Source: Coleofasciculus sp. B1-GNL1-01 (GTDB lineage: Bacteria; Cyanobacteriota; Cyanobacteriia; Cyanobacteriales; Coleofasciculaceae). From it: a stretch of DNA of 64,000 bases. Position numbers and translations under genes: made by a program. Under the pieces are notes generated by a model. That model had not been told where the DNA came from. It saw nothing but the letters and a program-made list of their open reading frames with translations, and searched no databases. The stretch is from NCBI GenBank assembly GCA_040220235.1, contig JAVJTO010000157.1; one strand, 5' to 3'. Positions 1 to 64,000 of the stretch are shown one piece after another. Positions within the stretch are counted from its first letter, which is position 1. Each line of letters begins with the position of its first letter.

Positions 1-402
1 CGGATTTTTGGCGAAACATCACATCTCCATTGTGATGTAAATCAATTGACCCAGTGATTGAAAATACAAAGAAATACTGAATTCTTCATAACAATAGAAA
101 ATAAGCAAATGGTGGGCTAAGTCAAAATAAGGAGCGATCGCCAAGCCAATAACCAAACAACGGCGATGTTCCAGGTCAGTGACAGCTAGGAACTAGACAG
201 AACGTTTCCCCGTCAGGACTCAGACATTTAGAAACTCTAGATCTGACCCAACCGACTTATTGCCCAAAATCTTCCAGCTAAGGCTGGATGTAAGGGCTGC
301 ATCTATCGTAGAGCATCAAACAAGTGCGATTATTCCCATCGATATCACTATCGATCGCGATCGCGCCCTGTGAAAGCATCTATGATAAAAAGGTTTTAGT
401 GC

Positions 403-3069
403 ATGTCCGAACAATTCCGTCTGTTGCAATCTCTGATTCCGGCAATCGCCAAGGTTCCCGATCTTCACTCAGCACTGGATCTAGTGCTGCATCGCGTCTG
501 TGAAGTGACCCATTGGGATTATGGTGAAGCATGGCTTCCGACTTCTGATTCTCGTCGTTTAACCTGTAGCCAAGCTTGGTCTGGTGATCCGTGTGATCTA
601 CAACCATGGCGACGCAGCAGAGAAACACTAATATTTTCCCCCAATATCGGCTTACCCGGACGGGTGTGGAGATCAAAACAACCAGAGTGGATTGACCAAA
701 CCAAGGCAAATGGGATTGATCCTGATGCCGAAACTACTCTGCTTAGCGCGACGGATCAGCCGCAAGGGTTTCAAGCTGGAGGCGCGATCCCCATTCTCCT
801 TGATGATCAGGTACTTGCTGTCTTAACATTTTTTACCCGCCACTCTCATCCCAGCGATCGCCAATGGATGGAATGGATCGCGGCGATCGCGATGCAGTTA
901 GGGTTGGTGATGGAATGCCAACAGTTAACCGAACAACTGCACCAACAACAGGAATTTAATCAAAATTTAGTCGAAACCCATGGTGGCTTTTTTGTCGCCA
1001 TTGACCCCCAGGGAAAAACCCGGATGATGAATCCTAGATTACTAGAAACGTTGGGTTATACCCTGGATGAAGTGAAAGGAACGGATTTTGTCACCACATT
1101 TATTCGAGATGTTGACCGCAAACCCTTTGCCAAATTAATCAAAACCAGTCGTGAAAACTCAGAATTAAAATCGCCCACCGTACACCAAACCGGAGTCCTG
1201 ACCAAAGAGGGTCGAGAACTTTGGGTAGAATGGCGTAGCCAACAGGTTTTTAAGAAAACGGGTGAACTTGACTTCTTTTTTGCCATCGGACGGGATCAGA
1301 ACGAACATTGTCTTACCCATCAAGAAACAGCCCGTTTAGCCTCGTTTCCCCTATTGACCCCCAATCCCATTGTCGAAATTGATTTAGCAGGGCGGGTGCG
1401 TTATCTTAACCCAGAAGCCATGCGCTTGTTGCCAGAATTATTAGAGAGTGAAGCTGAACATCCATTTTTAGCAGAAATGCCCTCGATGATTCGATTGATG
1501 CAGCAGCAAAGTTCCTTGAGACGCGAGGTAAAAATTGGGGAAATTGTTTATGAACAAGTCCTGCATTACGTTCCCGAAATTGAGTGCATTCGCATTTATG
1601 CCTTAGATATTACCGATCGCAAACGAGCCGAAGAACTATTATTGTTTAATGCCTTTTACGATCGCCTCACCGGACTAGCGAACCGCGCCTTATTCATGGA
1701 TCGCTTGCAGCAAGCCGGACGACGCGCCCAACCAGGTCAGGGGGAAAACCTGGATTCTGAACCCTATCGATTTGCCGTGGTGTTACTCAATCTCAATCGC
1801 TTCAAAGTGGTTAACGAAAGTTTGGGAAACCATTTGGGCGATCAATTGCTGCAAGCGTTTGGACAGCGCCTACAAGAGTGCTTGCGTCCCACGGATACTG
1901 TCGCCCGTTTGAGTGGGGATGAGTTTGCTATCCTGCTAGAAGGGATTCAGGGGGTTTGTGATGCCATTCAAGTGGCAGATGCGATTGAGCAAACCTTGAC
2001 ATTACCGTTTAACCTGGAAGGGCGGGACGTGTTCATGACAACCAGCATTGGCATTGCCCTAAATACGAATCGCGATCGCCAAATTTTATCGGCTGAAGAT
2101 ATACTCCGTAACGCCAATACTGCCATGCATCGCGCCCGTTCCCAAGGCAAACCGGGCTATGCTATCTTTGATAACCAGATGTTAAGTCGCACGGTTGATC
2201 GATTACAGCTAGAAACAGATATGCGGCGTGCGATCGAACGGCAAGAATTTCAAGTCTATTATCAACCCATCGTCTCCCTACTCACCCATCAAATTACTGG
2301 CTTTGAAGCATTGGTACGTTGGCAACATCCGCAACGCGGGTTAGTCTTTCCTGCCGAGTTTATTCCCATCGCCGAAGAAACTGGATTAATTATTCCGATC
2401 GGCTGGTGGATACTGCGGGAAGCTTGTCGCCAACTCAGTATTTGGCAGCAGCAATTTCAAAGTCCCCAACCGTTGACGATGAATGTCAATTTGTCCTGTA
2501 AACAGTTTACCCAACCGGATTTATTGGCGCAAATTGACCAAATATTAGAGGAAACCAATATTGCAGTTGGCAGTTTAAAGTTAGAGATTACCGAAAGTGT
2601 GGTAATCGATAATCCGGAACTGGTCAAAGACTTACTGTTGGAATTGAAAAAACGGCAAATTCACCTGTGCATTGACGACTTTGGCACTGGCTATTCTTCC
2701 TTAAGCCGCCTACATAATTTTCCGATTAGTACGCTAAAAATTGATCGCTCCTTTATCAGTCGGATTGGTGCGTTAGGTGAAAACTCAGAAATTGTTCAAG
2801 CGATTATCACCCTCGCCCGTACCATGAGTATGGATGTGGTGGCTGAGGGAATTGAGTTATTGGAACAAATTTCGCCTTTAGTGGCGTTGCAATGTCACTA
2901 TGGTCAAGGATTTTTATTCTCAAAACCCGTAGACAGTGATGGCGCTAGAGAATTACTTCGAGGAAAATCGGTTCAGTTAGAACGTCAGTTTAGTCGTTCA
3001 GTGAGCGTTAAAAATGAAGTCAAAACTTCTGTATCTGTCGAGGATGAGCAAGTCCAAAAATTTTATTGA
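403..3069 (+). CDS. GAF-PAS-PAS-GGDEF-EAL c-di-GMP phosphodiesterase (GGDEF probably degenerate)
   Basis: N-terminal GAF (GLPGRVW), two PAS-like regions, YDRLTGLANR, RLSGDEF, GFEALVRW, DDFGTGYSSL, VAEGIE, GQGFLFSKP. Confidence 0.93.
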   Translation: MSEQFRLLQSLIPAIAKVPDLHSALDLVLHRVCEVTHWDYGEAWLPTSDSRRLTCSQAWSGDPCDLQPWRRSRETLIFSPNIGLPGRVWRSKQPEWIDQTKANGIDPDAETTLLSATDQPQGFQAGGAIPILLDDQVLAVLTFFTRHSHPSDRQWMEWIAAIAMQLGLVMECQQLTEQLHQQQEFNQNLVETHGGFFVAIDPQGKTRMMNPRLLETLGYTLDEVKGTDFVTTFIRDVDRKPFAKLIKTSRENSELKSPTVHQTGVLTKEGRELWVEWRSQQVFKKTGELDFFFAIGRDQNEHCLTHQETARLASFPLLTPNPIVEIDLAGRVRYLNPEAMRLLPELLESEAEHPFLAEMPSMIRLMQQQSSLRREVKIGEIVYEQVLHYVPEIECIRIYALDITDRKRAEELLLFNAFYDRLTGLANRALFMDRLQQAGRRAQPGQGENLDSEPYRFAVVLLNLNRFKVVNESLGNHLGDQLLQAFGQRLQECLRPTDTVARLSGDEFAILLEGIQGVCDAIQVADAIEQTLTLPFNLEGRDVFMTTSIGIALNTNRDRQILSAEDILRNANTAMHRARSQGKPGYAIFDNQMLSRTVDRLQLETDMRRAIERQEFQVYYQPIVSLLTHQITGFEALVRWQHPQRGLVFPAEFIPIAEETGLIIPIGWWILREACRQLSIWQQQFQSPQPLTMNVNLSCKQFTQPDLLAQIDQILEETNIAVGSLKLEITESVVIDNPELVKDLLLELKKRQIHLCIDDFGTGYSSLSRLHNFPISTLKIDRSFISRIGALGENSEIVQAIITLARTMSMDVVAEGIELLEQISPLVALQCHYGQGFLFSKPVDSDGARELLRGKSVQLERQFSRSVSVKNEVKTSVSVEDEQVQKFY

Positions 3070-3164
3070 CGTTTTCTGACATTAGCCGACATTCTATGTC
3101 CGGAATGGTATTCGTTTTATATAGCCGATGTAGGATTAAAGTATAATCATCGATTTTTCATTCC

Positions 3165-4433
3165 ATGCTCCAAGTTAACTGGGACAAAAGCACAGGGCAA
3201 AGCATCAAAGGGAAAACAGCACTGATTTTGTTAGGCATGTTCCTACTGTCGCTGTTCTTGCCGTTGTTCCTGAGTGGAGTCGGATTGTGTCTGAGTCTCT
3301 GGGTGATTGTCCCAGCGCCTAAGTTATGGATGTTACCTCTAGCCGTGGCTGCGCCAGAAGCCAGTCCTTGGCTGCTGGGTGTGAATGCGATCGCACTAAT
3401 ACTCGCTATCTTAAATTTACATGAAGGCGGGCTTGACAATTTTGCCGTAATCTGTAGCCTGATTGGTTTAATCCTCAGCCTTTTACCGTTAATCCAGTTT
3501 CCCGCCGTGAATGCACGAATGGCGGCTCAAATGCACAGGGTTCTGGGTGTAGAGGATTGGGCAACAATTACTCCAGATGCACAGACACCCATGCGTCCTC
3601 AGCCTTTTAGTTTAGCCGATGCGTTTCGGGGGATTGCAATCTGGGAGGTTCGCATTGATCGAGGGATTATATTTTCTCAACCGGATGGGGTAAACCTTAA
3701 ACTCAATGTTTACCGACCGTTGACGCTTGGCAACTATCCGACGATTATTACTATATATGGGGGGGCGTGGCAAATAGGGACTCCCGATAACAATGAGACA
3801 TTTAACCGCTACATGGCAAATCAGGGCTACTCTGTGATCGCGATTGATTACCGCCATGCTCCCCAGTATCACTTTCCGACTCAACTTGAGGATGTACAGG
3901 CGGCTCTATCCTATATCCAAAGCCATGCTAATGAGTTGGAAATTGATACCGAACGAATTGCTCTCATGGGGCGATCGGCAGGAGCGCAACTGGCAGCACT
4001 TGCAGCTTATCATCTAGATACGATTCCGATTCGGGCTGTGGTGAATTACTACGGACCCGTTAACCTCAACCAGGGATATTATGATTTGCCCTGTCCTGAC
4101 CCCATCAACGTTCGTTCGATTCTCCATGACTTCTTAGCCGGAACACCGGATGAAGTTCCAGAACTCTATGGGCAAGCTTCTCCTATTCGTTATATTAAAT
4201 CCAATCTGCCTCCTACGTTATTGGTCTACGCGAGTCGGGATCATATCATCAAGGCAAAGTTTGGACACCAACTCTACGAGCAATTACAAGCGGCTGGAAA
4301 TTGTGCTGTTTGGTTAGAAATTCCTTGGGCTGAACATGCTTTTGATGCGGTTTTTAATGGCGTGAGTAATCAGTTGGCATTGTATTACACTGAGCGATTT
4401 TTGGCTTGGGCGTTGAAGTTGAAGTCTTCTTGA
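3165..4433 (+). CDS. membrane-anchored alpha/beta hydrolase (HSL-like esterase/lipase)
   Basis: N-terminal TM helices, YGGAW, IDYRHAP, GRSAG nucleophile elbow, D and HAFD; real start may be the ATG at 3237. Confidence 0.88.
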   Translation: MLQVNWDKSTGQSIKGKTALILLGMFLLSLFLPLFLSGVGLCLSLWVIVPAPKLWMLPLAVAAPEASPWLLGVNAIALILAILNLHEGGLDNFAVICSLIGLILSLLPLIQFPAVNARMAAQMHRVLGVEDWATITPDAQTPMRPQPFSLADAFRGIAIWEVRIDRGIIFSQPDGVNLKLNVYRPLTLGNYPTIITIYGGAWQIGTPDNNETFNRYMANQGYSVIAIDYRHAPQYHFPTQLEDVQAALSYIQSHANELEIDTERIALMGRSAGAQLAALAAYHLDTIPIRAVVNYYGPVNLNQGYYDLPCPDPINVRSILHDFLAGTPDEVPELYGQASPIRYIKSNLPPTLLVYASRDHIIKAKFGHQLYEQLQAAGNCAVWLEIPWAEHAFDAVFNGVSNQLALYYTERFLAWALKLKSS

Positions 4434-4636
4434 AAATGAAGCGGGGAACTCAAGTTCCTGCTAAAAGCTCAAACCCGTTAAGTAGTCGGACAAAAGTTTT
4501 GGGACTGTATAAAGTTTTGTAAATATTGGTGAGTTGCCATTCTCGCTAGTATTATTACTTAAATCTAAACAGATAGTCGATTCCGGGTCAGTATTAATAA
4601 TGTCCGAGCCTATTTGTACTAAAAAATCATTAACAT

Positions 4637-4652
4637 TGTGACCTATGTCACT
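4637..4652. promoter_or_regulatory. CRP-type binding site
   Basis: TGTGA-cctatg-TCACT, 9 of 10 matches to TGTGA-N6-TCACA. Confidence 0.5.
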
Positions 4653-4787
4653 ACCTAACTTGATCACAGATCACGATTTACTCTTTAGGCAAATCACAAA
4701 CTATCTTTTAGGACGATCACAAAATTGATCGAGAAAATCATTCATAATTATGACAACAAAAATGAACATTTAATATTTGTGAAGTCA

Positions 4788-4997
4788 ATGAACGTTACTC
4801 TGCCTCAGACCAATATCGAAGACTTAGTAACTAAGGTTTTAATGAATCGCTGCCTTACCCCCTCCGATCAGCAATTTTTAAAATGTGCTTTACTGTATAA
4901 AGATAGCTTAAAGGAACATGAACGAATTCTCATTGAACGAGTGTTTTATGGGATACGACATGGATTACTGGAAATCCTTGAATCTACATCGGTTTAG
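4788..4997 (+). CDS. small conserved cyanobacterial hypothetical protein (69 aa)
   Basis: ATG in frame with ORF 4725..4997; C-terminus LIERVFYGIRHGLL resembles a common cyanobacterial small-protein family. Confidence 0.65.
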   Translation: MNVTLPQTNIEDLVTKVLMNRCLTPSDQQFLKCALLYKDSLKEHERILIERVFYGIRHGLLEILESTSV

Positions 4998-5024
4998 CGA
5001 TTGTTCGGGATAGATAAATTCCAG

Positions 5025-5160
5025 AAAATTGGGATGGGCGTGTTCCCACCGATAAAACCTTGTCCTCGAACGAAGTGAAGGAGCCGGAAGCGTAATCCGT
5101 CAAATTGCCACAAAGGAAGCCTACACCGACCCTACGGTTACAGGTGTAGGAGGATGTCAC
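5025..5160 (+). mobile_element. IS200/IS605-family (tnpB) right-end remnant
   Basis: Reads KIGMGVFPPIK (similar to cyanobacterial TnpB C-termini), then hairpin CCTACACC(5120-5127)/GGTGTAGG(5143-5150) and the end AGGATGTCAC. Confidence 0.65.
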
Positions 5161-6209
5161 GAGTGTATTCTACTATTGGGCATGATCGTTCCGGCTAAGG
5201 AGGCGTCACTTAAGTCCGCTCCCATTAAATTCGCGCCAATTAAATTAGCCCCATTCAGATTAGCATGACTCAAGTTAGCATCCGTTAAATAAGCCAAAAG
5301 CAAACCTGCTCGCTGGAGATTCGACTCCGCTAAGTTGGCATGTTCTAAGTTCGCCTCTAGCAAATTAGCCCCTGACAAATTAGCTTTATATAAATTGGCT
5401 CGGTTCAGGTTGGCTTTGCTAAGTTGGGCGCTCTGCAAATTGGCTTTTTTGAGGAGCAATCCACTGAGATTGGCGAGACTGAGATTCGCATTTTGCAAGT
5501 GGGTGCCAGTCAGATTAGCCCCCGTAAGATTCGCATGACTCAGATTCGCACAACTCAAGTCAGCCCTTGACAAATTAGCATGACTCAAATCAGCACCCTT
5601 GAGATCCGCATCACTCAAGTCAGCCCCTGTTAAATTAGCATCTCGCAAATCTGCCCGATGTAAATAGGCTCGAATACAGCAAGCGCCTCTCAGGTTTGCT
5701 CCCCTTAAATCTGCTTGGCTGAGAATGGCTCGATTTAAGATGACTCCCTGCAAGTCTGCGGCTTTGAGATTAGCGCGACTTAAGCTGGCTCCCGTACAGT
5801 TTGCCTTTGCCAGTTTTGCTCGTTTCATTTTGGCATCGATCAGACTTGTGCCAATTAAGGTAGCATGTCGTAGATCCGCATTGAGTAGAGTAGCGCCCGT
5901 GAGAATCGCACCACTCAAATCTGCTTCCCTAAGAATTGCAGCCGTCAGATCGGCTTGGGAAAGCGTGGCTTCAATCAATAGTGCATTCTTGAGATCAGCC
6001 TTACTTAAATCTGCATCTTTAAGCTGAGCGCCAATCAGTTTAGCTTTGGCTAAATTAGCTCGCTGTAAATGGGCAGCACTCAAATTAATATGACTCAGGT
6101 TGGCTTCAGTTAAATTAGCTCTGATCAAATTAACTCCGGGGAAATTGCGTTCTCCAGTTTCGTGCAAGTTCAGAATTTTTGCCTTAGTTGAACATTGACT
6201 TGATTTCAT
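5157..6209 (-). CDS. pentapeptide repeat protein
   Basis: A(D/N)LXX repeats along the whole length; GERNF N-terminus, TIMPN C-terminus. Confidence 0.96.
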   Translation of the reverse strand: MKSSQCSTKAKILNLHETGERNFPGVNLIRANLTEANLSHINLSAAHLQRANLAKAKLIGAQLKDADLSKADLKNALLIEATLSQADLTAAILREADLSGAILTGATLLNADLRHATLIGTSLIDAKMKRAKLAKANCTGASLSRANLKAADLQGVILNRAILSQADLRGANLRGACCIRAYLHRADLRDANLTGADLSDADLKGADLSHANLSRADLSCANLSHANLTGANLTGTHLQNANLSLANLSGLLLKKANLQSAQLSKANLNRANLYKANLSGANLLEANLEHANLAESNLQRAGLLLAYLTDANLSHANLNGANLIGANLMGADLSDASLAGTIMPNSRIHS

Positions 6210-7388
6210 AAAAAAATTGAATTGATGTTTTTTGGTTAGCTAAAGACTATCGATTGGGAGAAGAAAAGACGTTTTGAAGTGGTGGTTGCATTCTCTATAT
6301 ATGATGTTAAATAGTAAATAAACGCCAGTACCAATAAAATTTTCCTCAAAAATTGTCATTGTCAAAAACAAAAAACTCGTCCTTTATAGAGTCGAAAATT
6401 AATGTAAATTAAATCCATGTCCCTATAAAAATATTAGATACTGAGTGCCATGATTTCTGTCTGAACGAGTTCGATAGACTAATCATTGTCAATGATTATC
6501 TTTGTCTTGCAATCAATAAATATAAATAAGCTTGTGGCAACTCTGTTGGTATCACCTCCAAAAGTTGGCATAATGAAAGCCAAAACAATAGGTGGAATTT
6601 ATCGCTATTCACGGTTTTAGTTCTCACCAATTCCTGAGTCTAGGGCGGTATAAATAAGGAATCAGCGAATAGCTTATTTATACCCTGTCCCTTGGGAAAA
6701 CTGGAGTTTTTTCTAAGGGGAAAACTACGGTCTTCACGGTAAAGGTGGTTGAAGCGAGATAAAGCTAGTCAATATCCCGATCCTGAATCAGGAGATAACT
6801 GCTCACCGATATTGGTTATTCCAACCGCTACAAAAAGTCTTTTCCTGACGATAAATTTTGATGCCAACCAGGTCTGGGCATTAAGCTAGAAAAATCGCTG
6901 CTCGTTAATGCCCTAGTGAATTGTACTGCTGCGCCCGAGTCTTGAGAAGGCGTCATACCGTTGGAGTTGAATTGCGTTAGTTTGTTGTTGTAACCGATCG
7001 CCCAATTGTCAGTCGCGATAAAGGAGCTTCCTTAGATAGCCATCGGTCTCTCGATTAGAGATTCCCTCAGACTATACGTCGCCGACAGGCTGACTTCGAT
7101 TGGCTTAAAGGATGGCAAGAAGCCACGTTGATAAAACTCATGCTTTAAAGATAATCCCTGGGTGTCAGATCCGGCAAGGTATGATTGCCTAATGGGGCGG
7201 AGATGCCCATTCTGCTCAAAAATCATCCCCAAGGCGTTCTCATTGCTGTTATTGGGGAGTTGAAAGAACAATTTTTGATTCACGAGTATGGTAAACTCTT
7301 GTGATACAGGTTTTACAAACAAGCAACGTTCACCTCTATCTGATTCCCTAGGGGCAAACGTTCCGGATGTCTACCGCACACCATACCG

Positions 7389-8420
7389 ATGATAACCACT
7401 GCCTCATCCGACCCAAAGCTCTTTGGCTATTGGGCTTATCTAGCTATTGAAAAACATTTCCAGAGAACCGTTCAGTATGAAACTGATGTTCTCAAGGATA
7501 AAGATCCCGAAGCGCTACACCAAATGCGCGTAGGGATGCGGCGGCTACGGACAGTGGTGAGCGGTTTTGCCCCAGCCCTGGTATTACCCAAAGCTGCTCG
7601 TGAGAAAAAGATTGCTAAAGTGGCGCGACGGTTGGGACAACTGCGGGATTTGGACATCATGCAAGATGCGCTACAAAATCAGTATCTGCCCACTTTGCCC
7701 AACTCTGAACAAAAAATAGGCAAAAAAGTATTAGCAACGTTGGAAAAGCGGCGTCACCAGGTCTTAGTTCAAGTTCAGAAAACTCTCAAGGATAAACCCT
7801 ATCAGGAAATGAAACGGGCGTTTCAAGATTGGTTGCAGACGCCGACTTACGGAATTTTTGCCGAATTTCCAATTGATCAGATTTTGCCGGATTTACTGTT
7901 ACCGTTTATGAGTCAGTTTTTCCTCCACCCCGCGTGGCTTATGGGTGTACACCTTTCAGACGGACAGAAGCAGGTGGCTCAGGATCTGAGTTTAGAGGAT
8001 GTGGTTGAACTGTTCAGTGTTCAGGGTTCAGTGTTGCACAGTTTGCGGAAACAAGCCAAACGAGTGCGTTATCAGATGGAATTATTTACTGACTTTTATG
8101 AGACGCCTTATCAGGATTATGTGAACGAGATTAAATCGATTCAGCGTATTTTGGGACAGATTCAAGACAGTTTCGTCTTGGCAGAATTTCTGTCGGATTG
8201 TCTGAACTCAGAAATCAAGAAGAAACTCCCAACCTTGGTAGAGCAGTTGAGTGGCGATCGTTATCAATTATGGCAGGAATGGCGATCGCTCCAGGAACGA
8301 TATCTCCATCCCCAAACCCGCAAGGACTTGCGTCTAATTGTTGTACACCCAGTAGAGAGTGTGACTCACACCTCATCGGTTAATATCCAAGACGCACAAC
8401 ATGCCAATTTGAGTACATAA
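7389..8420 (+). CDS. CHAD domain protein
   Basis: DPEALHQMRVGMRRLR, LGQLRDLD, LHSLRKQAKRVRY, LGQIQD. Confidence 0.92.
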   Translation: MITTASSDPKLFGYWAYLAIEKHFQRTVQYETDVLKDKDPEALHQMRVGMRRLRTVVSGFAPALVLPKAAREKKIAKVARRLGQLRDLDIMQDALQNQYLPTLPNSEQKIGKKVLATLEKRRHQVLVQVQKTLKDKPYQEMKRAFQDWLQTPTYGIFAEFPIDQILPDLLLPFMSQFFLHPAWLMGVHLSDGQKQVAQDLSLEDVVELFSVQGSVLHSLRKQAKRVRYQMELFTDFYETPYQDYVNEIKSIQRILGQIQDSFVLAEFLSDCLNSEIKKKLPTLVEQLSGDRYQLWQEWRSLQERYLHPQTRKDLRLIVVHPVESVTHTSSVNIQDAQHANLST

Positions 8421-8537
8421 CATTAGATATTGAGATGATTTAATCTCTTGATTACCGAGCCTTTACCTTGATTGCTTACAGTAGAGCTGCCCTGCTATAC
8501 CAGCTTGTAAAAATCTGGCTGGAGAGAGTTGCAGCCC

Positions 8538-9185
8538 ATGATTCCAACTTCCAGAGCCGTTTTGGACGTAAACCCGACTCAATCTCTTGGTCAAGCCGAA
8601 CTTCAAGATTCACGTCGATTGCATTTTTATGCGAAAGGCGACAAAATTCCCATAATTTCTCAAGGAGTTTGGCAGGTTTGCCAAGGTTTAGTTCAGCTCA
8701 GTACGCTTTGTCAGAATGGGGAAGAAGTGTGGCTAGGTTGGGCAGAGCCTTCAATGTTTTTTGGTCGTTGGTTTTCTCTGCTGAGTGCTTACCAAGCCAC
8801 GGCATTGTCTGACGTCCATCTGATTTGGTTTTCTATAGAGGAGATCAATGCTTCACCGCGATTGGCTCAGATGATATTACCGCAAATCGTCCACCGGATA
8901 CGCCAAACTGAGGCACTCCTAGCGATCGCGGGTCAGCGTCGAGTTGAAGATCGTTTACAACACTTGTTGCGGTTAATGCAACAGGAAATGGGTCAACCTG
9001 TACCCGACGGGACTCGTTTGAAGATGCGCCTGACGCACCAAAACCTTGCCAATGCGATCGGTACGACCCGTGTCACCGTCACCCGACTCCTGAACAAGTT
9101 AAAAAATCAGGGCAAGATTAGCTTTGACAGCGATCGCCACATTATTATTAAACCAGATAGCTTTAAAAATGTTGCTGAGTGGTAA
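8538..9185 (+). CDS. Crp/Fnr family transcriptional regulator
   Basis: cNMP-binding-like barrel and HTH LTHQNLANAIGTTRVTVTRLL. Confidence 0.92.
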   Translation: MIPTSRAVLDVNPTQSLGQAELQDSRRLHFYAKGDKIPIISQGVWQVCQGLVQLSTLCQNGEEVWLGWAEPSMFFGRWFSLLSAYQATALSDVHLIWFSIEEINASPRLAQMILPQIVHRIRQTEALLAIAGQRRVEDRLQHLLRLMQQEMGQPVPDGTRLKMRLTHQNLANAIGTTRVTVTRLLNKLKNQGKISFDSDRHIIIKPDSFKNVAEW

Positions 9186-9191
9186 GGAATT

Positions 9192-9224
9192 AGATCGCCG
9201 ACTTCTGCAAGAACTTGGGGATCT
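9192..9224. repeat. 33-bp palindromic REP-like element (degenerate copy)
   Basis: AGATCGCCGACTTCT-GCA-AGAACTTGGGGATCT; family also at 15236, 30675 and 32192. Confidence 0.75.
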
Positions 9225-9620
9225 GGACTAGCCAAAGCCAGATCTTAGATGCAGCCGTTTTGAGCTTCATGATTCTGTCCTCCGTCTTTCCAGGACGAAG
9301 GATAAATTTTTTTGTCAATATCCGCTATATCTTCTCGGATTGAACGCCAGAGAACGCTACTGTCAGAGAAATTTAGGCATTCCCTGACAAACAATAAGCC
9401 ACTTAATGCGATCGTTTATCCCGATCCGGCGAGACTATCTCTACTGACAAGGAAGCGATAGGGGCGAATGAATCGCGTTTTATGAGAAAACTTGTTTTCA
9501 TGGTATTCATCCTCACAGGTATAATACAAACAATAGTCAAGCTATCGATGGGGATTGGGAATTGCCAAAGTATGTGTAACCCCAGTCAAATCACACGTTA
9601 AATTTTTCAGGAGTAAGCCC

Positions 9621-10232
9621 CTGTCTTTGGAGACGATTTCAATTACACCAACTACAGGTAAACAACCAGTGGGACTGGTTGTAGTGTTGCATGGCTGGGG
9701 AGCTAATGCTCAGGATTTGCAACCTCTAGTGCCAGAATTGGCTCTATCCAACTACCATGTCTTGTTACCTAATGCACCCTTTGCTCACCCACAGGTGTCT
9801 GGAGGCTATATGTGGTATGACTTGGAACGAGAAGATTATCAGGGATTGGCACAAAGTCAACGTTTATTGACAGACTGGTTAAAGTCTTTGGAAAGTCTTA
9901 CCAAGATTCCTCTAGCTTCTACGATTGTAATGGGCTTTTCTCAAGGGGGAGCTATGGCTCTAGATGTTGGGTTACATTTGCCCTTGGCGGGTTTAGTGTC
10001 AATGAGTGGTTATTGGCATCGCACCCCTCAAGAGATTGAACCTCCTTTGCCGCCTGTTTTAATTGTTCATGGTAGACAAGATAATGTTGTTCCTTTGAGA
10101 GTAGCTCATCGATTGCGGGATTATTTACTAGCGCTAGGTGCGCCGATGCAGTACAAAGAGGTGGATATGGGGCATGAGATTGCACCTGAAGTGGTGGAAA
10201 TTGTGCGGGATTTTATTCTGGTTAATACATGA
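9621..10232 (+). CDS. phospholipase/carboxylesterase (alpha/beta hydrolase)
   Basis: LHGWG, GFSQGG, HGRQDNVV, MGHEI; start uncertain (ORF track gives 9555; AGGAG at 9609 suits CTG 9621 or TTG 9627). Confidence 0.9.
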   Translation: MSLETISITPTTGKQPVGLVVVLHGWGANAQDLQPLVPELALSNYHVLLPNAPFAHPQVSGGYMWYDLEREDYQGLAQSQRLLTDWLKSLESLTKIPLASTIVMGFSQGGAMALDVGLHLPLAGLVSMSGYWHRTPQEIEPPLPPVLIVHGRQDNVVPLRVAHRLRDYLLALGAPMQYKEVDMGHEIAPEVVEIVRDFILVNT

Positions 10233-10291
10233 AATAGGGAACAGGGGGAGATGGGGGAGATGAGGGAGATGGGGGAGTTAACTCAACACTT

Positions 10292-10490
10292 AGTCAGGGC
10301 GGGTTTTGTACTAAAGTTACTATCAATAGCCGACAGAAAGTCCCTAAACCCGCCCCTACAAACCGGGTTTTGTACTAAAGTTACTATCAATAGCCGACAG
10401 AAAGTCCCTAAACCCGCCCCTACAAACCGGGTTTTGTACAAACGTTACCATCAATAGCTGACAGAAAGTCCCTAAACCCGCCCCTACAAA
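10292..10490. repeat. three tandem 64-bp copies of a GTAG-type REP/REPIN unit
   Basis: Units start at 10300, 10364 and 10428: CGGGTTTTG...AAACCCGCCCCTACAAA. Confidence 0.9.
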
Positions 10491-10532
10491 GTCGGTTGTC
10501 TTGAGCGAAGTGAAGGGACACCCAATCCCCAA

Positions 10533-11312
10533 TTAAAACTCGCGTCGAGAGAAAATCAGAATCGCGATCGCAAGCAGCAAGATCGTGTAGAGTATGGCAT
10601 AAATGGCATGTTCTAAAAGCTTTACAGAGGAAGGAAGCAAGCCATAGACTGCCTCATTTTTCAAATTTAGACGGGATAAATCGGGTAAGATTAGGTAAAG
10701 ACCTTGGGTTATCGTCTCAATCGTCGCATTTTCGCTGAGTTTGCCTAACTCCTGTACATCGCGACTCAAATGTCCCATTAAATAAATGCCGAAGGTTAGG
10801 AGCGTGGCGAGGATTGAGCTAGTAAACACACCAAACATCAGTGCTACGGCGACAATTAGGCTTAACTCTAAAAACTGATAAAGCTCTGAAATCAGTAGGC
10901 TAGCTAAGGGGTAATTAATGCCATTGAAACTGAGGAGAGCTAAGTAAATAGCTGTCATGGCGATAACTAAAACCGCTAGGACTCCCAGTAATCCTAAATG
11001 CTTGCCAATAATTAATTCTGCTCGTGAGATAGGTTTGGGAATTAAAACCAACACAGTGCGTTTTTCGATTTCCTTATTAATCAAACCTGTCCCAACAAAT
11101 ATGGCAACCAGGACTCCCAACACACCAATCGCCGCTAGACCTAAATCCATAAATATTTTATCTTCTGTGGTGGCTGCTACTTCCCTCAGGAGTGGTAACG
11201 CAACCACCAACAGCAGGGCAAAAAAGCCAATCACATAAAAGATGCGATCGCGAATGACTTCCTGAAACCCATTTGTTGCTATTGTCCAAATTCTACCTAA
11301 AGTTTTCGTCAT
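10533..11312 (-). CDS. fraE: ABC-2 type permease-like protein FraE
   Basis: Multi-TM, EIEKRTVLVLIPKPISR, C-terminal FSRREF; third gene of the fraC-fraD cluster. Confidence 0.8.
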   Translation of the reverse strand: MTKTLGRIWTIATNGFQEVIRDRIFYVIGFFALLLVVALPLLREVAATTEDKIFMDLGLAAIGVLGVLVAIFVGTGLINKEIEKRTVLVLIPKPISRAELIIGKHLGLLGVLAVLVIAMTAIYLALLSFNGINYPLASLLISELYQFLELSLIVAVALMFGVFTSSILATLLTFGIYLMGHLSRDVQELGKLSENATIETITQGLYLILPDLSRLNLKNEAVYGLLPSSVKLLEHAIYAILYTILLLAIAILIFSRREF

Positions 11313-11364
11313 TTCTCCTTGGTCTTATGTCCTTTGTGTTCTATCAATTCATTCGTTGGGTCGA

Positions 11365-11492
11365 TATAGCACTACGCACTCTAGTTAGGACAAATGAAGA
11401 AAAAATCAAATCACTCAATCCCTTGTAAGGTAAGCGTTTTTCTTCACTATTGCCTATTGCCCATTGCCCATTGCCCAGCGCGTGGCGCTATA
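11365..11492. mobile_element. MITE with internal heptamer repeats
   Basis: TIRs TATAGCACTACGC / GCGTGGCGCTATA (11 of 13 match); internal (ATTGCCC)n. Confidence 0.7.
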
Positions 11493-11494
11493 AT

Positions 11495-12526
11495 TCATAA
11501 ACTTGGTGCTTTAGAGGTAACAATCGGTTCAGCGACGCCCCATCCTTCTACCGGATCACATTCTATCTGACTGATGAGACTAATACCTGTATCAGTTTGA
11601 CGATTGACAGGTATTATCTGACAAGACTTAGTGAGTACGTTGGGTTTAATTTGCGATCGCGGACCTTGCCAAAGGGTATTTAGTTGAAAGTTATACCCCG
11701 ACTCCCGGAGCGAAATATCACCGAGACTCACGTCTTGCCACAAGTTGTCTTCTTTGATATCAGGAGAGGCAATTTCTTGCCTCACTTGGGCGTCAATCTG
11801 CTTAATTAGCTGAATCAGTTTTTGGCGTTCTCGAATTAGAAGAATTTGTTCGATATCTGACCACTCTTGGTTATTGAGCTGTTCTTCTAAGCGAGATGCT
11901 ACTAAATCTAAAATGGTAGTCCCACGGGGTAGCCTTTGTTTCGATTCATCGGTGGATAGTCTGACCACAAAGGCACTTTTTTCAAATGTATCAGACGCAA
12001 GTGTGGGATATTGAATTAACCAGTTTTGTACCAAAAAATAGAATTGAAACCAACTGCTTAGTATTAACTGACTTGTGAATAACCACACCAGCGGTTGACG
12101 TTTGTCTCTATCGGGTATTTTGGGTTGAAAATTCTCACCTAAACAAGTGGGCAATGCCGCAATTATTGCCGATATCAGGGGCCAGATCACTAAAGCGTAG
12201 GCTGGCAATTCGCCTGTAACAATGCCAACAATATAAATGGTAACCAACGCACCTGTAATCCAGGGACTTAAGAGGATTTTACCAATGCTGATGTCTTTAT
12301 TGCTAGTTGTTGCCCAATAGACACCTAAAATTAAAAACCACCAACTAAAACTCGCTAATAGAATTGTAAAAAGATTCGTCGCCAGAAACGACATTGCCCA
12401 CGAGAATACGCTTAACCCGATCAGGGTCTGCCAAGAGAAAGCTGTGTCCGGGTTAAAGATTTCAAAGATAGTTCTTAGGAGATTATTTACCCAATTTAAT
12501 ATATTGTTTAAAATTTTCCTAATCAT
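11495..12526 (-). CDS. fraD: septal junction protein FraD (DUF5357)
   Basis: FSWQTLI N-terminus, about 5 TM helices, WFQFYF, periplasmic domain with WQGP and two C-terminal Cys; directly downstream of fraC. Confidence 0.82.
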   Translation of the reverse strand: MIRKILNNILNWVNNLLRTIFEIFNPDTAFSWQTLIGLSVFSWAMSFLATNLFTILLASFSWWFLILGVYWATTSNKDISIGKILLSPWITGALVTIYIVGIVTGELPAYALVIWPLISAIIAALPTCLGENFQPKIPDRDKRQPLVWLFTSQLILSSWFQFYFLVQNWLIQYPTLASDTFEKSAFVVRLSTDESKQRLPRGTTILDLVASRLEEQLNNQEWSDIEQILLIRERQKLIQLIKQIDAQVRQEIASPDIKEDNLWQDVSLGDISLRESGYNFQLNTLWQGPRSQIKPNVLTKSCQIIPVNRQTDTGISLISQIECDPVEGWGVAEPIVTSKAPSL

Positions 12527-12618
12527 TGGTTTAATTTGAAGCTAAAGGTAAGAGAATTGGAGGTCGTTGTAACAGACTGAAAACTACTTAAATTCAGTAT
12601 TTATCGGTTGGGTATCGC

Positions 12619-13203
12619 TTAGAATAGAGTATTAAATCCAAGAATATTCAAGTCCATAAACCGTAAGACTAAAATCAGCAAGATAGCACTGTAGCTATAG
12701 GCATTAGCCAGTAGCAAAGTAAAAGCAGGATTGGGTTTAGGCTGGGTAATCTTCCGCTTGGGTTGCTTAAACAAGCTGGGTCTTTTGTTAGATATGTCGG
12801 AACTCATTTCAAACTGTTCTGGTTTATCATGAATCCATTGCTTTATCAGTTCAAAACCGATTATTTTAATAATAAAACTAAAAAAGAAAATCATGATACC
12901 AATCGAAATCAGTTGAGGATTTGGTGTATCTAATTGACTACCTAGGGGATGATCAAAGAAAATAAAGTTCACAATTTGAATTCGCAAAAATTGAGGCAAC
13001 AAAGTCTCTAGAACTAAAAATGTTAACCAACCTAGGACAACGCTCCACAAATTCAGCGAGGTAGCATATTGCACACTGGTTTTACGAGTAAGGTTTAGCC
13101 GTCGGTGCAAGACCCTAGCTTCTAGGGCGATCGCGACCAACAGGAATAAGATTTGAAAGAGAATCAGTTGGAGAGGTAAGACAATAGTTAGGTTATCTAC
13201 CAT
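12619..13203 (-). CDS. fraC: filament integrity protein FraC
   Basis: LPLQLILFQILFLLVAIALEA, YATSLNL, LLANAYSYSAI. Confidence 0.85.
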   Translation of the reverse strand: MVDNLTIVLPLQLILFQILFLLVAIALEARVLHRRLNLTRKTSVQYATSLNLWSVVLGWLTFLVLETLLPQFLRIQIVNFIFFDHPLGSQLDTPNPQLISIGIMIFFFSFIIKIIGFELIKQWIHDKPEQFEMSSDISNKRPSLFKQPKRKITQPKPNPAFTLLLANAYSYSAILLILVLRFMDLNILGFNTLF

Positions 13204-13447
13204 AATGGTTTCCGTTTAATCGATGGTATCAGTTCCTCGTTCGTCATACTCGCTTTCGTTAGCGACGATCAATGTTACATCCTGGGAACCTCTGACATTC
13301 AGCCTTATTCCTCCTAACGACGACGGGGATAACTGTCTGGCTTGTTTATACTATATTAGATTGGCAGGGATAAGAGGATAAATATTATTCTTACCATTCC
13401 CGGTTATATCGCTAAACTGAGTTGGGGTAAAGTCTTAAGGATCGTCC

Positions 13448-14581
13448 ATGACCAGAACAGGTATTGGTATTCGCACGGCGGCTGAGCGTACAGAACGGAT
13501 CACGGGTCAGATTCATGTTTACGATGGCATCGGTAAGGGGAAGTCTCAAGCCGCATTGGGCGTGGTTTTGCGCTCAATTGGTTTGGGAATCAACTGTGCG
13601 GAATCCAGTCGGGTCTTATTGTTACAGTTTCTTAAGGGACCGGGACGGAACTATGATGAGGATGCGGCGATTGAGGCGTTGCGACGGGCGTTTCCTCACT
13701 TGATTGATCAGGTTCGCACGGGACGAAGTGAGTTTTTTACCCAAGAGGAAGTGACGCGGTTTGACACGTTAGAGGCGCAGCGCGGTTGGGATGTGGCGAA
13801 AGGGGCGATCGCGTCCAATCTCTATTCGGTTGTGGTGCTGGATGAGTTGAATCCGTTGCTGGATTTGGGATTACTCCCGGTTGAGGAGGTGGTGCAAACC
13901 CTGAAAAATAAACCGCCGTCTCTGGAAGTGATTGTCACGGGACGCGGAACACCGCCAGCGCTGTTGGATTTGGCGGATTTACATAGTGAGTCGGTTCCTC
14001 ATGATCATCCGGTTTCTCGGGAACAGGGGATTGAGGGAATTGAAATTTATACGGGTGCGGGGAAAGGAAAATCAACTAATGCGTTAGGGAAGGCGTTACA
14101 AGCCATTGGTCGGGGAATTAGTACGGATAAATCCCACCGGGTAATGATTATGCAGTGGCTGAAGGGAGGAAGCGGATATACCGAAGACGCCGCGATCGCA
14201 GCCTTGCGTCAAAGTTACCCGAATCTGGTGGATCATCAGCGTTGTGGTCGAGATGCGATCGTTTGGCGGGGACAGCAGCAGATTTTGGATTATGTGGAAG
14301 CGGAACGGGGATGGGAAATTGCGAGGGCGGCGTTAGCGTCAGGGTTGTATAAAACAATTATTCTGGATGAACTGAATCCGACGGTTGACTTGGAACTGTT
14401 GCAGGTTGAACCGATTGTCGAGGCGCTGTTACGTAAACCTCGTGACACGGAGGTTATTATTACAGGTCGTTGTAAAAATCAACCTGCTTATTTTGAATTG
14501 GCGACGGTTCATTCGGAGATGATTTGTCACAAGCATTATTGTGACAAAGGGGTGGATTTGAAGCGAGGGGTGGATTTTTAA
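13448..14581 (+). CDS. cobO: cob(I)yrinic acid a,c-diamide adenosyltransferase (duplicated-domain cyanobacterial CobO/BtuR)
   Basis: Two copies of YxGxGKGKS, QF/WLKG, LDELN and TGR; ends GVDF. Confidence 0.92.
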   Translation: MTRTGIGIRTAAERTERITGQIHVYDGIGKGKSQAALGVVLRSIGLGINCAESSRVLLLQFLKGPGRNYDEDAAIEALRRAFPHLIDQVRTGRSEFFTQEEVTRFDTLEAQRGWDVAKGAIASNLYSVVVLDELNPLLDLGLLPVEEVVQTLKNKPPSLEVIVTGRGTPPALLDLADLHSESVPHDHPVSREQGIEGIEIYTGAGKGKSTNALGKALQAIGRGISTDKSHRVMIMQWLKGGSGYTEDAAIAALRQSYPNLVDHQRCGRDAIVWRGQQQILDYVEAERGWEIARAALASGLYKTIILDELNPTVDLELLQVEPIVEALLRKPRDTEVIITGRCKNQPAYFELATVHSEMICHKHYCDKGVDLKRGVDF

Positions 14582-14679
14582 GGTATTTGTCATTCGTCAT
14601 ACTCAAGGGAACGCCAAGCAAGTTATGTCCTTTGTCAGGGAACAGTTTTTCTATTTGCCTCTATCCTTTATATAACAAG

Positions 14680-15200
14680 CATTACAGCCGATAATCTTCA
14701 AAGGAGCGATCGCGGTTTTGAACGCCTAAAGATAGACTCAAGTCTGAATCCGAGTTCCTGCTTAGGTTTGAGTGCGATTCTACCTCACGAGTGATGGTTT
14801 CCCCGGTTCTGTATTGATACATTAGTAATAGCAAAGGAAAACGGCACTGGATGGAGGTTGTTCCGCTGTGATCCATTGTCGGACATCGAAGGAGAGCGAC
14901 GTCAGATGTCTGGACAGTGTCGGATAAGCGATAGCTGAGGCGGTTGTGGAGTTTTTGTCGCTTCCTCCACTTCGTCACTACCAATGGGGGACGAAACTCC
15001 CCATCAGAGCGGTCAAAGGTAGTGAACGCCTAGAGTCGTGGCTTATAACAAATCGATATATCACTCAAACCGTCTGGGCTGATGTCCGAGGCGGTTTGTG
15101 TTATGAGTTTGGCATCACTCTGTTCTACAGCACTTTCTAACACCGTGTAGTACAGCAATCATCAGATAGCTTTGCTCTACTCTTGTTTAGCTGTATCACA
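14680..15200 (+). ncRNA. candidate large structured non-coding RNA (unclassified)
   Basis: At least six consecutive stems, several dependent on G.U pairs on the + strand; no credible CDS. Confidence 0.4.
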
Positions 15201-15235
15201 TGGAGTCTGAAAACGCTATAATCAACGTTGTAGAC

Positions 15236-15268
15236 AGATCCCCAACTTCTCCAAGAAGTCGGGGATCT
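15236..15268. repeat. 33-bp palindromic REP-like element
   Basis: AGATCCCCAACTTCT-CCA-AGAAGTCGGGGATCT. Confidence 0.85.
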
Positions 15269-15373
15269 TGCTTAGAGACTGTACCTCATCCGCTCAGAAT
15301 AGCCAATCTGTTTCACCCCGGCAGCAATCGTCTCTATTGCTTGCACCACAATCATTAGAGCCGATAACCTCAA

Positions 15374-15492
15374 GCTGTTCGGCATTTAAACCTTAATATC
15401 AATAACGGCGAAAGCCTTGTAGTGCGTTTAGCGAAGCCATGCCGAAGGCTTTAGCGAAGCCATGCCGCAGGCTTTGCATCTTGCTCGCTACT
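15374..15492. mobile_element. partial MITE (family of 46979-47105) with a nested duplicated REP
   Basis: AAGCTGTTCGGCATTTAAACC end matches the reverse complement of the 47105 end; (TTTAGCGAAGCCATGCCG.AGGC)x2 inside. Confidence 0.7.
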
Positions 15493-15497
15493 AATAC

Positions 15498-17528
15498 TTA
15501 ACCCTCTTTTTGCTGCAAAAATTCCTGCAAATCCCTCTGCACCTGCTGATATAATTGCGGCGACTCACCCTTTAACCCAATTAAACTATATAACTTTACC
15601 GTCCCCGCCCGTCCTCTTACCTCTTCTTCCCCTACCGACACCACCTCAACCTCATCTTTGACAACTTGATACAGAGAATCGGTAATCAAAATATCTGTGC
15701 CAAATTTCTTCGTTAACCCCTCTACCCGACTCGCTACATTCACCGCATCACCAATCACCGCATATTCTCGACGACGCTGAGAACCAATATCCCCAGCAAT
15801 TAACTCCCCATAATTAATCCCAATCCCATTAAATAACGGAATTCGTTCTTCCTGACGCCATTCCTCACGTAGCTGATGCAAGGCTTTTCGCATCCCTAAT
15901 GCCGCACGAATGGCATTCATCGCATCGGTTTCTTCCCCTTCAGATACCGGACAACCAAACTCAGCCATTACCGCATCGCCAATAAATTTATCCACAGTAC
16001 CGCCAGCATCTAAAATCACCTCAACCATGTCATTGAGATATCGATTCAGTTGTCGCACTAATCGGACAGGTGAAATTTGGGAGGATAGGGTGGTAAAGCC
16101 GCGAATGTCGGAGAATAAAATAGCGGCTTTTAATTTACGTCCTTTTAGTAATTCCTGATAATCATCGTGTTGCTTGAGAATTTCTTGAACGACAGGTGCG
16201 GCGACATACCGTTCTAAGGTACTGCGGAAGCGGCGTTTTTCAATTTGATCCCCAATGAAAAGTGCTGTAAAGTAGGAAAAACTATTTAGGGTCATCGCGA
16301 TCGCAGGAACGGCAATGGGGAAAATCAGTCTGGCGCTGCTATAGCCTAAAAATGCTAGTCCTACCCAAACCACTGCCATCCCCAATCCCCAAAACAAGCT
16401 TGCCGCAGTACGTCGGGGGAGTTTATACAACAGGATAGCGGTTCCCCCAACCAAGACAAACACAAACAATCCCTCTAGCCACGGATTGGGGATGGCGATA
16501 GCGATTGAACGTCCTTCCATTAAGGTGGCGATCGCGTTAGCATGAAGTTCCACCCCTGGCATATTGAATTGGATAGGTGTCGGCACAAAATCACCGATAT
16601 TTTGCTCATCGGCTGTTGTGCCAATCAAGACAATTTTGTCTTTAAAGGTTTCTTCTCGTAAATGCACGTCCCATATATCTGATGCCAGAACCTGCCAAAA
16701 TGGAATCGTGGTAAAAACACCTTGATTCTGAGTTGGTGTTCCGTAGAAGAAAACCTGACTCCCTTTTGGGGGTGGATAGCTAACATTTGCCACGTCTAAG
16801 GTAGCTTTAGCAAATGAAGGAATCCTTTCTAATCCCAACGGTTGCAGAATTTCCCGGCTGTATTCATTCCCCAGCCGATACACATTCCCATCCACCTCTG
16901 GGGGTAAAAAGTTGACTAAACCCAGTTGCGCCGAATCTGGATAAAGTTCGGGTAACGGCTTATACAACTCATACGTCGTAAACCCTTGGGGATCAATGGT
17001 ATCTTCGTAGACAGCCGCTAGCACAATGCGATCGCTATAGTTAGTTAATGCTTGTTTAAACGGCTGATCATCTTCAGCACCATACCCACTGGGAAGATCA
17101 AATAGTAAATCAAAGGATACTGACTTAGCACCCGCCGCCATTAACCGTTCAAGCACCTCAGCATAAGCGGTTCGCTTCCAGGGAAACGGTGGTGTTAGCA
17201 ACTCCACAACCAAGGCTTTATTCGGATCAACGGGATTGCTGTAGCGTTCTGATGCCGTTAATGATTGATCATCAATCGCTAAAATTACAATATCATCAGG
17301 CGGTACAACGGGTCCACGTAATTCAATGAACCACTTTTGGCTTTGCCGTTCAGCTAGCTGTATAAGTGTTCCCTGCCAAACCGTTACTCCAGCACCGACA
17401 ATCGCCCAGCATCCCATTAGCATCAAACCAATTCGTTCGGGACGCCAAAACGGTTGGGAGTGACTCCGGCGACGCCGTCGGATGCGTTTTCGTCGTTGTT
17501 TTTCCAGCCATTGCCACCAGTGATTCAT
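15498..17528 (-). CDS. CHASE2-domain class III adenylate cyclase
   Basis: IVILAID, PFPWKR, MPGVELHA (CHASE2), 3 TM, FSDIRGFT, DKFIGDAVMA, IGDAVNVASRVEG. Confidence 0.94.
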   Translation of the reverse strand: MNHWWQWLEKQRRKRIRRRRRSHSQPFWRPERIGLMLMGCWAIVGAGVTVWQGTLIQLAERQSQKWFIELRGPVVPPDDIVILAIDDQSLTASERYSNPVDPNKALVVELLTPPFPWKRTAYAEVLERLMAAGAKSVSFDLLFDLPSGYGAEDDQPFKQALTNYSDRIVLAAVYEDTIDPQGFTTYELYKPLPELYPDSAQLGLVNFLPPEVDGNVYRLGNEYSREILQPLGLERIPSFAKATLDVANVSYPPPKGSQVFFYGTPTQNQGVFTTIPFWQVLASDIWDVHLREETFKDKIVLIGTTADEQNIGDFVPTPIQFNMPGVELHANAIATLMEGRSIAIAIPNPWLEGLFVFVLVGGTAILLYKLPRRTAASLFWGLGMAVVWVGLAFLGYSSARLIFPIAVPAIAMTLNSFSYFTALFIGDQIEKRRFRSTLERYVAAPVVQEILKQHDDYQELLKGRKLKAAILFSDIRGFTTLSSQISPVRLVRQLNRYLNDMVEVILDAGGTVDKFIGDAVMAEFGCPVSEGEETDAMNAIRAALGMRKALHQLREEWRQEERIPLFNGIGINYGELIAGDIGSQRRREYAVIGDAVNVASRVEGLTKKFGTDILITDSLYQVVKDEVEVVSVGEEEVRGRAGTVKLYSLIGLKGESPQLYQQVQRDLQEFLQQKEG

Positions 17529-17545
17529 TGCCCTGACTCCAACGA

Positions 17546-18376
17546 TTAAAAGGGATTGGGAATTGACGGCACATTGTCTCTCAATACATCGGGAATCTCT
17601 ATTTGCGGAAACTGCTCATTCAAAACTTCTTCAAGTTTATCAATTCCTGGAATTGCAATATCAAATCCTTCAAACAACGCCCCGGTGACAATTTCTTCAA
17701 TTTCCGCTTTTGACAGGTCGATTATCGTCCCTAACACCCCCTCCGGACTAATATTAATCCCTTGACCTTGACGTAACAAAACGGGCTGAGGGTTCCACAA
17801 ATTATACCGTTCGCTCAAGGCAACTTCGCCCTGTAAAACCTTCACTTGTGCTTGTTCATTTTCATCAACTTCCATCAAATAAACCGTTCCCCGCGTCACA
17901 GCAGTAATCGAACCGACACATCCTTGCGCCCCCGAAACCACACTTCTACCACTTCGTAGCCGCACACAGCGACTCCCCACCGTGAGTGCCGAATTTTGTC
18001 CAAGTCGCACCCCCGCATTGTTATTAAACAGCAAATTTACCCGTGCTTGTTTGGTACTCACTGTTTGTCCTAATGTAGCAACCGCATTAACTTTAGCGGG
18101 TTTGTTTTGGATATACGCTTGATTTCCCCCTAAAATTTCTACAATTTTGGCTTGACTAATTCGTTGCGCTGATGCTGGCGGATTGTGCCATCCCAATGCC
18201 ATCACGATTAACAAACCACTGATAAAACTGACTAAAGATTGCCACCTCAATCTTCTCCCTGGCATCAACGTCTTAGTTGGTTCACCGTGATTCCCTGCTA
18301 ATTTTACTCTCTGGGTTAAACTGAGAATCTGTTTCTTGAAATTAACCCAACTTCTCAGCCTAAGTTTATCGTTCAT
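17546..18376 (-). CDS. FecR-domain secreted protein
   Basis: Signal-like segment, VRLGQNS, AVTRGT, VKVLQGEV; directly upstream of the CHASE2 cyclase. Confidence 0.78.
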   Translation of the reverse strand: MNDKLRLRSWVNFKKQILSLTQRVKLAGNHGEPTKTLMPGRRLRWQSLVSFISGLLIVMALGWHNPPASAQRISQAKIVEILGGNQAYIQNKPAKVNAVATLGQTVSTKQARVNLLFNNNAGVRLGQNSALTVGSRCVRLRSGRSVVSGAQGCVGSITAVTRGTVYLMEVDENEQAQVKVLQGEVALSERYNLWNPQPVLLRQGQGINISPEGVLGTIIDLSKAEIEEIVTGALFEGFDIAIPGIDKLEEVLNEQFPQIEIPDVLRDNVPSIPNPF

Positions 18377-18464
18377 AGACGCTGATTAACGTTAAATTTT
18401 TGTCCGAACTCTATGATATCAAAGACTTAGACCAATCAAAGGCTTACCAATGACATAAGACCAA

Positions 18465-18953
18465 TTAGGTTTCCGACGTTTCATTCGCCACCCCTTGCAC
18501 CACTAAAACGGAACAAGGAACATGGTGAACAACATGATTACTGACACTGCCTAAAAGCACTTCAGTTAAACCCCGACGACCTCGACGACCAATAACCACT
18601 AAATCAGCATCCCAACTGTTCACCAAGTCTCGAATTGCACTCCCAGCGTCTCCAATTTTGCAGGTCCATTCTGTTGCCACGCCTTCATCTGTTGCCTTCT
18701 GGCAATAGCCAGCCAGCCATTTTTGAGTTTCATCGGTTTCCTTTTTTAACTTTTCTTGCATACGACGGGAGAAGTCAACCAATTCTCTGCCAAACATATC
18801 TCCATAAAAACCTACACCTTGGTTTTCTACAGGCAAGCAATGAAAGAGCATCAATGCTGCATTTTCTTGTTTAGCTAGATCGACGGCTTGGGTAAAGATT
18901 CCCTCAGTTTGAGGGGAATTATCAAGGGCGACTAATATTCTTTTATAGGTCAT
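18465..18953 (-). CDS. universal stress protein
   Basis: YKRILVALD, DLVVIGRRGRRG, LLGSVSNHVVHHVPCSVLVV. Confidence 0.95.
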   Translation of the reverse strand: MTYKRILVALDNSPQTEGIFTQAVDLAKQENAALMLFHCLPVENQGVGFYGDMFGRELVDFSRRMQEKLKKETDETQKWLAGYCQKATDEGVATEWTCKIGDAGSAIRDLVNSWDADLVVIGRRGRRGLTEVLLGSVSNHVVHHVPCSVLVVQGVANETSET

Positions 18954-19061
18954 CAGTGTTATCTCCTAATTTTTAAGAAACAGTTGTAAGTGTTGATTGT
19001 TTATCCTTGGCTTCGCTAGTTTGACATAGTTTTGACCCTTGGCTTCGTTCATGGAACCTAA

Positions 19062-19132
19062 TTTGTAGGGGCGGGTTTAGGGATTTTCGTTTCGCTGTTG
19101 ATGACAACGTTTATTCAAAACCCGCCCTGACT
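19062..19132. repeat. GTAG-type REP/REPIN unit (family of 10292-10490)
   Basis: GTAGGGGCGGGTTT...AAACCCGCCCTGACT. Confidence 0.85.
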
Positions 19133-19150
19133 CCACCTAGAACCAAGCGC

Positions 19151-20317
19151 TCAACTTAACTGGCGAACAAATTTCTCCAATCGATCCATACCCTTTTCAA
19201 TGGATGGCATATCAGTAGCATAGGACAGACGGATACAGTTATCGACACCAAAGGCAATACCGGGAACTGTCGCTACTTTCTCAGCCTCTAAAAGGCGATT
19301 ACAAAACTCCAGGGATTGGAGTCCAGTTTTGCTAATATCGGCAAAGACGTAGAACGCCCCATTGGGTTGAGAACAACGAATTCCCGGAATATTATTCAGG
19401 CGTTCGTATATGACTTGTCGGCGTTTAGCAAAGGCAAGGCGCATTTCTTCTACACAGTCTTGGGGATTTTCCAGGGCTGCGATCGCGCCATACTGGGCAA
19501 AGGTACAAACATTAGAGGTACTGTGGCTTTGAATCGTGGTAACTGCCTTAATTAAATCCACAGCACCCGCTAAATACCCCACACGCCAACCCGTCATCGA
19601 GTAGGCTTTGGCAAACCCATTACTGGTAATCGTGCGATCAAAGATATCTGATCCAATAGCACCAATACTCAAATGTTGAGCGCCATCGTAAAGAATCTTT
19701 TCATAAATTTCATCCGAGACGACTAAAATATCCCGTTCTACAATCACTTGGGCAAGGGCTTTGAGTTCCTCTGGGGTATACACCATCCCGGTGGGGTTCG
19801 AGGGCGAATTGAGGATAAATAGCTTGGTTTGGGGCGTAATCGCCGCCTGGAGTTGCTCTGACGTGATTTTATACCCCGTTGACGCATCCGTTTGCACAAT
19901 GATTGGTGTACCCCCTGCCAGTTTGACCATTTCCGGATAGGAAAGCCAATAGGGGGCGGGAATAATCACGTCATCCCCAGGTTCAATCAGCGCTTGCATT
20001 AAACCAAATAGGGAATGCTTACCGCCATTGGTGACGATGATATTCTCCGGCTGGTACTCTAACCCATTATCTCGGCGCAGTTTATTCGCGATCGCTTGCC
20101 GTAATTTCGGTTCCCCTGCGGCGGGTCCATATTTGGTTTTCCCCTCATCTAGGGCTTTCTTCGCCGCCGCCTTAATATGAGCCGGGGTATCAAAATCCGG
20201 TTCCCCTGCGCTGAAACTACACACATCCAAGCCATCGAGTTTCATCGCCTTGGCTTTGGCGGAAATCGCTAGGGTGAGAGAGGGAGAGACTTGACCAACT
20301 CGTGCTGCTAACTGCAT
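19151..20317 (-). CDS. aspC: class I PLP aminotransferase (aspartate aminotransferase)
   Basis: [43 protein letters not shown]. Confidence 0.92.
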
Positions 20318-20784
20318 TTTTACTCAACTTGAACGACTAGACGGTGTGTGAAAAGCACCTGAAAAGCTAGGGTAAGGGCTGGTGTGGGTTGTGGGCGAAA
20401 GGTTCAAAGCATTATAGCGATGTCTCAACCCGCCCTTCCTCTGTGCAGACACCTTTTTCAACACGCTCTGAGGAAATATACTACTTGATCTCCGTCTAAT
20501 TACCTATTTTTCACCCCTCCTCTAGATTAGTTAGGGTTGTTCAACTTAAGAACGGGTAACTTGATCTGATATGACCTATATTGCTATAAAAACGCTCAAA
20601 CTCTAAACAATTGAGTAAACAAGAGGATTTAAATTTGTTAACTTACGTTAACGAAAACTTACAAATTATATCTTTCCTAAATAGATGTATTGTTTTGCAT
20701 GATTTCAGCCACAACAACAGAGAACTTGAATTACTATTTTTATCAATATCAAGATATTGCTGTCACTCGTGAGGATGGTTGTAG

Positions 20785-21177
20785 ATGTTAGACGTAGAAC
20801 GATACTACCGAGTCTTGGATTTAGATTCTAATGCCTCACCCGAGGAAGTCCACCAAGGGTATCTAGACATGACGTGGGTATGGCATCCTGACCGTTTTGT
20901 GGGTCATCCCCGCCTACAACGGAAAGCCCAGCACAAGTTACAAGAACTGAATGAAGCCCATGAATGCTTGCGTTCTCAATCGGCGGCTAAACGTAGACAA
21001 ATGGCTCGTAAGTCAAAATACTCAGCTTCATCACCGCCAGCCCGTCATTCACCATCCCCAAATTTATCCAAATCACCAACCCAACAGAAGCAAAGAAAAC
21101 AGGCTCCGCCAACGGTTAACACCAAGAAACCACCCATTCATTTTAAAGCCAATCCCATCGATGATTGGTTAGATTAA
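20785..21177 (+). CDS. J-domain protein
   Basis: YYRVLDL, WHPDRF, QELNEAH; disordered tail. Confidence 0.88.
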   Translation: MLDVERYYRVLDLDSNASPEEVHQGYLDMTWVWHPDRFVGHPRLQRKAQHKLQELNEAHECLRSQSAAKRRQMARKSKYSASSPPARHSPSPNLSKSPTQQKQRKQAPPTVNTKKPPIHFKANPIDDWLD

Positions 21178-21209
21178 AATTAGGCAACGTGGAACGTCTT
21201 TGAGCTAAC

Positions 21210-21346
21210 TAAGTGGGTGGACACAGTTAAAGTTAACTGTGGTGATCGTCATTCGTCATTCGTCATTCGTCATTCGTCCTTTGTAAGAGTCTGAGGGTTG
21301 TTTACATAACTTAATATATTTGAGTTTATTTACACCAACCTACTTA
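21210..21346. mobile_element. MITE with (GTCATTC)n cargo
   Basis: Ends TAAGTGGGTGG / CCAACCTACTTA; homologous to 26691-26861. Confidence 0.8.
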
Positions 21347-21354
21347 ACAATCAA

Positions 21355-22158
21355 TCAGCTCTGCAAAAGTGCAGCTTCTGGTTGATCGGTGAGTAACTCA
21401 ATAATCTGATCGGTGTAGTCTTGAAACGCCGACAAACGTTTAATTTTCAGCCTACGTCCATCAGAATTATCAGTTACGCGATCGCGCGGTAAATCAATCC
21501 TCACTTCCCCTTGAATTGTACCCGGTTGCGTCGTCAGCACATAAATGCGTTGGGAGAGAAACACCGCTTCCCCTACATCATGGGTAATCATCAAAATTGT
21601 TGTCCCCGTTCGTTGCCATAATTGTAGGAGGAATTGCTGCATGGCTTCGCGAGTTTGCACATCCAAGGCGCCAAAGGGTTCATCCAGGAGTAAAATTTTA
21701 GGCTGACAGGCTAACGCCCGTGCGATCGCGACTCGTTGTTTCATTCCCCCGGAGAGTTCTTTGGGCAGTGCTTTAGCAAACTTTGATAATCCCACAACCT
21801 CTAAATAATAGGATATCTGCTGCCGTCGTTGCGCTTTGGATAGTCCCTGTAACTTTAAACCAAATCCCACATTATTAGCTACCGTCATCCAGGGATAGAG
21901 GGTATAACTTTGAAATACCATCCCTCGATCTGAACCGGGTCCAGTCACTCGCACGCCATCGACACAGATTTCACCTGCCGTTGGTTGATCCAACCCGGCA
22001 ACTAGACGTAATAACGTTGATTTACCCGAACCTGATGCACCCACTACACTCACAAATTCACCCGTTTCAATGTGCATATTGATATCTTTAAGGGCAACTG
22101 TGACATCCTTACGACTGGAGAATTGTTTATAAAGTTGAGAAACAGTTAGTTGGCTCAT
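21355..22158 (-). CDS. NitT/TauT-family ABC transporter ATP-binding protein
   Basis: GASGSGKS, LSGGMKQR, LLLDEPFGALD, ITHD. Confidence 0.95.
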   Translation of the reverse strand: MSQLTVSQLYKQFSSRKDVTVALKDINMHIETGEFVSVVGASGSGKSTLLRLVAGLDQPTAGEICVDGVRVTGPGSDRGMVFQSYTLYPWMTVANNVGFGLKLQGLSKAQRRQQISYYLEVVGLSKFAKALPKELSGGMKQRVAIARALACQPKILLLDEPFGALDVQTREAMQQFLLQLWQRTGTTILMITHDVGEAVFLSQRIYVLTTQPGTIQGEVRIDLPRDRVTDNSDGRRLKIKRLSAFQDYTDQIIELLTDQPEAALLQS

Positions 22159-22185
22159 TAGTCATTTGTCCTTTATAGTTAATCA

Positions 22186-23034
22186 TCAATCTATAGTCCA
22201 TTTACATGATAATCGCAGCAGCAATCTAAATAACAAATCGAACGTTAGACCAATTAGTCCAATAACAATGAGTCCCGCAAAAATTTGATCCGTTCTCAGA
22301 AACCGCTGTGCCACACTAATCCGGCGTCCCAATCCTTCAGTTGCTGCCACTAATTCTGCCACAATCACTAAATTCCAAGAGGCGGCAATATTGACCCGGC
22401 AAGCATCAATGATGCTGGGCAGAATAAAGGGAAAAACAACATTCAGTAAAACTTGATGGCGTTTTCCCCCTAACGTATAAGATGTTTCAATTAACTCCTT
22501 GGGGACAAACTTCACCGAATCCATGACCATCAGTGTATTAAAAAATAAAGTGCCGATAAAAATCAGCAAAATTTTCGGGGTTTCGCCAACACCAAAGTAT
22601 AAAATGAGTAACGGAATAAAGGCTGGCGCAGGCATATATCGCACAATTCCAATAATCGGTTCCATTAACGCCCGAATACTGGCAAATGTTCCCATGAAAG
22701 TTCCCAAGGGAATCGAAATCAAGGCGGCGAGGAGAAACCCACTCAGAACCCGAAACACACTTGCTAAAATATCCTGGCGCAAATCGCCACTTGTCCAAAG
22801 TGACACAATCGCTTGCCAAACATTCTCTGGTGTCGGTAAAAACAGAGGCTCAACCCACCCCGAATGAGAAACCAGCCACCATAACCCCAATGGAATACCG
22901 ATAGACAAAACCATCAATGTCCAAGTTAAGGATTTGGGAATGTCTTCGGCAATACGCCAAAATACCGTAGGTTTCAGTGTATGAGGAGAAGGTGTTACCT
23001 CTCTTGTACACAAATTGTCAGAAGTCCGAATCAT
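22186..23034 (-). CDS. NitT/TauT-family ABC transporter permease
   Basis: FLPTP, RYMPAPAFIPL, EAA-like loop, IVAELV. Confidence 0.94.
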   Translation of the reverse strand: MIRTSDNLCTREVTPSPHTLKPTVFWRIAEDIPKSLTWTLMVLSIGIPLGLWWLVSHSGWVEPLFLPTPENVWQAIVSLWTSGDLRQDILASVFRVLSGFLLAALISIPLGTFMGTFASIRALMEPIIGIVRYMPAPAFIPLLILYFGVGETPKILLIFIGTLFFNTLMVMDSVKFVPKELIETSYTLGGKRHQVLLNVVFPFILPSIIDACRVNIAASWNLVIVAELVAATEGLGRRISVAQRFLRTDQIFAGLIVIGLIGLTFDLLFRLLLRLSCKWTID

Positions 23035-23175
23035 TAAAATTTACCCGAAACGATTGGCTGCAATTCTCTACATCATCTTCTTAGGTTGATACACACCGGG
23101 TTGTTGTGGATAAAGATTCACAATGAATTAGGGCAACCACAATTGTGTACAAGAGCAAATCAGTCCTGAATCGAT

Positions 23176-24201
23176 TCAGTTTTGCTGCTTTTCCGCATAG
23201 GCTTTAACAAAGCGATCATCTAAGAGTTGCCCCAAATCAGGAGCTTGTTCAATCAAACCCGTCTCTACCAAAAATGTACTAATTTCTTCAGCCGCATAAG
23301 GAAGTGATGTCATATCATCTCCTGGTTCAAACGCGGCTAAATTATCTTCAATACTAAAAATAGTAGTGCCAGCATCGTATTCCTTATATTCCTCCTCCGT
23401 CACTCCAGCTCGTTTGGCTAAAATCTGCAAAGACTTTTCCGAATTTTTATCCATAAAATTCAGCGTGTCAAACCACGTATTGACTAAAGCTTGTACCGCT
23501 TCCGGACGTTCCTCAACCATTTGCCGACTTACAACGAGATGATCAGGAATTGCACCAGGAAAGTCTTTTGAACTAAACAACTCTTTACTCCCTGGACGTT
23601 CTAATGCCTTGGTTGTAAACGGCGCAAATATACCGACAGCATCCACCTGTCCGGCAACAAAGGCGGCGGCGGCTGCCCCTGTTTCTAAGGGTTTGATTTC
23701 CACATCATCTGGAGATAATCCAGCTTCTTCTAAACCCAATAGTAAAAGGAAATGATCAACTGTCCCCTCTTCGACGGCAATCGTTTTTCCGGCTAAATCC
23801 TTGACCTCATCAATCCCTTCACGAACAATGATTTTGTCATTTCCGGTTGAATTATCATTCACCAAAACAATAACTTGATCCGAACCAGCGGCAACGGAAC
23901 TAATCGTGTCATTCAAGGTTTGGGTATTAGCATCTAACTGACCTGCGGCTAGGGCATTAATTGAATCCAGATAGCCATCAAACCACTTCAAATCCACTTT
24001 CACATCATTGGCGGTAAAGAGTTGTTCTTCCTCGGCGATTTGCCAGGGAAACCAACCGGGCCACGCACTGAATCCCATCTGAACGGCTGGTGTTGAGGGG
24101 GATTCAGAGGTAGAGACATCAGTAGCAGGAGTACAGCTAACCGCAATCGTTAAACTGACAAAAAATAAGGTAAACCAGGCAACAATAGTCCGAATTTTCA
24201 T
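23176..24201 (-). CDS. NitT/TauT-family substrate-binding lipoprotein (guanidine-binding-like)
   Basis: Lipobox IAVSC, GFSAWPGWFPW, DNSTGND, EEGTVDH, IPDH; ORF-track start 24273 lies inside a REP. Confidence 0.88.
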   Translation of the reverse strand: MKIRTIVAWFTLFFVSLTIAVSCTPATDVSTSESPSTPAVQMGFSAWPGWFPWQIAEEEQLFTANDVKVDLKWFDGYLDSINALAAGQLDANTQTLNDTISSVAAGSDQVIVLVNDNSTGNDKIIVREGIDEVKDLAGKTIAVEEGTVDHFLLLLGLEEAGLSPDDVEIKPLETGAAAAAFVAGQVDAVGIFAPFTTKALERPGSKELFSSKDFPGAIPDHLVVSRQMVEERPEAVQALVNTWFDTLNFMDKNSEKSLQILAKRAGVTEEEYKEYDAGTTIFSIEDNLAAFEPGDDMTSLPYAAEEISTFLVETGLIEQAPDLGQLLDDRFVKAYAEKQQN

Positions 24202-24240
24202 GGTTTTAAACTCCACATTGAATACTTGATCGGGGCGGGT

Positions 24241-24271
24241 GTAGGGTGCGTTAGCGTAAGCGTAACGCACC
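24241..24271. repeat. GTAG-type REP palindrome
   Basis: GTAG-GGTGCGTTA-GCGTAAGCG-TAACGCACC. Confidence 0.8.
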
Positions 24272-24319
24272 ATTTGAAAAGATAATAGTGAAACCCGCCC
24301 CTACACACTCAAAACTTTC

Positions 24320-25879
24320 TTAGTTAACCCGAACTAAGCGTATTTCTGTACGCTGTTGACGAGGATCTGTCGGCGGAATTCCAGGCAGAGGTTGATTAAA
24401 GCCTTTACCTTCTGCGACAAAGTTATGCTTAAGACCACGATTTTTGAGATAGTTCACCACAACTTGGGCGCGTTGTTGACTCAAGGTTTGGTTCAGCGCT
24501 GCTGCCCCTGTTTTCGAGGTATGACCAATCACCCGCACGGCTAAAGTTTGGGGATTAAACTCCTGAATTTCAGTGGCTAACTGATTCAGAGTTTGTTGCC
24601 CTTGATTCGTTAATGTCGCTGAACCCACACCAAATTTAACTTCGCCTCGCACTTCTAAGTTGCCAATATCCGGTGCAGCGGTAATCTGTTGGGCGGAGAC
24701 TTGCGGCACAGCAGCAACGGTTTGCCCCTTCCCAGAAAGTCGGTCTGCCAATTCTGGGTTATCGGCACGCACTAGGCTAATTAAGGTTTCGGTATTATTT
24801 GCCGCTTTGGTGAGAAACTGAGGTGAAAATAAGGTCTGGGGGTTTTGAGGAACATCATTTAATCGACCCGCTAAAACTAATACGGCGGCGGTGGAACCAA
24901 TCCGTTTTTCTAGGATATTATCACTCATCCATTGCTGGGCTTCAGAGGCAGTAAAAAAGTCAATTCCCTGTAAAACGGCACTAGCTTCACTAGAAGATAA
25001 TTCCCCATCTTCTGCGATTTGTGTTTTTAATTGGGAGGGTTCGCGAACATTAGCGTCAATCCGGCGATAGTAGGCTTCCAGTAGTTCTGAAATTTTCTCT
25101 GGTTGAGACTCAATCAAGCGATTGGATGCCACAATCACATCCACAATAGCTTGGGGTGCATCCTGACTGGATAAAACGACAGTATGCCCTTGTTTTTTGG
25201 CTTGGGTGACATAGGGTTCCCAAATCACCGCCACCGCCACATTCTGATTGGGATCTTGTAAAAGTTGCCACGCCTCAGATGCATCAGCGACTTTTTTGAC
25301 TTGAAAATCAGCCAGCTTAAACGCCTCAAACTTGGTACTCAACACCAGCGCCAGGTACTCACTGGGGGTATCGCCCGCAAAGGTGAGGGTTAACTGTCGT
25401 CCTTGCGATCGCTCCTGCTCAACTAATCGCTTAAGATCTAAGAGTGACTTCAGGTTTGGATATTTCTTCGTATTCAGCACAACGGCATCAGCGCCTACCG
25501 TGCGGTCAATCAAGCCAATAATTTGTCCTTCGGGTTGTTGTTGCAGGAACTGATCTAATGTCGTGACTAATAAATCGGCTTTTCCCTGATTCAATAATTC
25601 AGCCCGTCTAGCTTGATCAAACTCATCTTGATAGCGCAGTTTCAGCCCAACCTCTTCTAATGCCTCTTGAAACGGCTGACTGCGAAACGTGCTATAGCCG
25701 CTGAATGTATCTCCCAGAATTCTCAGTTCACCTTTGGCGGCTTTGGTTTGACTCTGACTTGACAGATTAGGAACTAGATCAGGTGCCGCCTTACTCAACA
25801 CCCACAGACCACCTCCAATCAGACCCAAGGTAGCGGCTAAAGCTAAAATCAATACTAGCGGATTATCGCGTTTACTCAT
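24320..25879 (-). CDS. membrane-anchored substrate-binding domain / OmpA C-terminal domain fusion
   Basis: N-terminal TM, PBP2-like DTFSGY, DRTVGADA, WEPY; OmpA motifs GHT, NQTLSQQRA, RRTE-like QRTEI. Confidence 0.88.
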   Translation of the reverse strand: MSKRDNPLVLILALAATLGLIGGGLWVLSKAAPDLVPNLSSQSQTKAAKGELRILGDTFSGYSTFRSQPFQEALEEVGLKLRYQDEFDQARRAELLNQGKADLLVTTLDQFLQQQPEGQIIGLIDRTVGADAVVLNTKKYPNLKSLLDLKRLVEQERSQGRQLTLTFAGDTPSEYLALVLSTKFEAFKLADFQVKKVADASEAWQLLQDPNQNVAVAVIWEPYVTQAKKQGHTVVLSSQDAPQAIVDVIVASNRLIESQPEKISELLEAYYRRIDANVREPSQLKTQIAEDGELSSSEASAVLQGIDFFTASEAQQWMSDNILEKRIGSTAAVLVLAGRLNDVPQNPQTLFSPQFLTKAANNTETLISLVRADNPELADRLSGKGQTVAAVPQVSAQQITAAPDIGNLEVRGEVKFGVGSATLTNQGQQTLNQLATEIQEFNPQTLAVRVIGHTSKTGAAALNQTLSQQRAQVVVNYLKNRGLKHNFVAEGKGFNQPLPGIPPTDPRQQRTEIRLVRVN

Positions 25880-26281
25880 AACCTATAATCGACCTATTCT
25901 ATTTCACTATGCTAGCGGTTGATTTATTGTACTTTATGTAACATTTTGGCGCGGGTTTCTGTAACGTTATGGTTTTTACAGATGTCACCGCATCCATGAA
26001 TCAACCCAGATGCCGTAGGTCTACTCTCACTCACGCTCTCAACCCCCATTGGTTTTTTAGTGGACATCTGCAAGTTTCTCTCTAAATTTTGGCAGATTCA
26101 ATGGGAAAAAGTCAGGAATAAAGCACAGATTAGCTCGGAATAAGTCAGGATCTCACTCAAGATGGCTCAGGTCAATTCAGATAAATGTCATGCGGCTTAA
26201 TCCTAAATCTGGGGAGCAACAAAGGCTTATTTCTGTGACATTCAGATTAAGATAGTTCTACGCTCATTGGAGAATTTTTTC

Positions 26282-26614
26282 ATGAATGCCTATTTCGCTT
26301 TAATTATTTCGATTCTTATCGGTATCGGTGGGCAACTAAGCCTTAAAGCTGGTGCTATGCAGGGTATTGGCAATAAGCTTTTCTTTCTTCAGCCCTACAT
26401 TATTGTGGGATTATCCTCTTATTTCTGTGCTTCCCTTTTCTATATCTTTGCCCTTAGGGAAATCCCTGTTTCTGTGGCTTTTCCTAGCGTTTCAATTAGT
26501 TATGTAGCGGTGGCTTTTTTGGCTCATTTAATTTGGGGAGAACCGTTTGGCATCAGACAGGTTCTTGCCCTAGGGTTAATTGCTCTGGGAATATACACCT
26601 TATCCCAAAAGTAA
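26282..26614 (+). CDS. small 4-TM DMT/SMR-like transporter (ArnE/ArnF-like)
   Basis: GQLSLK, PVSVAFP, WGEP; lacks the SMR TM1 Glu. Confidence 0.8.
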   Translation: MNAYFALIISILIGIGGQLSLKAGAMQGIGNKLFFLQPYIIVGLSSYFCASLFYIFALREIPVSVAFPSVSISYVAVAFLAHLIWGEPFGIRQVLALGLIALGIYTLSQK

Positions 26615-26690
26615 ATTAATCTGGAAAAATCGTTAAAGTCGCACCCAAAGAGCATCACATTGAGTATTTTCGGACTTTTAGCATCAGTTG

Positions 26691-26861
26691 TAAGTAGGTG
26701 GACACAATTAAAGTTAACGGTGGAGATTAGGGAACACCTCGACTTACCTCGACGCCGCTCGGTAACACGCTCGGTGTATAACAGGGAACAGGGAACAGTA
26801 AGGGTTTGAGGCTTGTTTACATAACTTAATCTAGTTAAGTTTATTTCCACCAACCTACTTA
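26691..26861. mobile_element. MITE with nested small repeats
   Basis: Ends TAAGTAGGTGG / CCAACCTACTTA; homologous to 21210-21346. Confidence 0.8.
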
Positions 26862-26965
26862 GTCATTAATTGTGAATACCCAGAAGAGACATTAAACATG
26901 TCCCTAATTACCTGTTCCCCAATCACCAAAAACCTAGATGTAACCCTTTTGGGTGCGAAATACCA

Positions 26966-27475
26966 TTAAATATCGCTTTCGCTCAATTCACGAGTCATGT
27001 AGTCGAATGGCTGATCTACAAATGCCGTATTAGCAACTCCAGTGGCGGCGACTTGTTCTTTCAGGATATCTTTCATAATTTGGATACCACGAACCGTCGG
27101 ACCAATAGGAACCCCCAACGAATTGTAGGTTTCCCGCAAACCTTGCAAGACCCGTTCATCTAGGACATCCATGCTCCCGGCAACCAGTGCATAACTGGCA
27201 TAGCGGAGATAATAGTCCATATCCCGCAGACAAGCGGCATAGCGACGAGTCGTGTAAGCATTACCACCCGGACGAATCAGTTCCGGCACGTCTTCAAAGA
27301 GTTGCGATCCTGCCTGCTTGACAATTGAGGCGGCGTTGGCATTAATCACTGCTGCTGCCATAATTCGGGCTGTACCACTGTCAAAGTAAGATTTGAGTAA
27401 ATCGATCGCATCGCGATCAAGGTAACGACCGCTAATATCGTAGTTTCTAATCAGGCTTGTAATCGCATCCCGCAT
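26966..27475 (-). CDS. apcF: allophycocyanin beta-18 subunit
   Basis: MRDAITSLIRNYD, GGNAYTTRRYAACLRDMDYYLRY, 169 aa, divergent from glnA. Confidence 0.96.
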   Translation of the reverse strand: MRDAITSLIRNYDISGRYLDRDAIDLLKSYFDSGTARIMAAAVINANAASIVKQAGSQLFEDVPELIRPGGNAYTTRRYAACLRDMDYYLRYASYALVAGSMDVLDERVLQGLRETYNSLGVPIGPTVRGIQIMKDILKEQVAATGVANTAFVDQPFDYMTRELSESDI

Positions 27476-27694
27476 GAGTCGGCTCTCCCAATCTATATAT
27501 CTTTATCTATTTATATTGCCAGTTATTGCGACGCTCTCATCAAAAGTCTCTGGAATGAGAATTCCTGCACCATTCTTGAGCATATAAGCTGGACTGCCCA
27601 ACTATTGCTCCCAAAGCAACTTGGCTTATCTAGACTAGAATACGTCATTGTTGAGCGGATTGACAAATAGGGGACGGGCAATCCTTATCATTTT

Positions 27695-27708
27695 GTAATA
27701 TTTAATAC
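27695..27708. promoter_or_regulatory. NtcA box (upstream copy)
   Basis: GTA-ATATTTAA-TAC in a TGTA...TACA context. Confidence 0.55.
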
Positions 27709-27755
27709 AATTTAATCTTTTTCTTAGGACATCAAGGATCAGGAAACGAGATTCT

Positions 27756-27797
27756 GTAACTTTGGATACAAAAGCTCCCTCTCCCTCTCCCTAGGAT
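27756..27797 (+). promoter_or_regulatory. canonical NtcA-activated promoter of glnA
   Basis: GTA-ACTTTGGA-TAC (27756-27769), 22-nt spacer, TAGGAT -10 (27792-27797). Confidence 0.82.
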
Positions 27798-28172
27798 GAG
27801 TCAGATGACCAGGAGACAGGTTTCAAGTCCAATCAGGTTGTTGAGGTAAACCTGAGATGGTACGATAACGGCTCCCAGGCTTAGGGAGAAAGTTCGCACC
27901 CAACCAACTGTATCTTGTCTCGTTTCTCACACGCCGGGGGCAAGCTGATCGGGTCTACCCGTGTTTCCATCTCCTGCCATGATCAACCGTATCGTTTTCT
28001 CATCTCATGTCTAGTTGGTTTGTGCGACATTTAATTCCCAAGTTCCCCTGTAGTCCTAAGCGTCAGGTTTAGGACAGGCATCACCGTCTGTTGAGGTCGG
28101 TGAGACCTGTAACTACCCCACCGTTATTTGAACTTTTCTAAACAATAGTCCACTTGACAAAAGGAGTCATTC

Positions 28173-29594
28173 ATGCCAGAAACGCCCCAAGATGTCTTGA
28201 AACTGATTCAAGAGGAAGACATTAAGATTATTGACCTCAAATTCATTGATATGCCAGGGATCTGGCAGCACTGCTCGTTTTACTATGATCAAATTGACGA
28301 AAGTGCTTTTGAAGATGGGGTAGCTTTTGACGGGTCAAGTATTCGCGGTTGGAAATCCATTAACGAGTCCGACATGGCAATGGTGCCCGATCCGAAAACG
28401 GCTTGGATCGACCCATTCATGCAAGAAAAAACCCTGAGCATGATCTGCTCAATCAAGGAACCCCGCACGGGTGAATGGTACGACCGCGATCCCCGCACGA
28501 TCGCTCAGAAAGCACTGGACTTTTTGAAGTCCACAGGAATTGGCGATATTGCCTTTTTTGGTCCGGAAGCGGAGTTCTTTATCTTCGACGATGTTCGCTT
28601 TGATCAAACCGAGAGCAAAGGCTTCTACTATGTAGACAGCGTGGAAGGGCGTTGGAATTCCGGACGGGAAGAAGCTGGCGGTAACCTAGGATACAAGCCT
28701 CGTTACAAAGAAGGGTATTTCCCCGTTTCACCTACGGATACGCTGCAAGATATGCGTACCGAAATGCTGCTGACCATGGGTCGGTGTGGGGTGCCGATTG
28801 AAAAGCATCACCACGAAGTTGCGTCAGGGGGACAGAACGAACTTGGTGTCCGTTTTGCGCCTATCGTTGAAGCGGGTGACTTCTTGATGACGTACAAATA
28901 TGTGATTAAAAACGTTGCCAAGAAGTATGGCAAAACTGCCACATTTATGCCCAAGCCAATCTTCAACGACAATGGTTCAGGGATGCACACCCACCAGTCG
29001 ATTTGGAAGGATGGGAAACCTCTGTTCTTCGGCGATGGCTACGCGAAGTTAAGCAAGATGGCGCTGCACTATATTGGCGGTTTGCTCAGACACGCCCCCG
29101 CTTTGTTAGCCTTAACCAACCCAACCACCAACTCCTACAAGCGTTTGGTGCCAGGGTTTGAAGCGCCTGTAAACTTGGCTTACTCCCAAGGAAACCGTTC
29201 CGCCTCCATCCGGATTCCTCTGTCTGGTGACAATCCCAAGGCGAAGCGGATGGAATTCCGTTGTCCTGATGCAACCTGTAATCCTTATATTGCTTTTGCT
29301 GCAATGTTGTGTGCAGGTTTGGATGGGATTAAGAATGAAATTGAGCCGGGCGAACCGTTGGATGTGGATATCTATGACCTCTCACCCGAGGAATTGAGCA
29401 AAATCCCATCAACTCCTGGTTCTCTGGAAGCTGCTTTAGAGCATTTGGAGAAGGATCATAGTTTCTTGACCAGTACAGGTGTATTCACCGAAGACTTTAT
29501 CGACAACTGGATTGCTTACAAACTCGACAATGAGATCAACCCGATGCGGTTGCGTCCTCATCCCTATGAGTTTTCCCTCTACTATGATGTCTAG
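28173..29594 (+). CDS. glnA: glutamine synthetase type I
   Basis: [49 protein letters not shown]. Confidence 0.99.
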
Positions 29595-29618
29595 TCTCAA
29601 CCGCTAGCACAACATGAC

Positions 29619-29648
29619 AAAAAAAGCCATCCCTAGGGGTGGCTTTTT
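29619..29648 (+). terminator. intrinsic terminator after glnA
   Basis: AAAAAGCCATCC-CTAG-GGGTGGCTTTTT hairpin with U tract. Confidence 0.85.
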
Positions 29649-29727
29649 GATTAACTGGCTGGGGGAAGCAAAGGGAATTTTTATGTTTGTTAGCATTTAA
29701 ACAGTAAATTTACAAAAAAACATACAA

Positions 29728-30627
29728 ATGACTGTTGCTTATCCCCGCAAACTCAAAAACTCTGTTAGTGCGCGTGAAATCCTCCGAGGGGTAGTGAGCG
29801 ATCGCGAAATGCACCTGATCACGCTAAATCGCTACCGCTATAACGAACAACATAGCTGCAAAGACCTCACGGAAGTGGTCGAAAAACTCAATGGTCAACC
29901 GCGAGACTTGGTACAGGAACTGTCTCACCATATTTGTGACGAAGCTCGCCATGCGATGTGGTTGACAGACCTTCTAGTAGACTTGGGTGCAGATATTGGT
30001 ATGCCTCCCGGAGTATCCTACATCCATGAGTTCGAGCGACTCATCGACCAGCAAACCTATGAATCACCAGGCAACAAAGAAGATGGTCTTATTGCTGCCT
30101 TAGCAGCAATCAACGTCACGGAAAAGCGCGGTTGTGAATATTTCTCGGCTCATATTCGAGCCTTGAAAGACGCTCCACAAACCGAAGAAAACATCAAGAT
30201 TAGAGAAACAATTGAACGAATTTTCCCAGAAGAAGCGGTTCACGTGCGATGGGGTAACCGATGGCTGGCTAAAATCGCTGATAAAAGCCCCCGACATCGC
30301 CGGAAGGTGGAACAAGCTAAGCGCCAGTATGTGGCAATTGAACAGGCAGCTTATGAGGCTGGTATGGATATCATGGCTGGTGCAGAACTGCGCCGACTCA
30401 ACCATCTGTTAGAAATTGCCAATACTTTAGAGGTTTGGGAACGTCCCAAGTACCTGATGGAAAACATACCGCAGACACTGCTAGCCCCCGAATTGCAGAT
30501 GACCCGTCTAACTGTGGCACAACGAGCTTGGCAACGTGATCCCAAGATGTTTATGGAAAAGTTTGTACCGATGTTCTTGAACGGACTGAATATTGTCCCC
30601 AATAAGCAACACAAAGCTACGGCTTAG
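29728..30627 (+). CDS. ferritin-like diiron protein
   Basis: YNEQ, DEARH, TEKRG, EEAVHVRWG: paired ExxH motifs. Confidence 0.82.
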   Translation: MTVAYPRKLKNSVSAREILRGVVSDREMHLITLNRYRYNEQHSCKDLTEVVEKLNGQPRDLVQELSHHICDEARHAMWLTDLLVDLGADIGMPPGVSYIHEFERLIDQQTYESPGNKEDGLIAALAAINVTEKRGCEYFSAHIRALKDAPQTEENIKIRETIERIFPEEAVHVRWGNRWLAKIADKSPRHRRKVEQAKRQYVAIEQAAYEAGMDIMAGAELRRLNHLLEIANTLEVWERPKYLMENIPQTLLAPELQMTRLTVAQRAWQRDPKMFMEKFVPMFLNGLNIVPNKQHKATA

Positions 30628-30674
30628 GCACATTTTCTCTGAATTCGCTCTCTAGAGTTGAGAACCCCTCAGTA

Positions 30675-30707
30675 AGATCCCCGACTTCTTGAAGAAGTCG
30701 GGGATCT
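30675..30707. repeat. 33-bp perfect palindromic REP-like element
   Basis: AGATCCCCGACTTCTT-G-AAGAAGTCGGGGATCT. Confidence 0.9.
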
Positions 30708-30956
30708 GGGTCTTTGCGGGTAAGTAATCGGTATTAACGGATAAAATAAGCTTGGGGGTACTCCCAAGTATCAAAGACGCCAAATCTGGCGATTATGGTG
30801 TGGGACTTAGTGCCTTCCCTTTTCTTTCATCATTGGTTAAAGTTAGGTGCATCGCTGATAATGCTCGCCATGTTCCCAGCAAGCTACAGGACGTATCCAC
30901 CGTAAATACCACGCCTTGTGTTATATACAATTGTCAATTGCTATAGAGAAACGTTT

Positions 30957-31460
30957 ATGACCACTAAAAAATCGAATCCAGAAACGGTGTCTACAGAAAG
31001 CTTGTCAACGGAAGAGATTGTCTCCACGGAGTTCATCCAAGACCAGACTACCGTCAACTATGTAGAAACCATCGAAACAGTCATCTCTAGCCTGGAGCAA
31101 GATGACAGCGCTATGGTTAGCCATAACGATGAAGGCTATCTCTGGAAGTTTAAGTATGGTAGTGTAGAAGTCTTTGTCCAGCTAACGGGTTCTACAGACG
31201 AGGATACATTCACCGTTTGGTCTTCGGTGCTGAACCTCCCGGCAGAAAAAGAAGCCGAATTGATGCGTAGGCTTCTGGAAATGAACTGGTCAGATACCTT
31301 TGAATCCCGTTTTGGGATTGTGGATGATCAAGTGGTGGTGTTATCATCGCGCACGGTGGCTGAACTATCGCCGGGAGAAATTTCTCGGGCGATTACGATT
31401 GTTGCTACTATTGCTGATGATAATGATGAAGCGTTGCAAGAAGAGTTTGGCGCGGCTTGA
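30957..31460 (+). CDS. YbjN-domain (CesT-like chaperone fold) protein
   Basis: WKFKYGSVEVFVQL, LLEMNW, EISRAITIVATIADDNDE. Confidence 0.82.
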   Translation: MTTKKSNPETVSTESLSTEEIVSTEFIQDQTTVNYVETIETVISSLEQDDSAMVSHNDEGYLWKFKYGSVEVFVQLTGSTDEDTFTVWSSVLNLPAEKEAELMRRLLEMNWSDTFESRFGIVDDQVVVLSSRTVAELSPGEISRAITIVATIADDNDEALQEEFGAA

Positions 31461-31754
31461 GTTGTACTACAACCAGAATCCGCCTCTACACCGAACAAGG
31501 TGAACTCTCTTACTTTTGGTCGGGATCTGGAAAACCTCTCTCCAAACCTCTCTCCGAACCTCTCCCTAGCCCTCTCCTACAAGGAGAGGGAAGCGGAATA
31601 TATTTTTTTATTTGGAGAGGCTTTGAATTCTCCCCCATGGAACAAAAAGCGAAGCATCCGCTGGCTTCCCCCTTCGTTAGCTTGTATTGTGTCCACCTAC
31701 TTATACCTTGTAGAGGTTAGCAGCGGGAGCATGTCAATCTCTCTATCGTAGCTG

Positions 31755-32111
31755 GTGAAAATTTTATTTATCGAAGATAACGACTTGAATCGGGAAGCAA
31801 TTAGTGAATATCTTGAGTTGCATGGGTATGAAGTTTATGCTAAACCCGATGGCGCTAATTTTTTAGAGGTGGTGAGAGAATTTCAACCTGATTTAATTTT
31901 ACTGGATCTCAAGTTACCAGAGATTGATGGCTTTACTTTGATGGAACAACTGCGACAATCCCAATCGTTACCAATCCCGGTGGTCATTCTTTCAGCACTT
32001 TCCTTTAATTCGGATAAACAGCGAGCATTTGAATTGGGGGCTTGCTGTTTTTTGGTGAAACCGACGATGGTGCAGGATATTAGGCGTGCGATTCAGAAGG
32101 AATTGAAATAA
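31755..32111 (+). CDS. single-domain response regulator
   Basis: IEDN, LLDLKLPEIDG, SA, VKP. Confidence 0.9.
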   Translation: MKILFIEDNDLNREAISEYLELHGYEVYAKPDGANFLEVVREFQPDLILLDLKLPEIDGFTLMEQLRQSQSLPIPVVILSALSFNSDKQRAFELGACCFLVKPTMVQDIRRAIQKELK

Positions 32112-32191
32112 TTGGCATGTCTGTTTTCGGGTAGGGGCGGGTTTAGCCATTTACAGCAGAATTGGTGGTTGATCAGGTACAGCCTTAAGCA

Positions 32192-32224
32192 AGATCCCCG
32201 ACTTCTTGGAGAAGTCGGGGATCT
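32192..32224. repeat. 33-bp palindromic REP-like element
   Basis: AGATCCCCGACTTCT-TGG-AGAAGTCGGGGATCT; preceded by a GTAGGGGCGGGTTT REP half at 32131. Confidence 0.88.
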
Positions 32225-32287
32225 GTCTGTGTTACTTGAAAAGCGCTGTATTTTAGATACTCACCAAGAAATGAACAACAAAACCTT

Positions 32288-32482
32288 CTATTCCGACTCG
32301 GATTGGCGTTGCTGTTGAATAAATTCCTCAATAATTCGGGTAAGATTATTCACAGATTCTCCAATTTGAGTGAGTCGGGTTTCAGTTTGAGAGAGTCCGA
32401 GTAGGGTATTTTGGAGTTGGTTGCCTAAAATGTCGATCGCGTCTCGATACTCTCTCTCTAATTCTTCCAGAGTCATGGTCAA
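32288..32482 (-). CDS. small coiled-coil hypothetical protein
   Basis: Heptad-rich 64 aa; GAGG RBS before TTG/ATG; downstream of the REC-GAF gene. Confidence 0.65.
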   Translation of the reverse strand: MTMTLEELEREYRDAIDILGNQLQNTLLGLSQTETRLTQIGESVNNLTRIIEEFIQQQRQSESE

Positions 32483-32546
32483 ACCTCAATGATTGATTGA
32501 GTTCCAGTCTGGACGCTCAATGTTAGCGATCGCGTTTATGCTATGT

Positions 32547-33464
32547 TCAATTTGTGTTCATGAAAAGGGCGATCGCGAGTAAGTTGCTCAGATCTCTCAA
32601 TCGCTCTATTGTCGGCTGATCCCAATGGCGTGGTGTTATGCATTGATGGACACACAGCCCCCCTAATCGTTGACCGTGACTGATTAAGGGTAAAATTAAA
32701 ACGGCTTTGGCTTTTAAGGGAGTCAGTTGCGCGATCGCAACATCTGAGAGTTCGGTTTGCTCAATATCCTCAATCGCTACAATTTGCCCTTGTTGGTAAA
32801 CCGTCTTATAGACTTGTTCTAAACCGGGATCAGCAAGGTAAAGTTCTAGTACCGAGGGATATCCGGGGGCGACGGATTCCACAATCGATTGATCGCCTAA
32901 GGTATAAAGGATGACTCGTTCAACCTCTAACTGAACTCGCAGCTTCGCCACCGTGAAATCCAGCAGCGTTAACACAGGAGTAGACTTACACAAGCGCTGG
33001 AGAATCTCTGCGAATAAAGCATCCCACTCTTGTAAACGCTGTAATTGCTGGGTGGCTTGTTCCGCCTGTGTTAAAGCTTGAGCCGCCGTCAAGAGACGCC
33101 GTACTCGTTGGGAGAGAACCGCCCAATAGATGGGTTTGGTGACATAATCCGTTGCACCTACGGCAAAAGCATGATCCACAGAATCTTGATCATCCAGAAC
33201 CGTAATCATTAAAATCGGGATGCGATCGCCTCCTGGTAGAGAACGCAAACGCTTACAGCAGGTAAAGCCATCCAATCCCGGCATAACTGCATCCAACAAT
33301 ACCATGTCTGGCTGATGATGCATATATTCGCTCAGACATTGCTCCCCATCCTTCGCTTCCACAACGCCATATCCTTCTTCTGTCATCGCTAAATTGAGTA
33401 ATGAGCGCATCGAACGATCATCATCAACGACGAGGATTAAAGGTTGATCAGGCTGAAAATCCAT
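32547..33464 (-). CDS. REC-GAF response regulator
   Basis: VVDDD, LLDAVMPGLDG, TKP; C-terminal GAF (ERVILY, VESV, LCVHQC..RHW); ORF-track extension to 33530 runs into a REP. Confidence 0.88.
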   Translation of the reverse strand: MDFQPDQPLILVVDDDRSMRSLLNLAMTEEGYGVVEAKDGEQCLSEYMHHQPDMVLLDAVMPGLDGFTCCKRLRSLPGGDRIPILMITVLDDQDSVDHAFAVGATDYVTKPIYWAVLSQRVRRLLTAAQALTQAEQATQQLQRLQEWDALFAEILQRLCKSTPVLTLLDFTVAKLRVQLEVERVILYTLGDQSIVESVAPGYPSVLELYLADPGLEQVYKTVYQQGQIVAIEDIEQTELSDVAIAQLTPLKAKAVLILPLISHGQRLGGLCVHQCITPRHWDQPTIERLRDLSNLLAIALFMNTN

Positions 33465-33580
33465 AGTAGGAGGGTAGGTGAAAGAATGATTTTGCCGTAG
33501 AGGTTTACCAGGTAGGGGCTTGATAACCAAGCCCCTACTATGTTTGTGTAGCCGCGATTAAAATCGCCCGAGAGTCTGAT

Positions 33581-33687
33581 ATCATGTCCGGCAAATCACT
33601 CCTAATAAAAACTTCTCCCCATCTCCCCCTCACCCCATCTCCCCCTCACCCCATCACCGTAATTATGGGTATTCAACCGGACATGAT
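33581..33687. mobile_element. MITE with CCCCATCTCCCCCTCA repeats
   Basis: Perfect 11-bp TIR ATCATGTCCGG / CCGGACATGAT. Confidence 0.75.
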
Positions 33688-33692
33688 TATGA

Positions 33693-34526
33693 TTAGGGAA
33701 TGGGAATTGGAGATTTTGACACCTGTTTAATTAAAGCAGTTTTCACCTTCTCATACTCTACCTTGACCTGAACCAGTTGCTCGGCAGGGACTTCACTCAT
33801 ACCCGCACTTGCCAAGGCTTCCAACTTCTTGCAGAGATGGGAAAGAGTGACAGCACCCAGATTCGCGCTACTCGAACGGAGACTATGAGCCGCCTGTCTT
33901 AGCGCCTCTGCATCTTGGGTTGCGATCGCCGATTGAATGGCTTGAAGTCGTTCGGGTGCATCTTCTAAATAGTCCCCCACAATTTTATCCAAGACAATAT
34001 GGGCTTTTGCTCCCGCTAATTTCTCTAAGGATTGCCATATCTTAGGAGCTAATACCTCCGACTCCGTATCAAGCAACCTTGGCGACGCCGGAAAAACACC
34101 TGCGCCCTCATCTCCATGTAACCCCTGATCACTATCCGATACCTTCTGCAACGCCTGAACCAGTTTTGGCAACTCAATCGGTTTCGTAATATAATCATCC
34201 ATCCCCGCCGCCAAGCACTGTTCTCGATCGCCCCGCCGAGCATAAGCTGTAAGCGCAATAATCCGAGGACGTTCGCCAGCAGCCCACTGCTCACATATCT
34301 GGCGAGTCGCGGTTAAACCATCCATTTCTGGCATTTCCACATCCATAAACACGACATCATAAGACTGGCTATGCAAAGCCTGTAACACCTCTGCACCGTT
34401 ACTCACGACATCAGCCTGATAGCCTAATTTCTTTAGCAAAAGTACGGCAAACTTCTGATTCACCCGATTGTCTTCCGCTAGTAAAATCCGTGTTTTATGG
34501 CTTTTTGGTAAAGATGTGGTTTGCAT
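33693..34526 (-). CDS. REC-Hpt phosphorelay protein
   Basis: LLAEDN, FMDVEMPEMDG, TKP; Hpt motif AHSLRSSSANLGA. Confidence 0.92.
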   Translation of the reverse strand: MQTTSLPKSHKTRILLAEDNRVNQKFAVLLLKKLGYQADVVSNGAEVLQALHSQSYDVVFMDVEMPEMDGLTATRQICEQWAAGERPRIIALTAYARRGDREQCLAAGMDDYITKPIELPKLVQALQKVSDSDQGLHGDEGAGVFPASPRLLDTESEVLAPKIWQSLEKLAGAKAHIVLDKIVGDYLEDAPERLQAIQSAIATQDAEALRQAAHSLRSSSANLGAVTLSHLCKKLEALASAGMSEVPAEQLVQVKVEYEKVKTALIKQVSKSPIPIP

Positions 34527-34855
34527 TGGGTTATGTCTGTTAGGTTGGCTTATTTCTGTCTCTTATTTATTGTGTAGGTAAGAAGGCTAATGAGATATAC
34601 GCCAGATTGCCGAATTCTCCATGGTAAATCGACGTAATTTTTGTTTACATTTGTCTCGACCTGACGAATAAGTTGTTCAGGACTACTGATTTAGAGTGTA
34701 TTTCCGAGTTGAGTTCGCCACATCACCCTTAAAAGTTGATTTGGATCACTGATTTTCTGTGTGCTGATCCGTAACCTATCATGCATTTAAATTGACATTA
34801 AGGTTTAAAAATTCCGGACACATTAAACCTTCTATCCTCTACCTTTTTCTAGGCT

Positions 34856-35083
34856 CTAATCCATATCCAGAAGATGCTGACCCGATTGTTGTAACTGCTG
34901 CCAAAGGTCTTGAATTTGATCATAAGCCTGTTCCGGAGGCAATTTTCCGGAGGTTTGTAGGTTGCAGATGGTGGTCACTCGCTGGGCAAATTCTTGCAAA
35001 TTGGCATTAAAGACCAGATAGTCCGGTTTTATCTGACCATAGTAGCGACAACGAGGATATAAAAAATTTAGGCGATCGCTCAT
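34856..35083 (-). CDS. small conserved cyanobacterial protein
   Basis: FLYPRCRYYG..LVFNANLQEFAQRV..GKL..AY.QI..LW: a recognisable conserved family. Confidence 0.82.
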   Translation of the reverse strand: MSDRLNFLYPRCRYYGQIKPDYLVFNANLQEFAQRVTTICNLQTSGKLPPEQAYDQIQDLWQQLQQSGQHLLDMD

Positions 35084-35399
35084 TTTGGGCTTCTCCCAGA
35101 TTCTTGAAATTTTCTGTCTATTAAAACTCCTATTATTAATCAAAAAACTGGATATTGACCAATCGTTGTGAACATTTCTTGACAGAAAATTTCTTGGGTC
35201 AGTTCATAGTCAAGATGATGGTAGCGATGAAGCCCGGATTGATCTGCCTAAAAAAAATAGGTAATTTTGTAGCTTATGTTACTGCTGCTAGGGGCATAGG
35301 TCTAGTTTGCCAAAACTCTCTCTTAGAGAAGAGGAGATATTCAAACGCCTGAGTAACTTTAAAAGTAAGACCTTCAATTGTCGTCACCGTCAGGTTTCC

Positions 35400-36995
35400 A
35401 TGCCTTCAGAAAACACTACCGCCACTCCTGATCAAGCGAATACTCATGTTGATAATGGCAATCAGCAACACAGACAGGATAGCGAAGCAACTGCCAAAAA
35501 ATCACCACAACAACCCGAAGCTGACCAAGACGATTTAAATAGGAAAAAATCCCCCCAGTCTTCTCAGCTCAAAACCAAGTTAAAAAAAGCATGGTGGCTG
35601 ATTCCCCTGGTGGGGTTAGTGCTGGCGATTGGTGGTGTATCGGTGATGCGCCTGTCGCCTAAGGATGAAGAAGCCGCTACTACCACTCAACCTTCCCCCT
35701 TACCCGTGCGGGTTACCCCAGCCCAATTAGAATCGATTCGCGCTTGGGTATCCAGTGAAGGGAATGTCCGGGCGACTCGCTTTAAACATCTAACCTTTGA
35801 CGTAGCGGGTGATGTCACATATATCGCCAACCGGGAAGGGGGGCGACGATTACGAGAAGGCGATCGCGTACAAAAAGGGGAACTGCTTGCCCGAATTGAT
35901 GATCGGGAACTCCAAGCCCAGGTGAGTCAAGCACAAGCGGCTGTCGCCGAGGCGCAAGAACAGAAAAGCGTCGCCGCCGCTAATCTCGCCCAAGCCCAGG
36001 CACAAGTCGCCCAGGCGCGTTCTCAGGTGAGCCAAGCCCAAGCCCAATTAACCAAGGCGCGATCCAATCGGGATCTGGCGCAAAGTCAACTCGAACGCTA
36101 TCGACTCCTTTATCACCAGGGCGTGATTCCCGCCAGTGAATTTGATACCCGCCAGAATACACTCCAAGACGCCCAAGCCCAAATTCAAGCCGCCCAAGCC
36201 CAAGTTCAAGCCGCCCAAGATCAAGTTCAAGCCGCCCAAGCCCAAGTTCAAGCCACCAGAGAACAGGTGGAAGCCGCTGAAACGGGGATTACCACGGCTC
36301 GCGCCCAACTGACTCAGGCGAAGGTTGACTTAGAAGGTACTCGACTTTACGCCCCCTTTGATGGTGTTGTCGCCTATCTGAATATTCGCGAAAACGAATA
36401 TTATACTCCTCAACTCGTGTCTACCCAACTGGCAGGAGATTATCAAGGCATTTTAGAGCGAGTACCGATTGTCGTCATCGATCCCAGCCAATTTGAAGTC
36501 ATTGCCGACTTCCCCGCCTCCAGTGGACAGCAGATTCGTCCCGGTCAACCTGCCTACATTGTCTCAGAACTGGAGCGCTCCGGTGAACGTCCCAATCAAA
36601 CCATTATTGAAAGGGCGCGTGCGAAAGGAGAAGTATTTGCCGTCAACCCCGCTGTTAGTCCAGGGGGGCGATCGATTCAAGTCACCATTCGGATTACGGA
36701 CACCACAACTAACCTACAACATGGAGAACAGGTTTCAGCTTGGATTGCTGTGGAAGACGAGGACAATACAGTTGTGGCTCCCTTAGATGCCTTTGTTTAT
36801 CGTGATCAAGACCCCTATGTCTTTGTCGTCAATCCCGAAGAAAAAGTAGTGGATCAGCGTCAAATTGTACCCGGAATTACAGGCATTCAGCGGCGAGAAA
36901 TTGAGAGCGGTGTTTCCCCTGGAGAACTGTTAGTCACTGAAGGACAAAATCGTTTAGTAGATGGCACACCTGTCGAGATTATTGAACGCAATTAA
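35400..36995 (+). CDS. RND efflux periplasmic adaptor (MFP) subunit
   Basis: Single TM, EGDRVQKGELLARID, long QAAQAQV coiled coil, APFDGVV, VTEGQ. Confidence 0.93.
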   Translation: MPSENTTATPDQANTHVDNGNQQHRQDSEATAKKSPQQPEADQDDLNRKKSPQSSQLKTKLKKAWWLIPLVGLVLAIGGVSVMRLSPKDEEAATTTQPSPLPVRVTPAQLESIRAWVSSEGNVRATRFKHLTFDVAGDVTYIANREGGRRLREGDRVQKGELLARIDDRELQAQVSQAQAAVAEAQEQKSVAAANLAQAQAQVAQARSQVSQAQAQLTKARSNRDLAQSQLERYRLLYHQGVIPASEFDTRQNTLQDAQAQIQAAQAQVQAAQDQVQAAQAQVQATREQVEAAETGITTARAQLTQAKVDLEGTRLYAPFDGVVAYLNIRENEYYTPQLVSTQLAGDYQGILERVPIVVIDPSQFEVIADFPASSGQQIRPGQPAYIVSELERSGERPNQTIIERARAKGEVFAVNPAVSPGGRSIQVTIRITDTTTNLQHGEQVSAWIAVEDEDNTVVAPLDAFVYRDQDPYVFVVNPEEKVVDQRQIVPGITGIQRREIESGVSPGELLVTEGQNRLVDGTPVEIIERN

Positions 36996-37073
36996 TAAGG
37001 AAGATGGGGAGATGGGGAGATGAGGGAGACAAAATTTCTATAGCCTATTACCCTGTTCCCTATTCCCTAACCA

Positions 37074-37157
37074 ATGACAAATGACAAATGACAAATGACC
37101 AATGACAAATGACCAATGACAAATGACCAATGACCAATGACCAATGACCAATGACCA
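37074..37157 (+). repeat. STRR2 heptamer array, 12 x ATGAC(C/A)A
   Basis: Reverse complement of TT(G/T)GTCA; the last unit is the start of the RND gene. Confidence 0.92.
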
Positions 37158-40100
37158 AACCATCACCAATATCTCGTTTCTTTTTCCTCAAACCCGTTTT
37201 TGGTATTTTGTTAAGCCTGCTGTTTACAATTGGCGGGTTTCTCGGTTACGCGGCGATCGTTAAAGAAGCCAACCCTGATATTAATATTGCCATAGCGACA
37301 GTCACCACAACCTGGGCAGGGGCTGATCCGCAAACCATTGAACAGCAAGTAACCAATGAATTAGAGACAGAGATTAAATCTGTTGAAAACCTGAAAGAAC
37401 TTAGAAGTGCCTCATTTAGTGGCTTCTCCATCATTCAGGTAGAATTTAACTCCGAGGCAGATGTGGAACAGTCGATTCAACTCCTACGTGATGCCGTTTC
37501 TCAAGCCGAACCCAATTTGCCCAGAGAAGCGGATCAACCCGTTGTTGAACAAGTTTCTTTTGATGATGTCCCCATTCTCACCATAGCCCTATTTGGTGAC
37601 CTAGACGCCACCGTTTTAAACTTAGCGGCGGAACGGTTGCAAGAACGATTAGAAAAAGTTTCCGGCGTTAGCGAAGTCAATCTGGGAGGGGCGCGGGATG
37701 AAGTCGTACAAGTTCAGCTTGACCCCAGTCGCCTAGTCGCGCTACAAATTCCACCCACGACAGTTGCCAATCGCATCCAAACCGCTGACCGCGATGTGCC
37801 TTTAGATGAGGTGGAGAGTGAGCAAATTGGCACGCAGGTGCGCTTTTATGGACGGTTTCGCCAATTAGATGATTTACGGGAATTGCCGATCGCTCGTCTG
37901 GATGGGCGGGTGGTTCGCTTGGCAGAAATTGCCACGGTTCGTCGAGAGTTGGAGGAAGAAGAAAGTCGGGCTTTTATTAGTTGGCAGGGGAGACAATTTG
38001 AACCCGTTATTAGTGTGGGGATTAAGAAAGTCCCTGGACAGGATTCAATTGAAGTGATTAATCGGGTTTTGTCAGAAATTGAAGCCGCCCAGCAGAATCC
38101 TCAACTGTGGTTTCCGGGGATGAAATACCGAGTTATTTCTGATGAATCCGAAACAATTTGGGAGGATTTAGACAACTTATTTACCAATGCGTTGCAGGCA
38201 ATGGCGGCGGTATTTGTGATTTTGTTTATTGCCTTGTCTTGGCGAGAAGCGTTAATTGCTGGACTGTCCATTCCCTTAACTTTTTTGGGTGCATTGGCGA
38301 TTTTATGGTTAACGGGTCAAACCCTGAATACGATGGTACTGATTGGTATGGTATTGTCGTTGGGTTTGTTGGTGGATGTTTTCATCTTAATGATGGAGGG
38401 GATGCACGAGGCAATTTTTATCTCTAAGTTAGGTTTTAATCAAGCGGCGCTGAAGACGGTAAAAACCTATGCACCTCCAGCATTTTCTGGTCAGTTAACC
38501 ACAATTTTGGCAATGGTGCCGCTGATGGCAATTAGTGGGACAATGGGAAAATTTATCCGCTTGCTGCCGATTACGGCGATTACCTGCTTGTTGCTGAGTT
38601 TTGCGATCGCGATTTTGGTGGATGTTCCTTTGTCTCGTTTTTTGTTAGCTGGAATCAGCAAAGAAAATAAAACCTCCCGCATTGACCAACTCAGTGAAAC
38701 TGCCTCGGAACGGTTTACTCAGTGGAGTTTAAACCATACCGTTCGCAATCAAACCACTGCCCGGGCGTGGACGGCGGGAACCATTGCCTTATTCCTCTGT
38801 GCCGTCTTTGCCTTTACCCAAATTCCCACGGTTTTCTTTCCAGAAACCGATACCCGCGATTTGAGTATTAATGTGGAAATGCCGCCAACAACCACGTTGG
38901 AAACGTCACAAGCGGTAGCGGATGATTTGGGTCAACGTTTACGGTCTAAAGACTATTTTGAAAGTGTAATTAAATATGTCGGACGACGCAGTACCTTAGT
39001 CAGTTCCGGTGAATTGCAGCCCAGCCAAGCCAGCTATTTGGTTGGATTTGATGCTGTATTTGTTCCTGAAGAACAGCGGCAGTTAACCTCCTTTGAATAC
39101 GTGGAGAAGCTGCGCCCCCAACTGGAAGCGGCGCTCACCTCTTATCCCGGTGCCACCTTAGTGATCAACAGCCAACAAGCCGCCCAAAACGAAGACCCAA
39201 TTCAAATCGAAATTACCGGGAATAATCTGAGTGAATTGCGGCGGATTTCTGGGGATATCCAGTTAGCATTACGGCAAATACCGGGGACAACCGATGTGCG
39301 CGATAATTTGGGCGACTTGCAACCGGATTTGAAACTAATTCCTGAACGTGAACAGCTTGATTTTTATGGAATTAGTGAAGAACAACTTGCGGCACAGGCG
39401 CGTTATTATATGACCACCAACGATGTTGGCGATTTTGTCCTGGGTGGAAATGAGGAGGATTTAGAAATTCGCCTGAGTACACAGTGGCCCTCACGCGGGG
39501 GAGAAGTTGGGGGTCCGACTCGCCGAGATGAACTCTTATCCGTGCGCTTCTTTGGCTCAAATCCGGATCAGCCTGTGATTGCAGCAGACTCGGTGATTGA
39601 GACAGTGCAGGGACAAACCCCGTTATCGATTACCCATCGAGGGGGAGAACGCACCGTTACCGTATTGGCAAAAGTCGCCAGTCGCACCGTTGGCGAAATT
39701 CTCAGTGATTTAGAACCGAAATTGGAACAGATGCAACAGTCTTGGTCTCCCGGTTACCGTTATCAGTTTACCGGGGAAGCGGAGGAACAGGCGGAAACCT
39801 TTGGTTCAGCAGGTCAAGCATTGATTTTGGCAATTATCATGGTGTTTGCGGTGTTAGTGCTGCAACTGGGTTCATTTCGCCAGCCGTTTATTATTCTCTT
39901 GGCAATTCCCTTTGCCTTAATTGGCACAATGGGCGGGTTTTTTCTGGCTTGGATTCCCTTTTCCTTTCCGGCGTTTATTGGGGTGATTTCTTTGGTGGGT
40001 ATTGTAGTCAATGATGCCATTGTCATGGTGGATACGATGAACCAGTATGAACAAGAGGGGATGAACGTGCGAAAAGCGGCGGCTCATGGGGTATCGGACC

Positions 40101-40285
40101 GTTTGCGACCGATTTTGACGACGAGTTTAACTACGATTATTGGCTTGATTCCCTTGGCGCTGAGTCAGGCGACGTGGATGCCTTTATGTAGTGCAATTAT
40201 CTTTGGTTTAATTGCGGCGACGTTGAGTGCGTTGCTGGTGGTGCCTTGTTTGTATTTACTGTTAACGCCGAAGCCGTCTAATTAG
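37151..40285 (+). CDS. RND efflux permease (AcrB/AcrD/AcrF family)
   Basis: 1044 aa, GLLVDVFI, GIVVNDAIVMVD, RLRPILTTSLTT. Confidence 0.95.
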   Translation: MTKPSPISRFFFLKPVFGILLSLLFTIGGFLGYAAIVKEANPDINIAIATVTTTWAGADPQTIEQQVTNELETEIKSVENLKELRSASFSGFSIIQVEFNSEADVEQSIQLLRDAVSQAEPNLPREADQPVVEQVSFDDVPILTIALFGDLDATVLNLAAERLQERLEKVSGVSEVNLGGARDEVVQVQLDPSRLVALQIPPTTVANRIQTADRDVPLDEVESEQIGTQVRFYGRFRQLDDLRELPIARLDGRVVRLAEIATVRRELEEEESRAFISWQGRQFEPVISVGIKKVPGQDSIEVINRVLSEIEAAQQNPQLWFPGMKYRVISDESETIWEDLDNLFTNALQAMAAVFVILFIALSWREALIAGLSIPLTFLGALAILWLTGQTLNTMVLIGMVLSLGLLVDVFILMMEGMHEAIFISKLGFNQAALKTVKTYAPPAFSGQLTTILAMVPLMAISGTMGKFIRLLPITAITCLLLSFAIAILVDVPLSRFLLAGISKENKTSRIDQLSETASERFTQWSLNHTVRNQTTARAWTAGTIALFLCAVFAFTQIPTVFFPETDTRDLSINVEMPPTTTLETSQAVADDLGQRLRSKDYFESVIKYVGRRSTLVSSGELQPSQASYLVGFDAVFVPEEQRQLTSFEYVEKLRPQLEAALTSYPGATLVINSQQAAQNEDPIQIEITGNNLSELRRISGDIQLALRQIPGTTDVRDNLGDLQPDLKLIPEREQLDFYGISEEQLAAQARYYMTTNDVGDFVLGGNEEDLEIRLSTQWPSRGGEVGGPTRRDELLSVRFFGSNPDQPVIAADSVIETVQGQTPLSITHRGGERTVTVLAKVASRTVGEILSDLEPKLEQMQQSWSPGYRYQFTGEAEEQAETFGSAGQALILAIIMVFAVLVLQLGSFRQPFIILLAIPFALIGTMGGFFLAWIPFSFPAFIGVISLVGIVVNDAIVMVDTMNQYEQEGMNVRKAAAHGVSDRLRPILTTSLTTIIGLIPLALSQATWMPLCSAIIFGLIAATLSALLVVPCLYLLLTPKPSN

Positions 40286-40532
40286 GGAATAGGAACCCCT
40301 TTTTGAGGCGATTGAAATCGCTGCTACACAAATTTATGCGAAGCCTTCCCGAAGGGTAGTCCGCAAGGTAAGGACTAGATTATAAAGGGGTTGGCTAACC
40401 CGGCTTTGGTATAAGGTGTTGACTCAGGGGAGATTTTAGGCGATCGCACTCCTCAAGAAAGGGTTGAACTCGAAAAATCCCGTAGTTAATACCCTAGAAT
40501 CAGAATAATCCAATTTCCTCCAACCGAAACCG

Positions 40533-40778
40533 ATGAGTCTGGTCATACCGAATGACATTCTCCAAGCCTCCAAAATGACTGAGGATGAAATGAAGCTAGA
40601 GATTGCTATCATGCTGTACAAACAAGAAAAAATCAGCAGTGGCAAAGTCCGCGCCTGGACTGGACTGACTGTAATTGAGTTCCAACACGAATTAGCCAAA
40701 CGAGGAGTTTGTATCAACTATGATGTAGAGGATTTTCAGTCGGATATTCAAACATTGCAGTTAATAGGCTTACTATAA
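40533..40778 (+). CDS. UPF0175 family putative antitoxin
   Basis: EIAIMLYKQEKISSGK..EFQHELAKRG..NYDVEDFQSD. Confidence 0.85.
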   Translation: MSLVIPNDILQASKMTEDEMKLEIAIMLYKQEKISSGKVRAWTGLTVIEFQHELAKRGVCINYDVEDFQSDIQTLQLIGLL

Positions 40779-40897
40779 TTGTTGTCAGTGATACCTCACC
40801 CATCACCAATCTGGCAGCAATTGGTCAGCTCGATTTATTGCGGCAACTCTATAAAATCATCATTATTCCGCAAGCTGTTTATAGCAATCCTATTTAG
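40775..40897 (+). pseudogene. truncated DUF3368 PIN-domain toxin
   Basis: Frame reads (I)IVVSDTSPITNLAAIGQLDLLRQLYKIIIIPQAVY then SNPI-stop; start codon is ATA. Confidence 0.82.
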
Positions 40898-40912
40898 GGT
40901 CAGCGGACGAAG

Positions 40913-42385
40913 TTAACGAGTGCGATTTGACCGTTTTTGCATCCACCAAACTATAAGACCTACAGGAAGCGCTATGAGAACTCCCACGATTATATGAAAC
41001 AGTACGTCAAGGAAATTGTAGTAGGAAAGATAAAGGGGAATGACAGCTTCAGGGCTATCCGAGGGTTGATTTTTAGTAATAATTGTTTTTACAGGTTCAG
41101 AAGTGACTTGAGAGGAGATACCACTGACGGCTAAACCTGTGCTGACAACGGCAATTAACAATTCTAATCGTTGTTGTCGTTTTTGAGCCGCCGATTCTGT
41201 GGCGCGATCGCTCTCGGCTTGTTCGATGTCTACTCGTCCCTGGATGGCGGTTAGCGCTTTTTCGAGTAATCCGGCTCCGTGTTGGAAGTAGCCTAAATCG
41301 GATTGAATTTGTTCGGTGAAAAGACGGTAGTCGTCATCCAAAAAGCGGGATAGGAAGCTGATATCTTCGGCGGGGAGTTTGCTTTGGATATCGTTGAGTT
41401 CTCGCCTGTAGTTTTGAGCGTTGGTGTCAATCGTGAGGCGGTAGCGGTCTAGTTCACTGATTAATTGAGAGTAGGATAAGTATTTTTGAGGAATATCTTT
41501 GAGGTATTTTTTGAATTGGTTGAGTTCGTGTTGAGTGAGTTGTTTATCGACGGGCATTCCCTGGAAGATTGTATTGATATAGGGTTCGATGGCTTGATAC
41601 TCTTGGCGAACTACATGATGAACCTGACGGCTGCGATGAAAGGCAGCGACGACTTTGTTTAAATGGCAAAATAGACTGACGAAGGTTGAATAGTGGGCGG
41701 TAAATTTGTCGTCGGTTTCGGTTTCACAGAAGACCCAAATTAGGATATGGCAGTAGTCTTTTTCTTGAGTAGGAACACCGTATTCAAAAATGGGACTGCC
41801 GAATAGTTGACCTTCTCGGTAAAAGTCGGGTAAAGGATATTGATTGGGGATGAATTCTCTTAAGCAATTGTCTGCCAATTGCCTAAGTTCTTGACGATTT
41901 TGTGGCGATTTCCAGGGCAACCACTGTTTTTCTTCGGTGTACCAAACGGTTAGGAGTAGGGTTTGACCGAGGGAACTCCCAATTTCACTGGGCATTAAGC
42001 AGCCAGAAGGGTTGAGGAGTTCAAGAATGTTGAGGTTTAGGGGGTTGGTTTTCTTCTGATTTTCGTCAAATTCGGGACGGCGGAGGTTGAGGGCGAGGAC
42101 GTAGGTATCGTGAATGCGGAGGGGGGTGGCAAGTCCGGTAATGGGTAGAGGTGTGCCATCTAGGAAGATTTTACTCTCAAAATGGAGAGCTACATCATCG
42201 TCGGTTTTATCTTTGAGCAGGTCAACTCGATAGCCTGGTTTTTCTTCGATTTCGAGGGGTTTGGTAACGCCAAAGCGTTGAGAGAGAAGGGTGTTCCATT
42301 TGTCCCAGAGTAGGTTAGGTGGATGGTTGTCTTTCAGGTGAAAGGCAAATAAATGGACATTGGGGGCGTAGATTTTGCTAGCCAT
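40913..42385 (-). CDS. hypothetical protein with long helical stalk and two C-terminal TM helices (CorA-like topology)
   Basis: 490 aa; TM1 LLIAVVSTGLAVSGI, TM2 VLFHIIVGVLIALPVGLIVWWM; no GMN motif; overlaps the upstream ORF by 8 nt. Confidence 0.8.
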   Translation of the reverse strand: MASKIYAPNVHLFAFHLKDNHPPNLLWDKWNTLLSQRFGVTKPLEIEEKPGYRVDLLKDKTDDDVALHFESKIFLDGTPLPITGLATPLRIHDTYVLALNLRRPEFDENQKKTNPLNLNILELLNPSGCLMPSEIGSSLGQTLLLTVWYTEEKQWLPWKSPQNRQELRQLADNCLREFIPNQYPLPDFYREGQLFGSPIFEYGVPTQEKDYCHILIWVFCETETDDKFTAHYSTFVSLFCHLNKVVAAFHRSRQVHHVVRQEYQAIEPYINTIFQGMPVDKQLTQHELNQFKKYLKDIPQKYLSYSQLISELDRYRLTIDTNAQNYRRELNDIQSKLPAEDISFLSRFLDDDYRLFTEQIQSDLGYFQHGAGLLEKALTAIQGRVDIEQAESDRATESAAQKRQQRLELLIAVVSTGLAVSGISSQVTSEPVKTIITKNQPSDSPEAVIPLYLSYYNFLDVLFHIIVGVLIALPVGLIVWWMQKRSNRTR

Positions 42386-42725
42386 TGCTCTTGTCTGAGT
42401 CAGGATTGGTTGACTTAGATTTGAGTTTGTCTTTAACCTGCTGGCTCAATTCTGGGAAGAAGTTGGTAATGCGAGTGGATTGATTGGCTTGGGAGGGTTT
42501 GACTTTTTTGAGTTCGCGATCGCCTTCCTCCAAGTTTTCGAGTTCATCACGAATACGAGGATGAGTGATGTAGAAATTATTCAGAGTTTCCTCAGCCTCA
42601 TTGTCTGATAGAGTTTGTATTTGGGTTAGCGTATTATCCAAGTCTTGTAAGTCTTGGGTAGTAAATAGGTCAGATTTTGTTTCGAGTAGGGTTGGTAAAT
42701 AGGGAAGGAGTTCGTCGTCAATCAT
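42378..42725 (-). CDS. small hypothetical protein in the CHAT operon
   Basis: 115 aa, starts 3 nt after the CHAT stop and overlaps the next start; acidic helical N-half, basic polar C-half. Confidence 0.78.
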   Translation of the reverse strand: MIDDELLPYLPTLLETKSDLFTTQDLQDLDNTLTQIQTLSDNEAEETLNNFYITHPRIRDELENLEEGDRELKKVKPSQANQSTRITNFFPELSQQVKDKLKSKSTNPDSDKSNG

Positions 42726-42728
42726 AAT

Positions 42729-45700
42729 TTATTGTCCGATAGCACAGAAGGCTGCCCAGTGGTAGGGAGAATGAAAAGGTTGTTCGTGAGAAGCGCGGCG
42801 GCTTAGTTTTTTCCGAATGGGTTTAATTAAATTTTCGTCTAGGTTTAAGCTCTTTGTCCATGCCTGTAGTTCGACTGTCGTGGCATCTCGGAGCCAGGTT
42901 TGGGCTTGGTTGAGGGCAAGGGCAACGGTTGAGCCGGATTTGAGATTCTGATAGAACTTAATCATTAACAGGGCTGTCGATAAGTCGTTTACTCTCCAGA
43001 GGGAACTAACGACGCTGGGAGAACCTGCGATGAGGAAGCCACTGGGTATGCCTATGTATTCGTCGCTGATGTTTTTGAAATCAATCAATCCAGTTTCGCA
43101 AGCGGAAAGGGTGACGAGGCGACATTGTTCTAAGTTGAGGCTAAGGATGGCATCGAGGGTGAGGCACTGGTTCAAGTCATGGGTTTCACCGTCGCGCACA
43201 TTAAGATAACGTTCTGTGTCTGGGTTGATGGGTGCGGTAGTTAGGGGTGCATTTGCCAAGATGAGAGCAGATTTGCGGGGATTATCTAAGTTAAAGTAGC
43301 CGTGACAGCTAAAGTGGGCGCAGTGGATTGTGTTCAGTTTAGCTTCATTGATAGCTGTTAGTGTAGCTTCTGTTTTTTTGAAGATATCAGCAGGCTTAAA
43401 GTAGTCTGTGATAGCTTGCACTTCCAAATCAGTATAGGCAAGGTCGTTTGTGGGGTTTTGGATGGCAAATAGGTGGGTAAAGTTAGGGCGTTTTCGTTGT
43501 TGTGCTTGGAGCAGGAGTTGACAACTGGGCGCGTAGCTGACACCGTTGGAGAAGCGATCGAGTAAGCAATCTGTTTTACCGTTGTGAGATAAGGGTAGGG
43601 CATGAAGGGGAAACAGATGCAGGAACCTATGAGGGATTAAGATTAAGCGATCGCATTCTTCTGGAATTTGCTTAATAATTTCATTAATGTGTAGAATCTT
43701 CGCCAGCAGATGTAAGCGGACACTCAGACGACGCTGCCAATGGGATTTGCGATTGTTATATGCTCTCAGATATCCATTGAACCATTTCTCAAAGTGTTTC
43801 AGATCTTGTTGTTCAGATTGCAATACTATGGGATTTTGGGTCTTGTTGGTGAAGATGAAGGTGAAAAGCTTATCGCCTGTAAAATAAAACTCCACAACGG
43901 CGGTATTGTCATCCAAAGTCGCCTGGAATTGGTCAAACTTGAAGCCATAACCAATAGGCAGATAACGGTCTTGCAATTCGTTGTGCTGCTGTCGCAATTG
44001 CTGGAGATGTTGCGCTAGGGCAGTTGGTTCATCGGCGGTAGCAGTTTGAATTTTATCTTGACCAATGGCAATTTCATCTTCAAGTTTTCGCAGTTTACGG
44101 GCAATTTCTAGGGGTAAAAGGTTGTGGAAATCGCGGCTGAGGATGAGTTCTACAAGGTTACGGGTCTTGCTGCGTTCTGCGTATTCAATGGCATAGTTAT
44201 AGTACTGTGGCTCATCTATAGCTAACTCTAGGCATATTTCCACGATGCCTTGATAGATTTGGTTATATTTTTCAGCAAGTTTCTGCTTATCTTTTTCTAC
44301 ACCAGAGCCAGAGATCATCTCATCTCGCAAGGATTCTACAGTGTTAATGGCAGCACTAAAAGCCGTGTAAGACTTGGCGAATTGTTGAGAACCTTGATAA
44401 GCTTGACCGAGGTGAAATTGAGTTTCTGCATAGTTTTTTGGAAAAGCTTCGCGGGTGTAAATTTCTAATGTCGCTTGGTAACAACCTATCGCTTTTTCTA
44501 AATTCTGAATCTTCTCTCCTCTAACCCTGTCGTAGTAGGTAATTCCGAGACTTTTTTGGGTCATTGCCCAGTATTGGGGGAAAGCTTCGCAGGTACGAAC
44601 TTCTAAGGCTGCTTGGTAACAAGCTATCGCTTTTTCCTGGTTCTGAGCCTGTTCTTCCCGGATACGATCGTGGTAGGCAATTCCCAGATTGTGTTGAATC
44701 ATCGCCCAGTCAAAGGGAAAAGCCTCGCGGGTACAAACCTCCAAGGCTTCCTGGTAGCAAGCAATTGTCTTTTCTAGGTTTTGATCTCGTTCACCATCGA
44801 TTCGTTCCCAATAGGCAATTCCCAGATTGTTTTGAGTCATTGCCCAATATTGGGGAAACGCTTTGCGGTTGAGGACTTCCAGGGCAGCTTGGCAACAAGT
44901 AATTCCTTGTTCTAGGTTCTCGACTCGCTCCCCCCGGATTCGCTTAGTGTAAGCACTCCCTAGATTGCTTTGAGCCATTGCCCATTCTTGAGGAAATGTT
45001 TCGCGGTTATAGACTTCCAAAGCGGCTTGGTAGCAAGCAATCGCTGCTTCTAGGTTCTCGGCAAGCTCACCATCGATTCGATCTCGATAAGCAGTTCCCA
45101 GATTTATTTGAGTCATCGCCCAGTCTTGGGGAAATGTCTCACGAGTGCGAACTTCCAAAGCTGCTCGGTAATAAGCAATCGCCTTCTCCAGGTTATGGGT
45201 TCGCTTTTCCTGGATTCTTTCATAGTAAACACTTCCCAAAGTGTGCTGAACCGCCGCCCATTCTTGAGGAAATACGTCGCGGTTATAGACTTGCAAGGCA
45301 GCTTGGCAACAGGCGATCGCTTGTTCTATGTTCTCGGCACGCTCTCCCCAAATTCGATTAGTGTAAGCATTTGCCAGATTATTTTGAGCCATTGTCCAGT
45401 CTTGAGGAAACCCTTCGCGGGTGAGAACTTGCAAGGCAGCTTGGCAACAGGCGATCGCTTGTTCTATGTTCTCGGCACGCTCTCCCCGAATTCGATTAGT
45501 GTAAGCTATTCCCAAATTGTTTTGAATCTTTGCCCACTCGTGGGGAACTACCTCCCGCTTGTAAACTTGCAGCACCACATTGTAGCCAGTAATCGCAATC
45601 TCCTGGTTGTTTGCCCCAATACCTTGGGGAAACTGGGCAACTAGAGCGCTTAACTTGCCAATATAAGACGCAATGCTCTGTGCTTCCTCTGGCTGCACCA

Positions 45701-46121
45701 CCGCGAGGGTAGCCGTTGCCCAGCCTCGTAATATCGTAGCTGCAATATCATCCAACTTATCGAGGTTCGCTTGCAGCAGAGGATACACTACTTCAGGATT
45801 GCCATCGCTTTCTGTAGTTGCCATCATCAATTCCAAAAGGAAGAGAAGTCGGTAGACGAAAGCCGGAGGTGGAGATATAAGGAGAGTTGATGACGACAAT
45901 CTCTGTTCTTCCGACAGTTTAAGGGCAAAGCTGATTAAATAAGCAGCCGTGTTGCGATTACCTCTCTCTGCAAGTGCTCCTGCTATTTGTCCCATCATCT
46001 GAACTAAGCCAGCATCGAGTAACTCTCGATTATCTTTTAATATGGCTTGTTCACTACCATAAGGACACCTCAGCAGTTCTTGGATCAAGTACAAATAAGC
46101 TTGTTGGCGACTGTCATCCAT
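42729..46121 (-). CDS. TPR-CHAT caspase-like protease
   Basis: About nine 46-aa TPR-like repeats, ERSKTRNL, IPHRFLHLFPLHAL, HFSCHG, LSACETG, SLWRVND, PYHWAAF; probable start MDDSRQQAYL. Confidence 0.95.
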   Translation of the reverse strand: MDDSRQQAYLYLIQELLRCPYGSEQAILKDNRELLDAGLVQMMGQIAGALAERGNRNTAAYLISFALKLSEEQRLSSSTLLISPPPAFVYRLLFLLELMMATTESDGNPEVVYPLLQANLDKLDDIAATILRGWATATLAVVQPEEAQSIASYIGKLSALVAQFPQGIGANNQEIAITGYNVVLQVYKREVVPHEWAKIQNNLGIAYTNRIRGERAENIEQAIACCQAALQVLTREGFPQDWTMAQNNLANAYTNRIWGERAENIEQAIACCQAALQVYNRDVFPQEWAAVQHTLGSVYYERIQEKRTHNLEKAIAYYRAALEVRTRETFPQDWAMTQINLGTAYRDRIDGELAENLEAAIACYQAALEVYNRETFPQEWAMAQSNLGSAYTKRIRGERVENLEQGITCCQAALEVLNRKAFPQYWAMTQNNLGIAYWERIDGERDQNLEKTIACYQEALEVCTREAFPFDWAMIQHNLGIAYHDRIREEQAQNQEKAIACYQAALEVRTCEAFPQYWAMTQKSLGITYYDRVRGEKIQNLEKAIGCYQATLEIYTREAFPKNYAETQFHLGQAYQGSQQFAKSYTAFSAAINTVESLRDEMISGSGVEKDKQKLAEKYNQIYQGIVEICLELAIDEPQYYNYAIEYAERSKTRNLVELILSRDFHNLLPLEIARKLRKLEDEIAIGQDKIQTATADEPTALAQHLQQLRQQHNELQDRYLPIGYGFKFDQFQATLDDNTAVVEFYFTGDKLFTFIFTNKTQNPIVLQSEQQDLKHFEKWFNGYLRAYNNRKSHWQRRLSVRLHLLAKILHINEIIKQIPEECDRLILIPHRFLHLFPLHALPLSHNGKTDCLLDRFSNGVSYAPSCQLLLQAQQRKRPNFTHLFAIQNPTNDLAYTDLEVQAITDYFKPADIFKKTEATLTAINEAKLNTIHCAHFSCHGYFNLDNPRKSALILANAPLTTAPINPDTERYLNVRDGETHDLNQCLTLDAILSLNLEQCRLVTLSACETGLIDFKNISDEYIGIPSGFLIAGSPSVVSSLWRVNDLSTALLMIKFYQNLKSGSTVALALNQAQTWLRDATTVELQAWTKSLNLDENLIKPIRKKLSRRASHEQPFHSPYHWAAFCAIGQ

Positions 46122-46307
46122 TGCAGGCAACCCTCCGCATCCATTCCCTTTTGATTTCTTCAGGGGGAGAACAAGCATTTCCGCACAGCCAGAATTGATT
46201 AATCGTTTCGCTCAAAAGAACTTATCCTGAGTCCCTTCCCCGCTAAAACTGCTCCCCTACTCCCCAAAAAGCTGCCCACTGACGGACTCCTCAACGTCTC
46301 CTTAGCC

Positions 46308-46913
46308 TTATCTTGGCAGCACATCATCAAGTTTAAACGCTAACCTGGGCAACATCGGTGAAACAATTGTCTCTCCCAGTCGATATTGCTGTTGAACATA
46401 GTCTTCACCGACTAACTGACAAACTGTAATAGTTGGCTGCTTAGGTCTACCAATGAAAGCAACGCCGCCTAATCCTCGATAATCAACAATCCAATATTCT
46501 GGAATACCCAATAAAGCATATTCTTCCACTTTACGAGCATAATCAGTTTCCCAATTTGTACTGACCACCTCAACAACCAACTTAATCGAAGTTCCCAACG
46601 TAATCACAGGTTCTCGCTCCCATAACGGCTCATTCACTAATGCAGTTTCATCTAAAACCACGACATCAGGACGACGCGCCGTCGCCGCATCTGTAAAAGG
46701 TCTAACAATACAGGTGCGCGGAATAAACCAGGGATGTCCTTGTCGTTCTAACTCAATACTCAGTTTACTGGCTAATTTTCCCGCGACTGTTTCATGAGGT
46801 CCAGTGGGTTCCCTATCAATTAATTCTCCATCCGCCAATTCATAGCGAGGGTTGTTGCTATAGTGGGCGATAAATTCATCAAAACTTAGAAGTTGAGATA
46901 AAGTATAAACCAT
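46308..46913 (-). CDS. Uma2 (DUF820) family PD-(D/E)XK endonuclease
   Basis: RYELADG, RRPDVVV, LVVEVVS, YALLGIPEYWIVD. Confidence 0.93.
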   Translation of the reverse strand: MVYTLSQLLSFDEFIAHYSNNPRYELADGELIDREPTGPHETVAGKLASKLSIELERQGHPWFIPRTCIVRPFTDAATARRPDVVVLDETALVNEPLWEREPVITLGTSIKLVVEVVSTNWETDYARKVEEYALLGIPEYWIVDYRGLGGVAFIGRPKQPTITVCQLVGEDYVQQQYRLGETIVSPMLPRLAFKLDDVLPR

Positions 46914-46978
46914 ACGTTAACCTCTGAGTATATTGACAAGTTATTATACCAAATCCAGGTTAACTACCCATTGTTGCC

Positions 46979-47105
46979 TAAGCTGTTATGCATTTAAATT
47001 GGGAATGGGTAGCGAGCAAGATGCTCAATGTAGCGAGCAAGATGCTCGCACTACGGCAAGGATTTCTCCATTATTGACATTATGGTTTAAATGCCGAACA
47101 GCTTA
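46979..47105. mobile_element. MITE inserted at TA
   Basis: TIR TAAGCTGTTATGCATTTAAA / TTTAAATGCCGAACAGCTTA (18 of 20 match); internal GTAGCGAGCAAGATGCTC x2. Confidence 0.82.
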
Positions 47106-47122
47106 CCGCAGCTTAAAATATC

Positions 47123-47221
47123 GGGAGCATCCCAATTTGGCACGTTGGCTCTTTAAATGGGGCTGAAACCCTTACAATTGCGTTACTTTAGGTAATGCTT
47201 TGTCCAAAACGGGATGCTCCC
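47123..47221. mobile_element. 99-bp MITE with 8-bp target-site duplication
   Basis: Perfect TIR GGGAGCATCCC / GGGATGCTCCC flanked by AAAATATC at 47115-47122 and 47222-47229. Confidence 0.88.
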
Positions 47222-47332
47222 AAAATATCAGCATACCGCAGCGGTGAGAGTGGCGCTTAATGTGAATATTGCGGTGTTACGCTACGCTAACAAACCCTAC
47301 TGGCTACCTTTCTATTTCCAGTGATAACTTAA

Positions 47333-47402
47333 TCAGGGCGGGTTTTGCTGTTCAGTTATTTCACCAATAGCTGAATTTAATCCCTAAACCCGCCCCTACA
47401 AT
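47333..47402. repeat. GTAG-type REP/REPIN unit (family of 10292-10490)
   Basis: TCAGGGCGGGTTTTG...CCCTAAACCCGCCCCTACAA. Confidence 0.85.
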
Positions 47403-47463
47403 TTGGCTAAATTTGCCCCTACAATTGGGGATAAATCCTTGGAAACCATCTACTTTTATTCGG

Positions 47464-48807
47464 TCAATGTTTAGCCGGGAGTGGACGGTTCTCAAAGTTG
47501 GGATATTTGGCATCAACTTTATCCGCTTTTTTCGCAATCCAGTTAAAGAAAAAATGAGCCAGTTTTAGCTGCCTAAAAATCTGCTGCGGATCAGATAAAT
47601 GAGTCGTCGGGAACTCTTGTCCCATTTCTTTAAACACTAATCCTAGCGGCACATTAATTTTATCCTGAAGTTGCAGACAACGGGTAAAATAGGGTCCATA
47701 AGCCGCTATCAATGAGCCAACCCCGCCCCGCGCTTGTCCCCACCCGATGTAATAGAGTCCCTTGTAATCCTCAATAAACGAACCCCCATAACATTTAACC
47801 ACGGGTCCTTCAACGCGCTGAAGTTCTTCCGGTAAGAAGGGATAGGCAACATGATAGCCAGTGGCACAAACAATTAAATCAAATTCCTGCTCACTCCCAT
47901 CGACAAACTCGACCGTTTTTCCCTGAAGCCGACGCACCCCAGGCTTGGCAATAATCCGACCATGTTTAATATAGTACGGGACTTCATTATTTAACGTGGG
48001 ATGTTTCTCAAAAATGCGATGCTTAGGTTTAGGTAAACCGTAATTTTCATGGGAGCCAAAGGTCAGTCTGATGATGCCATAAGCCATCAGCCGTTGTAAC
48101 CATTCTGGCATCCACCATCGCACGATATCAGCTATCGGGACTCCCATAAACGTTTTGGGAATAAACCAAACGGATTCACGCATACTTAAAACACTCTTAC
48201 GGCTTACCCGTGCAGCTTCAGCAGCAATATCACAGGCTGAATTTCCACCGCCAATCACTAGCACCCGTTTACCCCGCAGTTGCTCCGGTTTTTTGTAATC
48301 TTTAGAATGAATAATTTCCCCGTGAAATTGTCCCTCAAATTCCGGAAACCGTTTGCACCAGTGATGTCCGTTACAGAGTAATACGCCTTTATAAATCCGT
48401 TGTTCTCCATTGGCAAAGGTAACTTCCCAGAGATTATTTTCAATCGGTCGGATATACTCAACAGTACGATTCAGTTCAATCTCCTCCCGTAACTGAAAAT
48501 GATCGGCAAAACGATTCAGATAATCCCGGATATTTTGAGCGCTGGGAAAATCGGGATAGTCATCAGGCATGGGAAAATGAGTAAATTGGGTAATCGTCCG
48601 GGATGAAATAATATGGGCAGTTTCATAAACCCCGTGATACCAATTGCCACCAATATCATCACTGCCATCCACCTGATCATAGGCAAGACCCGCCGCTTTC
48701 AGGGCTTGAGCCATACCCAATCCCACAAACCCTGCGCCGAGAATCAACTGCTTGTGACTCCTATTATCCTGCTGTACGGTTGAGCGAGAATGACTAACTT
48801 GCACCAC
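47464..48807 (-). CDS. flavin-containing monooxygenase
   Basis: GAGFVG, GGNWY, FHGEIIHSKDYK, GGGNSACD, CATGY. Confidence 0.93.
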   Translation of the reverse strand: MVQVSHSRSTVQQDNRSHKQLILGAGFVGLGMAQALKAAGLAYDQVDGSDDIGGNWYHGVYETAHIISSRTITQFTHFPMPDDYPDFPSAQNIRDYLNRFADHFQLREEIELNRTVEYIRPIENNLWEVTFANGEQRIYKGVLLCNGHHWCKRFPEFEGQFHGEIIHSKDYKKPEQLRGKRVLVIGGGNSACDIAAEAARVSRKSVLSMRESVWFIPKTFMGVPIADIVRWWMPEWLQRLMAYGIIRLTFGSHENYGLPKPKHRIFEKHPTLNNEVPYYIKHGRIIAKPGVRRLQGKTVEFVDGSEQEFDLIVCATGYHVAYPFLPEELQRVEGPVVKCYGGSFIEDYKGLYYIGWGQARGGVGSLIAAYGPYFTRCLQLQDKINVPLGLVFKEMGQEFPTTHLSDPQQIFRQLKLAHFFFNWIAKKADKVDAKYPNFENRPLPAKH

Positions 48808-49615
48808 GATTTAATCTTTTGGAAAACTCATTTGTAATCCAGTTTAATAAACTAGGACTGTATCGTTTGAAAAATTGGACATTTTGCGCGATCGCATCCG
48901 GAAATACGTGCAGTTGATCCCGCTGAATGCCTTGAATCGTCGCCGCCATCACCTTCACCGGATCTGTTGTCCAAGAGTCTGGCACACCTTGATGTCCCTC
49001 AGCGAGTGTGCCATACCGTTTAGCTTGCAGAATGGGGGTACGGCTAAAAAAGGGATAAACGGCTGTCACTTTGACATTGTAGTCCTTGACTTCATTGAAT
49101 AGCCCTTCACTAAATCCCCGTAACCCATATTTACTAGCAGAATAATGGGTCAATCCTGCGGGTGCAAACCAACCCGCGACGGATGAAATATTCACAATAT
49201 GCCCTTTTTGACGCGCAATCATATCCGCTACAAATAAGGAACTTAAACGCATTGGCGTGATTAAGTTCACCTGCATCAACCGTTCCCATTCCGGTGCTGG
49301 AACTTCATCCATGCGACCAAATACGGCAATTCCAGCATTATTAATCAAAATGTCAATCGGGATATCCAGGGCTTTAACCTGATCATACAGCGCTTCACAG
49401 CCCTCGCCAGACGACAAATCAGCCTCGAAGCAAGCCAGTACCTCCCCCGTGGCGACTTGACGCTGAATATCCGCCACCCGTTGATGTAGCGCGGGTTTGT
49501 CCAAATCCGTTAAAATTAATCGGCTACCCGCCATCAATAACTGTCGGGTTAATTCCTGTCCAAAGCCACCAGCGGCACCGGTAATCAGGACAACGGCTGA
49601 GCGTAGCTGGGTCAT
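48794..49615 (-). CDS. short-chain dehydrogenase/reductase
   Basis: TGAAGGFG, NNAG, NISS, YSASK. Confidence 0.94.
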   Translation of the reverse strand: MTQLRSAVVLITGAAGGFGQELTRQLLMAGSRLILTDLDKPALHQRVADIQRQVATGEVLACFEADLSSGEGCEALYDQVKALDIPIDILINNAGIAVFGRMDEVPAPEWERLMQVNLITPMRLSSLFVADMIARQKGHIVNISSVAGWFAPAGLTHYSASKYGLRGFSEGLFNEVKDYNVKVTAVYPFFSRTPILQAKRYGTLAEGHQGVPDSWTTDPVKVMAATIQGIQRDQLHVFPDAIAQNVQFFKRYSPSLLNWITNEFSKRLNRGAS

Positions 49616-49739
49616 CTGTTTTTTTGGCTCTTTTACTCAAATTTACCCTCCCCCAATCAACCCCACCCTAACTCTCCCCAAATAACCCCACCCTAACCCT
49701 CCCCTTACCAAGGGGAGGGAACAGAGTTTGTAGTAAGTC

Positions 49740-50720
49740 CTATCCTATTTTGGGGGAGCTAAGTGATTGTAGCAGTAGCAGTGACCAAGGTACATTAATA
49801 TTAGGTACCAGCCAGGGGGATTTTCTCAGGGCGGGAAAGACAAGGGGAAGCACGAAACGCAGAGACCGTAACGATACAGGACGCTCCCCGTTTTTGTCTA
49901 CCAATCCGTAGTGTTTAGCCAACTCTGCCACAATCTGCACCCGTCCGGTTCGTCGCATCACTGTAGAATCTGCGGCTAGCGCTCCAATCACCCGTCCGGT
50001 GAGTAAGGGTGTTTCCCAGTTGTACCTTTCTTTTATGGCTGAGTTTTTCGGGTCAAGCCCTGTACTTTCATCCATATTGGCAGCAAATTGGGAAAACTTT
50101 TCCGTCCCCACAATTCCGGGCCAAATTGACAGGGATGCAATATTCTGAGGTTTGAGTTCAATCGCCATATCTGCGGCTAGGCGATCGCACGCTGATTTAC
50201 CTGCACCGTAGGGAGGACTAAAAATATAGGATAAACTACCCCAAGACGAGATAGTACAGATAAGTCCTTGCTGATGCGGGGTCATCATCCGGGCGGCAAA
50301 AATACTGGCAACATAGTGACTCCGCAGCCCGACATTATTGCAAGCATCCCACAAACTCGGTTCACTCTCCCAGAACGGCTTTCCTGAAGCATCTGTTAAG
50401 GCTTGTACCCCGGCGTAAGCATTATTAACCAGCAAGTCAAGTTGTCCCTGTTCATCCTGGATACGCTCAAACAGTAAACGCACTTGCTCATCGTCACTGT
50501 GATCCACTTGCACGGGAATACAGACGCCACCAACTTCCTCAACGGCGGATTGGGTTTCCTGGAGACTCCCGGATACACCATCATCAGAGGTTGAACGCTC
50601 CAGGGTACGTCCTGTAATATACACTGTCGCCCCAGCTTCACCCAGCGCGATCGCAATTCCCTTGCCTAGACCCCGCGTTGCCCCTGTAACTACTGTGATT
50701 TTACCTTCAAGATGTTTCAT
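49740..50720 (-). CDS. short-chain dehydrogenase/reductase (DHRS1-like)
   Basis: TGATRGLGKG, NNAY, FWE, YGAGK, WPG. Confidence 0.92.
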   Translation of the reverse strand: MKHLEGKITVVTGATRGLGKGIAIALGEAGATVYITGRTLERSTSDDGVSGSLQETQSAVEEVGGVCIPVQVDHSDDEQVRLLFERIQDEQGQLDLLVNNAYAGVQALTDASGKPFWESEPSLWDACNNVGLRSHYVASIFAARMMTPHQQGLICTISSWGSLSYIFSPPYGAGKSACDRLAADMAIELKPQNIASLSIWPGIVGTEKFSQFAANMDESTGLDPKNSAIKERYNWETPLLTGRVIGALAADSTVMRRTGRVQIVAELAKHYGLVDKNGERPVSLRSLRFVLPLVFPALRKSPWLVPNINVPWSLLLLQSLSSPKIG

Positions 50721-50936
50721 AATTGTTTTTTTTCAGTTTATCTTGGCAGTACTTCAAGTGATGGCGACACCCAAGCCGTGATCAACCGTACCAGAATAGG
50801 AACAGTATGGTACGTTTGGTTAACTAACTGAAGAATCGGACTCTTTCCCCCCCCTATCCCGACGCCTATCCTACAAGGAGAGGGAAGCAGACCCTCATTC
50901 TAGAAAATAAGTTCTTTAACATTTAGAATCATTATT

Positions 50937-51059
50937 ATGCCCTACAGTAAATTCACTCTGAGGAAAGTTGTAGAAGAGTTTCAACTCACAATCATTGAAG
51001 GAGTGATACCTCACGCTACAAGAAAATCGGCGGAATGGTCACAACAGTTGGGTGGTTAA
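50937..51059 (+). pseudogene. N-terminal fragment of a conserved cyanobacterial hypothetical protein
   Basis: MPYSKFTLRKVVEEFQLTIIEG resembles the start of a roughly 200-aa family, but the frame stops after 40 codons. Confidence 0.5.
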
Positions 51060-51152
51060 GACGCCCAACAAATTATAGAGACGTAGCCAGCTACGTCTCT
51101 ACCAGTTTTATTAGTTTAGACTGTTTCAAAATCCAGCCAATTCGGAAGACTA

Positions 51153-51347
51153 TTAACGAGAGTCAGTCCCTTGGTTCGGATCGCCTTCTACACGCTTGTT
51201 TTCACCTTGGGCTTCCGGAATGGTTGCTGGATCTTTCTTAGAAGCTTGCTCTTCGGCTTGGGGATCTTTAGACTCCATACCCGTTGTTCTAGCTCCCGCA
51301 GCGGTTGTAGTTTGTTTACCTTTAGATGTTATGTCTTCTTGTGGCAT
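51153..51347 (-). CDS. small hydrophilic hypothetical protein
   Basis: 64 aa, no hydrophobic core, ATG start; competing + strand ORFs look like shadows. Confidence 0.6.
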   Translation of the reverse strand: MPQEDITSKGKQTTTAAGARTTGMESKDPQAEEQASKKDPATIPEAQGENKRVEGDPNQGTDSR

Positions 51348-51630
51348 AATTACATTCTTAATTTCGACGTTACGACCAATCCTACAAAACTAGGAGAGAA
51401 TTTTCCTCTTCCTAAAATAGGATCTTGATTTATCTATCTCTCTATCTAAAGAATTAGTACGCTGACGCTATGGCGCTTGTGGAGTGGTGTGGTACACCTA
51501 AATGGATACATGAGTTGAGTTCATAAGTTCGTAGTAAGGGCTTTAGCCTTAGATTTTGGCGGGTTTAGTCACATCCCTTGTGAGATAAGAAACGATAGTA
51601 GTGAAACCCACCCCTACAGGTTCCCCAGAT

Positions 51631-53319
51631 TCAACTCGCCAATAACTGAGACGGTGTAACTCGCCACAACTGTTCTAATTGTGACGCTGGCATGGTCAAG
51701 TATAAAACATCACCTGCCGCTAATGCTGTTTCCAATAAATCTCGACCGTGAAGCTTTTGATGTCGGGTTTCAATGTATAGAGGAACAAACTCAATATCCA
51801 GGGTTAAATCTCTCACCCGCTGTCCACAGAATGGATGCTTTAGCGTAATCGTTGTTGCCAACGCTACCCAAAGAGTATTCCCGGTCATACCATTGCCTAA
51901 AATACGCCCCCCTAAGGCGGCGGCGGCAAAGGCGGGTGTGGCTAATTCTGTGGGACTGAGTACTACTTCAAAATTAAAAACTTGCTGCACCCCTCGGGCA
52001 AATTGAGGGTCATGATTTCGCACCACGATGGGTAAATTGGGCGTTAAAGCTTTGGCACTTAAACTAATTTCGACATTGGTCATGTCGCTACTGGTTACCG
52101 CTAATAAGGCTTCCGCTGTATGGATATTCGCCGCTTTTAAATTAGTTGCCAAACTCGCATCACCGATAATCACCGGGACTCCCAAGGAACGGGCAACACC
52201 GAGAAATCGATTGTGGGTATCGGGTTCAATGACAACCACGTCATAGCCATGAGTATGCAGTTGATTAATGATCTGGACACCAATACCCCCCAAGCCACAA
52301 ACAATATAATGATGACGACTGGGAACACGAGCGGCATCTAAAAATTGACTAAAACGAGTGCCTAAAATAAAATCGTTGAGTAGGGCGTAACAAATCCCAA
52401 TTACACCTGCCCCAACTAACATCATCACCGCCGTAAAAACTTTGATACTGTCAGGTGCTAATTCTGCCACTTCTTCTTTCCCCCCCGCCCCAGTAATCAT
52501 ACCCACAGAAAAATAGAGGGCGTCAACAATTGAGGTATTCAACTGCACACTAACATAAGTAAGTGTGGCGATAAAAATCGTCAGAAGTAGGGCGAGAGTT
52601 CCAGCGAGAATGGGTTGACCATGGTGCTGAAACTGTTTCAGGTTCGTGAGAATCTTAAACAGTCGGCGCAGCCACAACCCTCGGCGGCTGCGGACATTGG
52701 GTTGAGTGCCAACAATCACGCGATCGCCTGGTTGTAAGGTTTGTTCTTGCACAACGGCGGACACTAAACTCACCTGCCCTTTCCGGGGTTGATAGTAGAT
52801 GAACATCCGCGATCGATCGTCCCACAACTCACTCAATCGACGCCCGTTCCAGGGATGAGACTCATGAATGTATTCTTCGTGAATGGGCCAGGTTTGATTA
52901 AAGAGTCGCAATTGTCCAATCGCTTGATTCCCCATCGCAGCAAAGGCAAATACTGGGGCGGCTAATGCGGCGACACTGAGACTGACATGATTAGGCAGGA
53001 TCTGATCCAAGCGATCGCCTAAGCTGGTGTTAAATAGCCGATTAATAATCCGAATCCGGGGATTAAGGACTCGGGCTTGGGTGAGAATCGCCAGATTCAA
53101 GGCATCATCGCTACAGGTGAGGACTAGAGTTTGCGCCTCCTGAATCCCAGCAGCGAGTAGGGTAGCGGCTGCCCGAAAATCGCCGATAATCAGATCCTGA
53201 CAGTTACCCGGAACCAGGCGATCGCTAATTCCGACAACAGAGGCTCCCTGTTGCTTTAATAGTGAGAAAATTTGATAGCCAGTGCGACCCAAGCCACAAA
53301 CGATGATTCGGGGTTTCAT
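51631..53319 (-). CDS. TrkA-N/RCK-domain potassium channel-like protein
   Basis: Two VCGLGxxG Rossmann motifs flanking a TM-pore-TM unit (DALYFSVGMITGAGG). Confidence 0.9.
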   Translation of the reverse strand: MKPRIIVCGLGRTGYQIFSLLKQQGASVVGISDRLVPGNCQDLIIGDFRAAATLLAAGIQEAQTLVLTCSDDALNLAILTQARVLNPRIRIINRLFNTSLGDRLDQILPNHVSLSVAALAAPVFAFAAMGNQAIGQLRLFNQTWPIHEEYIHESHPWNGRRLSELWDDRSRMFIYYQPRKGQVSLVSAVVQEQTLQPGDRVIVGTQPNVRSRRGLWLRRLFKILTNLKQFQHHGQPILAGTLALLLTIFIATLTYVSVQLNTSIVDALYFSVGMITGAGGKEEVAELAPDSIKVFTAVMMLVGAGVIGICYALLNDFILGTRFSQFLDAARVPSRHHYIVCGLGGIGVQIINQLHTHGYDVVVIEPDTHNRFLGVARSLGVPVIIGDASLATNLKAANIHTAEALLAVTSSDMTNVEISLSAKALTPNLPIVVRNHDPQFARGVQQVFNFEVVLSPTELATPAFAAAALGGRILGNGMTGNTLWVALATTITLKHPFCGQRVRDLTLDIEFVPLYIETRHQKLHGRDLLETALAAGDVLYLTMPASQLEQLWRVTPSQLLAS

Positions 53320-53569
53320 GAATTTGCTTTATCAACAGACAGAGTTTTGCCTGGTCGTGTTTTGAACACCTATTTTCCTACAGATTTACCGCGACCATTG
53401 TAACCGAAGACACCAAGACTAGCAGAAATCTGGAAAAAAGTGATCCGGGTTGATCATTTATCCGGCAAATAGGGTGGCTTTTTTTACGGTTATCAGCAGC
53501 AATCCCTCTTTATTGACGAAAGGAAATCTTCACTCTTAAACTTAATAGTAATTAACTAGAAAAGAGTTT

Positions 53570-54433
53570 ATGACCAAGCCTCCGATTCCTCCAGACCTAC
53601 AAGAACTCAATCCTAAGAGGTTTAATCCCGAAAAACAAGCTTGGACTCAATCAACCGATGTTGTCAGTGACACAAAAACCAGTGAACTAACACTGGTCAC
53701 CTATAATATCTGGTTTTCCGACTATCATCGCCAACAACGCCACAAGGCAATACTGAAGCTAATTCAAGACTGCGGGGCTGACGTGATCGCGTTGCAAGAA
53801 GTGACACCGCCCTCTCTCAAACTCATTTTAGACCAAGACTGGATCAGAAAAAATTATTATAGTTCCGACACCACCGGAGAAACGGTGAATCCTTATGGCG
53901 TTCTCCTGCTGTCTAAGTTTCCCATTCATCGGTTATTTTTCTGTGATCTGATTAGCCAAATGAGTCGCAAATTTCTCTGTGCTGAACTGCGGATTAATGG
54001 ACAACGGTTTAATCTAGCTACGGTTCATTTAGAAAGCAAAAAAAGGTTTGCCCCCATCCGTGCCATGCAGCTTGCTGATATTTTTCCCCTATTGGAAAAT
54101 GCCGATCATGCGGTACTGATGGGAGACTTTAATTTTTGTTCCTCTTGGGAAGATGAAAACCGTAATCTTGACCCTCGCTATCAAGATCTGTGGGCAGTTC
54201 TTAGAGAGAATGAACTGGGTTATACAGAAGATACGGATATTAATGTCATGCGGTTACAGCAAAAACAGAAACATAAAAAAGTCCGCTTTGACCGTATATT
54301 ACTCCGTTCTGCTGCTCCAGGTTGGCAGCCGCAATCCATTGAACGCTTGGGATTAGACCCGATTTCCCCGAATTGTCCTAATGTTTTTCCATCTGACCAT
54401 TTTGGTTTAGTTGGTCATCTAATCAGTAGGTAG
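53570..54433 (+). CDS. endonuclease/exonuclease/phosphatase family (TDP2-like)
   Basis: TYNI, ALQEV, HLES, MGDFN, RFDR, PSDHFG. Confidence 0.92.
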   Translation: MTKPPIPPDLQELNPKRFNPEKQAWTQSTDVVSDTKTSELTLVTYNIWFSDYHRQQRHKAILKLIQDCGADVIALQEVTPPSLKLILDQDWIRKNYYSSDTTGETVNPYGVLLLSKFPIHRLFFCDLISQMSRKFLCAELRINGQRFNLATVHLESKKRFAPIRAMQLADIFPLLENADHAVLMGDFNFCSSWEDENRNLDPRYQDLWAVLRENELGYTEDTDINVMRLQQKQKHKKVRFDRILLRSAAPGWQPQSIERLGLDPISPNCPNVFPSDHFGLVGHLISR

Positions 54434-54528
54434 GTACAATAAAAGTTAGTCATTTGTCATTTGTCATTTGCTCCCTTATCTTCCTCATCTCCCCCAACTC
54501 CCTCTGCTTCCCCAGCTTCCCCTGCTTT

Positions 54529-55356
54529 CTATTTACTTCCACGACAGCGATCAAACATCTGTTGGTACGTTTCCTGAAGCTCTGGATTGTCCACCACTAG
54601 CTCTACACGCACGTTAACACAGCCGTGATTATCTTGTAGCGCGATCGCGGCTAAAAGATCGCTGGCGGCTTTTGGCGAAACAAATTCACCCTTGACAGTA
54701 GTCGTTGTCGGTAGACTCGTCTCTACACTATCAGAAACACCTGTAACTTTCCCTTTCCCTAAATCAATTTCTGCCAGTGGTTTCGAGTCTTCGCCAACTT
54801 GTTCAACAATTAATTTTTCCCGTCGTACCGGAACTTCTACCACACGGGTTTCAATTTCTTTGCGAACGACGACTTCGCCGACTTTCTGCTTACTGCGGTT
54901 AACGACTAACTTTTCTTCTAGCAAGCGAATCATGTCTTCTTCGACTATCTCTGACGTCTGATCAGACTGTTCTAGATCAGGATTCACTCTCTCTTCAACT
55001 TCTATAGCCTTTTCCAAATCCACAGCACTTGTAGAGGTTACGTCCTTTTTTTGATAAACAGGCAGGTATTCAAGTTCGGCTGGTGATAGGTCAATAATTA
55101 CAGATCTATTTTCTGGATCAATGGTCTGAATGTGCTGGCGACTAAGGAGAAACCAAGGAGAGTCAATGGTTGCCCCTTGGGTAGACATTACCATATAAAG
55201 GCGATGATTTTTGGCGACGCAGAAATCCTCAACCCGCCCCAATACTTTACCTTTTTGATTCACGATGCTAAAAAAGGTGAATCTTTCTCTAAATTGATCT
55301 AATAAATTTTTAATTCTTTCTTTTGTATAACTTCCTTTCGGTTCTTCTTGGATCAT
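54529..55356 (-). CDS. PRC-barrel + DUF2382 (YsnF/AvaK) protein
   Basis: IRLLEEKLVVNRSKQKVGEVVVRKEIETRVVEVPVRREKL. Confidence 0.85.
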   Translation of the reverse strand: MIQEEPKGSYTKERIKNLLDQFRERFTFFSIVNQKGKVLGRVEDFCVAKNHRLYMVMSTQGATIDSPWFLLSRQHIQTIDPENRSVIIDLSPAELEYLPVYQKKDVTSTSAVDLEKAIEVEERVNPDLEQSDQTSEIVEEDMIRLLEEKLVVNRSKQKVGEVVVRKEIETRVVEVPVRREKLIVEQVGEDSKPLAEIDLGKGKVTGVSDSVETSLPTTTTVKGEFVSPKAASDLLAAIALQDNHGCVNVRVELVVDNPELQETYQQMFDRCRGSK

Positions 55357-55482
55357 CCTTTACATCTCCGACTCAATTCGTGCAACCTAGCAAAACTCAC
55401 TAAACGCAGGGTGGGCATTGCCCACCCCCGTATCCACCAGTTTATTTATTTCAATTGGTGAAAGTCAAGATTTCTTAGAATT

Positions 55483-56334
55483 CTACCGACGACCTTTGAC
55501 AACAGGATTGCCATCTACATCGACTTCTAATTCTTCGCGGCGAACCTTTTCTTGGGCATCTACGGTGTCACGTTCAACTTCTTTCTTGACACCAACTTCT
55601 TCCCGCACAAAGGCTTTCTTATCGATATTCGCTGCTTCTTCATGAACTTCCATGCGAGCCACTTCACCTTCATGGAAGTCAACATTACCGGGTTGAACTT
55701 CGCGGGCTGCGGAAGGCGTATTGCGCTCAATGACTACCCGTTCTTTTTCTACAGGAACTGATACCTGAGCTGTTTCAGATTCTACATGCTTACCTAGAGC
55801 AACTTCGCCACTCTTATAACGGTCTTTGTTAGCAATTAGTTTCTCTTCGTACAGCTTGAGATTTTTATGATTCTGCTCAGTAGTGGCGTAGAGTTCAGGC
55901 TCATGATCATAACTGTAGGTGTCGCGATTATAGGTGGTTGCCTGAGCCGATGTTGATGCCGTTGAGCGATTAGTCGCCATGGGTCGGTAGACGTTGCGGA
56001 CTCGTTCTTCGTAGTCGTAGTCGATGCTCATGTTGTCATGGTATTCCGGTAAGCTTTCAGCTTGGGCTTTGGTCATACCAATCACATAAACCCGATGACG
56101 ATCATAGTCCATCCGGGCATAACCTACAGGTAACAAGACCTTTTTACCAAAGATCCAGAAGCCTGTATCAATGACTAGATACCGGAAACGACCATTTTCA
56201 TCTAGAAGAGCGTCATGAACTTCACCGATTTTCTCTTCACGATCTGAGTAGACATCATATCCTTTGATATCATCGCCACCAAAAATCTGTTCTTTATAAT
56301 TGGGGTAAAACTTTTCTATTTTGATGAGATTCAT
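55483..56334 (-). CDS. PRC-barrel + DUF2382 (AvaK-like) protein
   Basis: GRFRYLVIDTGFWIFGKKVLLPVG, LKLYEEKLIANK, VRREELEVD. Confidence 0.9.
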   Translation of the reverse strand: MNLIKIEKFYPNYKEQIFGGDDIKGYDVYSDREEKIGEVHDALLDENGRFRYLVIDTGFWIFGKKVLLPVGYARMDYDRHRVYVIGMTKAQAESLPEYHDNMSIDYDYEERVRNVYRPMATNRSTASTSAQATTYNRDTYSYDHEPELYATTEQNHKNLKLYEEKLIANKDRYKSGEVALGKHVESETAQVSVPVEKERVVIERNTPSAAREVQPGNVDFHEGEVARMEVHEEAANIDKKAFVREEVGVKKEVERDTVDAQEKVRREELEVDVDGNPVVKGRR

Positions 56335-56707
56335 AGATTGGTCTCCGTGTTTCTTTAATTTCAAGCTTTGAGAGTTCAACTCTCGCACTCTAATTTCAGA
56401 TTACACAAAAAATACTTGTATTTAATCCCTCAAAAGACATAAACGAAGAAAATAAGCTGGTAATTGTTTATACAACGGTACTACTATTTTCTTTCACTTA
56501 AAATGGTTAGGCTTATTAATTAACTTAACCTCTATGCAAATTTCCAAACTTTAACACTATCTCACTAGCCTAAAGGACTTACATCATAACTATGCAAATA
56601 GCAGTAAATTAACACAATTGCTTATTTTTGTTATCCTCCTATAGAAATAGCTAAAATTAGGTAGAGTCAATAAAGATAATTCATAAGGAGTGCGATTAAC
56701 CCCTTTG

Positions 56708-57124
56708 ATGCGATATCACGTTATTTACGACGGCAACTGCAATCTTTGTGTCACCTTAGTGCAGCTTCTGGAAAATCTGGATCAAGGACAGCAGTTTGAC
56801 TACATTCCCATGCAGGATGAAGCCGCCTGTGAAACCTTTGGTATTACTGCTCAAGACTGCGAAATGGGGATGATTCTCATTGATGGGGCGTCCCCGGAAC
56901 GTCGGTGGCAAGGGAGTGAGGCGGCGGAGGAAATTGGGCGTCTGTTGCCGATGGGAGAGGTATTCGTCTCGGCGTATCGAGCAATGCCTGGAATGAAGTG
57001 GCTGGGCGATCGCACCTATCAACAGGTTCGTGATAATCGGTATAGTTGGTTTGGCAAGCGATCGAGTACCTACAATTCAGCTTATCCTCTGGGATGTCAG
57101 GATAACCAAAATTGCCAGACGTAA
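56708..57124 (+). CDS. DCC1-like thiol-disulfide oxidoreductase (DUF393)
   Basis: YDGNCNLC, Y..VRDNRY.WFG. Confidence 0.9.
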   Translation: MRYHVIYDGNCNLCVTLVQLLENLDQGQQFDYIPMQDEAACETFGITAQDCEMGMILIDGASPERRWQGSEAAEEIGRLLPMGEVFVSAYRAMPGMKWLGDRTYQQVRDNRYSWFGKRSSTYNSAYPLGCQDNQNCQT

Positions 57125-57258
57125 TTGGATCGCCGATCGCCCTCTGCTTACCCTCCTCTACCAGAAAGTGTTTCTTGAGAGCCAATGGCAACTTATACCC
57201 TGTAAGTAGCGTCTATTGTTTGAGTGCCTGAACTGTAGCTATTTTAATTTTATGTACC

Positions 57259-58110
57259 ATGGCTAATCCTTTCTCCATCTGGTCTCATCGTCACCGTCGT
57301 CGTTTATTATATCCATTCGTGTCAGCGATCTTGACGTTTAGCCTGATCGTGGGTACACCTCAGGTGAGTCAAGCAATTCCCTGGCTGGATCTGATTTTCC
57401 GAGGCGTCCAGATTATCCAACTTTCCAATATTTCTGATCGCCAGGAAGTCGAGATCGGAGAACAGATCAATCAGAAGTTGGTGAGAAACCAGATTCAACT
57501 CTATCGCAATTCCCGTGTCAACCGCTACATTGATCAGATTGGTCAGCGATTGGCAAAAGAAACTCAACGCTCGACTATTCCCTATACGTTTCAGGTGGTT
57601 GAGGATGACAGTATTAATGCTTTCGCGACTACGGGCGGTTTTGTTTATTTGCACACAGGTTTGATTGAAGCGGCAGACAATGAGGCTCAACTGGCGAGTG
57701 TGATTGCCCATGAAATCGGGCATATCGAAGAAGAACACATGATTGAACAAATGCGCCAGACAGCGATCGCCAGGGGAGTAGCCGTTGCCGCCGGTCTAGA
57801 TCGCAATACCTTAGTCAATATTGGCGTAGACTTGGCGCTGCGGTTACCCAATAGTCGTGAAGATGAATTGGAGGCGGATCAAGTTGGGTTAGATATCCTC
57901 AAAAAAGCAGGCTACGCACCGTCAGCCATGGTCAATTTCATGGAAAAACTCCAGAAGAAAAGCGGTTCCGTCCCCTCTTTCCTCAGTACTCATCCAGGGG
58001 TTGACGATCGCATTAACGCATTGAATCAGGCGATCGATCCGGCTGAAGCTACTGTCGGTGATGGTTTGGATGAAAGTGCCTATAAAGCCAAAATTCGCCC
58101 CCTGCAATAG
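57259..58110 (+). CDS. M48 family metallopeptidase
   Basis: Signal peptide, INAFA, HEIGH, SREDELEAD, STHP. Confidence 0.94.
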   Translation: MANPFSIWSHRHRRRLLYPFVSAILTFSLIVGTPQVSQAIPWLDLIFRGVQIIQLSNISDRQEVEIGEQINQKLVRNQIQLYRNSRVNRYIDQIGQRLAKETQRSTIPYTFQVVEDDSINAFATTGGFVYLHTGLIEAADNEAQLASVIAHEIGHIEEEHMIEQMRQTAIARGVAVAAGLDRNTLVNIGVDLALRLPNSREDELEADQVGLDILKKAGYAPSAMVNFMEKLQKKSGSVPSFLSTHPGVDDRINALNQAIDPAEATVGDGLDESAYKAKIRPLQ

Positions 58111-58219
58111 GATGATCTCTGGTAGCAACATCCATCCCTCGTTCTTTGGGTTCCCAGCTTCCCAGACGTGCCATGGCACGTCTCTACATTGCTTCCCCAG
58201 CTTCCCCAGCTCCCCCATA

Positions 58220-58969
58220 CTAGGAACGGAGTACAGAACGACGTGGTAAGAGTTGGGAAGGCTCTACCCTTGTCACCGCCTCCTCAAGTGGCATTTGGCG
58301 AACCCGTTGTCGAAAAACATTGGCTTGATAAACCCGTGAGTTTGTCAGGTCTAATCCTGTGAGCCAACCACTTTTCGGGTGATACGCGCCTGTGTCAATA
58401 TCCAACCATCCTCGCCCTTGGGCAATTCGTCCCGGTTGTACTCCTGGCAAGGTAAAGGTAATCGTATGACCAATGATAATTAACTTATCGGTAAAATAAG
58501 GCTCTTGAATGCTATGAAATTCGTCTCTAATCCAACAGAATTGTTCTGTCGTTTGCTTTTCCAGGGGTAAACGGGGATGAACTCCAGCATGGACTAACCA
58601 TGTATCTCCCAAATCAATATGGGTGGGTAAGGTACGCATCCACTCGATATGGTCTTGGCGGACGCCATTCTCACCATAACTATTGATGGTACTGTGACCG
58701 CCACTATAGAGCCATGCTTGCAGGGCTGGACCATAGATTTCTCCCTGACCCAGGATTTCTAATAGCATTTGCTCATGATTGCCTAGCAAGCAAGGATAAG
58801 GGCTTTGCTTGACAAATTCAACAACTTGAGAGCTTTGGGGACCCCTATCAATTAAGTCTCCCAAAAAATAGACCTGATCGTCTTTACTAGGAGCGATCGC
58901 ATCCAATAAGGTCATTAGGGTATCGTAGTGCCCATGCACGTCACCGATAACAATCCGACGGTGAGTCAT
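58220..58969 (-). CDS. PPP-family Ser/Thr protein phosphatase (metallophosphoesterase)
   Basis: GDVHG, GDLIDRG, GNHE, HAG, GHT, IDTG. Confidence 0.94.
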   Translation of the reverse strand: MTHRRIVIGDVHGHYDTLMTLLDAIAPSKDDQVYFLGDLIDRGPQSSQVVEFVKQSPYPCLLGNHEQMLLEILGQGEIYGPALQAWLYSGGHSTINSYGENGVRQDHIEWMRTLPTHIDLGDTWLVHAGVHPRLPLEKQTTEQFCWIRDEFHSIQEPYFTDKLIIIGHTITFTLPGVQPGRIAQGRGWLDIDTGAYHPKSGWLTGLDLTNSRVYQANVFRQRVRQMPLEEAVTRVEPSQLLPRRSVLRS

Positions 58970-59293
58970 TGTTTATTGATCCAAATCCGTGTCGTCAAAT
59001 AATAGGTAGCACCCATAAACGTTTACTTGCACCAGTTTGGTTACCAAAAGCTGGACTATTGTGTGCCGAGGTATGTTTACCAGGGGTAGGCAAGATTTTC
59101 AGGGTCAGGATACTCTATTATCTATTAGTTAAAACAAGTGCTAACATCTATCTTCCGGGTTTCAGAGAAAATTCATTGAATTTCACACCTTTTCCGCTTA
59201 GCATCCAGCACGCCATTGATAAATACCAGTTTCCTCGAATACCAGTCTCTATCCTAATCATCTTCCCCCTATTGTGATTCAAAAGACAGTTCG

Positions 59294-59908
59294 ATGTCAC
59301 CAAAACCTGTGTTAGATTCTCCCTGGGTAATGATTCATGCCCTCCAACAACCCACGAGCTGGACTTGGGTTGAACAAGCCTTAGCTCACCCTGATCTCAT
59401 TCTACTCGACCATTCCCAATGCGAACGCAAAGCGGCAGGTGTCGCCCTGAATTTAATCTTTCGCTACCCATCGAGTACGCAACTGGTTCGTCAGCTAACC
59501 GCGATCGCACGCGAGGAATTGGATCACTTTGAGCAAGTCAATCAATGGCTGGAACGACGGGGTATTTCCTTAGCATCTCTATCCCCGTCACCTTATGGCG
59601 CTAAGCTAACAGCCCAGATTCGCCGTCATGAACCGGAGCGGCTATTGGATTCTTTACTGGTTGCGGCTTTAATTGAGGCTCGCTCTCACGAACGGCTGGG
59701 ATTACTGGCAACTCACTGTCCTGACCCGGAGTTAGCCGAGTTTTATCAAGGTTTGATGACATCTGAAGCACGACACTATGGGGTGTACTGGGTGCTAGCG
59801 GACACCTATTTTGAGCGGGAGGTTGTCAGCCAGAGGTTAGCAGAACTGGCAACTGTAGAAAGTCAGTTACTTAGCACGCTTTACCCGGAACCTCGTATTC
59901 ACAGTTAA
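59294..59908 (+). CDS. miaE: tRNA-(ms2io6A37) hydroxylase
   Basis: DHSQCERKAA, EELDHF, IEARSHER, SEARHY, PRIHS. Confidence 0.93.
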   Translation: MSPKPVLDSPWVMIHALQQPTSWTWVEQALAHPDLILLDHSQCERKAAGVALNLIFRYPSSTQLVRQLTAIAREELDHFEQVNQWLERRGISLASLSPSPYGAKLTAQIRRHEPERLLDSLLVAALIEARSHERLGLLATHCPDPELAEFYQGLMTSEARHYGVYWVLADTYFEREVVSQRLAELATVESQLLSTLYPEPRIHS

Positions 59909-59909
59909 G

Positions 59910-60111
59910 TAAGGGCTGTTGAATAAGTGTTGTGGTGAGGGAGAGTGGGGGAAGCTGGGGAAGCTGGGGGAGCAAGGGTACATTTTTCCTGAGCAAGGTG
60001 ATGCCATTCTTATGAAGAATACTACCCGATTTCCTTGAATCAAACCCTCTGTCAATAAAGCTCAAAGTATTGATGGGCTTTGCGGTTTTGGCTTTGTGCA
60101 GCAGAACCTAC
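59910..60111. mobile_element. MITE-like element with short 9-mer array
   Basis: Shares blocks GGTACATTTT, TTCCTTGAA, CTCAAAG and GGCTTT.TGCAGC with 62411-62708; left end matches 63528. Confidence 0.65.
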
Positions 60112-60780
60112 TTAGTCGCTTTTTGTTCCAGTAACTGGATGCTGTCCATAAAATGGTAACGTATCGAACCAGTGAGGACGCTTTCCTTGCTGCCAATCTA
60201 AATAAGCCAAGTTTAATACACTGGTGACACAGGTTCCTAAATTAACGGATACCTCAATGAGTTGATAGGGGAGGTTTTGATTGTCTAGGACGTGTTGCCA
60301 GATATCGGGTGTCATCACGGCATCGGGTACAAGCGGCGTCAAGCTGGAACCGTCTGAAGATCGCTGATAGATTGCCGTATATAACTGTCCCCGTCGAGCA
60401 GGCATTTGTAGCGCGATCGCTCTTTTGTGTGAGGTTTCTAGCTGTTCTTTCCCTGGAAGCATGACCGACCAAGCCACAGCTGCCAGGGTGGAAATGGCAA
60501 ATAACGGAATATCCAGTTGCTGTGCCAACGTCCGGGCTGTTACCACACCAATACGAGTGCCTGTAAAACTGCCGGGACCTTTGGCGACGGCAATAAATGC
60601 CAAATCTGACCAAGCGTTTGGCAGTAAAAACTCACTCAAGTGCTGATGTAAGTGAGTTGATAAATCTCGTCCCAAATCCCAGGTAGCCGCACGATGATCA
60701 CTCTGAAAATTACGAATGGCTAATCCGAGTTGGGGACTGGTGGTATGTAGGGCTAAACCGTATCGGTTGTCATTGGTCAT
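60112..60780 (-). CDS. tsaB: tRNA threonylcarbamoyladenosine biosynthesis protein TsaB
   Basis: LALHTT, GPGSFTGTRIG, PARRG, LPFYGQHPV. Confidence 0.93.
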   Translation of the reverse strand: MTNDNRYGLALHTTSPQLGLAIRNFQSDHRAATWDLGRDLSTHLHQHLSEFLLPNAWSDLAFIAVAKGPGSFTGTRIGVVTARTLAQQLDIPLFAISTLAAVAWSVMLPGKEQLETSHKRAIALQMPARRGQLYTAIYQRSSDGSSLTPLVPDAVMTPDIWQHVLDNQNLPYQLIEVSVNLGTCVTSVLNLAYLDWQQGKRPHWFDTLPFYGQHPVTGTKSD

Positions 60781-60783
60781 TTG

Positions 60784-62343
60784 TCATTCGTTATCATTAT
60801 CTTCCTCAATGGTTTCGGGTTTCTTGGGTAGGGGAGCTTCTGGGGGAGCAGGCGCTTTTTTCATGTTTTCTAGGGGTTCACTAACAGATTCAGACGGGGG
60901 TTCACTGACCGATTCAGAAGACTCAGCCGATTGGGGAACCTTTTGAGAAGGGGCTGGCGGTTCTGGCGGTTGAGATTGATTTGGGGATGCTGGGGATGAA
61001 TTAGGTGAAGGTTTAGGGGTTGAAGTTGGCGATTTTTTCTCAGAGGAGGGTGATTCTGTAGGAGTGGATGAAGGGTCTTCAGAAGTTGGTGAGGGAGAGG
61101 GTTCAACTGAATCACTCGATTTTTTGGGGAATCTCGGAAAAGAGCGGCGAGAGGGTTTCTGTTCCTGCTCTGAGGAAGGGGCATTTTTGTCCTGGCTGGA
61201 TTCAGTCGTTTCCTGGAGCGTATCCTCACTATCATTAAGTTCGGTATCAGGATTTAGGGGTTCCTCTGGGGATGAGGGTTCAGCCGCTGGTGGGGTTGAC
61301 AGATTTTGAGACTGATACCAAATCGTTCCCAATCCGACTAAACCTGTAGCAATAACAGCGCTCATTCCTAGTAAAACGGGAGAAACACCTAAGCGTCGAT
61401 GCCAAGGCGTATATTGAGTAGGTTGGGACTCTCGCTGACGGGAACTGGCTTCCTGTGGCGGTGTTAAAGCAATTGTGACACCATTGGTGGTCGATACAGG
61501 ATGGGAGAGGAATTCCTGGTTGGGTTCAAAGGATACATCCGGCAACAGAGATAGCCATTCGGCTACCGATGAAGGGCGATAACGCGCCTCAATTGCCATC
61601 CCGCGCATGACCGCTTGATTTACGGCAGCACTGAGTTGGGGTTGGAGATCACGGGGAGCGGGCATGGGTTGGCGCTCCCGGATAACGGCGGGTGTGGGGA
61701 TTTGGGCAGTTAAAAGGGTATAGAGAGTGGCGGCTAAACCGTAAACATCGGAGGCTGGGGTGCGTTTTTCTTTGATTAAATACTGTTCTAAAGGAGCATA
61801 GCCCTCAGACAGCATGTTAGTGTGGGTTTGAGTTGTATTCAGGCTAAATTCTCGTGCAATGCCAAAGTCGATGAGGACAACTTGATGTGTTCCTTCTCGT
61901 CGGAGGATATTGGCTGGCTTAATATCGCGGTGGAGTAAACCTTTTTGATGGACTACGGTTAAAGCGTCCCCAATTTGGCAGATGTAATGAATGGCGGCGG
62001 CTTCACTGAGGGGTTTGCCGGGAAGTAAAATCTCTTGTAAGGTCTGACCCTCTACATAGTCCATTACCATGTAGGGCCACCCTGCTTCCACAAAGAAGTC
62101 ACTGACTCGGACAATATTGGGGTGGGTACACAAGGCGAGCCGTCGTGCTTCATCCTGGAATAGGCGCTGAAACCGAGAGCAGTCCGGGTTACGATGCATG
62201 GACTCGTCTAGGGTTTTAATCACCACCACCTGACCTAAATAGTGATGGGTAGCTTTATAGGTGATGCCAAAGCCCCCTCGTCCTAATTCTTGCTCTAGAG
62301 TGTATTTGCCACCCTGTAGGGTTTTACCAACTAACGAGTTCAT
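60784..62343 (-). CDS. Hanks-type Ser/Thr protein kinase with TM helix and Pro/Ser-rich tail
   Basis: [31 protein letters not shown]. Confidence 0.96.
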
Positions 62344-62441
62344 ACACTGACCTTAGGGTTGAGAAAAAATTGTCAGTTCAGAATTCACTTTAACTCAGAA
62401 TTTCTGGATTTAGGGATAAGGTGTTAGGGAATGCGAACGAT

Positions 62442-62576
62442 GGGGAAGCAGGGGGAGCAGAGGGAGCAGGGGGAGCAGAGGGAGCTGGGGGAGCAGAGGG
62501 AGCAGGGGAAGCAGGGGGAGCAGAGGGAGCAGGGGGAGCAAGGGAAGCAGGGGGAGCAGGGGGAGCAGGGGGAGCA
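62442..62576. repeat. 15 tandem 9-mers (G/A)(G/A)GG(G/A)AGC(A/T)
   Basis: GGGGGAGCA, GAGGGAGCA and GGGGAAGCA units inside a MITE-like element. Confidence 0.92.
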
Positions 62577-62836
62577 ATGGTACATTTTCCCTGATAGTGG
62601 TGCAAGGAGATGAAAGGGTTTGACCTTTTTTCCTTGAACAAGAGCAACTATCAATGCCACTCAAAGCCTTGATAGTTAATGGTTTCGGCTTTATGCAGCC
62701 AACCATACATATAGAAGACTGTGCGTAAATCCTGTCCCTATCTCCATCATGAAACTAGCACTTCAGATCAAGCACTTCGGATCAAGCCATTGTCAATGAG
62801 AAGTTTTAACATATCCCCCCTGAGAACGCGACACCA

Positions 62837-63526
62837 GTGAAGCAACAGAGTTTACGACAATGGTTTCGATGGCTGACTCGGTGGATTCGCCGCATCTTTC
62901 AGAAACCAGAAACGTTCCAACCAACGTTTTTGGTTCTTGAGCGCACCTATTCGGCTGATGAATCCATCGTGCTTTTGTCCGTCGAACGAGACGCGCCGGG
63001 TGCTGTAGGAACCTGGTATCTACTGAATCAACACAATCCCCGTCACAATCTATTGATTACCCTTGACAACTTGGCGGCGATTCGATTGGCTTTGGATGCT
63101 AACTCATTTTCCGATAGGGATACGTCTATCTTGGAGCTATCGTTAGCCCAGGAAGACCAGATTTTTCGGACTCATCGGTTTAGCGTGCAGTGGATTATTA
63201 AATTGAAGAGTTCGCGCAAGGTTTTTCATTTGATTGGAACCTGGGATCTCGACCTACAAGGTGATACCTGGGACCCTAATACCAGTGCATTTACCATTGG
63301 TCGTTTAGTGGTGCGAGAGGCGTTGAACTTACCGCCGCTTCCGGGAGTGTCGTGGCGTTTCCGGATGACTGAGTTTCCCTGGATTGAGAGCTTGCAGAGC
63401 TATAGCAAGATGGTATTGGGGGATAACCATAATTGTTATACCAAGAAGCTGAATCTGAAAGAACTCAAGGAACTTAGAGATGAAATTGAGCGGGGGCGAG
63501 GTTATAGAAAACGTCATAAATCATGA
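62837..63526 (+). CDS. hypothetical protein
   Basis: 229-codon ORF with globular composition; no recognised motif. Confidence 0.65.
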   Translation: MKQQSLRQWFRWLTRWIRRIFQKPETFQPTFLVLERTYSADESIVLLSVERDAPGAVGTWYLLNQHNPRHNLLITLDNLAAIRLALDANSFSDRDTSILELSLAQEDQIFRTHRFSVQWIIKLKSSRKVFHLIGTWDLDLQGDTWDPNTSAFTIGRLVVREALNLPPLPGVSWRFRMTEFPWIESLQSYSKMVLGDNHNCYTKKLNLKELKELRDEIERGRGYRKRHKS

Positions 63527-63625
63527 ATAGGGCTTGCTGAATAAGTCTTGTGGGGAGGGAACAGGGAACGGGGAACACAGAATAGTTGTAGTGCGAGTGT
63601 GTCGGGAGCTATTTTTTAGAGTTTT

Positions 63626-63871
63626 TTAGGTATAAGTTCCGGTTAACGGAATTTCTATGATAAATTCTGTTCCTTGTCCAAGCGCAGATATGCAACTAAG
63701 TTGACCTTTGTGTTTTTCGACGATAATTTGATGACTAATTGATAATCCTAATCCTGTGCCACTTCCCACTGGCTTGGTCGTAAAAAATGGATCAAATATC
63801 TTCTGTTGCACCTCTTCACTCATACCCGTACCATTGTCGGCAATCCCAATAATAAGGCTGGCTCTTTCAGA
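63626..63871 (-). pseudogene. orphan HATPase_c fragment of a histidine kinase
   Basis: [32 protein letters not shown]; in-frame TAG at 63872-63874 upstream, so no N box or HisKA. Confidence 0.8.
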
Positions 63872-64000
63872 CTAACTATGATAAATTACTAGCCAAAATA
63901 CCAATTAAGCAGAACCCTTCTTCTAAAATTATCAAAATTATTTAACCCATAACCTCTTCTTTTAATTAGCTTAATTTTTTGATTAATTCCCTCCACTGTC

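Follow-up and report, generated by a model that had tools for sequence, protein, structure and literature searches.

Full-length CyVA-1 beside cobO in Coleofasciculus: a probable two-domain RNA co-distributed with a predicted six-helix membrane protein

Introduction

Two related junction domains are found in the glycine and nadA (NAD+-I) riboswitches, in the ZTP riboswitch a variable linker and a long-range pseudoknot connect two subdomains, and the phi29 pRNA carries complementary 'hands' that could pair between molecules. Protein-free multimerization through loop contacts has been described for the RNA manA (bioRxiv 10.64898/2026.07.01.735769), and it was reasoning from adjacency and co-occurrence that led to the pairing of the OLE RNA with the protein OapA (PMC11332333). 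The RNA of concern here, CyVA-1 (RF02965), was reported as an intergenic element of cyanobacteria and a few Acidobacteriota, averaging 78 nt and with no function assigned (Weinberg et al., 2017, PMC5737381), and it occurs at low abundance in a metatranscriptome of halite cyanobacteria (10.1101/761684). Rfam lists the family under the type sRNA. In the literature covered on CyVA-1 and RF02965, no account of a second domain, of pseudoknots or of protein partners was found (the supplement of the discovery paper may say more), and CyVA-1 is absent from the supplements of the CaCoFold paper.

The locus described below lies in a stretch of 64,000 nucleotides (the window) of contig JAVJTO010000157.1 from Coleofasciculus sp. 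B1-GNL1-01 (assembly GCA_040220235.1), for which an original prediction made from the letters alone had placed a single undescribed structured RNA of ~500 nt at 14680-15200, downstream of cobO.

Identity and extent of the RNA

CyVA-1 is the sole Rfam match across the whole window. It falls at 14844-14920 (+) with 82.2 bits against a gathering cut-off of 41.4 and an E of 9e-18, and takes in the full model, positions 1-77 of 77; in 14300-15600, at E up to 10, it is again the sole match, accompanied there by a second, weak CyVA-1 hit of 17 bits at 14937-15002. The 5' domain is consequently not undescribed, and a match to a known Rfam family, which the original prediction itself had named as evidence against it, is what was found. 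Its statement that no rnpB, ssrA, 6S, cobalamin riboswitch, HEARO or group II signature could be recognized is confirmed by the scans: group II intron, HEARO, 6S, tmRNA and RNase P gave no match in the whole window or in 14300-15600 at E up to 10, the OLE model gave none in the same two scans, and neither the cobalamin riboswitch nor any other riboswitch model scored in 14300-15600 at E up to 10. The features of the locus are as follows.

13448..14581, + strand: cobO/btuR corrinoid adenosyltransferase gene (PF02572, E 4e-89), the upstream neighbour
14655..14829, no strand assigned: unconserved leader outside the conserved RNA, showing no conservation and a stem broken in relatives
14815..14823, + strand: candidate extended -10, which would weakly imply a start near 14830
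14844..14920, + strand: domain 1, the Rfam CyVA-1 three-way junction, from the Rfam match and covariation
14921..14937, + strand: variable linker, 12-72 nt across 61 homologues
14938..15031, + strand: domain 2, outside the Rfam model, from its company with domain 1 and covariation
15066..15110, + strand: hairpin 15066-75/15089-98 with a T-rich tail, a likely intrinsic terminator
15126..15220, no strand assigned: MITE-like insertion bounded by TA, 3' of the terminator and outside the RNA
15498..17528, - strand: CHASE2 adenylate/guanylate cyclase gene (PF05226, PF00211), convergent, downstream

Searched with the domain-1 model alone, 151 cyanobacterial genomes gave 23 loci, spread over 18 of them, and in all 23 (22 aligned, L034 by model) the conservation continues for ~110 nt past the 3' end of the Rfam model, with domain 2 accompanying domain 1 each time; nothing is conserved 5' of P1 in these 23 loci of 18 genomes. 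The conserved RNA thus occupies 14844-15031 (+), ~190 nt or more than twice the catalogued CyVA-1 length, and the Rfam model and the 78-nt mean length given by the discoverers account for just the 5' 40% of the full RNA (PMC5737381). The source genome has a second CyVA-1 copy on another contig, with a similarity (79% identity) confined to window positions 14821-15023, and among seven same-genus copies of the locus, two of which (L162 and L188) are near-identical, divergence from the window is 9.4% in 14680-14829 vs 3.0% in 14844-15031. By sequence comparison, 14844-15031 is a second genomic copy of full-length CyVA-1, a member of a known family, and this copy is under purifying selection. The single RNA of ~500 nt shrinks accordingly to a conserved part of just ~190 nt plus a terminator, and the fold of 14680-15200 shows no excess over shuffles (z -1.16 on the + strand, -1.82 on the - strand).

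Structure, covariation and cross-domain pseudoknots

Homologues were collected with a two-motif pattern, which has at least 121 matches in GTDB genomes; 141 candidate loci yielded 126 past a domain-2 filter, 62 non-redundant at 88% and 61 aligned, L034 being kept out of alignment A1 on account of a repeat insertion. The 15 pattern matches (of 141) that failed the filter comprise four that are real by the model (L076, L092, L150, L133) and 11 chance matches, and five domain-1 loci missed by the pattern, with model scores of 119-173 bits, are unaligned. The search pattern or the filter imposes the pairing of P5, the AA dinucleotide of the P7 loop and those letters of L3 and L5 that do not vary. 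There are nine helices in all, two of them pseudoknots; with strand L6 they lie as follows, all on the + strand.

P1, 14844-49/14915-20: domain 1
P2, 14851-56/14871-76: domain 1, with the pyrimidine-rich loop L2
P3, 14879-87/14905-13: domain 1, with the purine-rich loop L3
P4, 14938-42/15027-31: domain 2
P5, 14946-51/14965-70: domain 2, with loop L5
P6, 14975-82/15018-25: domain 2
P7, 14987-91/14998-15002: domain 2, with a six-base T-loop-like cap
L6, 15003-17: purine-rich strand of domain 2
PK1, L2 14862-14867 with L6 15008-15013: five of six pairs in this copy
PK2, L3 14892-14900 with L5 14957-14964: one G bulged

Both domains are three-way junctions, and the core length is 180-242 nt in the 61 homologues, in which 91.3% of 3530 cells are paired, vs 72.4% in shuffles and 39-49% in slid controls. 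Double changes are present in 53 of the 58 pairs, a covariation that speaks for a structured RNA over 14844-15031. In domain 1, the paired cells amount to 78% for P1, 74% for P2 and 93% for P3, with double changes at every pair. When column pairs were ranked without bias by G-test against a tree-based null, nested helix pairs took the first 15 places, the weaker column pairs taken alone (E 1-11) lying below significance. The excess of G-U cells over A-C cells (245 vs 53) places the RNA on the + strand, which bears out the proposal of RNA-level selection on that strand. All stems and motifs listed in the original prediction are present where it put them, and three of the stems (14877-14916, 14946-70 and 14984-15004) are P3, P5 and P7, real helices of the covarying RNA. 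The notion of two modules was right by luck: there are two domains, 14844-14920 and 14938-15031, which are not the repeats at 14698-728 and 15013-32. The MFE z-score of the conserved core is -0.47, and such scores overlook the core because pseudoknots are unscored. The P7 loop takes 12 forms among the homologues, with a consensus that we take to resemble a T-loop; on the strength of this variation a hammerhead core at the P7 loop was rejected. Translation from the Shine-Dalgarno-like run was likewise rejected, the alignment having no conserved start codon.

The main feature of the RNA, two cross-domain loop-loop pseudoknots, had been missed by the original prediction. PK1, which is absent from both the search pattern and the filter, is paired in 95.9% of cells and has double changes at six of six pairs (slid controls 24-53%), and PK2 is paired in 99.2% of cells, the invariant L3 letters in it being set by the search pattern. 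One long-range pair of each (14864:15011 in PK1, 14896:14961 in PK2) reaches an E of 0.025 with the tree-based null, and on a tree built without the pseudoknot columns the shared changes come to 22 of 33 possible for PK1 and 17 of 22 for PK2, vs a mean of 14% in 90 control pairs. Each domain has one U-rich pyrimidine loop and one purine loop in matching registers, and Watson-Crick pairing across domains (87% and 96%) exceeds that within a domain (64% and 65%). Covariation of this kind does not separate pairing in one molecule from pairing between two. On these data, the two-domain architecture with cross-domain pseudoknots is very probable. The two domains may also be kin, as the Rfam domain-1 model weakly matches domain 2 in four genomes (E 8e-5 to 5e-4) and sequence profiles place nine of 61 above 0 bits vs two of 305 shuffles in one direction and, more modestly, four of 61 vs one of 305 shuffles (three of 61 reversed) in the other. 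It is likely but not proven that the RNA arose by duplication of one unit that had a pyrimidine and a purine 'hand'.

Flanking elements and expression

The leader holds a degenerate dispersed repeat (~14659-14697) and a chance stem at 14736-73. This stem (14736-47/14762-73), a part of the originally proposed RNA, has a z of 0.02, and two to three of its 12 pairs are broken, uncompensated, in six of seven same-genus copies. The recurring motif does have both its copies, the 5' one (14719-28) being mutated in six of seven same-genus copies, and the strains behind the metatranscriptome contigs carry the same changes in the first stem and 5' motif as do these copies. Both the 5' motif and the TATAAC adjoin the dispersed repeat; the TATAAC, once proposed as a -10 at 14671, falls within this repeat (family D1) and is lost in two of seven copies. 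A palindrome at 14706-13 is presumably HIP1. A perfect 10-bp complement, 14765-74/15062-71, was considered and rejected, as it is paired in six of seven copies with no double change, is absent from other genera and has an estimated ~0.4 chance matches expected. Short heptamer-like tandem repeats, several-fold longer in G151 and G153, follow the cobO stop at 14582-14625.

On the 3' side, the region 15036-15110 has a z of -4.95, and terminator-like hairpins occur in 25 of 60 3' flanks of homologues vs two of 60 5' flanks and 0-2 in shuffles; a similar terminator stands 3' of a copy at another locus in another genus. The stem formerly drawn at 15041-15108 stands in its inner part, 15066-75/15089-98, which is paired 10/10 in all seven copies, and fails in its outer part, 15041-50/15099-108, broken in five of seven. 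From these comparisons 15066-15110 probably serves as an intrinsic terminator, both for the RNA and for whatever transcription runs on from cobO. The hairpin 15066-75/15089-98 is still found beside cobO in two same-genus genomes missing 14623-15065; an 'empty' cobO site that retains the terminator of the RNA looks like a deletion, i.e., a loss. The last of the predicted stems, 15151-56/15190-95, belongs not to the RNA but to the element at 15126-15220, which is a MITE by the usual traits including target duplication: it is 95 bp long, non-coding, with short terminal inverted repeats, 11 near-full-length copies in the genome and at least two subfamilies, close relatives have the empty site, and two RNA runs contain the joint 15125-15219. 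Further dispersed repeats, among them a palindromic element with dozens of genome copies, lie at 15232-15290 and ~15325-15500, where the summed metatranscriptome contig depth is very high, and a 23-nt tandem pair lies at 15427-72.

Upstream of the core, 16 of 48 homologues carry the promoter-like pattern G.TA...T between -40 and -12, compared with 3-8 in control windows. In four metatranscriptomes the contig depth over cobO resembles that over the intergenic region. A fifth contributes, within 14400-15225, just two 154-nt contigs of depth 3.8, which span 14755-15037 and may come from a single fragment. The contig start at 14755 is upstream of the proposed start at ~14830 and does not fit it. 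The candidate -10 and the terminator would together define a ~270-nt transcript, from ~14830 to near 15105.

Genomic neighbours and distribution

Flanks are available for 52 non-redundant loci. Their downstream genes share the strand of the RNA in 27 cases and oppose it in 22, with no common class, and the upstream gene shares it in 35 of 51 and is divergent in 16 of 51, or 20 vs 16 where the partner gene introduced below is left aside. Unbiased downstream genes and partly divergent upstream genes speak for a stand-alone gene and against a riboswitch. To judge from these neighbourhoods, CyVA-1 is independent of its flanking genes, and it is probably a stand-alone trans-acting RNA. The link to cobO drawn by the original prediction is correct to the extent that cobO adjoins the RNA here, and it goes no further than this genus, the only one in which the two are neighbours. 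The cobO product has 377 aa and two tandem CobA/CobO/BtuR domains; genes for the filament-integrity protein FraC and a DUF5357 protein lie at 11495-13203 (-), upstream of cobO and divergent from it.

Copies at this locus are present in five of eight same-genus genomes (one, G154, with a tandem duplicate that includes the 5' leader), two of eight have just the other copy, and one of eight is without the RNA. Genomes hold one to three dispersed copies, with tandem duplicates and decayed copies occurring, and an ancestral locus beside the membrane-protein gene is stable across families. Beyond cyanobacteria, true homologues were found in four Acidobacteriota genomes and in one labelled as a beta proteobacterium, and 0 of 120 further Acidobacteriota genomes (the phylum of G171) carry the RNA. 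The searches for phage copies were negative: pattern scans of viral contigs gave 1, 1, 0 and 11 matches, of which the first two fail the RNA model and 10 of the 11, scanned for CyVA-1, are without a match. Patterns of this kind would overlook single-unit relatives of rearranged order. BLAST gave no match among phages or plasmids.

Several individual loci may be mentioned. L192, L193 and L224 are decayed or partly deleted RNA copies, the L224 genome having the SnoaL-like protein and not the membrane protein. In Chamaesiphon-like genomes (L018/L035, L116, L145/L146) the RNA and a ~130-aa gene are duplicated in tandem, and the duplicate stands ahead of a peptidase-domain ABC-transporter-like gene. 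In some Nostocales (L102, L113, L052) the module adjoins what we take to be orange- or helical-carotenoid-protein-like genes. The other RNA copy of the source genome (L002) has the membrane-protein gene (699-1391) on one side and, on the other, a run of genes presumed to be rtcB-, pncB-, nadD- and nrtR-like, and a presumed nicotinate phosphoribosyltransferase-like gene lies downstream of the RNA in five of 52 loci.

Candidate protein partners

The original prediction had advised a search of homologue neighbourhoods for a partner protein, and an unannotated protein of ~230 aa with six predicted membrane helices is encoded directly upstream of the RNA in 15 of 52 non-redundant loci, including the other RNA copy of the source genome. 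It has no Pfam family at E up to 1 and no NCBIfam family, its Atlas matches are unnamed cyanobacterial clusters only, and a search for longer fused forms found none. The predicted fold (pLDDT 87.5) has six helices; Foldseek at E 0.001 gave no match for this model, and the best natural fold matches are TMEM45A (Z 11.8, rmsd 4.2, 168 aligned), SatP (Z 8.1) and UreI (Z 7.1), Z-scores that, for the predicted model, are in the range expected of helical bundles.

In a sample of 150 genomes, the RNA is present in 18, the membrane protein in 23 and both in 16. A long form of the protein, which aligns to residue 227-230, is found in 15 of the 150 genomes, all of them RNA carriers (15 of 18 carriers) and three with the gene on other contigs; eight of eight families with the long form have the RNA, with a family-level Fisher p of 8e-6 for a long/short split drawn post hoc, after seeing the data. 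A conserved C-terminal helix, at residues ~203-230, is present in this RNA-tracking form only. The seven genomes with the protein only have the short form and are without RNA, and G127, an RNA carrier, has just the short form. A short paralogue without the C-terminal extension (in G002, G093, G005, G164 and Nostocaceae-like genomes) is found alongside the RNA in some cases and without it in others, and several of its Microcoleus-like copies contain stops. Out of sample, none of five genomes without the RNA has the membrane protein and four of five with the RNA do (two on other contigs), and the same-genus genome without the RNA is also without both the membrane protein and the SnoaL-like protein. 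The protein is absent from the cyanobacterial carriers G083, G011 and G165, and was not found in five of five non-cyanobacterial carriers, metagenome-assembled genomes in which distant homologues could be missed.

A secreted protein of the SnoaL/SgcJ family also adjoins the RNA in 11 of 93 loci, in mixed orientations; in the sample it is present in seven of 150 genomes, all RNA carriers and none with the gene adjacent, and one RNA-negative genome that has it may hold a decayed RNA. Beyond these two families, 28 loci yielded no further neighbour that recurs. Linkage or shared habitat can produce such co-occurrence, and related genomes are not independent. As the distribution indicates, in cyanobacteria the RNA and the membrane protein are mostly kept or lost together; a functional link between them is somewhat better than an even bet, and a direct complex of the two somewhat less than an even one.

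Proposed mechanism and alternative explanations

The reading that we prefer, with a probability of roughly 40%, is that full-length CyVA-1 is a trans-acting scaffold RNA of a membrane-protein complex, the co-distribution suggesting an OLE-like RNA-membrane-protein module. The ~270-nt transcript would fold into a compact two-domain clasp via two swapped loop-loop helices, on which the U-rich loop strands might form triples, and the T-loop-like P7 cap could serve as a docking site. The RNA, perhaps bound to the cytoplasmic ends of the membrane protein, would then act in trans as the scaffold of a membrane-associated complex with the six-helix protein, in the manner of OLE and OapA, and, together with the secreted SnoaL-like protein, may have an envelope or stress role in mat- or crust-forming cyanobacteria. 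A bolder version, which we hold doubtful, would have fused pRNA-like units oligomerize via swapped kissing loops on the six-helix protein, with the SnoaL-like protein as third component.

The same loop-loop helices, formed between molecules, could build dimers, rings or cages with no protein at all, the neighbouring proteins being incidental. Such self-assembly would be favoured by complementary 'hands' that sit on different domains with a linker of 12-72 nt between them, some RNA carriers are without the membrane protein, and short natural RNAs do assemble by kissing loops (bioRxiv 10.64898/2026.07.01.735769); yet two covalently joined domains can satisfy both pairings inside one molecule, the retention of an unlinked long-form protein would be left unexplained, and no phage copies were found in the viral-contig pattern scans or by BLAST against phages. 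We judge protein-free assembly, the chief alternative, unlikely, though it can coexist with the membrane-protein scaffold. Lower still is the probability of a cis element, either a tandem-aptamer riboswitch (e.g., for cobalamin or NAD) or a 3'-UTR element that stabilizes the upstream transcript. Tandem related junction domains, a trait of glycine and nadA riboswitches, would agree with it, as would the strand that the upstream gene shares with the RNA in 35 of 51 cases, the presumed nicotinate phosphoribosyltransferase-like gene downstream in five of 52 and the adjacent cobO; but cobO is adjacent in this genus only, riboswitch models give no match in 14300-15600 even at E up to 10, the downstream orientation is 27 vs 22 with no common gene class, the upstream bias falls to 20 vs 16 without the partner gene, and here the RNA is followed by a constitutive-looking terminator and a convergent gene.

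One may also picture a base-pairing sRNA or sponge, with the Shine-Dalgarno-like purine run of L3, or else the U-rich loops, set free to capture mRNAs, ribosomes or a regulatory protein. This would accord with the Rfam type, with a stand-alone gene bearing a terminator and with the low abundance in halite cyanobacteria (10.1101/761684). All four loops, however, are engaged in covarying pairs of intramolecular type and change in step, a behaviour not easily reconciled with one unchanging target outside the RNA; the account is distinctly improbable. We think slightly less of a selfish, non-autonomous mobile RNA or DNA element with a structure serving its own spread: the one to three dispersed copies per genome, the tandem duplicates, the decayed copies and the patchiness in Acidobacteriota (0 of 120 further genomes) are what it would leave behind, but the copy number is low, the ancestral locus beside the membrane-protein gene is stable across families, the core is conserved three times better than its flanks, and the 'empty' cobO site with its retained terminator looks like a deletion. 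Very little probability remains for one undescribed RNA of ~500 nt with two modules marked by the repeated motif. Its stems exist, the tandem duplicates of G154 include the 5' leader and one RNA contig reaches 14755; against it stand the Rfam match, the 5' stem and motif broken in six of seven close copies, the last stem inside the MITE and the lack of a folding excess. A decayed minus-strand protein gene, the other refutation that the original prediction had envisaged, can practically be dismissed: there is an open minus frame of 100 codons at 14682-14984, but Pfam gives no significant match (best E 0.08) and tblastn no match in plasmids, just 13 of 61 homologues have any open minus frame, with lengths even over the three phases, and the covariation already refutes it.

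Comparison with known systems

With the catalogued CyVA-1 (RF02965), the RNA shares the three-way junction with two hairpins, supported by covariation, and the stand-alone intergenic placement with no tie to the downstream gene (27 vs 22); it goes beyond that entry, and beyond the Rfam model, by a second domain, the two pseudoknots between the domains, the T-loop-like hairpin and the terminator, as well as by its candidate protein partners. The cobalamin riboswitch differs in standing 5' of cobalamin genes, whereas the RNA here is 3' of cobO, and from the tandem-aptamer and ZTP riboswitches CyVA-1 differs in having no Rfam match to them, no expression platform and no consistent downstream gene. 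Two multistem junctions, two pseudoknots and occurrence in more than one phylum give full CyVA-1 the traits by which its discoverers rank RNAs as 'biochemically sophisticated' (PMC5737381). Like CyVA-1, the manA and EGFOA RNAs have ~200 nt or less and several kissing-loop contacts (bioRxiv 10.64898/2026.07.01.735769). These RNAs and pRNA differ in that there is no sequence or model match and that in CyVA-1 two related units are fused, so that the pairing can close intramolecularly; the complementary loops that kissing-loop multimers have in common are seen here as covarying loops. With its 190 nt, the RNA is an easy target for probing and cryo-EM, by which one can test if swapped kissing loops build oligomers.

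The nearest functional parallel suggested by the co-distribution is OLE, which like CyVA-1 is a structured RNA of unexplained biochemistry that adjoins and co-occurs with a membrane protein and has decayed copies where the protein is missing (PMC11332333). OLE differs in its size of ~600 nt and its occurrence in Bacillota, compared with 180-242 nt for CyVA-1, and OapA is CNNM/DUF21-like (PMC11332333), whereas the CyVA-1 partner has no CNNM/DUF21 match; the co-occurrence of CyVA-1 is also looser than that of OLE, with 15 of 18 carriers and 0 of 5 outside cyanobacteria. The co-distributed membrane and SnoaL-like proteins nonetheless offer the first concrete handles on the function of CyVA-1, a clue of the kind that opened up OLE RNA, and if fused units should indeed oligomerize on the membrane protein, CyVA-1 would join OLE as another, unrelated kind of membrane-bound RNA machine, at work in mat- and crust-forming cyanobacteria.
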